This document shows, in pieces, positions 1-35,017 of a stretch of 35,017 bases of DNA. Source of the DNA: a virus (taxonomy: Duplodnaviria; Caudoviricetes); the IMG/VR virus record IMGVR_UViG_3300010005_000003, positions 1 to 35,017 of that record; one strand, given 5' to 3'. The notes below the pieces were generated by a model. It saw nothing but the letters and a program-made list of their open reading frames with translations. It had not been told where the DNA came from and ran no database searches. Both the position numbers and the translations under genes were made by a program. How positions within the stretch are numbered: the stretch's first letter is position 1; each line of letters starts with the position of its first letter.

Positions 1-2466
1 CGCCTCGAAGAAGAGGCTCGCGGCAAGACAATTGCCCGCTTCCACAAGGAACACTTAGAGGGGACTTTAGGGGAGACCTTTAGTGAAACCTTTATGGGTT
101 CACACCTCCTGAAACAATATTTCATTCCCTACGAAAAGGGTATCTCAGAGTGGCTCTCTAAGGCCAACTCAGGAAGGGCTGGAGCCCGGAACCTGTCTGC
201 GAAGCTGCTGGATGGGATCGACACACCGACGATCACCTTCCTGATGCTCAAGGCGATCCTGAACAAGGTCTGCGTCTATTTCGAGAACAAGCCGTGCTCG
301 CTCACCAGCCTTTGTCTCTATGGCGCCAGCCTCATCCACGACGAGATGCGCCTCAGGGAGTTCGACGAGCTACACGCTAAGCTCTCCAAGCGCATCCACG
401 AGGACTTCAATCAGCGTGAGCTTCCCCGCTACAAGCGTGAGGAGTACATGCAAAGGGAGTTCGCCAAGCAGAACATGGACTGGGCTGTCTGGACGAAGTC
501 GGACATGCTCCACGTCGGCATGGCCCTCCTGGACATCTTCCGTGAAGTCACGGGTGACATCGAAGTGGCCACCACCGGGTCGGGACAGGCGAAGATGGAC
601 ATTGTCCGTCCGTCGCTGGGTCTCATCCAGGCCGTCGAGATGACCGCAGATCACTGCGAGGCTCTCTTTACGACCTACTTCCCCATGGTGATCCCTCCGG
701 TTCCCTGGTCGCTCGATACGCTCGACCGGGGCGGTTACCTGACGCACAACGTGTCTCCCTATCCGCTCGTCAAGAACAGCAAGAAGGCGTACCGCGAAGT
801 GCTCCGCAAGGCTGTCCGCGATGGGACCGTGAGCCGGGTGCTGGCTGGTGTCAACGCCCTCCAGGAGACCGCCTGGAAGGTCAACGAGCGTGTCCTCGAC
901 GTCATGGAGTGGGTCTATGAGCGCAACATCAAGTGCGGCAAGCTGCCCCTGGCTGAAGACATAGAGCCCGATCCACCGCCGATGTCCCTTGAGGGCCTCG
1001 ACCGGGATGACCCGAGGGTGAAGGAGTACCGGGCGCATTGCTTCAAGATCCACGAACACAACCGCCGCATCGTCGGCAAGCGCGTGATGGCCTCCAGGTC
1101 ATTCTCCATAGCTCGCAAGATGGCCAAGTATGGCGCCATCTACTTTCCTCACGATCTCGACAGCCGAGGCAGGGCATACCCCAGGACCTCGGCCCTTCAC
1201 CCGCAAGGACCGGACTATGTCAAAGGCCTCCTTCAGTTTGCGAAAGGCAAACGTCTCGGCACAGAAGGCCGCTACTGGCTGGGTGTGCACGGAGCTAATT
1301 GTTATGGGGAAGACAAGCTACCTCTGGACGAACGCTTCGCATGGGCTGTCAATCATCTCGACCTCGCCCGACGTGTGGCCCAAGACCCCCGGAAAAATGC
1401 TTCCGAATGGACGAAAGCAGATAACCCTGCTCAATTCCTTGCTTGGTGCTACGATTGGGCCGAAGCCCACGCGACCGACCGCCCCGAGGATCATATAAGC
1501 CACCTCCATGTGGACCTCGACGCAACCTGCTCGGGCCTCCAGCACTTCTCGGCAATGCTCCGCGATGCGGTGGGCGGCTTCCACGTCAACATGACGCCCA
1601 ACAAGGTGCGCCAGGACGTCTACGGCGCCGTCGCCACGGAAGCCCTGAAACTCATCGAGATGGACGCCAAGAGCCGCTCGGACACCGCCCAGGTGGCCCA
1701 GGCGTGGCAAAGCTTCGGGGTCTCCAGGAGCATCGCCAAGCGGCCCGTCATGGTGAAGCCCTACGCTGGCACCCGTCAGTCCTGCACCACCTACGTGGCC
1801 GACAGCGTCAACGAGATGCTCGACGACGGACACCCGATGCCCTGGCCCAAGAAGGAGCTTTGGGACTTCAAGGTGTACGGCTCGGGCAAGATCTGGGAGG
1901 CGATCCCCAAGGTCGTGGTGGCCGCTGATGGCGCCATGAAGTGGCTCTCGACGATCTCCCGGCTGGTCGGCAAGTCTCAGCCCGAGATCAAGCGGATCGA
2001 GTGGACAACCCCGCTCGGCTTCCCGGTCCACCAGTACAAGTTCGACGTGGTCTCCCGCAGGGTCAAGACCAAATTCGACGGGGCGATCATCAAGCCCCGC
2101 CTGACGGAGGATGGCGACAACCTGGATGCCCGAAAGATGGCCTCCTCGGTGGCCCCTTCGTTCGTCCACAGCCTCGACGCATGTCACCTCCAGGCCACCA
2201 TAGCGGCGGCTCGGGAAGAGGGCATGACGGATTTCGCGGCTGTTCATGACAGCTTCGGGGTTCACGCCTGTGACATCCCCAAGTTCACCCGGATCATCCG
2301 CGAGCAATTCGTGAAGATGTATTCCGAGCACGATGTGCTGAGCGAGTTCCTTGAGAGCGCTCTGCCGCTGATCGCTGAGGAGTTCCGAAAGGATATTCCC
2401 CCGGTGCCAGCAAAGGGTTCCCTGGATCTCCAGGGCATCCTTGAGAATGAGTTTTTCTTTAGCTAA
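1..2466 (+). CDS. gp1: T7-like single-subunit DNA-directed RNA polymerase (5' end truncated by the window edge)
   Basis: Frame is open from base 1. Motifs DSRGRAYP, DATCSGLQH (motif A), KRPVMVKPY (motif B), VHDSF (motif C), and C-terminal FFFS (T7 has FAFA). Confidence 0.98.
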   Translation, partial: RLEEEARGKTIARFHKEHLEGTLGETFSETFMGSHLLKQYFIPYEKGISEWLSKANSGRAGARNLSAKLLDGIDTPTITFLMLKAILNKVCVYFENKPCSLTSLCLYGASLIHDEMRLREFDELHAKLSKRIHEDFNQRELPRYKREEYMQREFAKQNMDWAVWTKSDMLHVGMALLDIFREVTGDIEVATTGSGQAKMDIVRPSLGLIQAVEMTADHCEALFTTYFPMVIPPVPWSLDTLDRGGYLTHNVSPYPLVKNSKKAYREVLRKAVRDGTVSRVLAGVNALQETAWKVNERVLDVMEWVYERNIKCGKLPLAEDIEPDPPPMSLEGLDRDDPRVKEYRAHCFKIHEHNRRIVGKRVMASRSFSIARKMAKYGAIYFPHDLDSRGRAYPRTSALHPQGPDYVKGLLQFAKGKRLGTEGRYWLGVHGANCYGEDKLPLDERFAWAVNHLDLARRVAQDPRKNASEWTKADNPAQFLAWCYDWAEAHATDRPEDHISHLHVDLDATCSGLQHFSAMLRDAVGGFHVNMTPNKVRQDVYGAVATEALKLIEMDAKSRSDTAQVAQAWQSFGVSRSIAKRPVMVKPYAGTRQSCTTYVADSVNEMLDDGHPMPWPKKELWDFKVYGSGKIWEAIPKVVVAADGAMKWLSTISRLVGKSQPEIKRIEWTTPLGFPVHQYKFDVVSRRVKTKFDGAIIKPRLTEDGDNLDARKMASSVAPSFVHSLDACHLQATIAAAREEGMTDFAAVHDSFGVHACDIPKFTRIIREQFVKMYSEHDVLSEFLESALPLIAEEFRKDIPPVPAKGSLDLQGILENEFFFS

Positions 2467-2469
2467 ACA

Positions 2470-2490
2470 CCTTCGATAACGAAGAGGAAA
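2470..2490 (+). repeat. 21-bp direct repeat, copy 1 (CCTTCGATAACGAAGAGGAAA): palindrome plus RBS
   Basis: Exact match to 3121-3141. Contains CTTCG-N4-CGAAG overlapping a GAGG Shine-Dalgarno. Confidence 0.9.
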
Positions 2491-2496
2491 TGAAAA

Positions 2497-3099
2497 ATGA
2501 TGGACTTTCAAAAAGGCGACCGCGTCGAGCGCACCACCGTGCAGAACGGGCCTGATGTTCCGGTGGGTTCGAAAGGGACGGTCATTGGGAAACAGTACGG
2601 CCTGACCGTTGTCGCTTGGGACGGGGGGCCGCGCCACAATCGCAACATGCCCCGCCACCTCAAGAAGATTGCCGACGCGCCGCGCATCAAGGTCGGTGAC
2701 CGCGTCGTCTTCCGGAACTACAAGTTCGGCAGGGATTGCTGCGGCACCGTCTCCCGGATCAACGGCCAATGTGTGTGGGCCGAAAACTGGTCTGTCGGCA
2801 GCCGCAAAGGCTTCCTTATGATGGAAGACCTCGAAGTGATCGAAGAGCCGAAGCCGTTCGCCAAGCCCCAGGTTGCCCCCAAGCCGAACAACTCCGGTTC
2901 CTATATCGTGGCCCTCGAAGACGAGGACGGGCTGCATCCCAACAAGAACCCCAAGGTTCACCACGACAGCGGCGTGGCACTGCTCGAAGCCGAGCGGCTC
3001 GCCAAGAAGCACGGCGGCAAGTTCGTCGTCCTGAAGCGTATGGCCCACGCCGAGAGGCCCCCGGTGATCATCCCGGAGACGACACTGGTCGTCTATTGA
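2497..3099 (+). CDS. Hypothetical protein with two SH3/KOW-like repeats and a C-terminal 'EAERLA' phage domain
   Basis: GAGG RBS and phage-like codon usage. Repeated FQKGDRV / IKVGDRV starts. Confidence 0.85.
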   Translation: MMDFQKGDRVERTTVQNGPDVPVGSKGTVIGKQYGLTVVAWDGGPRHNRNMPRHLKKIADAPRIKVGDRVVFRNYKFGRDCCGTVSRINGQCVWAENWSVGSRKGFLMMEDLEVIEEPKPFAKPQVAPKPNNSGSYIVALEDEDGLHPNKNPKVHHDSGVALLEAERLAKKHGGKFVVLKRMAHAERPPVIIPETTLVVY

Positions 3100-3120
3100 G
3101 ATCACACCTTTAACTGAATG

Positions 3121-3141
3121 CCTTCGATAACGAAGAGGAAA
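3121..3141 (+). repeat. 21-bp direct repeat, copy 2: palindrome plus RBS
   Basis: Exact match to 2470-2490. Confidence 0.9.
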
Positions 3142-3146
3142 CAGAA

Positions 3147-3455
3147 TTGATCAACATCATCATCCGCCTTGCCATCGCCTCGGGGCTCCTGAAGCCGACC
3201 ACCGACATGATCATCGGCGGCATCGCCAAGTCCATCGACAGCCTCACCAAGGTCTCCGAGAAGCACCAGAAGGTGCACGACAAGGCCGAGGCTGAAGCAG
3301 CCGCCGCCGAGACCCGCCGTCTGGACGCGATCCGCAGGGCCAACGAGCGCAAGGAAGCCCAGCACGAGGCTGCCAAGACCAAGGCCGCGAAGGCCCGTGA
3401 AGAGTTCACCAAGGCCGAGCGCGTCAAGCAGAAGCTGGCCGACCTGATCTCGTAA
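3147..3455 (+). CDS. Hypothetical coiled-coil protein (TTG start)
   Basis: GAGG RBS, Ala/Lys/Glu-rich helix, GC3-biased codons. Confidence 0.85.
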   Translation: MINIIIRLAIASGLLKPTTDMIIGGIAKSIDSLTKVSEKHQKVHDKAEAEAAAAETRRLDAIRRANERKEAQHEAAKTKAAKAREEFTKAERVKQKLADLIS

Positions 3456-3461
3456 TTCTCA

Positions 3462-3477
3462 GGCCCCTGCGGGGGCC
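3462..3477 (+). other. GC-rich intergenic hairpin without U-tract
   Basis: GGCCCC-TGCG-GGGGCC just after the stop codon. Confidence 0.6.
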
Positions 3478-3527
3478 ACCCTCCCAGAACTCCCCAAGAA
3501 AACAAAAGACTACCAAAAGGAAATACC

Positions 3528-3767
3528 ATGAACGCCACTGCTCGCATGAAGTCCATCCGCGCCAACGCCGGTTACGTTGCTTCCTCCGTCCACTACAACC
3601 GCCGCAAGTTCGACAAGCAGTACGAAGTCGTCGCCCGTCTCTATGACGCCCAGGTGGACGAACTCGGCCTGAACATTGGCGGCGAGGTGGTCCTCGACGT
3701 CCGCGCTGACCGCGAAGACGCTCTGGCCTCCGTGCGGTTCTTCCGTGGCCAGGAAGTCGCTCGATGA
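3528..3767 (+). CDS. Hypothetical protein
   Basis: AAGGA RBS; ATGA overlap with the next gene. Confidence 0.85.
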   Translation: MNATARMKSIRANAGYVASSVHYNRRKFDKQYEVVARLYDAQVDELGLNIGGEVVLDVRADREDALASVRFFRGQEVAR

Positions 3768-4018
3768 TCTTCAAGCGCCGCTGCCCCGAATGCGCCGGGT
3801 CCTTCTACACGGACACCGAGGCGCCCAGCACCCACTGCCAGTCTTGCACCGGCACCCACGACGACGCGGAGCAGAAGCGCCGCGATGCGTCCCTGATCGA
3901 ACAGGCGAGCGCCGCACACGTCACTGCGGCTCCCCAGAGTGTTGACCCCCGGGCTGGCTACGACACCTCGAAGCGGCCCCGCAAGCGCAAGGCTGCTCAG
4001 GATGCACCGGAAGTATAA
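3764..4018 (+). CDS. Putative zinc-ribbon protein
   Basis: CPEC...CQSC; translationally coupled to the upstream gene. Confidence 0.75.
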   Translation: MIFKRRCPECAGSFYTDTEAPSTHCQSCTGTHDDAEQKRRDASLIEQASAAHVTAAPQSVDPRAGYDTSKRPRKRKAAQDAPEV

Positions 4019-4025
4019 CCCCCTG

Positions 4026-4196
4026 ATGATCTCAGATCTACTCGACGCTGACTTCGATGATCTTGAAGAAAGCTTCGCCGCTCACTTCGCGGACGATTTC
4101 ATCACCAACGAAACTGGGAGGCGGGTTCGTCCCGCTCCCCTCTCTGACGACCTCATCGGCACCTCAAGGCGCCACACCTCCACCTACAAAGGCTAA
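4026..4196 (+). CDS. Small hypothetical protein with acidic N-terminus
   Basis: ATG at 4026 in the 3939..4196 frame (MISDLLDADFDDLEES...). Fills the gap up to SSB. Confidence 0.5.
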   Translation: MISDLLDADFDDLEESFAAHFADDFITNETGRRVRPAPLSDDLIGTSRRHTSTYKG

Positions 4197-4198
4197 CA

Positions 4199-4813
4199 TT
4201 GGCCAAGAACGAAACGATCACCCTCCCGAAGGGTATTGCGGTATTCCCCGCGCTCTGCCGACCGGACACCAAGTACCACGACCTCGGCACCTACAAGGCC
4301 AACACCCGGGTGCCCCTGGCTGAAGCCGAAGCGACCATCAAGAAGCTTCAGGTTGTCGCCAAGGCGTGGACCGGCAAGGCCTTCCCGAAGGCCAAGAACC
4401 CGCTCTGGGAAATGGAGATTGACCGAGAGACCGGCGAAGAGACCGGCTTCGTGATCTTCAAGGCCTCGGTGAAGAACCGACAGGGCAAGGAAGGCAAGCT
4501 CTGGGACCGCCGTCCGCTGCTGATCGACAGCAAGAAGAAGAAGCTCCCCGGCGAGACCAACCCCTGGGGCGGCACCGAGTACCGCGTCAAGGCTGAGATC
4601 TATTGCTCCGAGTTCGGCGGCAAGAAGTCCGTGTCTCTCCAACCGACCGTCGTCCAGATCATCAACCTCAAGTCCGGCCAGGGCGTCGAGGAAGATCTGT
4701 CTGACTTCGACGAGGAAGACGGCTTCGAGGGCTCCACCGACCCGCGTCTGAGCGACGACGACTTCGACGATGACACTGGTGGCGACACCAGCGGCGCGGA
4801 TGAAGAGTATTGA
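4199..4813 (+). CDS. gp2.5: Single-stranded DNA-binding protein (T7 gp2.5-like)
   Basis: TPKG-like start (ITLPKG..FP.L..PDTKY), VSLQPTVVQIINL, acidic tail ending in an aromatic residue, synteny. Confidence 0.93.
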   Translation: MAKNETITLPKGIAVFPALCRPDTKYHDLGTYKANTRVPLAEAEATIKKLQVVAKAWTGKAFPKAKNPLWEMEIDRETGEETGFVIFKASVKNRQGKEGKLWDRRPLLIDSKKKKLPGETNPWGGTEYRVKAEIYCSEFGGKKSVSLQPTVVQIINLKSGQGVEEDLSDFDEEDGFEGSTDPRLSDDDFDDDTGGDTSGADEEY

Positions 4814-5195
4814 TCCGAACAGCTACCGCTCTGGTTTAGAGCGCAACATGGCCCGTCAGCTTCGGTTGGCGGGTCGTGACTTTCGGTACGAGGCGGTCAA
4901 GATCGACTACCTCAAGCCAGCGAAGAAGGCGAAGTATAATCCGGACTTCACCATCACCAAGAGTGATGGCTCGATAATGTATGTCGAGACGAAGGGCCGG
5001 TTCCTCACGGAAGATCGCCAGAAGCACCTCTTGATACGACAGCAACACCCCGAGTTGGACATCCGGTTCATCTTCCAGAACGCTCACGCGAAGATCGGAA
5101 AAACTTCGAAGACCACGTATGCCAAATGGTGTGACGACAAGGGCTTCAAGTGGGCCGACAAGGGGATCATTCCGAAAGCATGGCTTGATGAATGA
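4800..5195 (+). CDS. gp3: Endonuclease I / Holliday junction resolvase (T7 gp3-like)
   Basis: YRSGLE, YNPDF, VETKGRF, HPELDIRFIF, TTYAKWC. Confidence 0.96.
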   Translation: MKSIDPNSYRSGLERNMARQLRLAGRDFRYEAVKIDYLKPAKKAKYNPDFTITKSDGSIMYVETKGRFLTEDRQKHLLIRQQHPELDIRFIFQNAHAKIGKTSKTTYAKWCDDKGFKWADKGIIPKAWLDE

Positions 5196-5679
5196 CGACA
5201 GTATGCGGCGCGAGGATGGCTCGTGGGACCTCCACAAGCTGATCCATGCGCTGATCCCAACGCACGAACAGTTCCTCATGTTTGAGGTCGCCAGGATCGC
5301 CCCAAGGGGCCTTCAGGACCTCCTCGTGATGCTGTGGCAGCAGCGCTTGGTCTACGACAAGCTCCTCGCTGAGCACCTCAAGCTCAAGCAGGACATCTAC
5401 GACAACTCCCCGGCGCCGCAACTCATGGCCCAGATGTACTACGAAGGCGAGGCCTACGAGAAACCCTGGGAAATGAAGAAGAGTTATCGGCTCGACTGGA
5501 AGCCGAAGATGACCGGCTTCATTGAAATCCCCTCCCAGACCTTCGAGCAGACCCGCGACCGCCATGAGTGTTTCAGGGTGATCGTCGAGCAGATGGTCGA
5601 GGCCTTCAAGCGCGAGGCCGAGAGAGCCATCCCCCGAGAAATGCACCGCATCTTCACCCAAGCGAACCCAATTGGATGA
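5188..5679 (+). CDS. Hypothetical protein
   Basis: Overlaps the gp3 stop and gp4 start, typical codon usage. No amidase motifs although it sits at the T7 gp3.5 position. Confidence 0.8.
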   Translation: MNDDSMRREDGSWDLHKLIHALIPTHEQFLMFEVARIAPRGLQDLLVMLWQQRLVYDKLLAEHLKLKQDIYDNSPAPQLMAQMYYEGEAYEKPWEMKKSYRLDWKPKMTGFIEIPSQTFEQTRDRHECFRVIVEQMVEAFKREAERAIPREMHRIFTQANPIG

Positions 5680-7363
5680 CACCAACGAGAGGGCAATCCT
5701 GACGCATCAGCCCTGCCCATCCTGTGGGTCCACCGATGCGCTCTCTGTCTACCCCGACCACACCTATTGTTTCTCCTGCGAGACCCGTGGGGACGCCGAG
5801 GGCTTCGAAGCAGTCGGCACCGGCAGCAAGCTGTCCGAGGACTTCTACCGCCTGGAATACGCAGCGATCCCCGCGAGGAGCATCACTGAGGAAACCGCCC
5901 GGTTCTGGTCCTACGGCTTCGCTCAGTACCACGGCAAGAAGACCCACTGCGCCCAGTACCTCGACGACAACCGAACGGTGGTCGCCCAGAAGTTCCGGAC
6001 CCGCGACAAGCAGTTCCCCTGGATCAACCGCAGGGCCTTCACGGGGCTCTATGGGCAGTGGCTGTGGCGCCGTGGCGGCAAGCAAGTGGTGATCACCGAG
6101 GGTGAAATCGACGCCATGTCGGTCTCCCAGGTGCAGAACCACAAGTGGCCCGTCGTGTCCGTCTGCGATGGCGGCGGCAAGAACGCCGTGAACAACATCA
6201 AGGAAGCCTACGAGTGGCTCTCGACGTTCGACAAGATCATCCTGTTCTTCGACAACGACGAGAAGGGCAGGGCGTCTGTCGATCTCCTCAAGAAGCTCCT
6301 GCCGGTCGGCAAGGTCTACATCGCCTTCACCCCTGAGGGCTACAAGGACCCCAACGACCTCCTGATGGCTGGCAAAGGCAAGGCCATCATCGACGCGATC
6401 TGGGAAGCGAAGCAGTGGGTTCCCGCTGGCATCGTGACGGGCTCGAAGATCATCGAGCGGCTCAAGAACCGGCCCCCGGTGACGAGCTATCCGTACCCCG
6501 ACATCATGCCCGAGTTGAACCGCAAGGTGCTCGGGATACGCCTGGGGGAACTCGATACGTGGACGTCAGGCACCGGCATGGGCAAGACGACCATCATCAA
6601 GGCCCTCCAGAACCACTTCTTCCACACCACTGATTTCAATCAGGCCCTCATCCACCTTGAGGAGCCCCTGGAGGATACCGGCGATGACCTCATTGCCTAT
6701 GAAGTTGGCCGACGTTTCCAGGTGGAGCTTCCCAGCGATGGGGAGACCGCCTTCCGAGATACCCCCGAGTACCTCGCCGCCGCTGAAGCGCTCTTTCTGG
6801 CAACAGATGCAGAGGGTCACAGTCGTCTCCAGCTTTATGACGCATTTGGCTCGCTTGAAGACGACAGCCTTTACCAGACCATCCGGTATCTCGCGATGGC
6901 CTGCGGGGTCAAAGTCTTCTGGCTCGACCACCTTTCGATCCTGGTCTCAGACGGTAAGGAGGACGATGAACGAAAGCGCATCGACGCCATCATGCACAAC
7001 CTCAAGAGCCTGACCGTGGAACTCAACATCTACATCGGGCTCATCTCTCACCTCAGGAAACCCCCAGGAAATGGCAAGAGCTTTGAGCAGGGCGCTGTCC
7101 CTAGCTTGGACGATCTGCGTGGCTCTGGTGGCATCAAGCAGCTTAGCAATGGCGTCTATGCCATCTCGCGAAATCAGCAAGATCCCAACCCAGTTGCTCG
7201 CAATACTTCCACCATCACGGTCCTCAAGTGCCGCAAAACGGGCCGCACTGGAACCGCCGATCATCTGACATTCGAAGACGACACTGGCCGGATTGTCGCC
7301 GGGGTTGACCCCAACTCCTTCGACGACTTCGACGACGAGGCACCCTCCGATGTCGGATACTGA
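5672..7363 (+). CDS. gp4: DNA primase/helicase (T7 gp4-like)
   Basis: Zn finger CPSC..CFSC, TOPRIM EGEIDA / FDND, Walker A SGTGMGKTT, LDHL, SHLRK, LRGSG. Confidence 0.98.
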   Translation: MDDTNERAILTHQPCPSCGSTDALSVYPDHTYCFSCETRGDAEGFEAVGTGSKLSEDFYRLEYAAIPARSITEETARFWSYGFAQYHGKKTHCAQYLDDNRTVVAQKFRTRDKQFPWINRRAFTGLYGQWLWRRGGKQVVITEGEIDAMSVSQVQNHKWPVVSVCDGGGKNAVNNIKEAYEWLSTFDKIILFFDNDEKGRASVDLLKKLLPVGKVYIAFTPEGYKDPNDLLMAGKGKAIIDAIWEAKQWVPAGIVTGSKIIERLKNRPPVTSYPYPDIMPELNRKVLGIRLGELDTWTSGTGMGKTTIIKALQNHFFHTTDFNQALIHLEEPLEDTGDDLIAYEVGRRFQVELPSDGETAFRDTPEYLAAAEALFLATDAEGHSRLQLYDAFGSLEDDSLYQTIRYLAMACGVKVFWLDHLSILVSDGKEDDERKRIDAIMHNLKSLTVELNIYIGLISHLRKPPGNGKSFEQGAVPSLDDLRGSGGIKQLSNGVYAISRNQQDPNPVARNTSTITVLKCRKTGRTGTADHLTFEDDTGRIVAGVDPNSFDDFDDEAPSDVGY

Positions 7364-7718
7364 CCAGATCTTCGAACGTGCCGAGGTCCTCGCATGGGGC
7401 GCCACCGAGCACGAAGAACTCATCCCCAACTACATCGCAGCAACCAAAGAAGCCCGGGCCCTAGAGGGTGCCCCGGGATGGAAAGGAAAGCGTGGCATGA
7501 CCCAGGTCGAAATGATCCTGAACCACATCATGAAGAACGGCTCGATCACCCAGCGTGAGGCCTATATCGATTACGGCATCCAGTCGTTCCATCGGCGCCT
7601 CACCGACCTCAAGCAGGAGGGGTTCACCCTGATCGGTCGCCCCAGTCGCCACCCGGTGACCAAGCAGGAATACACCCGCTACTACCTCCCCGAGACGCTC
7701 CCGAAGGAGGCCGCATGA
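7350..7718 (+). CDS. Putative winged helix-turn-helix DNA-binding protein
   Basis: C-terminal TQVEMILNH..GSITQREA...YGI.SFHRRLTDLKQEG pattern typical of small phage HTH proteins. Confidence 0.8.
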   Translation: MSDTDQIFERAEVLAWGATEHEELIPNYIAATKEARALEGAPGWKGKRGMTQVEMILNHIMKNGSITQREAYIDYGIQSFHRRLTDLKQEGFTLIGRPSRHPVTKQEYTRYYLPETLPKEAA

Positions 7719-7810
7719 GCATCCTAGAGGCGGTCTTCACCGCGCTCGTCTTCGGCCTCGTCTGGTGGGTCCTGGTCCGCTCTCTGCATCCCGACAGGCT
7801 GGTTGAGTGA
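7715..7810 (+). CDS. 31-aa single-pass membrane protein (not in the ORF track)
   Basis: AAGGAGG RBS and ATGA overlap. MSILEAVFTALVFGLVWWVLVRSLHPDRLVE. Confidence 0.75.
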   Translation: MSILEAVFTALVFGLVWWVLVRSLHPDRLVE

Positions 7811-7965
7811 ACCCCGACGATCACACGCGAAACGACATCCCAGGCAATATCAGGGTCTCCCGAAAGGGGGACCTTCTTGTTTTGACAACCCGCCTCGCGA
7901 CCATCCAGGTGCCCATGAAGAGGGCCAAGGAACTCGCCCAGGCTATCCTAGAGGTTTCCCAATGA
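7807..7965 (+). CDS. 52-aa hypothetical protein (not in the ORF track)
   Basis: GTGA overlap at the start and ATGA overlap at the end. MNPDDHTRNDIPGNIRVSRKGDLLVLTTRLATIQVPMKRAKELAQAILEVSQ. Confidence 0.65.
   Translation: MNPDDHTRNDIPGNIRVSRKGDLLVLTTRLATIQVPMKRAKELAQAILEVSQ
7852..7883 (+). terminator. Possible intrinsic terminator inside the 52-aa ORF
   Basis: AGGGTCTCCC-GAAA-GGGGGACCTT stem-loop followed by CTTGTTTT. Confidence 0.5.
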
Positions 7966-8306
7966 AGATCGGCATCATCGCCACGCTTCTCGCCGCCACC
8001 CTGGCACTCGCCTCCTGCAACGACCCGAACAGCCCTGGTCCCCAGCCCGACGAAGACTGCGAACTGGAGAAGAAGAAGATCAGCATGGTCGAACCCATGC
8101 CCAACTTCATCCATCAGGCTGGCGCCGTGGTGGTCGCCCGACCGGCCATCGTCTCCCGCCCTGTGATCACCTCACGCTCGACCAGTCGGTCATCCAGCCG
8201 CTCCTGGTCTTCCCGCTCGAAGTCCTCGACGTACCGCAGCAAGCCCTCCGTCAAGGTGCCCTATGCGGCGCCGACCGGCTACCGCTGGGTCTGGGACTGC
8301 GACTGA
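7962..8306 (+). CDS. Putative lipoprotein with Ser/Arg-rich region
   Basis: GAGGT RBS. Signal peptide II MKIGIIATLLAATLALAS-C (lipobox LASC). Confidence 0.85.
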   Translation: MKIGIIATLLAATLALASCNDPNSPGPQPDEDCELEKKKISMVEPMPNFIHQAGAVVVARPAIVSRPVITSRSTSRSSSRSWSSRSKSSTYRSKPSVKVPYAAPTGYRWVWDCD

Positions 8307-8503
8307 TGGATGACCCGACGCGCCCCTGGGGCTTCTTCATGATCCTCCTGACGGTGGCCCTCGCGGCTGCCCTCTGGTTCCACGACACGGCCAAGACGCC
8401 GGAAGCCCCGCGTCCCCTCCCGGTGACATCCTACTGCTCCGACGAGGACGGCCACTTCTACCGCTGCGATGACCCCTGGGTCACCCGGGTCTACACCATC
8501 TAG
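8306..8503 (+). CDS. Small membrane-anchored protein
   Basis: TGATG coupling, N-terminal transmembrane helix, two Cys in the C-terminal part. Confidence 0.75.
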   Translation: MDDPTRPWGFFMILLTVALAAALWFHDTAKTPEAPRPLPVTSYCSDEDGHFYRCDDPWVTRVYTI

Positions 8504-8531
8504 CAGCGCTTCTACACCTGGGTTTAACCCA

Positions 8532-10523
8532 TTGAAAACTCTACTATTTGACATCGAGACCAATGGGTTGCTCGACACGATGACCCGTGTGCACTCGCTT
8601 GTCATCAAGGACATCGACACCGGGGAAGTCCTCTCGTTCACCGACGAGACCTACCCCGGCAAGTTCTACAAGCCCGTCGCTGACGGCGTCCGCATGCTGA
8701 TGGAAGCTGAATGCATCATCGGCCACAACGTCATCAAGTTCGACCTTCCGGCGCTCCAGAAGCTCTACCCCTGGTTCCAGTTCGACCGCAAGCGCGTGTT
8801 CGATACCCTGGTTGCCGCCCGGGTGATCTGGCCGCAGGTCGTCGATCTGGACATGATGAAGATCAGGGCAGGGAAGACCACCCTGACGCCCAAGCTCGCT
8901 GGCAGCCACTCCCTGGAGGCGTGGGGTCACCGCGTGGGCAACTGGAAGGGCGACTTCTCGGCGGTCAAGAAGGCCGAGGGTGAAGCGCTCGGTGTCTCCA
9001 AGGAAGAGATCGACAACTGGATTTGGGCCGAGTGGTCCAAAGATATGCAGGATTACTGCGAGCAAGACGTGGAGGTCACGCACCTCCTATTCAATCGGAT
9101 TGTCTCGAAGAACTATTCCACCCAGTGCCTGACGCTGGAGCATGAAGTTGCGTTCATCATGGCCGAGGTGGAGCGTAACGGCTTCAACTTCGACATGAAA
9201 GCCGCCGAGGACCTGTATCGGCAACTCGCTGGCATCCGTGAGGAGATGGCCCAGGAACTGCGGGACATCTACCCGCCCTGGGAGGTCAAGAACGGCCCAC
9301 CCTTCGTCCCCAAGAGGGACAACGCGAGGCTCGGCTACAAGGCCGGTGTCCCCGTCCAGAAATGGAAAACCCTCGTCTTCAACCCGAACTCCCGGGACCA
9401 CATCGCGGATCGTCTGATGACGGTCAACGGGTGGAAACCCACGGAGTTCACCGCCACGGGGAAACCCAAGGTGGACGAAGACGTGCTCTCAGCGCTGCCC
9501 TATCCCCAGGCGCAGCGTATCGCAGAATACATGACCATCCAGAAGCGGCTTGGTCAGATTGCCGAAGGTGACAATGGCTGGATTGGAAGTGTTCAACGAG
9601 ACGGTCGAATACATGGTTCGATCAACCCGAATGGAGCGGTCACAGGTCGTGCAACGCATAGCCGACCAAATGTCGCACAGGTTCCGAAAGTTGGGACCGT
9701 ATATGGCGCCGAATGCCGAGCCCTCTTTTGTGCGACTTCCGGGAAGACCCTCCTTCTTGGTTGTGACGTCTCAGGCCTTGAACTCCGAATGCTCGGTCAT
9801 TTCATGGCTGAATTTGACGGAGGCGCTTACGCCGACGAAGTCGTTAACGGTGACGTCCACACCCGCAACCAGCTAGCCGCCGGGCTGCCCACCCGAGACA
9901 ACGCCAAGACCTTCATCTACGCCTTCCTCTACGGGGCTGGCGACGAGAAGATCGGCAGCATCATCGGCAAGGGCAAGAAGGAAGGCGCGGCGGTCAAGAA
10001 GAAGTTCTTCGCTGAGGTCCCCGCGCTGAAGGACCTGATCGACAAGATCCAACTGATCGTCGGCAGCTACCGGCGCATCAAGGGTGAACCCACGGGACCG
10101 CAGAAGGACCGCTGGCGCTACTACAAGAAGGTCAAGGACCGCTGGTGGCGCAAGGGTGACAAGGTGAGCCCCCTCACGGGTCTCGACGGTCGCCTCCTGC
10201 ACATCCGCTCGGAACACTCTGCGCTGAACACCTTGCTCCAGTCCGCTGGCGCCATCGTGTGCAAGCAGTGGATCGTCGAGTTCGACCGCCTTCTGACCGA
10301 GGCTGGTATCCGGCATCTCGTCCGTATCGTCGCCTGGGTCCATGACGAACTCCAAATGGAGGTCGATCTGTCTCTAATCGTCTTCGATAGCGAAGGCAAA
10401 GCAACATCCATCGTCGGTGACATCTGCATCGCAGCCATCGTCGAGGCCGGTCACAAGCTCGGGATCACCGTGCCGCTGTCTGGCGAATACAAAATCGGAA
10501 ACAACTGGAAGGAAACGCACTGA
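8532..10523 (+). CDS. gp5: Family A DNA polymerase with 3'-5' exonuclease (T7 gp5-like); likely TTG start at 8532
   Basis: FDIETNG, GHNVIKFD, YCEQDV, DVSGLELR, RDNAKTFIYAFLYGAG, VHDE. Confidence 0.98.
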   Translation: MKTLLFDIETNGLLDTMTRVHSLVIKDIDTGEVLSFTDETYPGKFYKPVADGVRMLMEAECIIGHNVIKFDLPALQKLYPWFQFDRKRVFDTLVAARVIWPQVVDLDMMKIRAGKTTLTPKLAGSHSLEAWGHRVGNWKGDFSAVKKAEGEALGVSKEEIDNWIWAEWSKDMQDYCEQDVEVTHLLFNRIVSKNYSTQCLTLEHEVAFIMAEVERNGFNFDMKAAEDLYRQLAGIREEMAQELRDIYPPWEVKNGPPFVPKRDNARLGYKAGVPVQKWKTLVFNPNSRDHIADRLMTVNGWKPTEFTATGKPKVDEDVLSALPYPQAQRIAEYMTIQKRLGQIAEGDNGWIGSVQRDGRIHGSINPNGAVTGRATHSRPNVAQVPKVGTVYGAECRALFCATSGKTLLLGCDVSGLELRMLGHFMAEFDGGAYADEVVNGDVHTRNQLAAGLPTRDNAKTFIYAFLYGAGDEKIGSIIGKGKKEGAAVKKKFFAEVPALKDLIDKIQLIVGSYRRIKGEPTGPQKDRWRYYKKVKDRWWRKGDKVSPLTGLDGRLLHIRSEHSALNTLLQSAGAIVCKQWIVEFDRLLTEAGIRHLVRIVAWVHDELQMEVDLSLIVFDSEGKATSIVGDICIAAIVEAGHKLGITVPLSGEYKIGNNWKETH

Positions 10524-10726
10524 TGTTCGGGTGGCTCCACAAGAACAGCTACGAGCGGATCATAGAACTCAAGGAGAGACGCATCGAGCACCTTGAGATG
10601 ATCCTGGAGAACAACACGCGAATGTGGAACCGACACCGGGACCAGATCGAGCGTGACTTCAGCATTTACTACAACGCGAACATGGACCTCTGGGTTGATC
10701 ACAGGAGAACTAAGAATGAAGGCTGA
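10523..10726 (+). CDS. Hypothetical protein
   Basis: AAGGA RBS and TGATG coupling. Confidence 0.75.
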   Translation: MFGWLHKNSYERIIELKERRIEHLEMILENNTRMWNRHRDQIERDFSIYYNANMDLWVDHRRTKNEG

Positions 10727-10961
10727 ACCAGTCGAACTCGAATACGGTTTCATCGGGATCTCCCGAGGCGACAAGACCATCAACGCCATCATCTGGGGAG
10801 GAGGGGACGACTTCTACTTCCTTCCCGTCGATGAAGCGACCGCGACCAAGCTCGAAGCCTGGGATGCCGGTGACCGCTACTTCCGTGACCTCTTTGACAT
10901 CATGCCGCCGATGACCTCCCGCGAGGACTACCGGCTGCTCTTTGAAGGAACAGTCTATTGA
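10716..10961 (+). CDS. Hypothetical protein
   Basis: AGGAG RBS before the ATG at 10716 (MKAEPVELEYG...). Confidence 0.8.
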   Translation: MKAEPVELEYGFIGISRGDKTINAIIWGGGDDFYFLPVDEATATKLEAWDAGDRYFRDLFDIMPPMTSREDYRLLFEGTVY

Positions 10962-11179
10962 TCAAAGCAATCGACCTGCTCGGCAGGGAACTCAGCGTGG
11001 GTGACCACGTCGTCTGGGCGGCTGGTGGCCGTCACGGCTGGGGCATTCGCCACGGCTTCATCAAGTCAATCTCCGAGAGCTATGGCCGCGCCGAGGTGAA
11101 GACCTCCATCGCCCCTGGCTCGACCGGCGCCGGGAAGACAACCTGGGCCGAGAACGTCTGCAAGGTGGTGCTTCCTTGA
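10958..11179 (+). CDS. Hypothetical SH3-like small protein
   Basis: AAGGA RBS and TTGA overlap. DLLGRELSVGDHVV pattern. Confidence 0.8.
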   Translation: MIKAIDLLGRELSVGDHVVWAAGGRHGWGIRHGFIKSISESYGRAEVKTSIAPGSTGAGKTTWAENVCKVVLP

Positions 11180-11487
11180 TCCCATGGTCCCTCATCGTTC
11201 CCCGCTTGGGCTACTTCAAGGCCCTCAAGATCTACCAGCGGTGCCCCGAGATCCGGCACCTCATGAACAAGCGCATCGGCGTCGGCCTCTACGACCTCCT
11301 GAGGATACTCCCGTGGGTGATCGTCCTGATTATCCCGGCGCTTATCATCTGGCTTGGCGAATGGCTGGAGCGGAAGCTCCGCTGGGTCGGCCCGGGGTTC
11401 TCCTGGGAGCACCGGCAGCGGATCATCCTCTACGAAATCCATGAAATCCTGAAGCCCTGGGAAATCCGGGAGAGGATCAAGAAATGA
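11176..11487 (+). CDS. Hypothetical membrane protein
   Basis: TTGA overlap and one hydrophobic helix (ILPWVIVLIIPALIIWL). Confidence 0.75.
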   Translation: MIPWSLIVPRLGYFKALKIYQRCPEIRHLMNKRIGVGLYDLLRILPWVIVLIIPALIIWLGEWLERKLRWVGPGFSWEHRQRIILYEIHEILKPWEIRERIKK

Positions 11488-11609
11488 CCCCCGAAGATGC
11501 ACTCCTCCTGTCGCTGGCTCTCGTCGGCGGCTACGCACTCGGCTCGATCATCGCGCTGGTCCTGTTCAGGTACGTGCTCTGGCCGCTCCTGGACCGGATG
11601 TTTCCATGA
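11484..11609 (+). CDS. 41-aa membrane protein (not in the ORF track)
   Basis: GAGGA RBS and ATGA overlaps at both ends. MTPEDALLLSLALVGGYALGSIIALVLFRYVLWPLLDRMFP. Confidence 0.7.
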   Translation: MTPEDALLLSLALVGGYALGSIIALVLFRYVLWPLLDRMFP

Positions 11610-11908
11610 ACCCATTCAAGAAATACTGGGGCCACGAGAACCCCTTCGAGGCCCTCTGCCGCATGTGGGTGATCGCCTCGCTGCTGTACTACAAGCACGA
11701 CATGAGCCCCTGGCCAGACAGCCGATACGACAACGCCTGTGAGACCCTGAAGATGAGCTACCGGAAGCTACCCAAGTGGTTCCGGGAGCGTGTCTCGCTG
11801 GGCGACCTACGGGCCGGGACGGGATTTACCCTGTCCGCTACTGCCGAGGAAGAGGAGGTCTGCAAAGGCTTCCTCGACGGCACCTATGAACCCCGAACGT
11901 GTTTCTGA
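11606..11908 (+). CDS. Stand-alone NAD-dependent DNA ligase domain Ia-like protein
   Basis: LYYKHDMSPWPDSRYD resembles the LigA YY..D.P..SD.EYD motif. No KxDG adenylation motif. Confidence 0.7.
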   Translation: MNPFKKYWGHENPFEALCRMWVIASLLYYKHDMSPWPDSRYDNACETLKMSYRKLPKWFRERVSLGDLRAGTGFTLSATAEEEEVCKGFLDGTYEPRTCF

Positions 11909-12627
11909 TGAAACTGCTTATTGATGGCGACATGCTCGTCCATCGTTCGACTGTCGCGGTCGAGAAAGACGTCCGTTTCGACGACGAATTTCACATCCTG
12001 TTCTCCGATGAGAAGTCTGCATGGACCGTCCTCGAAGACACCCTCTACGACCTCAAGGAGATCGCCTGTACGTCCGACATCGTGATGGCGTTCAGTGATC
12101 CCAAGAGGAACTTCCGCAAGGACATCGTGGGCGACGACTACAAGTCGAACCGCGTCGGTGTCCGGAAGCCCCTCTGCTACTGGGACATCCGCAAGCGCTG
12201 CGAGGCCGAGTTCGAAAGCTCGTCCATCCCGACGCTGGAGGCCGACGATGTGATGGGCATCCTGATGACCCAGCATCCCGGCGAGTTCATCCTCTGGTCG
12301 CTCGACAAGGACCTCAAGCAGATCCCCGGGCAGCACATCAGGGACGACGAGGTCCTGGAGATCACCGAGGAGGAGGGCGACCGCTTCTTCCTGTATCAGT
12401 GCCTCGCTGGCGACAAGACCGATGGCTACTCAGGCGTTCCCGGGTGTGGCGACGTCAAGGCCCGGAAGCTGCTCGACAAGGAGTGCTCCTGGGACACCGT
12501 CCTGGCAGCCTACGAGAAGGCCGGTCTGACCATCCACGACGCGCTCTACAACGCCCAAATGGCCCGTATCCTTCGCGTTACGGACTACGACTTCGACAAG
12601 CGGAGGCCGATCCTATGGACCCCGTAA
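11908..12627 (+). CDS. gp6: 5'-3' exonuclease (T7 gp6-like)
   Basis: LLIDGD, YKSNR, LEADDVMG, DKDLKQIPG, GDKTDGYSGVPGCG, ARILR. Confidence 0.96.
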   Translation: MKLLIDGDMLVHRSTVAVEKDVRFDDEFHILFSDEKSAWTVLEDTLYDLKEIACTSDIVMAFSDPKRNFRKDIVGDDYKSNRVGVRKPLCYWDIRKRCEAEFESSSIPTLEADDVMGILMTQHPGEFILWSLDKDLKQIPGQHIRDDEVLEITEEEGDRFFLYQCLAGDKTDGYSGVPGCGDVKARKLLDKECSWDTVLAAYEKAGLTIHDALYNAQMARILRVTDYDFDKRRPILWTP

Positions 12628-12851
12628 ACGACAAGTCGGCAATGGACGTCCAGATCGGCGGCGGTCACTACAAGGACATGGCCATCCAGCCCCTTGAGTA
12701 CATCATGAGGAACGCCATCCCATTCCCCGAGGGCAACGTCATCAAGTACGTGTCCCGCTGGCGGAAGAAGAATGGCCTGGAGGACCTGAAGAAGGCCCGA
12801 CACATGCTCGACACCATCATCGAGATGGTCGAAAGCGGCGCCTACAAGTGA
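12615..12851 (+). CDS. DUF3310 / T7 gp1.7-like nucleotide kinase domain protein
   Basis: GGAGG RBS. QIGGGHY, GNVIKYVSRW..KNGLEDLKKA. Confidence 0.9.
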   Translation: MDPVNDKSAMDVQIGGGHYKDMAIQPLEYIMRNAIPFPEGNVIKYVSRWRKKNGLEDLKKARHMLDTIIEMVESGAYK

Positions 12852-12857
12852 GCGGAG

Positions 12858-12881
12858 AGGGGTCCTTAGGGGCCCCTTTTT
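12858..12881 (+). terminator. Intrinsic terminator ending the replication module
   Basis: AGGGGTCC-TTAG-GGGCCCCT followed by a T run. Confidence 0.85.
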
Positions 12882-12904
12882 GCGTTTACCTTCGCTTCCG
12901 AAGT

Positions 12905-12923
12905 GAAAGGTGCCCATACTGCA
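12905..12923 (+). promoter_or_regulatory. Putative phage RNAP late promoter GAAAGGTGCCCATACTGCA
   Basis: Exact 19-bp repeat with 34899-34917. Lies at the head of the virion module, directly after a terminator. Confidence 0.8.
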
Positions 12924-12947
12924 CATACGATTTTCGAAAGGTTCCAA

Positions 12948-13226
12948 ATGATCCTCTCAGACACACAACCCGACTATGAGGAAGAGTTTCCGAGAGTTGG
13001 CAAAGACCTCATCGAGTTTCTCGAAAGACGCTTCCCCATCACCGGGTTCAAGAACGTCCAGAGCTACGAGGACATGAGGTGCTACCAGGGTGCCCACGAG
13101 GTGATCGACCTCATCCGGGACCTGCATCTACGACAGATTGGAGAGCGCGATGTGCTTCTCAGCGGATACCCCGGAGGCACCTCCACCGGCGCCCCCACCG
13201 GAGACCCAGACACAGGCAGCGCCTGA
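12948..13226 (+). CDS. Hypothetical protein (T7 gp6.5 position)
   Basis: AAGG RBS. P.V..DLIEFLERRFP...G..EVI pattern; first late gene. Confidence 0.75.
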   Translation: MILSDTQPDYEEEFPRVGKDLIEFLERRFPITGFKNVQSYEDMRCYQGAHEVIDLIRDLHLRQIGERDVLLSGYPGGTSTGAPTGDPDTGSA

Positions 13227-13338
13227 GCGTCCCAAGGAAAACCAGGACAACCCGAATGCTCTAACACTGGGCACTCGCAAGTATCAGACGAAACCGAAGA
13301 AGACCAAGGTTCCGTCCCAAGTTTCCCTGAGGATGTGA
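13150..13338 (+). CDS. T7 gp6.7-like small virion protein
   Basis: GGAG RBS. MCFS start as in T7 gp6.7, Pro-rich, synteny. Confidence 0.75.
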   Translation: MCFSADTPEAPPPAPPPETQTQAAPERPKENQDNPNALTLGTRKYQTKPKKTKVPSQVSLRM

Positions 13339-13342
13339 CGCC

Positions 13343-13936
13343 ATGTGCATGAACAGCGGGTCCGATCAGGGCTCAGGTGGGACCACAACCGTGACCACCA
13401 CAGACAAGAATTTCGACAAGGGCGGCGGTAAGGGAGGCAACAACGCCTCGGCCAAGCCAGCCCCCGTCCAGGCCAATCAGAAGACCGTAGCCTCGACCCC
13501 TGGAAGTTCCCAGATCGGCGGCTACACCAGCGACAGAGGAAACCACGACCCGTTCGACGGCGGTGGTGACCGGCGCGGCAGCGACCCCTACGTCATCGAC
13601 CGAACCCCCGACAAAGACAAGGGCGGCAAGGGTGGTGGTAAAGGCGGTGGCGGCAAGGGCGGCGGTGGCGGTGGCAAAGATCCCACAAAGCCTGACAAGG
13701 GTGGCGGCGGTGGCGGTGGTGGAAAGACCATCGAGAAGAAGTTCACCAGCATCTCCAATGTCTTCGACAACCGTCGTGCCACGTACAACATCCGAGGCAA
13801 GGGCGGCGGGGCATCTGGTGCTGACACCTTCGCATCAGGCTCAACGAACCTGACGGGCGAAAGCCCCCGCAAGAACAACCTCACGCTCTCCTCCAGACTG
13901 AAGGGCGCATCCCTGAGACCCTCCATAGTCTCCTAG
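13343..13936 (+). CDS. Gly/Lys-rich low-complexity protein (gp7.3 position)
   Basis: GAGGA RBS, MC start, GGKGGG repeats, immediately before the portal. Confidence 0.8.
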   Translation: MCMNSGSDQGSGGTTTVTTTDKNFDKGGGKGGNNASAKPAPVQANQKTVASTPGSSQIGGYTSDRGNHDPFDGGGDRRGSDPYVIDRTPDKDKGGKGGGKGGGGKGGGGGGKDPTKPDKGGGGGGGGKTIEKKFTSISNVFDNRRATYNIRGKGGGASGADTFASGSTNLTGESPRKNNLTLSSRLKGASLRPSIVS

Positions 13937-13956
13937 TGTTTTCCGAATGATCCCCA

Positions 13957-15582
13957 TTGAGCAAACCCCTCGAACCCATTGAGGTTCAGGAGGACGTTGC
14001 TGCGCTGTACTCGCGACTTGAGACAGACCGCCAGCCCTTCCTGGATCGCGCTCGGGAGAACGCCCAGTTGACGATCCCGGCGCTTATGCCGCCCGAGGGT
14101 CACTCTGGGTCTTCCAAGCTTTACGTCCCCTGGCAGTCTATCGGCTCCCATGGGGTCAACACCCTATCGACCAAGCTGGTCAATACGGTCATCCCTCCGA
14201 ACACCCCGATGTTCCGCTATTCGGTCCCCGACAAGGTCGTCGAGGAACTGGACAACATCAATGCCCGGTCGGGCGTCGAGAAGAAGCTCAACGAGATCGA
14301 GCGAGCCGTCCAGGACGAGATCGAGGGCATGGGCATCCGTGGCGCTGTCACCGAAGCCCTGCGTCACCTCATCGTGGCCGGAAACGTCCTCCTGGTGTTG
14401 CCCAAGACGGGTAACCTGAAGATGTTCAAGCTCGACCGCTATGTGGTCCAGCGCGACTACGCAGGGAACATCCTGAGGGTCATCGTCAAGGAGACCGTGG
14501 ACAAATCGGTCCTCCCGAAGGACGTCCTCGACCTGATCTATGTAGAAGGCGAGCTTCCGTCCGACGACGTCGCCAAGCAGGAGAAGTCGGTAGACCTCTA
14601 CACCGTTTACGTCCGCAAGGGCGACCGCATCGAGAGCTTCCAGTCCATCAAGGGCAAGCGGCTTCCGAAGTCGGCTGGCTCCTGGCGCGTCGATAAGGCG
14701 CCAATCATGGTGCTCCGCTGGACCTACGTGTCCGACGAAGACTATGGCCGAGCCTACGTGGACGAATACATCGGTGACCTCAAGGGTGCCGAGGCCCTAT
14801 CCAAGGCCCTCCGTGAAGGAGCCGCCGCAGCCTCGAAGATCAACCCACTGGTCAACCCTGCCGGTCTCACCCGTGCCTCCGACATTGCCAAGGCGAAGAA
14901 CCTCCAGGTGATCTCAGGTCGCAAGGAAGACGTCACCATGCTCCAGTTTGAGAAGCAAGCCGACATGGCTTTCGTCTCGAATGTCCTGGACGGCATCGTG
15001 CGTCGTCTCCAGCAGGCCTTCATGATGAACGCTTCGGCGCAGCGTGACGGCGAGCGTGTGACCGCAGAGGAAATCCGCAGCATCATCGCGGACATCGACA
15101 CCGTCCTTGGCGGCATCTATTCGCTCCTCGCGCAAGACCTCCAGCTACCCCTGGTGCGCCGCGTGATGGACCGCATGGTCAGCGAGAAGAAGATCCCCGA
15201 CATCGAAAAGCTGAAGGGTCAGGACGGCAAGCCCGTTGCGACCCCGAAGATTATCACAGGTGTCGAGGCTATCGGTCGCGGCCAGGACTACAATCGCTAC
15301 ACCACCTTCATGAAGGACATAGTGGCACCCCTAGGGGACGCCGCGTTTGCCGAATTGAACGTGAGCGATCTCCTGCGCCGAGCAGCCGTGTCTCTCAGCA
15401 TCGATATCGACGGTCTCCTCAAGTCCGACGAGGACAAGGCAGCCCAGCAGCAGCAAGCCCAGGCAGAAATGCAGGGGGCTCAACAGCAGCAGCTTATGGC
15501 TGACATCTTGAAGGGCGCGACCCCCGCAATCGCCAAAGCTGGCGCGGAGGGCGTAGCCGCACAACTCCAAGGACAACAGTGA
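13957..15582 (+). CDS. gp8: Portal / head-tail connector (T7 gp8-like)
   Basis: LTIPAL, PWQSIG, YVVQRD..GN, EDYGR, RDGERVTAEEIR, LGGIYSLL, TGVEAIGRGQD. Confidence 0.97.
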   Translation: MSKPLEPIEVQEDVAALYSRLETDRQPFLDRARENAQLTIPALMPPEGHSGSSKLYVPWQSIGSHGVNTLSTKLVNTVIPPNTPMFRYSVPDKVVEELDNINARSGVEKKLNEIERAVQDEIEGMGIRGAVTEALRHLIVAGNVLLVLPKTGNLKMFKLDRYVVQRDYAGNILRVIVKETVDKSVLPKDVLDLIYVEGELPSDDVAKQEKSVDLYTVYVRKGDRIESFQSIKGKRLPKSAGSWRVDKAPIMVLRWTYVSDEDYGRAYVDEYIGDLKGAEALSKALREGAAAASKINPLVNPAGLTRASDIAKAKNLQVISGRKEDVTMLQFEKQADMAFVSNVLDGIVRRLQQAFMMNASAQRDGERVTAEEIRSIIADIDTVLGGIYSLLAQDLQLPLVRRVMDRMVSEKKIPDIEKLKGQDGKPVATPKIITGVEAIGRGQDYNRYTTFMKDIVAPLGDAAFAELNVSDLLRRAAVSLSIDIDGLLKSDEDKAAQQQQAQAEMQGAQQQQLMADILKGATPAIAKAGAEGVAAQLQGQQ

Positions 15583-16076
15583 TGGCCCTAGAAGGCATCA
15601 AGAAGTGGATGAAGGAGCACGACCCGAACAAGCCGGTAAAGCCGGAAGCGCTCGGTAAGGGCACCCGAAAGGTCACTCGCCCCAAGACCAAAAAGACCAC
15701 CAAGGCAAAGGCCCCGGCCAAGACCTCCAAGAAGACCACATCGAACAAGCTGGTCCCCAAGGGCAAGGTCCCGATTCCGGCGCAGAAGCGTGACGGAAAG
15801 ACCGCAGCGGTGGCCGCAAAGCCATCCGACCGCGATGTCGCATCCCGCACCACCGACAAGGTGAAGCCCAAGACCGAGACCAAGCGCCCGTCGCTCGGCA
15901 TCGTCCCCAAGGGCAAGCAGTACAAGTCGGCTGGTCTCGTGAAGTCCCTCGGCATCCTTCCGAAGAAGGAGAGCCAGACGGCCAAGGCGAAGGCCCCGAA
16001 GTACGAAGCCGCCATGAAGAAGAAGAAGCCGAAGGAAAAGAAGGCCGGTTTTCTGAACCAGCTATTCGGCGGCTGA
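15582..16076 (+). CDS. Lysine-rich basic protein with C-terminal amphipathic helix
   Basis: AAGGA RBS, K/T/P/A-rich, ends KKAGFLNQLFGG. Confidence 0.85.
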   Translation: MALEGIKKWMKEHDPNKPVKPEALGKGTRKVTRPKTKKTTKAKAPAKTSKKTTSNKLVPKGKVPIPAQKRDGKTAAVAAKPSDRDVASRTTDKVKPKTETKRPSLGIVPKGKQYKSAGLVKSLGILPKKESQTAKAKAPKYEAAMKKKKPKEKKAGFLNQLFGG

Positions 16077-16082
16077 CCTCCA

Positions 16083-16104
16083 GGCCTCCCCGCAAGGGGG
16101 GGTC
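16083..16104 (+). other. Intergenic hairpin with GCAA tetraloop
   Basis: GGCCTCCCC-GCAA-GGGGGGGTC. Confidence 0.6.
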
Positions 16105-16141
16105 ATCCATTCCCCTTTAGTTCCCCCAACGAAAGAGCACC

Positions 16142-17014
16142 ATGTCCAATTCATTCGACAACGTTTCCGTCCCCGCCGAGACCAACCCCGGCCCCTCCAT
16201 CCAGGAAAGCTATGACGCCCTCGTGGCCGAAGGCCTGATCCAGGACGAAGCCGCCGCAACCTCAGGCGACACCCAAGTTGCTCAAGGGGGAGCAGAAGAG
16301 GCCAAGGGGGATGCCCCCGCAGGTGAAGACACCGGCACCGAGCGTCCCTCTTGGCTTCCCGAAGAGTTCGACACCGTCGAAGAGTTCCGCGCAGCCTACG
16401 AAGCCATGAAGAATGGCGACGGCGAGGAAGAGGAGAGCACCGATGAAGCCTCCACGGAACCCACCGAAGAAGAACGCGCTGCCGCCGACGAGGCCACCAA
16501 GAAGGCTGGCCTGGATCTCAACACGGTCTCCCAGGAATACTGGGCCAACGGCGGTCTGACCGACAAGACCTACGAAGCGCTCGACAAGGCGGGTTACCCG
16601 AGGGAACTCGTGGACGTCTATATCGAGGGCCTCGTGTCCCGCTCGCAGACCACCGAGAGGGCCGTCTACGAACTCGCGGGTTCCCAGGAAGCCTACGGCG
16701 AGATGGTCCAATACGCCATCGACAACCTGACGGATGCGCAGCAGGAAGCCTACGACCGCGAGATCAACTCGGGCAACAAGACCCGCGTCATGAACGCCGT
16801 CAAGGCCCTCAAGGCCGACTTCGAGGCGCACCGCAAGGCCAACGAAAGCGTCGAACCCGACGAGATCATCGAGCCCAAGGGTGGCGCCGTGAAGTCCCAG
16901 GCCTACCAGAACTTGGACGACTACATGGAAGACATGAACGACCCTCGCTACGAAACCAGCGAGACGTACCGTCAGCAGGTAGCGGCCAAACTCGCTCGAT
17001 CCAACATCATGTGA
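16142..17014 (+). CDS. gp9: Capsid scaffolding protein (T7 gp9-like)
   Basis: Acidic. RPSWLPE, YEALDKAGYP, MNDPRY...YRQQVAAKL..S. Confidence 0.95.
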   Translation: MSNSFDNVSVPAETNPGPSIQESYDALVAEGLIQDEAAATSGDTQVAQGGAEEAKGDAPAGEDTGTERPSWLPEEFDTVEEFRAAYEAMKNGDGEEEESTDEASTEPTEEERAAADEATKKAGLDLNTVSQEYWANGGLTDKTYEALDKAGYPRELVDVYIEGLVSRSQTTERAVYELAGSQEAYGEMVQYAIDNLTDAQQEAYDREINSGNKTRVMNAVKALKADFEAHRKANESVEPDEIIEPKGGAVKSQAYQNLDDYMEDMNDPRYETSETYRQQVAAKLARSNIM

Positions 17015-17015
17015 C

Positions 17016-17246
17016 GTGGCCAGAGATTACAAAAAGGAATACGCGGCGAGCCGAACCCCGGCCCGTCGCAAAGCTAACATCATGCGTCAACGCGCCAGAC
17101 GACTGATGATCAAGAAACATGGCGCGGCTGCCCTGAAGGGGAAGGAAGTGGATCATAAGAATATGAACCCCACGGATAACTCCAAGGGAAACCTCCAGAT
17201 CCTCACTCTGAAGGCCAACCGGAAGAAGCAGCCAAAACGTAAATGA
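17016..17246 (+). CDS. Small HNH endonuclease-family protein
   Basis: RDYKKEY start. EVDHKN.NPTDN...NL......NR HNH core. Confidence 0.88.
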   Translation: MARDYKKEYAASRTPARRKANIMRQRARRLMIKKHGAAALKGKEVDHKNMNPTDNSKGNLQILTLKANRKKQPKRK

Positions 17247-17472
17247 GACGGCGGGGGATAGGACCTTGAAGAGCACTCCCGCCGCTCTCACCGACTGTCA
17301 TTGGAAACATGTTGCCGCTCCTCTCTAGGAGGGCGATCTCCCCTTGATTTCAATACCTTGCTTGCAAGTAGTCTCTCGGCCCCTCGGGGAACCACCGACT
17401 GGATGAACTCAGGTCACAGGCTCGAAATCATCTGCGCGGCCAAGCCGCCTTTTGTTTCCCTGAAACCATCCA
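17244..17472 (+). promoter_or_regulatory. Structured non-coding leader upstream of the major capsid gene
   Basis: Several stems: 17244-17257/17276-17290, 17312-17336, 17345-17351/17424-17430, 17436-17448. Confidence 0.55.
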
Positions 17473-18432
17473 ATGACGCAGTCCACCACAAACGCCGGTA
17501 TTCCGGCAGGCCCCTCGCATAGCGACAACCTGTACCTCAAGGTTTTCTCTGGCGAGACCATGAAGACCTTCAACACCCGCACGGTGATGAAGGGTCGCCA
17601 CCGCGAACGCACCATCCCGAACGGCAAGTCTGCGCAGTTCCCGGCGATCGGTCGCGCTGCCGCTGAGTACCACACTCCCGGCAACGTTCTGCTCGGCCAG
17701 GACGTCAACCATGGTGAGAAGGTCATCACCATCGACGACCTGCTCGTTTCCTCGGTGTTCGTTTCGAACTTCGAAGAGGCGATGAACCACTACGACGTCC
17801 GCTCCGAGTACGCCTTCCAGATGGGTGACAGCCTCGCCCAGGCCTACGACCAGCACCTCTTCGCAATCGCCGCCAAGGCTGCCATCAACGGTACCACGGG
17901 CGCCGTTGCGGAAATGGGTCCGGCCACGAAGGACGACATCGGCGCCGCTCCGACGCTGACGAGCATCATCGACAGCATCTACGCCTCGGCTGCATACTTC
18001 GACGCGACGAATGTTCCGGACACGGAACGCTTCGCCTTTGTGACGCCCCAGATCTACTGGGATCTCGTCCAGGACGGCTCCTTCCTGAACCGCGACTTCG
18101 GCAACGAAGGTAACGGCTCGAAGGCGAAGGGTGGCCTGATGAAGGTCGCGAACATGGACGTCGTCCCGACGAACAACCTCGCGAAGAACTTCGGTGTCAC
18201 CACGCTCGTCGGCAAGCAGGCCGGTGCGAACATTGCCGACTACACTGTCGATGCGACCAAGGCTCTCGTCCTGGTCATGCAGAAGCAGGCTCTCGGCACG
18301 GTCCAGCTTATGTCGCTCGCGACTGAGAAGGACTACAAGGTCGAACGTCAGGGTACCCTCATGGTGTCCCGTCTGGCTGTCGGCCACGGCGTCCTCCGTC
18401 CGGAGTGCCTTCGACTGATCCGCGCAGTCTAA
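17473..18432 (+). CDS. gp10: Major capsid protein (T7 gp10-like)
   Basis: LYLKVFSGE, RTIPNGKSAQFPAIGR, EKVITIDDLL, MNHYDVRSEY, GHGVLRPE. Confidence 0.98.
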   Translation: MTQSTTNAGIPAGPSHSDNLYLKVFSGETMKTFNTRTVMKGRHRERTIPNGKSAQFPAIGRAAAEYHTPGNVLLGQDVNHGEKVITIDDLLVSSVFVSNFEEAMNHYDVRSEYAFQMGDSLAQAYDQHLFAIAAKAAINGTTGAVAEMGPATKDDIGAAPTLTSIIDSIYASAAYFDATNVPDTERFAFVTPQIYWDLVQDGSFLNRDFGNEGNGSKAKGGLMKVANMDVVPTNNLAKNFGVTTLVGKQAGANIADYTVDATKALVLVMQKQALGTVQLMSLATEKDYKVERQGTLMVSRLAVGHGVLRPECLRLIRAV

Positions 18433-18443
18433 TCGCGGAATAC

Positions 18444-18474
18444 ATGGGGGGTCCTTCGGGGCCTCCCATTTTTT
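18444..18474 (+). terminator. T-phi-like terminator after the capsid gene
   Basis: ATGGGGGGTCC-TTCG-GGGCCTCCCAT followed by TTTTT. Confidence 0.9.
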
Positions 18475-18492
18475 CATCCCTGACACTGAGAA

Positions 18493-19098
18493 ATGGCTTC
18501 CACGACACCCACCTCCCAACTGGATGCGGTGAACATCATCCTTGCCGCCATGGGCGAGCCCCCGGTGAACTCCGTGCAGGGCAACATCCCCCTGGCAGCC
18601 ACGGTTGCCGACCGGCTCCTCGCTGAGACATCCCTGAATGTCCAGAAGCGCGGCTGGTTCTTCAACACCGAATACCACATCATGCAGCCTGGACCTGACG
18701 GCACCATCAAGGTCCCCTGGAATACCCTCACGCTCCGCACGGTCGGCCCCAGCGCCAACCAGCCGGTCGCCCTGAGGAACCAGATGCTCTACAACATGAC
18801 GCCCTACAAGCACTCGTTCCAGTGGACGCAACCGCTGTACGTAGAGATTATCGTGGGTCTCGACTTCGCAGACCTTCCCCCGACCGCCCGACAGTACGTC
18901 GTCTACCGCGCCGCCAAGGACATGATCGCCCGTGAACAGGGTGACGAGCTTGCCCTCCGCATAGCGCAGAACAACGAAGACCGGGCCCTGGCCGAACTCG
19001 CCTCCGAGCAGCTTACCGCTGAGCCTCTCAGCCTTCGCCAGCAGCCGGATTTCGCAGACAGCCTCGCGAACGGCGGCGACCTTCTTTTTGGTTACTAA
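18493..19098 (+). CDS. gp11: Tail tubular protein A (gp11-like)
   Basis: LDAVNIILAAMGEPPV, VQKRGWFFNTE, DFADLP...RQYV..RAA. Confidence 0.95.
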   Translation: MASTTPTSQLDAVNIILAAMGEPPVNSVQGNIPLAATVADRLLAETSLNVQKRGWFFNTEYHIMQPGPDGTIKVPWNTLTLRTVGPSANQPVALRNQMLYNMTPYKHSFQWTQPLYVEIIVGLDFADLPPTARQYVVYRAAKDMIAREQGDELALRIAQNNEDRALAELASEQLTAEPLSLRQQPDFADSLANGGDLLFGY

Positions 19099-19101
19099 CC
19101 C

Positions 19102-21495
19102 ATGACAGCAGTCTCAGGCGCGATCCCGAACCTGATCGGCGGGGTCTCCCAGCAGCCTCACGAGATCAGAGCGGCCAACACCGCAGATTTCCTTATGAAC
19201 TCCGTGTCCGACGTGACGGTCGGCCTGACGACCCGCAATGGCGCCACCCATTTGAGCACCCTGGGTAACATCCCGGCATCCGGCAACGTCGCCACACACA
19301 TCATCCAGAAGCCCCGAGGGGACTTCCTGGTGGTGGCTACCGAGGACGACATGTACGTCGTGAACCTCAAGACCGGCGCCCAGGAGACCGTGACCTTCCA
19401 GGACGCCTCGGCGCGATCCTATATCACGTCCACCGAGAGCGAGAAGCACCTAGGCTTCTACACCGTGGCCGACACCTCGTTCGTCTACAATCGCGACAAG
19501 ACCGTCGAGGTCCTGAAGCACAACGAGAGCGGTCTGACCGGACGAGATGAGGGCGGTACGCCCCGACGCAACCCAGGGCGCTATGGCACCATCTGGGTCA
19601 AGCAGAGGGCAGGGTATCTGGCCCACTACATCGGCTACTACAAGGGCAACAAGATCGTTGACGTCGAGACCGACGAGGCGACCCCCAAGGTCATCGCGAA
19701 CAATTTCGACAGTGCCTTCACCGCCGCTGGTATCCCCGCGAGCAAACCCTCGTCCACCGTGGTCTCCCTGGAGTTCCCCGATGAGAGCGGCTACGTGGAG
19801 GTGTCCGATGACCTCGCCAATCAGGCCCTGATCTCCTTCAACGAGTACATTGAGGAGTGGACGGACCTGCCGAACTTCGACCGCACGGGTCGCCTCGTGG
19901 AAATCCGCCAGACCCGCGCCGATCCCGGTGACGACTACTGGGTGATCCGCAAGCGTGGCCGCTGGCAGGAGACCTACGGCTGGGACGCCTACGAGGAGCC
20001 CATCCCCTCGACGTGGCCTCACGTCCTGGTGGACAACCTCGACGGCACCTGGACCCTCAAGCGCCACGAATGGAAGCCCCGCCTCGTGGGGGACGCCAAG
20101 TCCAACAAGACACCATCGTTCGTGAACCAGAAGATCAACTACATGTGGGTCTACAAGGGCCGCATGGGTATCCTCGCGGGTGAGCACATTGTGTTCTCCG
20201 AGGTGGGCGAGTTTGAGAACTTCTACCGCTCCTCCTGCTCGCAGCTACTCGACGACGACCGGATCGACATCTCGTCCACGTCAGGTGTCGGCGCCCCGCT
20301 GATGCATGTGAAGCAGTTCAATGACGCACTGCTCGTCTTCAGCCCGTTCTCCCAGTACATGGTGGCGGGTGACCGAGACGGCCTGCTGTCCCCGAACAAC
20401 GTCAACATCAAGCCGGTGAACTCCTTCCGCTGCGCTCGCCACGTCGCGCCTGTCTATGCTGGTCCGAATGTCGTCTTCATCGACGACTTCTCCAACAAGC
20501 GGTACGCCACGGTGCGCGAGTATCAGGTGGAGCGGACCTTCGGCACCCAGGTGGCCCCATCGATCACCGATCACGTCCCCGAGTTTATCCCCTCAGGCGT
20601 CTACAAGATCACCGAAAGTTCATCCGATGACGTCATGGCCCTTCTGACCAAGAAGCAGAAGGACAAGATCTTCCTCTACAACTACTACCACAACTCCGAA
20701 GGCAAAGTGCAGTCGAGTTGGCAGAAGTGGGACCTGAACTGCGAGATCTTCAATGTGGACTTCTCCGACGACAACATGATCCTCGTGGTGAACTACCTGG
20801 GGAAACTCATGGTGCTCTCGGTGAGCTTCATCATGGGCGCCTCGGACATCTTCAACGGCGATGACATCCTGCTCGACTTCAAGCTGACCAACGAGGAGAT
20901 CCTCGGGGTGACCGTCACCAGTGACGCAGCCGGTAAGCCGATCAGTCGCGTCCAGCTTCCCTGGAACGTCGCTTCAGACGAGAAGTGGGGGCAGTACCGC
21001 CTCGTGATCACTCCGGACAACACCGGGCCCCTCACGAAGGCCCAGACGTACACCCCGGTGGCGGTCGAGGGCGACAAGCTGTTGTTCGAAGGCATCAACG
21101 TGACCGGCAACCAGTACCACGTCGGCAAGACCTTCGTGTTCGAATGGAAGCTGAACCGGATCTACAATCGTGACCAGAACCAGGTGGCGATCCAGGACGG
21201 TAAGCTGATGCTTCGCGGCGTGTCCTTCCTCTACTCAGGCTCCGGTCCCTTCACGGTGACAACCACCCCTGAGAAGCGTGAGGACTACAAGCAGCGGTTC
21301 TCGGGCATCCGGGTCGGACAGGGCGAGACCAACGTCAACAACTTCCGCCTGGAGCACGGCGAGTTTCGAGCTTCTGCCTATGGCGAGGCCGCGACGACCT
21401 CCGTCCGTGTCACCGCACGAACCCCATGGCGCGTCCGCTTCACCTCTGTCGAATGGGATGGCGCCGTCCGTCTCTTCCGAAAGAGGACTACATGA
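19102..21495 (+). CDS. gp12: Tail tubular protein B (gp12-like)
   Basis: IPNLIGGVSQQP, R.VGD..SN.TPSF, DDRIDI, ITDHVP, QSSWQKW, EWDG. Confidence 0.96.
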   Translation: MTAVSGAIPNLIGGVSQQPHEIRAANTADFLMNSVSDVTVGLTTRNGATHLSTLGNIPASGNVATHIIQKPRGDFLVVATEDDMYVVNLKTGAQETVTFQDASARSYITSTESEKHLGFYTVADTSFVYNRDKTVEVLKHNESGLTGRDEGGTPRRNPGRYGTIWVKQRAGYLAHYIGYYKGNKIVDVETDEATPKVIANNFDSAFTAAGIPASKPSSTVVSLEFPDESGYVEVSDDLANQALISFNEYIEEWTDLPNFDRTGRLVEIRQTRADPGDDYWVIRKRGRWQETYGWDAYEEPIPSTWPHVLVDNLDGTWTLKRHEWKPRLVGDAKSNKTPSFVNQKINYMWVYKGRMGILAGEHIVFSEVGEFENFYRSSCSQLLDDDRIDISSTSGVGAPLMHVKQFNDALLVFSPFSQYMVAGDRDGLLSPNNVNIKPVNSFRCARHVAPVYAGPNVVFIDDFSNKRYATVREYQVERTFGTQVAPSITDHVPEFIPSGVYKITESSSDDVMALLTKKQKDKIFLYNYYHNSEGKVQSSWQKWDLNCEIFNVDFSDDNMILVVNYLGKLMVLSVSFIMGASDIFNGDDILLDFKLTNEEILGVTVTSDAAGKPISRVQLPWNVASDEKWGQYRLVITPDNTGPLTKAQTYTPVAVEGDKLLFEGINVTGNQYHVGKTFVFEWKLNRIYNRDQNQVAIQDGKLMLRGVSFLYSGSGPFTVTTTPEKREDYKQRFSGIRVGQGETNVNNFRLEHGEFRASAYGEAATTSVRVTARTPWRVRFTSVEWDGAVRLFRKRTT

Positions 21496-21959
21496 TCATC
21501 CGACAGGCGAGGGGCTCCGACTTGGGGCCTCTCTCCACCCGCCTCCGCGAGGAGGACGTCGAGGAGCTTCATATTGCCAGCCGTGGCCGCTCCACCCTTG
21601 AGAGCCTCCAGGTCTGCCTCGACAACTCCGACGTCACCTATATTTCAGAGACCGACGAAGGCCCCGTCATGTTCGGCGGGATCAACGTCAGGGACACCCT
21701 GGGGATCATCTGGGGTGTCGCCACGCCCCTCATCCGCAAGAACTTCAAGACCATCGGTGCGCTGACCCGCCCGGTCCTCCGCGACTGGTTCCTGATGTTC
21801 CCTGAGGTGCGCCTCATGTTCAACCATTCACTGACGGCCAACACCGTCCACCACCGCTGGCTCAAATGGGCAGGAGCGGAACTCTTCCCTCCGGTCCCCC
21901 GGGGGCCCAATGGTGAGCTATTCACCCCCTTCATAATCCGCAGGAGCACCTATGTGTGA
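21492..21959 (+). CDS. gp13: gp13-like internal virion protein A (GNAT-like fold)
   Basis: GAGGA RBS. RLREEDVEEL...N.VHHRWLKWAG, synteny. Confidence 0.8.
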   Translation: MIIRQARGSDLGPLSTRLREEDVEELHIASRGRSTLESLQVCLDNSDVTYISETDEGPVMFGGINVRDTLGIIWGVATPLIRKNFKTIGALTRPVLRDWFLMFPEVRLMFNHSLTANTVHHRWLKWAGAELFPPVPRGPNGELFTPFIIRRSTYV

Positions 21960-22413
21960 ACTCGGTGCCATCATCGGTCTCGCTTCAGGGGCCGCTCAGG
22001 TGGCTGGCCAGATGCAGGCCGCAAACACCAATGCGGAGATCGCCGTCCAACAGGCCCGACTGGAGCATGCCTCCCAGGAACGTGAGTACCTGATCGAGGC
22101 CGAAGCATCCGCCAAGGAAGCCTACAAGGCTGCCCAGGAACGAGACCGAGCCGTGGCCGAAGCCAAGGTGATCGGCGCCGAAATGGGCGGGGCAACAGCC
22201 AGCGAGCGGGTCTCCGAGCAGAACCGCCAGGGCGCCCTCTCGATTGCCAACGCGAAGGACCGCGCAGACGCGGCCCGGGGCAACTACGTCATGGCCGGGA
22301 ACAACTCCACCATCAAGGCCGACAACGACATCAAGGTGAACGCGGTGAACCCGCTGACCGCCTTCCTCGACATCGCCACGAGTGGCATCAAAGGATACGG
22401 AGCATTTAGCTAA
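21952..22413 (+). CDS. gp14: Internal virion protein B (gp14-like)
   Basis: AGGAG RBS. MCE start with hydrophobic N-terminus, synteny. Confidence 0.8.
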   Translation: MCELGAIIGLASGAAQVAGQMQAANTNAEIAVQQARLEHASQEREYLIEAEASAKEAYKAAQERDRAVAEAKVIGAEMGGATASERVSEQNRQGALSIANAKDRADAARGNYVMAGNNSTIKADNDIKVNAVNPLTAFLDIATSGIKGYGAFS

Positions 22414-24485
22414 TGGCCGCGCCGCAGCAGCAATCAACCCCCATCTTCCATGACAGCTACGGCGTCCCGAACCCTCAGGTGAACTACCAGCGGATGGACG
22501 CCAGGGACACCCCAGGTTACGCCCTCGCGAACCTCCTGGGTGCACTCCCTGACTTCTCGAAGCAGGTCCAGAAGAACCAGACGCCCGACGAGCCCAGCCC
22601 AGAGGAGCAGCAGCAGCTTGCCGCCCTGGCCAAGATCGGGGCCGACGAGACCAACCTGAGGATCGCCAAGGGTGACAACGTGTTCGGCCTCCTGAAGTCG
22701 AAGGACGTCACCATGGACGCCTACGAGCTTTCACGGGGTCAGGTTGATGCTGACCTGTGGGCCGGTGGTCTCCGCGACCGCTACAGCGCCTCAGGCCTCG
22801 CTGAGAACGACGACCCGGCTGCCTTCAAGGCCTTCATCGAGAAGGAGAAGGCGACCATGATGGCGAACATCAAGGACAAGGACAACAGCTACTACCACGG
22901 CTTCGTCACTCGGGTGGCCTCGGCCTTCGAGGAAGTCGGTGTTGCCCACGCGGGGCACCTCGACGCCTTCATTCCGGCCAAGCGCAAGCGAGCCGCTGAG
23001 ATGGACATCGAGAGCAAGACCCGGCTGGAGATGGCGGTGGAGAAGGAAACCACGGCTGTCGGACAGTTCCTCAAGGCCATCGGCCAGGGCGAGGCGCTCA
23101 GCTACGACGCACGGCACAACTATGCCAGCGGTGACGGTCGCCTCAAGTTCACCGAGATGACCCTCGACGAGGTCCTCAGGTGGCAGGCATCCGGTGCCTG
23201 GAAGAAGGACGGTGGAAGCTCCGCAGTGGGCAAGCACCAGTTCATCCGGGGCACCCTCCTGGAACTCGTCCGCGAGAGCGGCTTGGACCCCAAGACCACC
23301 AAGTTCACGCCGAAGGTGCAGGACCAGCTTATCATGACCCGGCTCCTCAAGACCCGTGGTCTGGCTGAGTACCTCGACGGCAAGATCTCGGTCGAGGAGT
23401 TCATCGACGGCAACGGCCTCAGGCCTGACCAGAAGGGCTTCCGAGGTGGCCTCAAGCACGAACTGGCGTCCATTCAGGGCACAGACGGCAAGGGGCAGTA
23501 CGACGGAGACGGCAAGAACCACGCAGCGATCCCCGCTCGCAAGGCAATCGCCGCCGCTATCGCCCTCAAGGAGGCCATCCTCCGCGACCCCGCGTCTCCA
23601 ATGAAGAAGAACGAGAAGGGCGAATGGGACATCGACAACAACGCCCAGCCGGATCTCTCTCAGAACCCTCAGGAGCGCGTCAGGACCACCCTGGATAACA
23701 TCGAGACCACCCACGGTGTCTCCCAGAAGGAGGGCCGCGAGTACGCCGCCAACGCCCTGATCAAGATGCTCGAAGCCGATCCCCGGAACCTCGACCGCAT
23801 CGACCTGGAGGACAAGATGTCCGACTGGAAGCTCTCGGCAACGCAGCGGCAGAAGGTCATGGAAGCCCGAGATCGCCTCAAGAGCGAGCAGGAAGCCCAG
23901 GGGGAACTTCAGGAGCGCCAGCGCCTGGAAGCCCTGTCCGAGGCAACGACCAAATTCCTCCGATCTGGCAACGTGGCCGACCTGGAAGCCGTCAAATCCT
24001 CCTCCCTGAAGGAGTACAATCAGCTTCTCAGGCTGCAAACCAACAAGTACGAGGGCATCAGCCTTCAGACGCCGAAGAAAACCTACCTGGAAGACCGCGA
24101 TCTCTTCAATGATCCCGAGTTTCCCAGCACGGTTCTCAATGATTACCTCGGCGGGAACATCAGCAAGGACACCTACCTAGCCGCGATGGAGCAGTTCAAC
24201 ACCGCCCAGGCCGCTAAGCCGGTCCTGGAGCTACCCGGTGTGGACGATTACCTCGACACCATCGAGAAATCGCTCCCTGCGAGCACCCAGAAGCTGTTCC
24301 GCAAGACCCTGGCGACCTCCGTGGCCGACCTCCAGAAGCGGAACAATGGCGAACGACCCACTCTCGACGAGGTGTTCGACGCAGCTACAGCACTCCATGC
24401 TCGCCTCCAGGCGACATCCCAGCAGAAGGTCCAGTCGGCAAAGGATCGACTGACCCAGCAAGACCAGCAGGAACCCAATGGATAA
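22413..24485 (+). CDS. gp15: Internal virion protein C (gp15-like) with an embedded lysozyme-like domain
   Basis: Size and synteny. MTLDEV..WQ...SSAVGKHQFI..TL...FTP..QD muramidase-like pattern. Confidence 0.8.
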   Translation: MAAPQQQSTPIFHDSYGVPNPQVNYQRMDARDTPGYALANLLGALPDFSKQVQKNQTPDEPSPEEQQQLAALAKIGADETNLRIAKGDNVFGLLKSKDVTMDAYELSRGQVDADLWAGGLRDRYSASGLAENDDPAAFKAFIEKEKATMMANIKDKDNSYYHGFVTRVASAFEEVGVAHAGHLDAFIPAKRKRAAEMDIESKTRLEMAVEKETTAVGQFLKAIGQGEALSYDARHNYASGDGRLKFTEMTLDEVLRWQASGAWKKDGGSSAVGKHQFIRGTLLELVRESGLDPKTTKFTPKVQDQLIMTRLLKTRGLAEYLDGKISVEEFIDGNGLRPDQKGFRGGLKHELASIQGTDGKGQYDGDGKNHAAIPARKAIAAAIALKEAILRDPASPMKKNEKGEWDIDNNAQPDLSQNPQERVRTTLDNIETTHGVSQKEGREYAANALIKMLEADPRNLDRIDLEDKMSDWKLSATQRQKVMEARDRLKSEQEAQGELQERQRLEALSEATTKFLRSGNVADLEAVKSSSLKEYNQLLRLQTNKYEGISLQTPKKTYLEDRDLFNDPEFPSTVLNDYLGGNISKDTYLAAMEQFNTAQAAKPVLELPGVDDYLDTIEKSLPASTQKLFRKTLATSVADLQKRNNGERPTLDEVFDAATALHARLQATSQQKVQSAKDRLTQQDQQEPNG

Positions 24486-27400
24486 CACTTCGAACCCCCT
24501 CTTCATCGACCAGGAGGACGGCTCCGCGCTCCCGTCTCCGGAGTTGCTGGACCGCATTCGGGCCAACCCGGATAAGTACCCAACCGCAGCCCAGGACCTC
24601 GCAGACCTCTCCGGGAAGACCATAGAGGAGGTCGAAGCCATCATCGCGAACGGCACCCCGCAAAGCGCCTGGGAAACCGAAGGCGTCTGGGGTGTCGCCA
24701 AGCAGGCCGTCCGGAATGATCCGGTCATCGGTGGCCTCCTGGACATCTACCAGGGTGAGGCCGAGGCCGCTGCCGTGTTCAGCGACAAGCTGGGCTTCGA
24801 GGATGCCGCCGAGACCATCCGTGGGGCGGCTGACAGCCTCGATCCCAAGTTCGAAAGCGAGCAGGGCGTCGTCGAGAACATCACCGAGGGCGTCGGTCAG
24901 TCCGTCCCAGCCATCGGCGCTGGTATCGCTGCCGGTGCGCTCACGGGCGGTACTGGTGCCATCCCCCTGATCGCCGGTTCCATCGCGGGTGCCACGGTCG
25001 ATACCGCCACCTTCGAGAACGAAGACAACGCCTTCAACATGCTCCAGGAGATCGTCCCGGATCTGACCCCGGATGCCCTGGTGGTCACCGAGGAGGACGA
25101 CGACACGACCGGCACGGTGAAGCATTTCATCGGCAACCTCGTCATGGATGGTGCGATTTCCACCGTCGCCCACGCCGTGAAGCCGCTCCTGACCGCTGTC
25201 TCCCGAGGTGCATCCCCTGAGGAACTCAAGCCTCTCCTGCGGGAAGCCCAGGAGGCCGTCGAGGGCCCGACAATGACCACCGCCCAGATCAAGGACGTCA
25301 CCGCCCAGGTAGCCGAGAGGCGCATGGCGCAGAAGGTGGCCCTGATCGAGAAGCGCCCCGGCGCCGTGGTGGACCCTGTGGACCCAGTGGAGCGCAAGGC
25401 GTTCCATGAGGACGTCTTCGGGGGCTTCCATAGGCTCACCGAGAGGGCCGAAGAGGTGAACACCGCCTCCGCTGTCCGCTTCTCCGTCGAGAAGAAGCCG
25501 CTACTGGTCAAGTATGTGGACGACGTGCTCGAAACGGTCGCCGCTGGGGACTACGCACAGGCCGCTGAGTTGCTCCGCAAGGGCATCCGCATCGGGAAGA
25601 ACCGGATCGAGGACAATCACGTCGCGGTCCTGGAGCAGTCGCTCCTCCGTGCGGTCCAGAACAAGGTTGAGGCCAACTACGACCAGATCGTCAAGGCCAT
25701 CCGACAGGACCCGGCACTGCGCACCAAGGGTGTCTGGAGGAGGCTCTCCAGCGACTACCTGGACGCCAAGGCCAAGATCGGTGAACTCGACCGCCTCCAG
25801 GGCTCCAGCGCCGCCTACCAGTTCCTCGTCCGCAAGGGCGTGAAGTTCAAGGGCGGTGTCGAGGAGGTTCTTGAGGCCGAGAAGTACCTCAAGGAAACCT
25901 ACAAGGACGACCTGAAGGGCTTCGACCTGTTCGCCAACCGGGAAGACTACATCGCCGCCAACTCACTGAAGCTGGAGGACATGGGGATCAACTCGGTGGA
26001 CGTGATCGACACCCTGGAGCGCCAATTCGAGGAGTTCGACAAGGTCCGTGCGGGGCTCCTGGACAACCTCAAGACCAACCGGGCATCAAGGCTTACCCCC
26101 GAGGAGAAAAACTCGCTGACGGCCAGCTTTGTCCGAATGGTGAAGGATATCCAGGCGACCGCTCTGCTCGGTCAGCCCTCCACCACCGCGCTCGAAGTGT
26201 TCTCCAACACCTTCAACAACATGCTGCTTCCTATATTGGAGCACGGCGTCATCCGGAACCCGCGCAAGATTGCCCAGACTTACGCTGGGTACCTCAATGC
26301 GTGGAAGACCGCCGCCGCCGTCACCAAGAAGGCATGGAAGGCAGGGGAGGGTGTGGTTGACGCTTTCGACGCCACCGAGGGCGCTCACTTCTTCTCCTAT
26401 CCGGAGTTCAAGACCAACCCCATCAGGCACCTCATGCTGCGCCTCTTCAAGGCCGCTGCCGACATCTCGATTGCATCCGGAGAGTTCTGGAAGGCAACCC
26501 GAGGCTTCGGACTGGCCTACGTGGACGGCATCGAGATGGCCATGAAGAACGGAATGGGGCGTGTGGAGGCCAAGAGGTTCGCAAGGGAGTTCGCTCAGTC
26601 GCAGTTCGACGAGACCGGGCGCCTCACGAACGTCATGTATCGCAACGATGTGTCCCGCACCTCATGGCAAGCCGCCTTCGACACCCGCTACACCACCGGC
26701 AAGCTCGCCCAGGCAGTGGACAACTACCGCAACCGTAACGATCTCATCGGCCTGACGGCCCGTTCTGCCCTGCCGTTCTTCCGAACGCTGGTCAACATCG
26801 GCTCCGACAGCTTCCAGATGATCGTCCCCCCGGGTCTCCCCACGCTCCTCAAGAAGCTGGGTAAGGACCGCGAACTCCCGAAGGTCATCAAGGCCCTCGA
26901 CGACTTCACAGGGGCCAACGGTGTGGCTGCCCAGAACCGCGCAATCGGTCGGCACCGCCTCGGGATGACCCTGGTGGCCAGCATGGCGACCCTTCCGGAG
27001 ATCGTGGATGGCATCGAGATCACAGGACCGTCTGGCTTCCAGCAATGGGACGCCAAGAAGAGGGCCGCAGAGGGTATCCCGGCGAACTCCATCGTCATTG
27101 GGGACACCGCCTACGACCTGACGCGCTTCCTGCCGTTCTCGGCTCCGCTGATGATGGCCGGAATGATGCGTGACATGGTGCGGGAAGACCGCAATCGGAT
27201 CGAGGGAGCGAACTACAGCACCCCCGATATGGCCGACTACATGGTCAACTACTTCCCGGCGCTCGGTCTGACGGCGCTCACCCTGTTCCAGGACAGCGGT
27301 GCGGCCCAGGGCGTGTTCGATCTGATGACTGCCGTCAATGAAGCCCAGACCACGGGCGACACTGGGGCCCTCAAGAGGTACCTCCAGGGCTACGCCAAGC

Positions 27401-28203
27401 AGTACATCCCGGGCCCGGTCAAGGTGATCGCCAAGAACACCGATCCACACACCTACGAAGGCTACGACTTCTACAGCCAGTTCCTCGCTTCAGCCGGTCT
27501 CCCGACCGAGTTCAAGCGGCTGGACTTCGTTGGTCAGGAGATCATCGCCCCGTTCGGTCGAGGGATCAACTTCACGAACCCCAAGGCCCTCAAGCTCGAC
27601 GATCCGCTCTACGCCAAGTTCGCTGAGCTTAACCGCTACGAGGATCTGGGGATGGCCCTGCCGCGCCCCGACGACGTCTTCAAGAAAGCCGAATGGAAAT
27701 CCATCGGTGTGGACGTCGGGAACACCTGGGACAGCGGCAACCTGCCGAACCTCTCAACCATGAAGCTTCCCGATGGCCGCAACGCCTGGGACGCCTATCG
27801 GACCTGGGTCTACCAGGGAAAGATCACGGAGGGGGAGGTGAAGAAGTCAACCGCCATGTACGGGGACCGGATCTACGTCGGTGACGTCAGGCTGCGCCCA
27901 GGGGAAAACCTTGAGCAGACCCTCCGTCGCCTCGTGGCATCTGAGGACTTCCACAACATGACGTCAGACGCCCAGGCCAAGGTCTTCGAGACCACGCTGG
28001 GGATCTTCAAGGAGCATGCCAAGGATTACCTCAAGGCCAACCTCATGGTTGACCCAGGGATCTTCGAGGGTAGCCGCTACGGCGCCCCGATCAAGGAACC
28101 AACGTCCATTGAGGACACCGTGAAGGCCGGGAAGAAGCTCGCAACGAGCGTCCAGGTCACCAAGGGTTCTCGCTTAGAGGACGCATTTGCAATCAAGGAC
28201 TAA
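24478..28203 (+). CDS. gp16: Internal virion protein D (gp16-like ejection protein)
   Basis: 1241-aa helical protein between gp15 and the tail fibre. LPFFRTLVNI motif. Confidence 0.8.
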   Translation: MDNTSNPLFIDQEDGSALPSPELLDRIRANPDKYPTAAQDLADLSGKTIEEVEAIIANGTPQSAWETEGVWGVAKQAVRNDPVIGGLLDIYQGEAEAAAVFSDKLGFEDAAETIRGAADSLDPKFESEQGVVENITEGVGQSVPAIGAGIAAGALTGGTGAIPLIAGSIAGATVDTATFENEDNAFNMLQEIVPDLTPDALVVTEEDDDTTGTVKHFIGNLVMDGAISTVAHAVKPLLTAVSRGASPEELKPLLREAQEAVEGPTMTTAQIKDVTAQVAERRMAQKVALIEKRPGAVVDPVDPVERKAFHEDVFGGFHRLTERAEEVNTASAVRFSVEKKPLLVKYVDDVLETVAAGDYAQAAELLRKGIRIGKNRIEDNHVAVLEQSLLRAVQNKVEANYDQIVKAIRQDPALRTKGVWRRLSSDYLDAKAKIGELDRLQGSSAAYQFLVRKGVKFKGGVEEVLEAEKYLKETYKDDLKGFDLFANREDYIAANSLKLEDMGINSVDVIDTLERQFEEFDKVRAGLLDNLKTNRASRLTPEEKNSLTASFVRMVKDIQATALLGQPSTTALEVFSNTFNNMLLPILEHGVIRNPRKIAQTYAGYLNAWKTAAAVTKKAWKAGEGVVDAFDATEGAHFFSYPEFKTNPIRHLMLRLFKAAADISIASGEFWKATRGFGLAYVDGIEMAMKNGMGRVEAKRFAREFAQSQFDETGRLTNVMYRNDVSRTSWQAAFDTRYTTGKLAQAVDNYRNRNDLIGLTARSALPFFRTLVNIGSDSFQMIVPPGLPTLLKKLGKDRELPKVIKALDDFTGANGVAAQNRAIGRHRLGMTLVASMATLPEIVDGIEITGPSGFQQWDAKKRAAEGIPANSIVIGDTAYDLTRFLPFSAPLMMAGMMRDMVREDRNRIEGANYSTPDMADYMVNYFPALGLTALTLFQDSGAAQGVFDLMTAVNEAQTTGDTGALKRYLQGYAKQYIPGPVKVIAKNTDPHTYEGYDFYSQFLASAGLPTEFKRLDFVGQEIIAPFGRGINFTNPKALKLDDPLYAKFAELNRYEDLGMALPRPDDVFKKAEWKSIGVDVGNTWDSGNLPNLSTMKLPDGRNAWDAYRTWVYQGKITEGEVKKSTAMYGDRIYVGDVRLRPGENLEQTLRRLVASEDFHNMTSDAQAKVFETTLGIFKEHAKDYLKANLMVDPGIFEGSRYGAPIKEPTSIEDTVKAGKKLATSVQVTKGSRLEDAFAIKD

Positions 28204-28206
28204 CCC

Positions 28207-28959
28207 GTGGCAGACACCTATGTCATCCACGAGGGTCAGACTGGGGCCGTGAGTAACTACGCGGTCCCTTTCGACTACCTCTCCAAGACTTTCGTGAAGG
28301 CAACGGTCAACGGCACTCCGGTGTCGTTCACCTTCCTCTCGACCTACCTGATCGAGATCCTGCCGAACCCCATTGGCACCGTTAAGATCTACCGAGACAC
28401 CCCCGACGAGGCCATCACGACCTTTACGGACGGCTCGGTGCTCCTCGACGACGACCTCAACTCTGCCTTCGTTCAGTCCATCCACATCTCCCAGGAAGCC
28501 AAGGACACGGCAACCGACGAGATGGATGCCAAGATCGAGATCGCAGAGGGTCTCCTGGAGGAAACTGAGGATGCTCGCGACGAGACAGTCTCCAATGCCG
28601 CAGCAGCGGCGGCGAGCGCAGCAACGGCTATCGCGAATAAGGACCTGACGATCCCTGCGGCGGCTACTGCGGTGGCGAGCAAGGACCTAGCGGTAACCAA
28701 GGCCGCAGAGGCAGCCGCGAGTGCAGCCCAGGCCCAGGCGCTGGTGGACAGTATCTCGGACGGCCCGGTCACTTCTGTCAACGGCAAAACCGGAATTGTC
28801 TCAGGTCTCGCAGAACAGTCCAACACCTACACGAAGACCGAGACCGACAACAAGATCACGGACACTTCCTACACCAAGGCCCAGGTTGACGCCATCATCG
28901 CTGAAGTAGCGGGGAACGTCGGTATTGTCTCGGCCTACAAGTATGCGGATTTCTTCTAA
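28207..28959 (+). CDS. gp17: Short tail fibre / adapter with T7 gp17 N-terminal anchor domain
   Basis: VPFDYLSKTFVKA, IYRDTP, FTDGSVL...DLN.A..QSIHISQE, then VTSVNGKTG and YTK..D repeats. Confidence 0.92.
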   Translation: MADTYVIHEGQTGAVSNYAVPFDYLSKTFVKATVNGTPVSFTFLSTYLIEILPNPIGTVKIYRDTPDEAITTFTDGSVLLDDDLNSAFVQSIHISQEAKDTATDEMDAKIEIAEGLLEETEDARDETVSNAAAAAASAATAIANKDLTIPAAATAVASKDLAVTKAAEAAASAAQAQALVDSISDGPVTSVNGKTGIVSGLAEQSNTYTKTETDNKITDTSYTKAQVDAIIAEVAGNVGIVSAYKYADFF

Positions 28960-30140
28960 TGACCGACACTGTAAAGCAGTTCTACAACAGCAACCCCACC
29001 TTCGCCCAGCTTCAGGCCGGTGTATCCCTCGTGTCCCCTGCCGTTAACACAGCGGCGTTCGTCAAGAGCATCCTTCTGCGCTCCACGACGTCCCGTCAGT
29101 TCGGCCTGTTCATCGGCCCCACGATGCTCAATTCATGGACCGGGACTGCGGAGCTTAGTGGGACCGAGTTGGTTCCCTCGGGCGCCACGCTGGCCCTCAA
29201 GGCACTGTCTGGCCCTGCGTTCAACAACGTGGCCTTCGCGCCATCGACCGTGTCTCTTGTGCAGTGGAACGGCGCCACCATGTTTGGTGATGACGTTGGG
29301 GAAACCTCGGAGAGTTACGTCGCCTCGGTGACTACATCGATCACCACGGCCCTGGGCTACACTCCCGATTTCATCTGCTTCGACGCCGCTGGAAACTTCT
29401 ACTATGGGACCAGATCAACTCAGGACATCAGGCGACGTGCCGGTGGCGTGAATGGCGCAGAGACGCTCCACGCGAGCTTCGGAGAGGTGAAGTGCTTCGA
29501 CGGCGAGCGGTACCTCTACGGAATGACCAGTTCGACGACCCTCAAGGTGCTCGACACGCTGACCAATACGGTCTCGACGGTGACACTCTCAGCCAATCCA
29601 TCCAGTTTCCACAACATCGGGTCCAGGCTATGCGCCATTGATGGATACGTGATCCACGCCGGTTCGAATGGCGTCACTGGGGACATCTTCAATGCGTCCA
29701 CGGGCGCTCGCACAGGCGGGTTCCAGATGGATGGTGTCTCAACCGCTCTCCGCCCCATGGAGATCAACAAGGACCTCGATGGGAACTACTGGATACTCAG
29801 CTTCAACAACGACACAACGCAGTGGATCAACGGCCTCGGCCCTGATCTGTCGCGCCCCACTGCTGTATTCAGAAGCTTCACCATCACTGGAGGCCTAACC
29901 CCCACGAGCAACCCCTACTATAACCGCCTGTGGAGACCCAAGGGTGTCCCTGGAGTTCTCGTCGGCGTCTCCACGAACAGCGTGTTCCTCTATGACATCC
30001 AGACTGGCAAGACCCTGGCGACGAAGATCGGGACCACGGCGTTTCCCACCTACCCGTTCTGCCCGCTTGTGGATGTCGATAAGGCAGCCGCACACTTTGG
30101 CACCGTCAGTGCCCGTTGCGTTGGAGTGGAGGTATCCTAA
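28959..30140 (+). CDS. Putative receptor-binding protein (beta-propeller-like)
   Basis: TAATG coupling to gp17. Beta-rich repeats (FDAAGNFYY, FDGERYLYG, DLDGNYWI). Confidence 0.65.
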   Translation: MTDTVKQFYNSNPTFAQLQAGVSLVSPAVNTAAFVKSILLRSTTSRQFGLFIGPTMLNSWTGTAELSGTELVPSGATLALKALSGPAFNNVAFAPSTVSLVQWNGATMFGDDVGETSESYVASVTTSITTALGYTPDFICFDAAGNFYYGTRSTQDIRRRAGGVNGAETLHASFGEVKCFDGERYLYGMTSSTTLKVLDTLTNTVSTVTLSANPSSFHNIGSRLCAIDGYVIHAGSNGVTGDIFNASTGARTGGFQMDGVSTALRPMEINKDLDGNYWILSFNNDTTQWINGLGPDLSRPTAVFRSFTITGGLTPTSNPYYNRLWRPKGVPGVLVGVSTNSVFLYDIQTGKTLATKIGTTAFPTYPFCPLVDVDKAAAHFGTVSARCVGVEVS

Positions 30141-30403
30141 TGGCGCTCGAAGTTAAAACCCCAACCCTCAAGAAGCAGGTTGCTGCAAGCGCCGCTAACA
30201 CAGGCGCCATCGTTTACGTCGTCCCGAACGGCAAGACGTTCGTTGGCCACATCATGGTGAACGGCGGGCAGCAGGCCCAGGTTAACGGAGCGGCGATCCC
30301 CTCGACGACCAATACCACTGTCGTCCTTCCCGTCACACTGCTGGCCGGTACCGTCGTCAAATGTGGCGCCACGGCGACCACCGTTGTGGGGGTTGAGCAG
30401 TGA
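30140..30403 (+). CDS. Small beta-rich tail-associated protein
   Basis: GGAGG RBS and TAATG coupling. Confidence 0.75.
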   Translation: MALEVKTPTLKKQVAASAANTGAIVYVVPNGKTFVGHIMVNGGQQAQVNGAAIPSTTNTTVVLPVTLLAGTVVKCGATATTVVGVEQ

Positions 30404-30837
30404 TCGTAACCGTCGCACCAGACCTCTCTGAGGTAACCGCAGTTCTCCCCTCGGGCGAGTGGCTGCGTCTGGGCGGCTTCAACCCGGAGACCCAGGAACC
30501 CTGGGTTTCCCCTGAGGCTGCCACTGAATACGCCAAGGCTTGCGTCGGACGTGAGGGCTTCTGGAACTCCCCAGACGTCCCCATGGACCCGGCTCCTGTC
30601 CTCCCCAATCTCACCCAGCGGCAGTTCCGCCTGGGGCTCCTCAGTGCTGGCCTCCTGGCTGGCGTCGAGACCGCGATTGACGCTCTCCCCGAGCCTGATC
30701 GCACCGCCGCGAAGATCGAGTTCGAATACGCCTCGGTCGTCGTCCGCACAGACCCCTGGGTAACCGATCTGGCTGCCGTACTGGGGCTGACCGACCAGGA
30801 GATCGACACTCTCTGGCTCTGGGCGTCCGCGCTCTGA
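30400..30837 (+). CDS. Putative tail fibre assembly protein
   Basis: LTQRQFRLGL...EYA..V.R.DP.V..LA..LGLT..EID.L pattern common downstream of tail fibres. Confidence 0.65.
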   Translation: MIVTVAPDLSEVTAVLPSGEWLRLGGFNPETQEPWVSPEAATEYAKACVGREGFWNSPDVPMDPAPVLPNLTQRQFRLGLLSAGLLAGVETAIDALPEPDRTAAKIEFEYASVVVRTDPWVTDLAAVLGLTDQEIDTLWLWASAL

Positions 30838-30844
30838 CAACTCA

Positions 30845-30864
30845 GGGGCTCCTCAGGGGGCCCC
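30845..30864 (+). other. Intergenic hairpin before the endolysin
   Basis: GGGGCTCC-TCAG-GGGGCCCC followed by a pyrimidine tract. Confidence 0.6.
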
Positions 30865-30890
30865 GCTCTTTCTCCCCTTGAAACACGAAC

Positions 30891-31601
30891 ATGGATCTCA
30901 AGACCATCGCAGCCGCCCTGGCTGCACTCTTCAGCGGCCCAGCAGCGGCCCCTACAGCAGCACCGGCAGTCCCGGCTCCGGTTGCCCCAGCGTTGAACCT
31001 CAAGGCGTTCTACGACGCCATACGGTCCAGCATTCCGCTGACCGCCACGAACGTCCAGGGCTTCGACTTTGTGTTGACCCGGGGCGCCTCCTACAAGGTC
31101 CCGCGTAACCACCTCGCGTATGTCCTGGCGACCGCCTATTGGGAAACCGCCAAGACCATGCAGCCCGTCCGTGAGGCGTTCTGGCTCGACAAGCCCGACG
31201 TTGCCCGTGGCGACCGCATCCGTGCGGCCAACGCGACCATCAAGCGGTACTTCCCGTATTACGGTCGGGGTTACGTGCAGTTGACCTGGGACTACAACTA
31301 CGTGAAGGCGACCAAGTACTTCCGGGACGTCCTCAAGATCGACGTGGACTTCGTGAAGAACCCTGACCTCGTCATGGTCCCCGAGTACGCGATCATCATC
31401 CTCTTCGTAGGCATGAAGGAAGGCTGGTTCACCGGCAAGTCCCTCTACGACTACATCGACGGTCTCGACGAGGCCGACAGCGAAGACCTCCGCGAGTTCA
31501 CCAACGCTCGCCGGATCGTCAACGGCACAGACAAGCAGATCGAGATCGGTAAGCTTGCCCTCATCATGGAGCGCGGTCTCAAGGCCGCTGGTTACGCCTA
31601 A
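30891..31601 (+). CDS. Endolysin, glycoside hydrolase family 19-like
   Basis: AYVLATAYWET, YYGRGYVQLTWDYNY, NPDLV, ARRIVNG. Confidence 0.92.
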   Translation: MDLKTIAAALAALFSGPAAAPTAAPAVPAPVAPALNLKAFYDAIRSSIPLTATNVQGFDFVLTRGASYKVPRNHLAYVLATAYWETAKTMQPVREAFWLDKPDVARGDRIRAANATIKRYFPYYGRGYVQLTWDYNYVKATKYFRDVLKIDVDFVKNPDLVMVPEYAIIILFVGMKEGWFTGKSLYDYIDGLDEADSEDLREFTNARRIVNGTDKQIEIGKLALIMERGLKAAGYA

Positions 31602-32383
31602 TGCCATCATTCCCCAAGCGCCAGCTTAACGCTGCCGATATCCTTACCCAGAGCGTGTTCACCGCCAACGGCCAGATCGAGGCCTTCGATGTCACCGAGT
31701 TCAACACCATCGCCATTCAGATCGCAGTGGCGGGAACTCTGACGTATGTCCCCGAAGTGTCCCTCGACGGCACCGTCTGGGTACCAGCCATGGGCTTCCT
31801 CGTGTCCTCGGGCTCGCAGGCAACCACGCTCGCGAACGCCGCACTGGGCTCCATCTACCGCTACAACGTGGCTGGCGTTCGTCGCTTCCGACTTCGCTGC
31901 TCGGCGTTTACCTCGACGGGGACGGTGTCTGTGTTCCGTGCAGCCCTCCCGGCTGAAGGCGTAGATGCCGCTACAGCCCTCCCGGTAGGTACCAACCTGA
32001 TTGGTGACGTGGGCATTGGCGTCAGGGCCACGGCTGGTGGCCTGTCCACCCTGGGCCGCTTGGCGTCCTCCGCTGCGACCACCAACGCCACCCTGGTCAG
32101 GAACTCGGCCTGCCGCCTCTACAAGATCCGGGGCTTCAACGCCTCCGCAGCAACCAAGTTCATGAAGCTCTACAACAAGGCCACCGCGCCGACTGTAGGC
32201 ACTGACACCCCGGTTGCTACGCTCGGCCTGAAGGCTGGCGAGCCGTTCGACATCGACTTCGTCCCGACCGGCCTCTCTTTCGCGACTGGTCTGGGTTACG
32301 CCCTGACTGGCGCTGCTGCTGACAACGACACCACGGCCTTGGCTGCCGGTGACATCGTCGGCCTTAACGTCTGGTATGTCTAA
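31601..32383 (+). CDS. Hypothetical two-domain beta-rich protein
   Basis: TAATG coupling at both ends, A/T/G-rich, late-type codon usage. Confidence 0.85.
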   Translation: MPSFPKRQLNAADILTQSVFTANGQIEAFDVTEFNTIAIQIAVAGTLTYVPEVSLDGTVWVPAMGFLVSSGSQATTLANAALGSIYRYNVAGVRRFRLRCSAFTSTGTVSVFRAALPAEGVDAATALPVGTNLIGDVGIGVRATAGGLSTLGRLASSAATTNATLVRNSACRLYKIRGFNASAATKFMKLYNKATAPTVGTDTPVATLGLKAGEPFDIDFVPTGLSFATGLGYALTGAAADNDTTALAAGDIVGLNVWYV

Positions 32384-32640
32384 TGGCTGAACCCGTTTCC
32401 CCCGAAGTTACCCCCACGGTCACCCCGTGGGTCCTCAAGTACCTCCGTCCGCTCATCGTGGGCAACATGGTGCTCCTGCTCAACGCTATCATCCTGCTGG
32501 CGTTCTTTGATCCCCGCAAGGCTACCCAGGTGGCCGAGACCCTGACTACGATCCCCGACTTCGTCTGGACGGTCGTCCTCGGTACGCTCGGTGCTCACTT
32601 CGTGGGCCGCTCGGTGGAGAAGGTGAAGGGTGTCGCATAA
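32383..32640 (+). CDS. Putative holin
   Basis: 85 aa, two hydrophobic segments, GRSVEK basic tail, near the endolysin. Confidence 0.75.
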   Translation: MAEPVSPEVTPTVTPWVLKYLRPLIVGNMVLLLNAIILLAFFDPRKATQVAETLTTIPDFVWTVVLGTLGAHFVGRSVEKVKGVA

Positions 32641-32873
32641 TGGATGCCAATAGCCTGATCCCCGAGGTGATCCGCTCCCTCGGTCGTATCGAGGGCAAGC
32701 AGGACCGCTTCCTAGAGAACCACGACAAGCTGCGCCTTGACCATGACAAGCTGGCCTCGAAGGTGGACGCGGTGGAAAACAAGCTCCACTGGCTGGCCGG
32801 TGTTTCGGCTGCCGTGGGCGCCTCCATGTTCCTCTTCAAGGACAAGCTCCTCTCCATCCTGTGGGGTGGCTAA
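32640..32873 (+). CDS. Coiled-coil plus C-terminal TM protein (XhlA-like architecture)
   Basis: LGRIEGK.D coiled coil followed by a hydrophobic helix. Confidence 0.7.
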   Translation: MDANSLIPEVIRSLGRIEGKQDRFLENHDKLRLDHDKLASKVDAVENKLHWLAGVSAAVGASMFLFKDKLLSILWGG

Positions 32874-33100
32874 TGTCCTCTGCATCCAAAGACCTCATGG
32901 AACTCCTCCACGGCACCGTGGCGCAGGAGCTTCTGGACCGCATCAAGACGGGTGAGGCATCCTCCGCTGACATCTCGAATGCCATCAAGTTCCTCAAGGA
33001 CAACGGCATCGAGGCGAGGGCGGATAAGAACACCGGCATCCAGTCTCTGGCAGCATCGTTCCCGACCTTCAAGGACGATGACGAGTACGCCGTCAACTAA
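32873..33100 (+). CDS. gp18: Terminase small subunit (gp18-like)
   Basis: LHG.VAQELLDRIKTGEA..ADISNAIKFLKDNGI. Confidence 0.92.
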   Translation: MSSASKDLMELLHGTVAQELLDRIKTGEASSADISNAIKFLKDNGIEARADKNTGIQSLAASFPTFKDDDEYAVN

Positions 33101-33105
33101 AGGGT

Positions 33106-33119
33106 AGGCCTTCGGGCCT
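33106..33119 (+). other. UUCG hairpin between the terminase genes
   Basis: AGGCC-TTCG-GGCCT with no U-tract. Confidence 0.55.
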
Positions 33120-33147
33120 CCCACCTCTGCTCCCCCAGGCTCCCCCT

Positions 33148-34866
33148 GTGAGCAAGCTTCAATCCTCAACCCACCTGACCCAGGGCGACGTCGATCCTTT
33201 GAAGGGCGACTTCCGTCTCTTCCTATGGATGATCTGGCAGCACATCAATCTGCCTGACCCCACGCCGGTCCAGTACGACATCGCCCGGTTCCTCCAGCAC
33301 GGTCCCAACAAGATCTGCATTGAGGCCTTCCGAGGGGTCGGCAAGTCCTTCATCACCTCGGCCTTCGTGCTCTGGTGCCTGTACTGCAATCCCCAACTCA
33401 AGATCATGGTCGTCTCGGCCTCCAAGAACCGAGCGGACAACTTCGTGACCTTCACGATGCAGTTGATCCAGACCGTCCCACAGTTGGCATTCCTCAAGCC
33501 GCGTCCGGATCAGCGCTCCTCCCGCGTCGAGTTCGACGTCGGCCCAGCGACCCCCGACCAGACACCCAGTGTGTTCGCCAAGGGGATCGACAGCCAGCTT
33601 ACGGGTGGCCGCGCAGACATCATCATCTCCGACGACGTCGAGGTCATGAACAACTCCATGACGGTCGCCGCTCGCGATCTGCTCCAGGAGAAGACCAAGG
33701 AATACTCGGCTATCTTGAAGCCGCTGCCCCACGCCAGGATCATCTACCTGGGGACGCCGCAGACCGAGGACAGCATCTACAACAAGCTGCCCGAGACCTT
33801 CACCCGGCGCATCTGGCCAGCCCAGGTTCCCACCAAGGACGAGCGCCCAGGCTACGGCGACGATCTCGCCCCGCTGATCAACAAGATGTTCGTGGACGGC
33901 CTCTATGGTGCCCCCTCGGACCCGCAGCGCTTCGACCAGGACGAACTGATCCAGCGACGTGCAGAGTACGGAGCGGCTGGCTACCAGCTTCAGTTCATGC
34001 TGAACACCAAGCTCTCCGACGAGGAGCGCTACCCGCTCAAGCTCAAGAACCTGATCGTCACCCCGGTGCCGCCCGAGAAGGCGCCCTACGAGGTCTACTG
34101 GCTGCCGAACCCCGACCGCCACCTCAAGGATCTCCCGCTGTACGGCATGGCTGGCGACAAGTACTTCGCGGATGCGGGGCATGGCTCCCAGTTCGCTGAC
34201 TACCAGCACCGCGTCATGGCTATCGACCCCTCGGGCCGAGGCAAGGACGAGACCGGATACGCCATCGGCTACATGCTCGCGTCCAACATATGGATACCCA
34301 AGGCGGGTGGCCTCCAGGGCGGCTATGAGCCTGAGGTCCTCCAGCATCTCGCGAAGCTCGCCAAGAGCCACAAGGTCCAGTCCATCGTCATCGAGAGCAA
34401 CTTCGGTGACGGCATGTTCGCTCGCCTCCTGGAGCCCGAGCTACGCAAGCTGGCAGTGGGCGCCGAGATCGTCGAGGTCCGGAACCACACCATGAAGGAG
34501 CAGCGCATCTGTGACGTGCTGGAGCCTGTCGTATCCTCGCACCGGCTGATCGTCGATCCCTCGGTCATCGACCAGGACCACGAGACCATCCAGAAGTACG
34601 AGACCATGGTGCGGCAGCACAAGTCCCTGTTCCACCAGATGACCCACATCTGCCGACAGAAGGATGCCCTGAGGCATGACGACCGGCTGGACGCACTGGC
34701 TATGCTGGTGCAGCACTTCACGGAGATCATGAACCAGGACGCCCAGGTCCTAGCAGACCAGCAGTACCAGGACTGGCTGAAGACGGAGATGGACAAGATC
34801 CACGAGAGCCCCCTGAATAAGGCCTTCGCGGACAACGCCATGATGTGGTCAGATGACCTGATTTAG
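33148..34866 (+). CDS. gp19: Terminase large subunit (gp19-like)
   Basis: AFRGVGKSFIT, LTGGRADIIISDDVE, LGTPQTE, IDPSGRGKDETG, ESNFGDGM, HDDRLDAL. Confidence 0.98.
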   Translation: MSKLQSSTHLTQGDVDPLKGDFRLFLWMIWQHINLPDPTPVQYDIARFLQHGPNKICIEAFRGVGKSFITSAFVLWCLYCNPQLKIMVVSASKNRADNFVTFTMQLIQTVPQLAFLKPRPDQRSSRVEFDVGPATPDQTPSVFAKGIDSQLTGGRADIIISDDVEVMNNSMTVAARDLLQEKTKEYSAILKPLPHARIIYLGTPQTEDSIYNKLPETFTRRIWPAQVPTKDERPGYGDDLAPLINKMFVDGLYGAPSDPQRFDQDELIQRRAEYGAAGYQLQFMLNTKLSDEERYPLKLKNLIVTPVPPEKAPYEVYWLPNPDRHLKDLPLYGMAGDKYFADAGHGSQFADYQHRVMAIDPSGRGKDETGYAIGYMLASNIWIPKAGGLQGGYEPEVLQHLAKLAKSHKVQSIVIESNFGDGMFARLLEPELRKLAVGAEIVEVRNHTMKEQRICDVLEPVVSSHRLIVDPSVIDQDHETIQKYETMVRQHKSLFHQMTHICRQKDALRHDDRLDALAMLVQHFTEIMNQDAQVLADQQYQDWLKTEMDKIHESPLNKAFADNAMMWSDDLI

Positions 34867-34898
34867 GGTGTAAAAAGACCAGCAATATCAATGGGTTC

Positions 34899-34917
34899 GA
34901 AAGGTGCCCATACTGCA
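34899..34917 (+). promoter_or_regulatory. Putative phage RNAP promoter, right-end (phiOR-like) copy
   Basis: Identical to 12905-12923 and located after the terminase. Confidence 0.8.
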
Positions 34918-34919
34918 TG

Positions 34920-34999
34920 AGGGCCCGTGAAGATATATACCAGGAGATTAGCTTAGGTATCCCCCTAGGTGACCCTCCAGGTGTCCCTCCACGGGCCCT
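34920..34999 (+). repeat. Inverted repeat / long hairpin downstream of the right-end promoter
   Basis: AGGGCCCGTG (34920-34929) and CACGGGCCCT (34990-34999). Confidence 0.75.
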
Positions 35000-35017
35000 A
35001 CGAGTTACCCGATGCCC

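Follow-up and report, generated by a model that had tools for sequence, protein, structure and literature searches.

Candidate overprinted genes in the +1 frames of three core enzymes of a T7-like rhizobial phage, one with a free homologue in an unrelated phage

Gene setting and codon-skew patches

The window analysed here is a stretch of 35,017 nucleotides, an IMG/VR record that is 81% complete, and it carries the genes of a T7-like RNA polymerase (RNAP), a primase-helicase and a family A DNA polymerase (Table 1). The source is a temperate, T7-like phage of rhizobia of Autographiviridae-like type, with a single-subunit RNAP, the T7-like gene order and an integrase. The integrase is absent from the window and was seen in two relatives, where it lies about 40 kb from ORF1 at the opposite end of the prophage, RNAP coming after host genes at the prophage edge. 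Matches to a holin and an endolysin are also present in the phage. No close cultured relative was found, the best phage records reaching 49% for the DNA polymerase and 40% for RNAP.

Table 1. Features of the window, with the Shine-Dalgarno (SD)-like motif of each +1 frame and its GC3-deficit z
Feature	Position	Strand	SD-like motif, distance to ATG	z	Remarks
T7-like RNAP, host frame	1..2466	+			PHROG 414, E 2e-227; 5' end truncated by contig edge
Control patch, A/T-rich wobble positions and short repeated motifs	40..200	+			No open alternative frame
SD-like AAGGA of ORF1	1205..1209	+			Encoded by RNAP Gln-Gly codons
ORF1, very probable overprinted +1 gene, 93 aa	1217..1498	+	AAGGA, 7 nt	-6.1	Conserved core about 73 aa (to ~1438); spans T7 RNAP residues 439-530
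Primase-helicase, host frame	5672..7363	+			PHROG 239
ORF2, +1 frame, 109 aa	6684..7013	+	GGAGG, 9 nt	-4.4	Patch 6674-6859 only
ORF3, +1 frame, 65 aa	7071..7268	+	AGGA, 12 nt	-4.2	Hydrophobic N-terminal half; matches T7 gene 4.2 in position and frame
Family A DNA polymerase, host frame	8532..10523	+			PHROG 17; ORF open from 8469, homology from near 8532
ORF4, +1 frame, 100 aa	9574..9876	+	AAGG, 5 nt	-7.5	Spans T7 gp5 residues 404-512 including motif A

A first-pass annotation had described four +1-frame ORFs within these genes, each with an ATG and an SD-like motif and each lying under a patch of A/T-ending wobble codons. All four were found at their positions, and the patches were borne out by a windowed GC3 check. 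It may be noted that the list of SD-like motifs is our own choice and includes a weak 4-mer. The patches were measured as the amino-acid-conditioned GC3 deficit in 60-codon windows and compared to the simulated genome-wide minimum (median z of -3.46, 1% quantile of -4.55), by which those of ORF1 and ORF4 exceed chance while those of ORF2 and ORF3 are borderline alone. Frames as long as these may well be open by chance in a single genome (P 0.08-0.41). By our tally, the 24 genes contain 20 distinct alternative-frame ORFs that lie internally, start with ATG and have at least 60 codons; an SD-like motif precedes only ORF1 to ORF4, and z is -3.4 or lower in these four alone, the remaining 16 lying between -1.9 and +2.2. 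The best-fit patch edges start 10-25 nt upstream of each ATG and track the starts in 8 of the 8 cases examined. The antisense and +2 frames are interrupted for ORF1, ORF2 and ORF4. Plain nucleotide divergence in close runs did not discriminate (in run X1, 54 of 406 nt for the ORF1 region against 95 of 757 for the flank).

A fifth skew patch lies at positions 4-183 of RNAP (z of -4.8), and in 12 of 13 genomes none of the five other frames there is free of stops; therefore a patch is by itself no proof of dual coding. For this patch we infer integrase arm or operator sites beside attP. No family match was found for any of the four ORFs in PHROGs, in Pfam above the cut-off or in PADLOC (in the last, the row of L120 is void, its coordinates being unverified), and no known defence or anti-CRISPR profile scored above its cut-off, ORF4 with AcrF31 giving 13.4 bits against a cut-off of 27. 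No match in phages was obtained by tblastn with ORF2, ORF3 or ORF4. A hydrophobic stretch is present in ORF3 alone, with a Kyte-Doolittle 19-mer maximum of 1.84 against 0.81-1.07 for the others.

ORF1 within the RNAP gene and outside it

Among 12 distinct relatives with RNAP at least 58% identical, the ORF1 frame is open for at least 70 codons in 11, and the ATG is at the equivalent codon in 9. From the codon usage of each genome the chance expectation is P(open) of 0.16-0.52 and P(TAT|Tyr) of 0.10-0.51; since the carriers are related, their counts are not independent. The SD-like motif in the carriers is AAGGA or AGGGA. In 2 of the 11 the start is ACG, with ATGs further upstream, and the stop varies to give 73-97 aa. 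The carriers include prophages of Maritalea mediterranea P4.10X (L086), which has the ATG, and of Aminobacter anthyllidis LMG 26462 (L085), which has ACG there. Across carriers only the +1 frame is free of stops at this site. In a wider set of 178 more distant RNAPs the frame is open in 13 and that ATG occurs in none, so that an ancient and widespread RNAP frame holds a new frame restricted to one clade, as expected of overprinting. The constraint on RNAP synonymous sites, for which a check had been proposed, is raised in the overlap: identical A/T-ending codons at identical residues amount to 0.30 there, against 0.02-0.07 in eight other bins of RNAP and 0.15 in the 5' bin, while the protein identity of RNAP is the same inside the overlap (0.68) as elsewhere (0.65-0.78). 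This constraint is gone together with the ORF in L005, the sole one of the 12 close relatives to lack ORF1; start, SD-like motif, open frame and shared rare codons have all disappeared from it jointly. There RNAP is intact, TAC replaces TAT, two stops are present and GC3 is 0.85/0.74, and a quick RNAP tree nests L005 in a well-supported clade of carriers. Judged from these sequence comparisons, ORF1 is very probably a protein gene under selection.

AlphaFold2 predicts a confident small beta-sheet domain for ORF1 (mean pLDDT 80), and from the 12 ORF1 sequences residues 11-70 reach pLDDT 86-91, only ORF1-frame sequences having been modelled. The best fold matches have Z of 5.2-5.4 and rmsd of 4.4-5.1, with Foldseek E above 0.1. 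The ESM Atlas search gave no usable match, and the best E in a sequence search of the PDB was 0.72.

A homologue of ORF1 stands alone at positions 737-1015 of contig L352, in an unrelated HK97-like temperate phage. It adjoins a DUF6456 gene, HNH, terminase and portal genes are its other neighbours, and the contig has HK97-type head genes; in the 6,012 of 8,802 nt of the contig that were seen, no T7-like RNAP is present. The similarity extends from about the start signal (ribosome-binding site) of ORF1 to about its stop. A reciprocal test was made over 60 codons at sites invariant in 12 ORF1 carriers. RNAP-wobble sites had changed at 9 of 16 in L005 against 1 of 16 in L352, and other sites at 4 of 61 in L005 against 13 of 61 in L352 (Fisher p 0.006 and 0.034). 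The invariant ORF1 residues are retained at 11 of 14 in L352 and 6 of 14 in L005, and those of RNAP at 16 of 25 in L352, with radical changes, and 23 of 25 in L005. On these counts the RNAP frame has decayed to a remnant in the free copy, though it is still stop-free across the 74 codons compared, which a recent neutral capture might formally also explain. Since the free homologue retains this host-frame remnant, the direction would be from nested to free.

A full HMMER scan with the ORF1 alignment returned P0122 (E 8e-21); the other 25 of its 26 matches were multi-stretch and mostly to long proteins, and the five inspected were repeats, so that all 25 were set aside. The free family has 4 cluster members; a close comparison of two of them showed no difference across the first 66 residues, the tail alone being variable, and the DNA context given above is that of one copy. 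Free copies were found in neither of two samples, each of roughly 400 Rhizobiales genomes, nor in phage and plasmid records, and a word-index search with the alignment gave no match.

ORF3, ORF4 and ORF2

For ORF3 the ATG and the stop are identical in 4 of 12 lineages, three of them from one subclade, and the codon skew is also shared, identical A/T-ending codons being 0.21 among carriers vs 0.05 among non-carriers. In the window an antisense frame is open as well, yet 3 of the 4 carriers have it broken. By default the site is open in 44 of 225 distinct homologues. The start of ORF3 corresponds to about residue 471 of T7 gp4, where gene 4.2 starts at residue 475, and it lies just after what we take to be helicase motif H3, as in the gp4.2 family. 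Genes 4.1 and 4.2 of T7 (NC_001604) are likewise same-strand +1 frames within the primase-helicase gene, and in relatives of our phage the helicase gene has +1 ORFs towards its 5' end, near the position of gene 4.1. However, no sequence homology was found between ORF3 and gp4.2 by blastp, by hhalign (probability 0.2%) or as a match to DUF5480, and ORF3 is fully nested whereas gene 4.2 (112 aa) extends beyond the helicase stop. Neither gene 1 nor gene 5 has a nested CDS in the T7 record.

ORF4 is absent from all 14 closer polymerases examined, of which only two (L084 and L001) have the ATG, the frame being broken after 39 and 6 codons. It appears open in a close relative, run X5, in which 51 of 356 nt differ, not fewer than in the flanks. 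In the distant relative L264 the site has GC3 of 0.54-0.55 vs 0.82-0.86 in most flanking bins, and the patch (1590-2018) coincides with an open frame of its own (1609-2010), which uses a different ATG and a stop two codons beyond that of the window; the +1 identity of 0.28-0.45 is no higher than that of the flanks (0.39-0.48). By default 57 of 206 distinct homologues are open here. The single-sequence fold has pLDDT of 56, and neither a protein search nor a viral scan gave a match. As for the first-pass placing of such frames in the catalytic cores, it fits ORF4, which spans polymerase motif A, and fails for ORF1, which stops before the catalytic aspartate of RNAP. On their sequence patterns both ORF3 and ORF4 are likely to be lineage-restricted overprints like ORF1.

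The patch of ORF2 spans just the first ~60 of its 109 codons. A stop is present at the third codon in 11 of 12 lineages, and the lone open case (L007/L008) has 66 codons and no measurable skew. Start, stop and skew are therefore not shared by relatives, and among the 12 lineages informative support outside the window is nil. As a real overprint ORF2 is doubtful; it may be young or due to chance. Broken frames in relatives, named beforehand as evidence against dual coding, were thus found for ORF2 and in most relatives for ORF4. Support for dual coding is strong for ORF1, moderate for ORF3 and ORF4 and weak for ORF2. The suggestion of proteins genetically locked to essential enzymes found no support, ORF1 being lost in L005 and free in L352 and ORF3 and ORF4 being patchy; the uneven conservation, the losses and the free copy point to accessory overprints that are gained and lost.

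Origin, possible role and alternatives

The reading that we consider probable is that ORF1 was likely born by overprinting in RNAP, was likely exported afterwards to an unrelated phage and has as its most likely role an early action on some host target, for example a defence or housekeeping protein; relatives keep the +1 frame and it stands free elsewhere. Ribosomes would initiate internally on the RNAP message, so that the protein would appear when, upon infection or prophage excision, the first gene is transcribed, and selection on the second codon positions of ORF1 would keep the RNAP wobble sites from G/C and so produce the patch. The target is probably on the host side because the phage contig of the free copy has no T7-like RNAP in the part seen. 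A host-directed or counter-defence role, for which timing, dispensability and transfer are the only grounds, is put forward tentatively.

It is less likely that ORF1 is real but serves as a regulator of the lysis-lysogeny decision or of transcription, or as an exclusion factor expressed in the lysogen. The carriers and the recipient phage are all temperate, the free copy adjoins the DUF6456 gene ahead of the packaging genes, and the weak fold matches include MotA-type domains (Z of 4.0, rmsd of 3.9, 68 aligned). Yet these scores do not rise above background, the alignment shows no conserved surface charge, and no sigma-70-like promoter was found upstream of ORF1 within RNAP. The patches could also have been recombined from lower-GC phages, as the first-pass annotation had allowed. 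For ORF2 and ORF4, as not yet ameliorated segments, we hold this to be improbable: close kin fall below 80% identity at 6723-6823 and 6728-6914, within the ORF2 patch, and low-GC genomes match 12-13 of 35-36 A/T-ending codons at the ORF4 site, but for every patch the best protein matches come from the clade of its flanks. For ORF3 recombination is unsupported. A cofactor or inhibitor of the phage's own RNAP, coupled to it through the overlap, would agree with co-transcription and with the fixed linkage in 11 of the 12 relatives, and T7 RNAP is regulated by T7 lysozyme; this is quite improbable for ORF1, given that L005 lost it with RNAP intact and that L352 kept it where no T7-like RNAP was seen. 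Still less probable is that the patches are non-coding constraints such as binding sites or RNA structure and the open frames their by-products. The RNAP 5' patch is indeed conserved with no open frame, and +1 frames in GC3-rich genes are often open, but the frame-specific lack of stops at ORF1, the tracking of starts by patch edges and the shift of changes in the free copy away from ORF1 second positions argue against it, the idea being plausible for ORF2. Recombination of the ORF1 patch from a lower-GC phage has a close to negligible chance, as the patch persists across RNAPs 60-69% identical and is absent where the ORF is lost.

Single-gene lysis proteins (Sgl) are small, usually have a transmembrane segment and cause lysis. 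In leviviruses, according to the passages available, their genes are small and arose de novo in the replicase +1 frame, at several sites, mutually unrelated and sometimes more than one per genome (PMC7693330). The ORFs described here are likewise +1 de novo candidates, ORF1 and ORF4 being in polymerase genes; in contrast, they belong to a dsDNA temperate phage, ORF1 lies in an early gene and is predicted to form a soluble beta domain instead of a lysis peptide, and those passages contain no export to another phage. The spanin genes Rz/Rz1 may be embedded, overlapped or separated, and in the part of that account at hand no family has both embedded and non-embedded members, overlaps being argued to come from separated genes (PMC6139136). 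Like ORF1 they include a +1 nested phage gene of evolvable architecture, whereas ORF1 has no lipobox cysteine or partner relation and the nested gene has a free homologue. An account of viral overprinting, mainly in small eukaryotic viruses, gives in its available part a taxonomically restricted novel frame, an ancient host frame and typically accessory roles (PMC8227390), and ORF1 and RNAP agree with this in the age of their frames. Among titles and opening lines of abstracts in the open-licence literature, supplements aside, we found neither a nested gene in a T7-like RNAP nor an exported overprinted phage gene.

Taking the overprinting origin and export of ORF1 further, we somewhat favour the view that the replication genes of rhizobial T7-like prophages are nurseries, in which a few sites of the RNAP, helicase and DNA polymerase genes repeatedly have their +1 frames activated, and from which one frame has matured into a folded protein of a new family and been captured, from its start signal through to its stop, by an unrelated temperate phage, where the polymerase frame is decaying. 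If true, this would give a full record of gene birth, loss and export, and a source of ORFan as well as counter-defence genes in phages. The birth of genes de novo in prokaryotic systems is described, in the available part of one account, as hard to prove, the ancestral sequence seldom surviving (PMC12315717). Here four states are available: RNAPs without ORF1, RNAPs with it, a losing lineage and a free copy with a host-frame remnant. With these it can be tested if overprinting gives rise to folded proteins and supplies the stock of small phage genes whose origin is obscure. It would also mean that early genes of T7-like phages are missed by annotation and would be deleted if such polymerases were recoded.

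Codon skew and the +1 frames

Loci were collected via helicase, RNAP and polymerase and by pattern scans (at least several hundred). For detailed codon alignments, 24 were picked by identity with duplicates removed, and the wider surveys of ORF sites included every distinct homologous site. RNAP, helicase and DNA polymerase have GC3 values of 0.76-0.79 overall, with patches of A/T-ending codons as low as 0.37-0.55. The first-pass annotation had placed four +1-frame ORFs in such patches, and the amino-acid-conditioned GC3 deficit confirms this, with z values of -6.1, -4.4, -4.2 and -7.5 for ORF1 to ORF4 against a yardstick of simulated genomes (median -3.46, -4.55 at 1%). An open frame by itself is unremarkable for these ORFs (P 0.08-0.41). 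It may be noted that among 20 distinct internal alternative-frame ATG ORFs of at least 60 codons, only these four have an SD-like motif and only these four lie inside a patch. Yet the patch as a signature of dual coding stands only in part, since a fifth one, at the 5′ end of RNAP, comes with no open frame besides that of RNAP; patches can thus arise from other causes. In six genes of 16 genomes, 26 +1 ORFs carried an SD-like motif (ORF1 being counted many times), and 17 of these had z below -2.5; of 73 without the motif 8 did so, and of 23 ORFs in the +2 frame none. Relatives also carry lineage-specific skewed +1 ORFs in the 5′ part of helicase and at the 3′ end of polymerase.

Positions of the +1 ORFs and other features (window or window-equivalent unless a locus is named)
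Feature	Position	Location	Observation
ORF1	1217-1498	RNAP (1-2466)	
ORF2	6684-7013	Primase-helicase (5672-7363)	
ORF3	7071-7268	Primase-helicase	
ORF4	9574-9876	Family A DNA polymerase (8532-10523)	
A/T-rich wobble patch	40-200	RNAP	Conserved in relatives; short direct repeats; no open alternative frame
Upstream ORF1 extension	1048-1195	RNAP of carrier L087	Skew reaches over it
Exact 18-nt repeat	2470-2487, 3121-3138	Upstream of two genes	Internal inverted repeat; 21-nt match in relative L001 (4794-4814); candidate phage promoter or operator
Lineage-specific +1 ORFs	5798-6185	Helicase of L096, L005, L098	66-137 codons; z -4.5 to -5.4; near T7 gene 4.1 position
Different +1 ORF at ORF2 site	6782-6983	Helicase of L120	63 codons; very hydrophobic, Trp-rich; skewed
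Terminator-like hairpin	7852-7885	Between helicase and DNA polymerase blocks	
Skew, mostly open +1 frame	10335-10515	DNA polymerase 3′ end of L005, L099, L001, L084	Milder GC3 dip in the window
Open +1 frame at ORF4 site	15563-15742 (L176)	T7 gene 5	60 codons; several ATGs; no annotated CDS; GC3 0.33 locally, 0.52 gene-wide

Conservation, loss and probable export of ORF1

The start and frame of ORF1 proved to be conserved among close relatives: at an RNAP identity of 58% or more, the frame is open for 73-97 codons in 11 of 12 distinct ones, and in 9 the ATG stands at the identical codon. In 178 more distant RNAPs the frame was open in 13 and that ATG was present in none. Five carriers (relatives keeping the open ORF) end at 73 codons, the stop being made by a CTA leucine codon. 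Two carriers, L087 and L085, have ACG at the start and an SD-preceded ATG 29 codons upstream. Identical A/T-ending codons reach 0.30 in the overlap, compared with 0.15 in the 5′ bin and 0.02-0.07 in eight other RNAP bins. RNAP itself is just as conserved in the overlap (identity 0.68) as over the remainder of the gene, so on this sequence comparison the patch is not a recent shared import. ORF1 spans T7 RNAP residues 439-530, and its 3′ end precedes the motif A aspartate, which we take to be T7 D537. An AlphaFold2 model (12 sequences, no matched control) gave one short helix and five strands with pLDDT of 86-91 over residues 11-70, for which fold searches found no clear structural relative.

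The proposal that the small proteins are genetically locked to the core enzymes is not supported for ORF1. In L005, a relative placed among the carriers by an RNAP tree (overlap left out, quick method), the ATG, open frame and skew are all gone together. Also, one full-length free homologue (E 8e-21; a cluster of four members) came out of a profile scan over 1.84 billion representatives, and two samples of about 400 Rhizobiales genomes each yielded no further free copies. Its DNA was analysed at one locus, L352, which has no RNAP gene within the 6,012 of 8,802 nt seen; the copy is flanked by a DUF6456 gene on one side and by HNH, terminase and portal genes (HK97 type) on the other. Similarity climbs at the ORF1 start signal and fades close to the stop. 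In the frame one base upstream, RNAP likeness remains (tblastn E 2e-8), stop-free across the 74 codons compared; 9 of 25 invariant residues are gone from it, several by radical changes, and 11 of 14 are retained in the ORF1 frame. In L005 the pattern is reversed. Among sites invariant in the carriers, 1 of 16 ORF1 second positions has changed in L352 and 9 of 16 in L005; for the remaining 61 sites the counts are 13 and 4, respectively. As the RNAP frame is ancient, overprinting would have come first and export later.

The frames in helicase and DNA polymerase

The ATG and stop of ORF3, 65 codons apart, are common to 4 of 12 close lineages but not to the rest, so that its conservation is partial. 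Local against gene-wide GC3 in these four is 0.49/0.80 (L099 group), 0.64/0.78 (L084), 0.64/0.83 (L001) and 0.38/0.48 (L086), and shared A/T-ending codons amount to 0.21 in carriers versus 0.05 in non-carriers. ORF3 starts within about four codons of the T7 gene 4.2 start in the same frame, yet sequence comparison found no likeness between them; for this reason, an independent origin at a permissive site appears more likely than descent from gene 4.2.

ORF2, a doubtful candidate, has the best SD motif of the four, and its skew begins at its ATG. Its frame is not kept in most relatives, 11 of 12 lineages having a stop at the third codon. The patch, borderline in z, spans 60 of the 109 codons, and close kin are strongly divergent there. 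The different ORF of L120 looks, by its sequence, like a small membrane protein.

The evidence on ORF4 is divided. All 14 closer polymerases lack an intact ORF starting at its ATG, nor is there a clear patch at the site in the high-GC ones (GC3 0.69-0.90), but L264, 53% identical overall, has both a patch and a frame that begins at an ATG 31 codons before that of ORF4 and stays open to a stop two codons past its end. Of the A/T-ending codons at the site, L264 shares 18 of 35, high-GC relatives 6-8 of 34-39 and low-GC genomes 12-13 of 35-36. One contig from X5, a sequencing run of a relative, crosses ORF4 with 51 differences in 356 nt. Among the 40 listed (three C>T rows and eight differences near the ends being left out), 31 fall at polymerase wobble sites, 11 are towards A/T and 10 towards G/C, and by hand we found no stop created and the ATG unchanged. 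The +1 protein is conserved no better than flanking shadow frames. ORF4 is likely real and fast-evolving. The open frame in T7 gene 5 may be chance.

Genome setting and possible roles

The record is linear and about 81% complete, with a T7-like gene order (RNAP, ssDNA-binding protein, endonuclease, primase-helicase, DNA polymerase, exonuclease, portal, capsid, tail, lysis genes, terminase), and its nearest named proteins are in Rhizobiales genomes (helicase about 62-71%). Host genes directly precede RNAP in three integrated relatives, two of which encode an integrase ~40 kb away from it on the same strand. This arrangement indicates that the phage group is temperate; the attachment site would lie directly upstream of RNAP. 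With RNAP at the prophage edge and the integrase at the far end, the repeats at 40-200 may serve as arm sites for the integrase or as operators within coding sequence. L097 and L098 lie on the same metagenome contig, where the phage replication region occurs twice, about 43 kb apart (a tandem prophage or an assembly repeat).

Internal initiation on replication-gene messages would yield small accessory proteins, ORF1 being produced together with the first gene expressed. That one lineage does without ORF1, and that it is of use to a phage lacking this polymerase, suggests a target on the host side. Our tentative choice, at somewhat under even odds, is an early role directed at the host or against its defences; a part in lysogeny, transcription or exclusion is rather unlikely, and an RNAP cofactor improbable.

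T7 genes 4.1 and 4.2 are likewise nested +1 phage genes (T7 annotation), as are the leviviral sgl genes inside replicase (PMC7693330) and Rz1, whose embedded families are reported to lack separated members (PMC6139136). At the level of titles and abstracts, the literature searches showed neither a gene nested in a T7-like RNAP nor an overprinted phage gene that had been exported. Phage genes nested in the +1 frame are already known; what stands out here is the documented loss and likely export of ORF1.

Follow-up and report, generated by a model that had tools for sequence, protein, structure and literature searches.

An RNA polymerase-overprinted candidate gene of T7-like phages and its free-standing copy in an unrelated phage

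Introduction

We are strongly confident, from codon conservation among relatives, that the RNA polymerase (RNAP) gene of a T7-like phage encodes a second, selected gene in its +1 frame, and only slightly less confident that this gene was born within the RNAP gene and later freed from it. The window analysed here, the whole stretch of 35,017 nucleotides, is a linear, 81%-complete virus record that also carries genes for an ssDNA-binding protein, a primase-helicase, a DNA polymerase, and a terminase. Its RNAP gene matched Pfam RNA_pol (E 2e-100) as well as RPOL_N, and the region 1120-1560 was aligned to T7 RNAP 409-550 (E 7e-32). Cultured phages with more than 40% RNAP identity to the window were not found. 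Close RNAP relatives (51-69%) are located in metagenomic contigs and in prophage-like regions of Rhizobiales genome contigs, which come from a Rhizobiales isolate, Aminobacter, Maritalea, and Cohaesibacteraceae; the carrier strains include Aminobacter sp. J41 (L068) and Maritalea mediterranea P4.10X (L070). A further close relative, the contig of P0001, stands at 81% RNAP identity. Because relatives sit in bacterial genome contigs, with host genes directly upstream in L068, the phage group is likely temperate. As side observations, the RNAP of the Aminobacter prophage (L161/L068) is preceded, at a distance of about 1.7 kb, by two tRNA-Asn genes, and one 166-kb metagenome contig holds the same phage RNAP twice, 42.7 kb apart (L012 and L013), probably as a concatemeric assembly.

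Results

Layout of the overlapping frame

The open reading frame (ORF) overlies RNAP residues corresponding to approximately T7 440-530 and stops just before the catalytic motif DLDATCSG (Table 1). A sequence-only reading had reported the AAGGA shortly before the ATG at 1217, the 93-aa frame ending with TAA at 1496-1498, and 19/40 RNAP codons ending in A/T from 1216 as opposed to 3/40 from 1561; all of these proved exact. The Shine-Dalgarno-like sequence and the ATG coincide with the conserved RNAP motif Q-G-P-D-Y-V. Among the nine RNAP genes bearing the ORF, hereafter carriers, AAGGA is found in six and AGGGA in two. Since AGGGA is also present in the ORF-less L055 and L069, the Shine-Dalgarno-like sequence is weak evidence on its own. 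Both elements can come from the RNAP sequence by chance, and in L001 and L085 the ATG is present although the ORF is not. Ribosomes would initiate internally on the RNAP mRNA, at AAGGA-7 nt-ATG, to translate the candidate gene. The part of the RNAP gene that precedes the ORF gave no promoter-like site in a consensus scan, which is insensitive to alphaproteobacterial promoters.

Three features of the initial reading did not extend to the relatives. The alternative ATG at 1130 that it had offered is not conserved, and five of the nine carriers have a stop six codons before the ATG equivalent to 1217, so this start was rejected. The 93-aa length describes the open frame in the window, but the conserved part covers only about 73 aa: the carriers have ORFs of 73, 73, 73, 78, 91, 93, 97, 97, and 97 codons, and because the stop position is not conserved, we consider approximately 73 aa as the real unit. 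Likewise, the TAA does arise from a rare ATA codon in the window (Ile ATA followed by Ser AGC in the RNAP frame, ATA being 4 of 36 Ile codons), whereas this explanation does not reach beyond it, since the stop is lineage-specific. We also observed that L161 has ACG at the ORF start and no GGA, has lost the Shine-Dalgarno-like sequence, and has in-frame ATGs at -22 and -29. The A/T excess in L161/L068 reaches about 45-60 codons further upstream, and the start may have moved there to the upstream ATG at -22/-29.

Table 1. Coordinates of the RNAP gene and of the elements of the overlapping frame in the window.
Feature	Position	Strand	Remarks
T7-like single-subunit RNAP gene	1..2466	+	5' end cut by contig edge; ancestral frame
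Overprinted ORF, 93 aa, +1 relative to RNAP	1217..1498	+	
Conserved core of about 73 codons, predicted strand-helix-four strands domain	1217..1435	+	Alignment, pLDDT, A/T-ending codons
Variable tail, likely unstructured	1436..1498	+	pLDDT 53-60; missing from 3/9 carriers (stop at codon 73 in L056, L058, L161)
Shine-Dalgarno-like AAGGA, 7 nt 5' of ATG	1205..1209	+	From RNAP codons CAA GGA
Upstream in-frame ATG	1130..1132	+	Rejected as general start

Codon bias and retention of the frame

An open +1 frame by itself is ordinary in this GC-rich window and means little. The 19 long genes contain 35 open +1 frames of at least 70 codons, and synonymous resampling of the window RNAP gave an open 73-codon +1 frame in 32% of cases. 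A strong A/T excess was observed in only two of the 35 frames, namely the RNAP ORF and one in the DNA polymerase gene. RNAP codons ending in A/T account for 43/95 over the ORF versus 136/726 elsewhere (Fisher p 5e-8), distributed as 36/73 in the core and 7/22 in the tail.

Aligning the RNAP genes of related phages, the check that the sequence-only reading had proposed, bore out its candidate: the ORF is retained, rare codons are fixed, and both a natural loss and a free-standing homologue exist. The set comprised 116 RNAP genes after removal of near-duplicates (>95% identical in the region), frames shorter than 300 aa, and loci missing the start; 13 of them, including the window, are at least 50% identical (near) and 103 are distant. 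Expected counts come from random redraws of synonymous codons according to the codon usage of the gene in question. Among the near RNAPs, the +1 frame is open for at least 73 codons in 9/13 (4.2 expected), and an ATG together with the open frame is found in 8/13 (1.1 expected), which does not represent eight independent events, as the carriers are related. The 103 distant RNAPs have seven open frames (7.0 expected), nine ATGs, and no case of both. The RNAP region itself matches T7 and mitochondrial RNAPs, so that the ancestral frame is the more widespread one.

The carriers share 56-85% RNAP identity (63-85% for the eight GC-rich lineages). In these eight, the number of A/T-ending codons over the ORF exceeded all 2000 synonymous resamples; the ninth carrier, L070, with a GC content of 50%, was uninformative (p 0.23), and the ORF-less L055 gave p 0.55. 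We then considered the positions where all eight GC-rich carriers share the RNAP residue and counted those with an A/T third base common to at least seven. Such fixed codons were found at 9/29 positions in the core versus 0/272 outside (p 2e-10), and their A/T bases encode the start Met, Lys3, Phe6, Leu8, Leu27, and Val29 of the ORF, among others. Between L030 and L054, synonymous codons differ at 6/48 positions inside the overlap as opposed to 193/494 outside. The constrained stretch runs from the ATG to near the shortest stop.

Natural loss of the ORF

In an RNAP tree from which the overlap was excluded, the carriers cluster with one nested loss, L055, placed among them with a bootstrap of 100, while the base of the tree is weak (36-77; 36-71 at the basal nodes of L070 and L001). 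The GC content of L055 is as in the carriers, but it has an ACG start, two stops, and no A/T patch. Among the sites fixed in the carriers, about 13 are silent in RNAP and alter the ORF, and L055 differs at 12 of these; in the opposite class, with about 21 sites, it differs at 2. Because the RNAP-silent sites changed and the opposite class was mostly kept, L055 displays the pattern of a released second frame.

Predicted protein and family searches

The nine ORF proteins share 44-60% identity with the sequence from the window. AlphaFold predicts for the window ORF a strand, a helix, and four strands over residues 6-71, with a mean pLDDT of 80 (about 90 over residues 11-70), which suggests a compact beta-sheet domain of about 71 residues. 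The best 19-residue hydropathy is 0.2-1.0 in 9/10 members and 1.5 in one, so most members appear to lack a transmembrane stretch, which, or else a lipoprotein signal, would be expected of an embedded lysis gene or spanin. The pI ranges from 4.4 to 10.2 and the net charge varies. When the ORF core was modelled in complex with its RNAP, a second program was uncertain, in at least one run, about the fold of the small protein itself.

Neither Pfam, PHROGs, the PADLOC defence models, nor PDB sequences contained a family match, and annotated phages and plasmids gave no sequence match. The ESM Atlas returned 0.87 at best, below the usable level, and Foldseek with the predicted fold found nothing at E<=0.001. 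In a structure comparison, the best Z of 5.0 was tied with many entries, including 2qzi_A (rmsd 3.2 over 70) and the KhtT N-domain 7agv_A (rmsd 4.5 over 58); the lack of a clear fold match is not a demonstration of a new fold. A word-indexed protein search returned nothing with the ORF sequence alone and a single match, P0122, with the ORF alignment. P0122 was also the sole full-length match (E 1e-21) in a profile search of 1.84 billion proteins, where the other nine of ten hits were multi-stretch matches in repetitive proteins.

A free-standing copy in an unrelated phage

P0122 is encoded in the 8.8-kb contig L168, between a DUF6456 gene and genes for HNH, small and large terminase, portal, and major head proteins. 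This phage, unrelated to the T7-like carriers, has what appears to be an HK97-like head module, and the 8.8 kb sequenced contain no T7-like genes and no RNAP gene. The free copy is found in this one contig: besides G003, 400 family-level and 401 order-level scored genomes contained no further copies, and neither did 16 DUF6456-like loci (L178-L193). It forms a 364-bp block directly after the DUF6456 stop that is missing from the sister contigs L176 and L177; the flanks of L176 are 96.9% (left) and 92.5% (right) identical to those of L168. Similarity to RNAP is limited to approximately 610-1020 of L168, essentially the ORF, and the insert has the same boundaries as the ORF taken together with its start region. 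The copy is co-oriented with the DUF6456 gene, and neither a promoter nor a terminator of its own was found by the consensus scan, which misses many alphaproteobacterial promoters. We also noted that the small inserts in the slot between the DUF6456 and HNH/terminase genes (L168 648-2100) differ among L168, L176, and L177, and that a putative late promoter with TTGACG is common to the three contigs.

The -1 frame of the insert, aligned with a profile of 107 ORF-less RNAPs, scored 21 bits (E 1e-8), compared with 1.9 bits for the best of 300 shuffles. By itself this frame matched neither Pfam RNA_pol nor T7 RNAP, and it has one stop and has lost 8/19 RNAP-invariant residues. From the profile score it is recognisable as decayed RNAP. 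The ORF frame, in contrast to it, remained intact at a nucleotide divergence of about 30-40%, with a stop near that of the window. Of the ORF invariants, the free copy keeps 13/17. The homology runs into the tail, RNAP-derived sequence outside the conserved core, which establishes that the overlap came before the free copy. At carrier-fixed sites, changes in the free copy fell on 8 of about 21 that are ORF-silent and RNAP-breaking, on 2 of about 13 that are RNAP-silent, and on 6/50 that alter both; the first class differs from the last (p 0.02) and not significantly from the second (p 0.25). NG86 dN/dS estimates were about 0.4-0.7 in the ORF frame and 0.5-0.8 in the RNAP frame. The predicted fold has the same order of elements as the window ORF, albeit with a weaker mean pLDDT of 59.5. 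Selection on the free copy for the ORF frame is moderately supported by these comparisons.

Discussion

We propose that an RNAP-overprinted, selected gene makes a small soluble beta-sheet protein, expressed early in lytic growth, that acts on a host defence or regulatory target, a reading that we favour with some reserve as a whole. A piece of about 360 bp of a carrier-type RNAP gene would have been captured behind a late-activator-like gene of a second phage, where selection would have been retained for the new frame only. The free copy would be co-transcribed with this late-activator-like DUF6456 gene, just before the putative late promoter; according to PMC9638019, DUF6456 is the annotation of GafA homologues. 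Both gene locations point to expression in lytic growth, before morphogenesis. The target is probably host-encoded, because T7-like genes are absent from that region of the second phage and the protein is dispensable. An action on the host appears most likely since the protein would be of use to two phages that are unrelated but infect related hosts, can be dispensed with in the sisters of both, and is small and soluble. On these grounds a host-directed role in the lytic phase is somewhat favoured over other roles, and counter-defence is our single best guess, a tentative one, at its specific nature.

The product could instead be expressed in the lysogen as a moron that works against other phages, through superinfection exclusion or abortive defence. 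The relatives in Rhizobiales contigs with their likely temperate lifestyle would suit this, as would the position of the free copy next to the late promoter, in a slot whose inserts differ in the three contigs. We nevertheless consider it unlikely, because lysogens would be expected to keep an RNAP gene silent, neither setting has a promoter-like site upstream (in a scan insensitive to alphaproteobacterial promoters), PADLOC gave no match, and the product is not a membrane protein. Regulation of the phage's own RNAP or of its lysis-lysogeny switch is a slightly less probable role. T7 lysozyme, which regulates T7 RNAP, provides a model for it, and PB1-F2 is reported to affect PB1 activity (PMC3494269). 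An ORF on the same mRNA as RNAP would be coupled to it in stoichiometry, and it seems confined to a likely temperate clade. These points are countered by the capture and maintenance of the gene in a phage that lacks T7-like genes as far as it has been sequenced, and by L055, which lost the ORF without other obvious change in RNAP.

The overlapping gene might be real and the free copy merely drifting, as non-functional captured RNAP DNA. The single contig, a p value of only 0.02, and the similar dN/dS in both frames would be compatible with drift. We regard it as improbable, given that the insert limits match the ORF and its start region, that the predicted fold is retained, and that after such divergence the ORF frame is intact whereas the RNAP frame has acquired a stop and lost invariant residues. 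Still less probable is that the codon constraint reflects an RNA structure or a DNA element with the open frame as a by-product. In principle, any fixed synonymous sites would fit such an element, and 9/9 sequences can form a short hairpin at columns 95-119 of the alignment. However, its covariation term is only -0.45, with a compensatory change in 2/32 pairs, and Rfam gave no hit, which led us to reject RNA structure as the cause. Also against either kind of element, the constraint is bounded by the ATG and lies within reach of the shortest stop, the fixed changes yield hydrophobic residues of predicted strands, and the free copy changed mainly at ORF-silent sites. Import of the A/T patch by recombination from a lower-GC phage, with a chance ORF, is hardly credible despite the mosaicism common in phages and the existence of lower-GC relatives (L001, L070): it is largely refuted by retention of the same patch, not ameliorated, in eight GC-rich lineages, by the reversion of L055, and by the fixation of specific codons, and third-position identity to L001 is not raised (0.30-0.36 in the patch versus 0.13-0.67 elsewhere).

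A selected gene born in RNAP has partial parallels. In T7, the overlapping genes 4.1, 4.2, 18.7, 19.2, and 19.3 are nested frames in essential genes, and we know of none within gene 1, which encodes RNAP. Our literature search, with most subscription papers outside its scope, found neither an ORF in a T7-like RNAP gene nor an escape from overlap in a phage. PB1-F2, the sgl genes, and nested spanins do not share sequence with the ORF. Influenza A PB1-F2 in PB1 likewise is a de novo frame over a viral RNA polymerase gene (273 nt, 282 nt here), described as young with dN/dS at or above 1 in PMC3494269. Unlike PB1-F2, the phage ORF is held across RNAPs of 56-85% identity, is predicted to fold, and has a free-standing copy. 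The sgl genes in rep of ssRNA phages (PMC7693330) are similarly small, unannotated, polymerase-embedded, and de novo, but they encode lysis proteins of RNA phages, whereas our ORF is located within an early gene of a dsDNA phage, which would hardly require it for lysis, and most members have no apparent membrane stretch. The Rz/Rz1 spanins are also +1 nested, missed by gene callers, and known in overlapped and separated families; as functional partners they stay together, and the authors of PMC6139136 favour separated genes as primordial. In the case presented here, by contrast, the nested gene is unrelated to the RNAP frame, which is demonstrably the ancestral one, and it reached another phage unaccompanied.

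Taken together, the evolutionary record of this overprinted gene appears unusually complete, and its birth region is, by alignment, the conserved catalytic-domain part of RNAP. That the gene was born, folded into a domain that has no known relatives, lost once, and passed on to an unrelated phage, where it became a host-directed (counter-defence) accessory gene standing alone, has, as a full life history, slightly less than an even chance in our estimation. For loss of an overlap, PMC3494269 cites a Thermoplasma case of Rogozin and co-workers (2002). Overprinting is a known origin of orphan genes, of which phages have many small ones, but shedding of the parent, the 'victory' of a de novo gene through loss of the overlap, was previously put forward as speculation (PMC3494269). 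Compared with that proposal, the ancestral frame here can still be read under the free gene, and the probable route is transfer between phages. Since overlapped, lost, and freed states are all present, the evolution of the protein while a second frame constrains it can be compared with its evolution after that constraint is gone, and the freed copy allows asking whether function is unchanged after escape. A folded domain, as predicted, would be encodable across a conserved part of a T7-type RNAP. Gene callers overlook such overprinted genes. If our reading is true, alternate frames of polymerases would be a nursery for orphan phage accessory genes, and the same genome may be repeating the process in its DNA polymerase gene.

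That candidate, a second +1 ORF at 9550-9876 (+) with a likely ATG at 9574 (100-108 aa), has 0.52 A/T-ending codons versus 0.17, the strongest excess of the 35 open +1 frames. Searches gave no family or phage match. It would be lineage-specific, because in relatives at 55-68% identity the frame is interrupted by stops and the patch is missing. The primase-helicase gene has open +1 frames at 6657-7013 and 7071-7268 (+) that coincide with weaker A/T patches (0.32 versus 0.17); the former frame is closed in ten relatives, and the downstream patch is partly shared. Another A/T-rich patch, at 30-180 near the 5' end of the RNAP gene, is common to several relatives, has stops in its +1 frame, and includes a conserved short inverted-repeat-like stretch at about 52-85, possibly an operator or promoter. 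Finally, a 15-nt motif occurs after the RNAP gene in exact copies at 2470-2484 and 3121-3135 and in weaker form at 10381 and 25010. With five matches versus 0.07 expected, these sites are likely phage RNAP promoters.

Follow-up and report, generated by a model that had tools for sequence, protein, structure and literature searches.

Within the gene that encodes the DNA polymerase in a T7-like phage, and wholly enclosed by this essential gene, lies a 100-codon frame, shifted with respect to the host gene, that spans two polymerase motifs, motif 2 (TGR) and the catalytic motif A, which raises the question of whether the same nucleotides encode a second protein. The phage record examined here, hereafter the window (the whole stretch of DNA analysed, 35,017 nt), is 61% G+C and 81% complete, and follows the T7 gene order, with RNA polymerase, endonuclease I, primase-helicase, DNA polymerase and exonuclease preceding the structural genes. 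The named relatives of its polymerase, at 52-58%, come from Aminobacter, Rhizobium and Mesorhizobium assemblies, and soil and rhizosphere sequencing runs contain close relatives of the phage, whose host is presumably an alphaproteobacterium. The features of the locus are as follows.

8469..10523, plus strand: host gene, a T7 gp5-like family A DNA polymerase (PF00476, phrog_17), whose true start is perhaps slightly downstream
9549..9851, plus strand: patch of 101 polymerase codons with A/T-rich third positions
9565..9571, plus strand: Shine-Dalgarno-like (SD) AAGGTGA, written by polymerase codons E-G-D, 2 nt before ATG 9574
9574..9876, plus strand: candidate overprinted gene of 100 aa, read in the polymerase ORF's +1 frame, from ATG 9574 to TAG 9876
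9657..9674, plus strand: polymerase codons H-S-R-P-N-V
9873..9876, plus strand: CTA-G giving the TAG stop; the codon is Leu here and Ile in the close homologue P0002, whereas most homologues have E, K, Q or A

Open frame, third-position patch and predicted peptide

An earlier note, made from the letters of the window, had described this frame, the AAGGTGA ahead of its ATG and the origin of its stop in a rare CTA codon. All three were recovered: the quoted peptide is reproduced in the +1 frame of 8469-10523, the motif stands at 9565-9571, and the CTA is one of five in the polymerase ORF. By themselves, length, ATG and SD are nevertheless unremarkable, and ORF length and SD strength were rejected as stand-alone evidence. 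In 8713 codons of 20 genes, 13 stop-free +1 runs reach at least 100 codons and 11 ATG-started +1 runs reach at least 80 aa, while the probability that the frame at 9574-9876 stays open is 0.25 under genome codon use, 0.12-0.14 under A/T-shifted use and 0.02 under third-base shuffles. The SD and ATG are encoded by conserved polymerase codons (E-G-D-N), and the SD ranks in the top 9% of 96 +1-frame ATGs when scored with a 13-nt anti-SD, or in the top 27% with a 9-nt anti-SD. The four remaining frames across the patch are all interrupted by stops.

What clearly exceeds chance is the patch, and not the ORF by itself. Fifty-six of its 101 codons end in A or T, against 17% in the rest of the polymerase gene (binomial p 2e-18), making it the strongest 100-codon A/T patch among 27 ORFs scanned; a recount also reproduced the contrast drawn in the earlier note, of 27 A/T-ending codons out of 42 at 9579-9704 versus 3 out of 42 after the stop, the patch itself reaching beyond the stretch counted there. 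Change-point analysis places the start of the patch at 9474-9564 and its end at 9813-9870 (95% intervals), and these edges match the ORF, with the ATG 25 nt past the patch start and the stop 23 nt past the patch end; a stop within 8 codons of the patch end has a probability of 0.24. Near the ends of the ORF, the polymerase residues G9585, E9810 and R9864 are absent from all 127-133 homologues, and Leu or Ile occupies the stop-codon position in 7 of about 134. Within the patch, CGA serves for 5 of 6 Arg codons, compared with 1 of 31 elsewhere and with 13% in 11 polymerases of similar A/T content (p 2e-4, post hoc).

Since the genome carries about 80% G/C at third positions, its +1 frames tend to spell Ser, Arg, Pro and Thr; these residues make up 0.60-0.68 of six long shadow ORFs and 0.37 of the 9574-9876 product, with a seventh shadow (8711) at 0.32. 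The earlier note read the peptide as a genuine amphipathic helical protein rather than a shadow of this kind. Any A/T patch, however, gives the +1 frame less of this shadow look, and the low share could come either from selection on a +1 protein or from a foreign tract. The amphipathic N-terminus does hold up: its hydrophobic moment exceeds that of third-base shuffles in which the polymerase protein is preserved (p=0.003 for the first 45 residues, p=0.021 for the maximum; fixed windows, five statistics tried), and the same test on shadow ORFs brought one of six to p=0.014. A codon score computed with stop-risk sites dropped was +0.028, a value reached by 3.7% of 134 null windows, with controls at -0.09 to +0.02; its entire signal falls in the first half of the ORF, the second half scoring like the null, and against third-base shuffles without stop sites it gave p=0.31, most positive controls being likewise non-significant. 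Taken together, tests that leave both the polymerase protein and the composition of the patch unchanged lend selection moderate support.

The peptide (P0001) carries a net charge of +2 and was modelled at low confidence (pLDDT 56) with helices at 2-17 and 22-43, strands at 49-79 and an S/T/P tail; Foldseek returned no match to this model at E<=0.001. The peptide had no homologue among 5.8 billion proteins and 1.84 billion representatives, nor in Pfam, PHROGs and the Atlas, and in a translated search (tblastn), as proposed in the earlier note, T7 records gave no match. Three weak tblastn matches (E 0.07-0.6) lie inside other polymerases and were rejected as shadows.

Further +1 frames in the RNA polymerase and helicase genes

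A hidden Markov model found further internal A/T patches in the window, and these carry +1 ORFs, of which those in the RNA polymerase gene and at the helicase C-terminus serve as controls.

1217..1498, plus strand: conserved 93-aa +1 ORF in the RNA polymerase gene, over an A/T patch at 1195-1443
6684-7013, plus strand: 109-aa +1 ORF in the middle of the helicase gene, with a GGAGG SD, over a patch at 6674-6859
7071..7268, plus strand: 65-aa +1 ORF at the helicase C-terminus, matching T7 gene 4.2 in both position and frame

In the RNA polymerase gene, ATG 1217 follows an AAGGA 7 nt upstream, an arrangement shared by most of the patch-bearing sequences; in relatives the ORF runs for about 73-97 aa. 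Among 49 distinct sequences, the +1 frame is stop-free over 80 codons in 7 of 7 with the patch and in 3 of 42 without it (Fisher 1e-6, among kin that are not independent), and the ATG occupies the same codon in 6 of the 7 patch-bearing sequences, as it also does in many without the patch. Third positions are identical at 35 of 45 sites in the patch versus 262 of 447 outside it, and at 17 of 45 when the comparison is made with G007, an equally related genome whose region lacks both patch and ATG and contains stops. Protein identity over the patch is about equal with the patch-bearing kin and with G007; conserved third positions under equal protein identity thus indicate constraint rather than a recent sweep. 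Neither PHROGs nor Pfam contains a family for the ORF, and the Atlas gave no match at 0.9. The earlier note had ranked 9574-9876 as the best-supported overprint, a place that passes to this putative gene, since its conservation across relatives makes it the better-supported of the two candidates.

At the helicase C-terminus, patch, ATG and stop are common to the window, G001, G010 and G011. The ORF encodes a hydrophobic N-terminus and starts three codons from the start of T7 gene 4.2, in the same frame, with no sequence similarity to gp4.2. This frame is also open in patch-less relatives, so it is the start and the patch that carry this control. Both testable cases in this clade show the A/T-patch signature marking a conserved, putatively coding ORF. 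For the ORF in the middle of the helicase, G013 shares ATG, SD and open frame, and GC-rich kin have a stop 5 codons into the patch. Distant relatives also carry A/T patches with +1 ATGs, in a primase-helicase or polymerase gene (L019 843-980 and 3176-3508; L064 3500-3649).

Relatives, close strains and competing explanations

The +1 ORF in the DNA polymerase gene has a narrower distribution than the polymerase frame that hosts it. The patch is absent from the relatives compared at 76% identity or less, in which the largest A/T excess was +0.15 among 70 distinct polymerases, +0.13 in 15 rows and +0.12 in 21 rows; the +1 frame is open over the span in 4 of the 70 and in 3 of the 9 closest, all of them without a comparable patch or ATG. 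Close kin consist only of P0002 (90% protein identity) and contigs in sequencing runs, other proteins being at most 76% identical over the patch. In two loci, L052 and L054 (G003, G004), the +1 frame around motif 2 is open for 158 codons with an A/T excess of +0.12 to +0.13, and an AAGG-ATG stands 12 codons downstream of the position of the 9574 start; this is possibly an independent overprint at the same polymerase site.

Close strains were compared in 4 of 16 runs (X1, X4, X5 and X6) and over 40 of 202 rows of differences. None of the 16 runs listed was of RNA, which says nothing for or against expression. X1 and X4 mostly carry the window allele, and X5 and X6 have another allele in common, in which counts of change types bound the patch at no fewer than 38 A/T codons of 101 in X6 and at least 25 of 79 in X5. 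Its presence in both implies that the patch is older than their split from the window allele. Among those 40 of 202 rows, none of the X5/X6 differences makes a stop or touches the SD, the ATG or the TAG, so that patch-bearing relatives with stops in this frame, which the earlier note had looked to as evidence against a gene, did not appear there. In the same set, all 12 single differences listed within the ORF for X5/X6 alter the peptide, 10 of them being silent in the polymerase; they include L4S, M14T, V15A, R22P, V26E, D31A, Q32L and S34L, several of which fall on the hydrophobic helix face. Furthermore, the divergence of X5 is 40/297 within the patch and lower, at 9/207, upstream of it (p 6e-4, on different contigs). 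These peptide changes and the raised divergence of X5 argue against strong purifying selection, and the pattern would fit a young gene as described in PMC3494269 or a decaying one.

A relic or proto-gene, in which selection on the +1 frame once made the patch and the gene is now non-functional or weakly translated and decaying, at least in the X5/X6 lineage, would account for the loss of hydrophobic-face residues and the gain of a helix-breaking Pro in these strains, as well as for the higher divergence of X5 in the patch. Among third-position differences found solely in X5/X6, those toward G/C outnumber the others 4 to 1, a bias that is not significant, and G007, which lacks the RNA polymerase patch and has stops among patch-bearing kin, suggests that ORFs of this kind can be lost in the clade. 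The copy in the window, however, keeps its start and stop, its SD, an open frame and the amphipathicity, and no variant breaks the frame among the 40 of 202 rows; we consider decay unlikely.

Between 9150 and 10250, allele sharing switches along the polymerase gene, with X4 resembling X6 upstream, X5 resembling X6 in the patch and X1 resembling X6 downstream, which suggests recombination, several of the runs being in separate contigs. A tract brought in from a lower-GC phage by co-conversion or recombination around a homing-endonuclease target would leave the ORF as a mere shadow. We take the Pro-Asn pair in 9657..9674 to be site 674, following E. coli numbering. Covered by the patch, this pair matches an intron insertion site of phage polymerases (site 674), 4 nt upstream of which I-PfoP3I makes its nick (PMC3428280); introns sit at the Pro-Asn site in the SPO1, Bastille and Pf-WMP3 polymerases (PMC3428280), and endonuclease genes are often located near polymerase genes, with collaborative homing described in T7-like phages (PMC10448857, PMC6083498). 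The window and X5/X6 disagree at five codons of the site (H, S, R, P and V), among them Ser, where AGC stands against TCG, and the shifting allele sharing among X1, X4, X5 and X6 points the same way. So does the polymerase homologue P0104, nearer to the window over the patch, at 73%, than over the rest of the gene, at 53% (z 2.8), which joins the window at 92/78, unstarred, in a patch tree that is mostly unresolved, and so does the split polymerase of L057. In L057, about 660 nt (2983-3641) interrupt the gene near motif B, at query residue 460, possibly as an intron.

Against this origin, no intron or homing endonuclease gene was found in or beside the polymerase gene of this 81% complete record, the 19 and 24 ORFs scanned for HNH and GIY-YIG families giving only endonuclease I. 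None of the listed rare residues recurs in P0104, and the nearest patch proteins with known DNA (73-74%) belong to GC3-rich kin, mid-GC relatives reaching 55-56%. Phage records contained no donor (best, 74% over 41% of the patch); IMG/VR gave no match to a clade-specific motif, and there was no plasmid match. Such a tract would also leave CGA use, amphipathicity and the match of the edges unexplained. The co-conversion origin, which the earlier note had raised against its own reading, is thereby weakened by the lack of endonuclease, intron and donor, with the overlap of the Pro-Asn site and the affinity of P0104 still speaking for it; we judge it improbable as the source of the patch, on top of which local exchange at site 674 may have occurred.

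A non-coding constraint, such as RNA structure, an internal phage promoter, a replication origin or translational pausing, might also keep the stretch A/T-rich, and the patch does fold mostly more weakly than the sequence upstream (-8 to -19 versus -12 to -27 kcal/mol per 60 nt). Weak folding nevertheless follows from A/T content itself, the patch contains no sigma-70 promoter or terminator match and no copy of any repeat family, and a 300-nt shift exceeds the length that non-coding signals usually need, all of which makes such a constraint very improbable. Elsewhere in the window, a 34-nt intergenic repeat (88% identical, 2457-2490 and 3108-3141) stands just upstream of genes and is a candidate phage promoter plus SD.

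A candidate young gene and its known counterparts

On balance, 9574-9876 is probably a young overprinted accessory gene. As to the earlier note's central proposal of a gene overprinted on the polymerase, it stands as the best reading of the patch edges, of the open frame with its amphipathic N-terminus and of the control ORFs that bear the same signature, tempered by a peptide that has no homologues and a patch that relatives lack. Because polymerase third positions are the second positions of the +1 frame, selection on the +1 protein would pull polymerase codons from their G/C habit toward A/T, and would at the same time shun stop-making codons and favour CGA for Arg, which reads as Glu or Asp in the +1 frame. 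Initiation at the internal SD on the replication-gene transcript would then yield the 100-aa product, a small accessory protein whose amphipathic N-terminal helices are predicted to attach to a partner. T7 gp4.2 is toxic when expressed, a toxicity suppressed in stringent-like RNA polymerase mutants (bioRxiv 10.64898/2026.01.27.700999), and gp4.2 and gp19.2 are listed, with no function given in that list, as annotated ORFs of T7-like phages (PMC4925675). From the toxicity of gp4.2 and from small T7 class II products, we tentatively guess, by analogy, that a strain-restricted and fast-evolving protein of this kind might act in host takeover or counter-defence during replication.

More broadly, the genome may hold four +1 genes of different ages, that of the RNA polymerase being clade-wide, that at the helicase end T7 4.2-like and patchy, and those of the DNA polymerase and mid-helicase strain-level. 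It is conceivable, though we would not yet call it probable, that the conserved RNA polymerase, helicase and DNA polymerase cores form a gene nursery of GC-rich T7-like phages, each gene being readable from a single genome as an A/T patch, with the DNA polymerase case a de novo protein seen as it arises across the catalytic motif A. If true, a gene laid across the catalytic core of a polymerase would show that genes can be born even within coding sequence under strong constraint. The clade offers a series for testing how such genes would arise, spread and be lost, in which close alleles differ sharply in the new frame and relatives occur with and without sister overprints. Nested ORFs are dropped by annotation pipelines, and phage accessory genes inside core genes are overlooked as a result.

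In the literature searched, which covers subscription journals thinly, we found no description of any gene lying inside the DNA or RNA polymerase gene of T7-like phages. The kind of gene is already known from T7 4.1/4.2, and it is for the site inside the DNA polymerase that the search gave no earlier report. Homing at site 674 (I-PfoP3I, I-HmuI), as described in PMC3428280, resembles the present locus in its Pro-Asn site and in close strains that differ at clustered silent positions, and differs in that the window polymerase has yielded no intron, endonuclease gene or donor. A likeness is also found in T7 itself (NC_001604.1), where 4.1 and 4.2 likewise lie, as same-strand +1 ORFs, within a replication gene that is essential, and where 4.2 displays the same third-position excess (0.65 vs 0.47), an ATG and an open frame. 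The nested genes of T7 are nevertheless not in its DNA polymerase, no gene being annotated inside gene 5 or gene 1, and T7, where it aligns with the patch, meets a stop 68 codons in.

Sabath et al. (2012, PMC3494269) describe rapid evolution and weak purifying selection in young viral genes created by overprinting. While the 12 genes of that study were experimentally validated and 9574-9876 is known from sequence alone, the candidate is like the young genes described there in its deviant codon use, its narrow distribution, its fast change and a purifying selection that is hard to detect.
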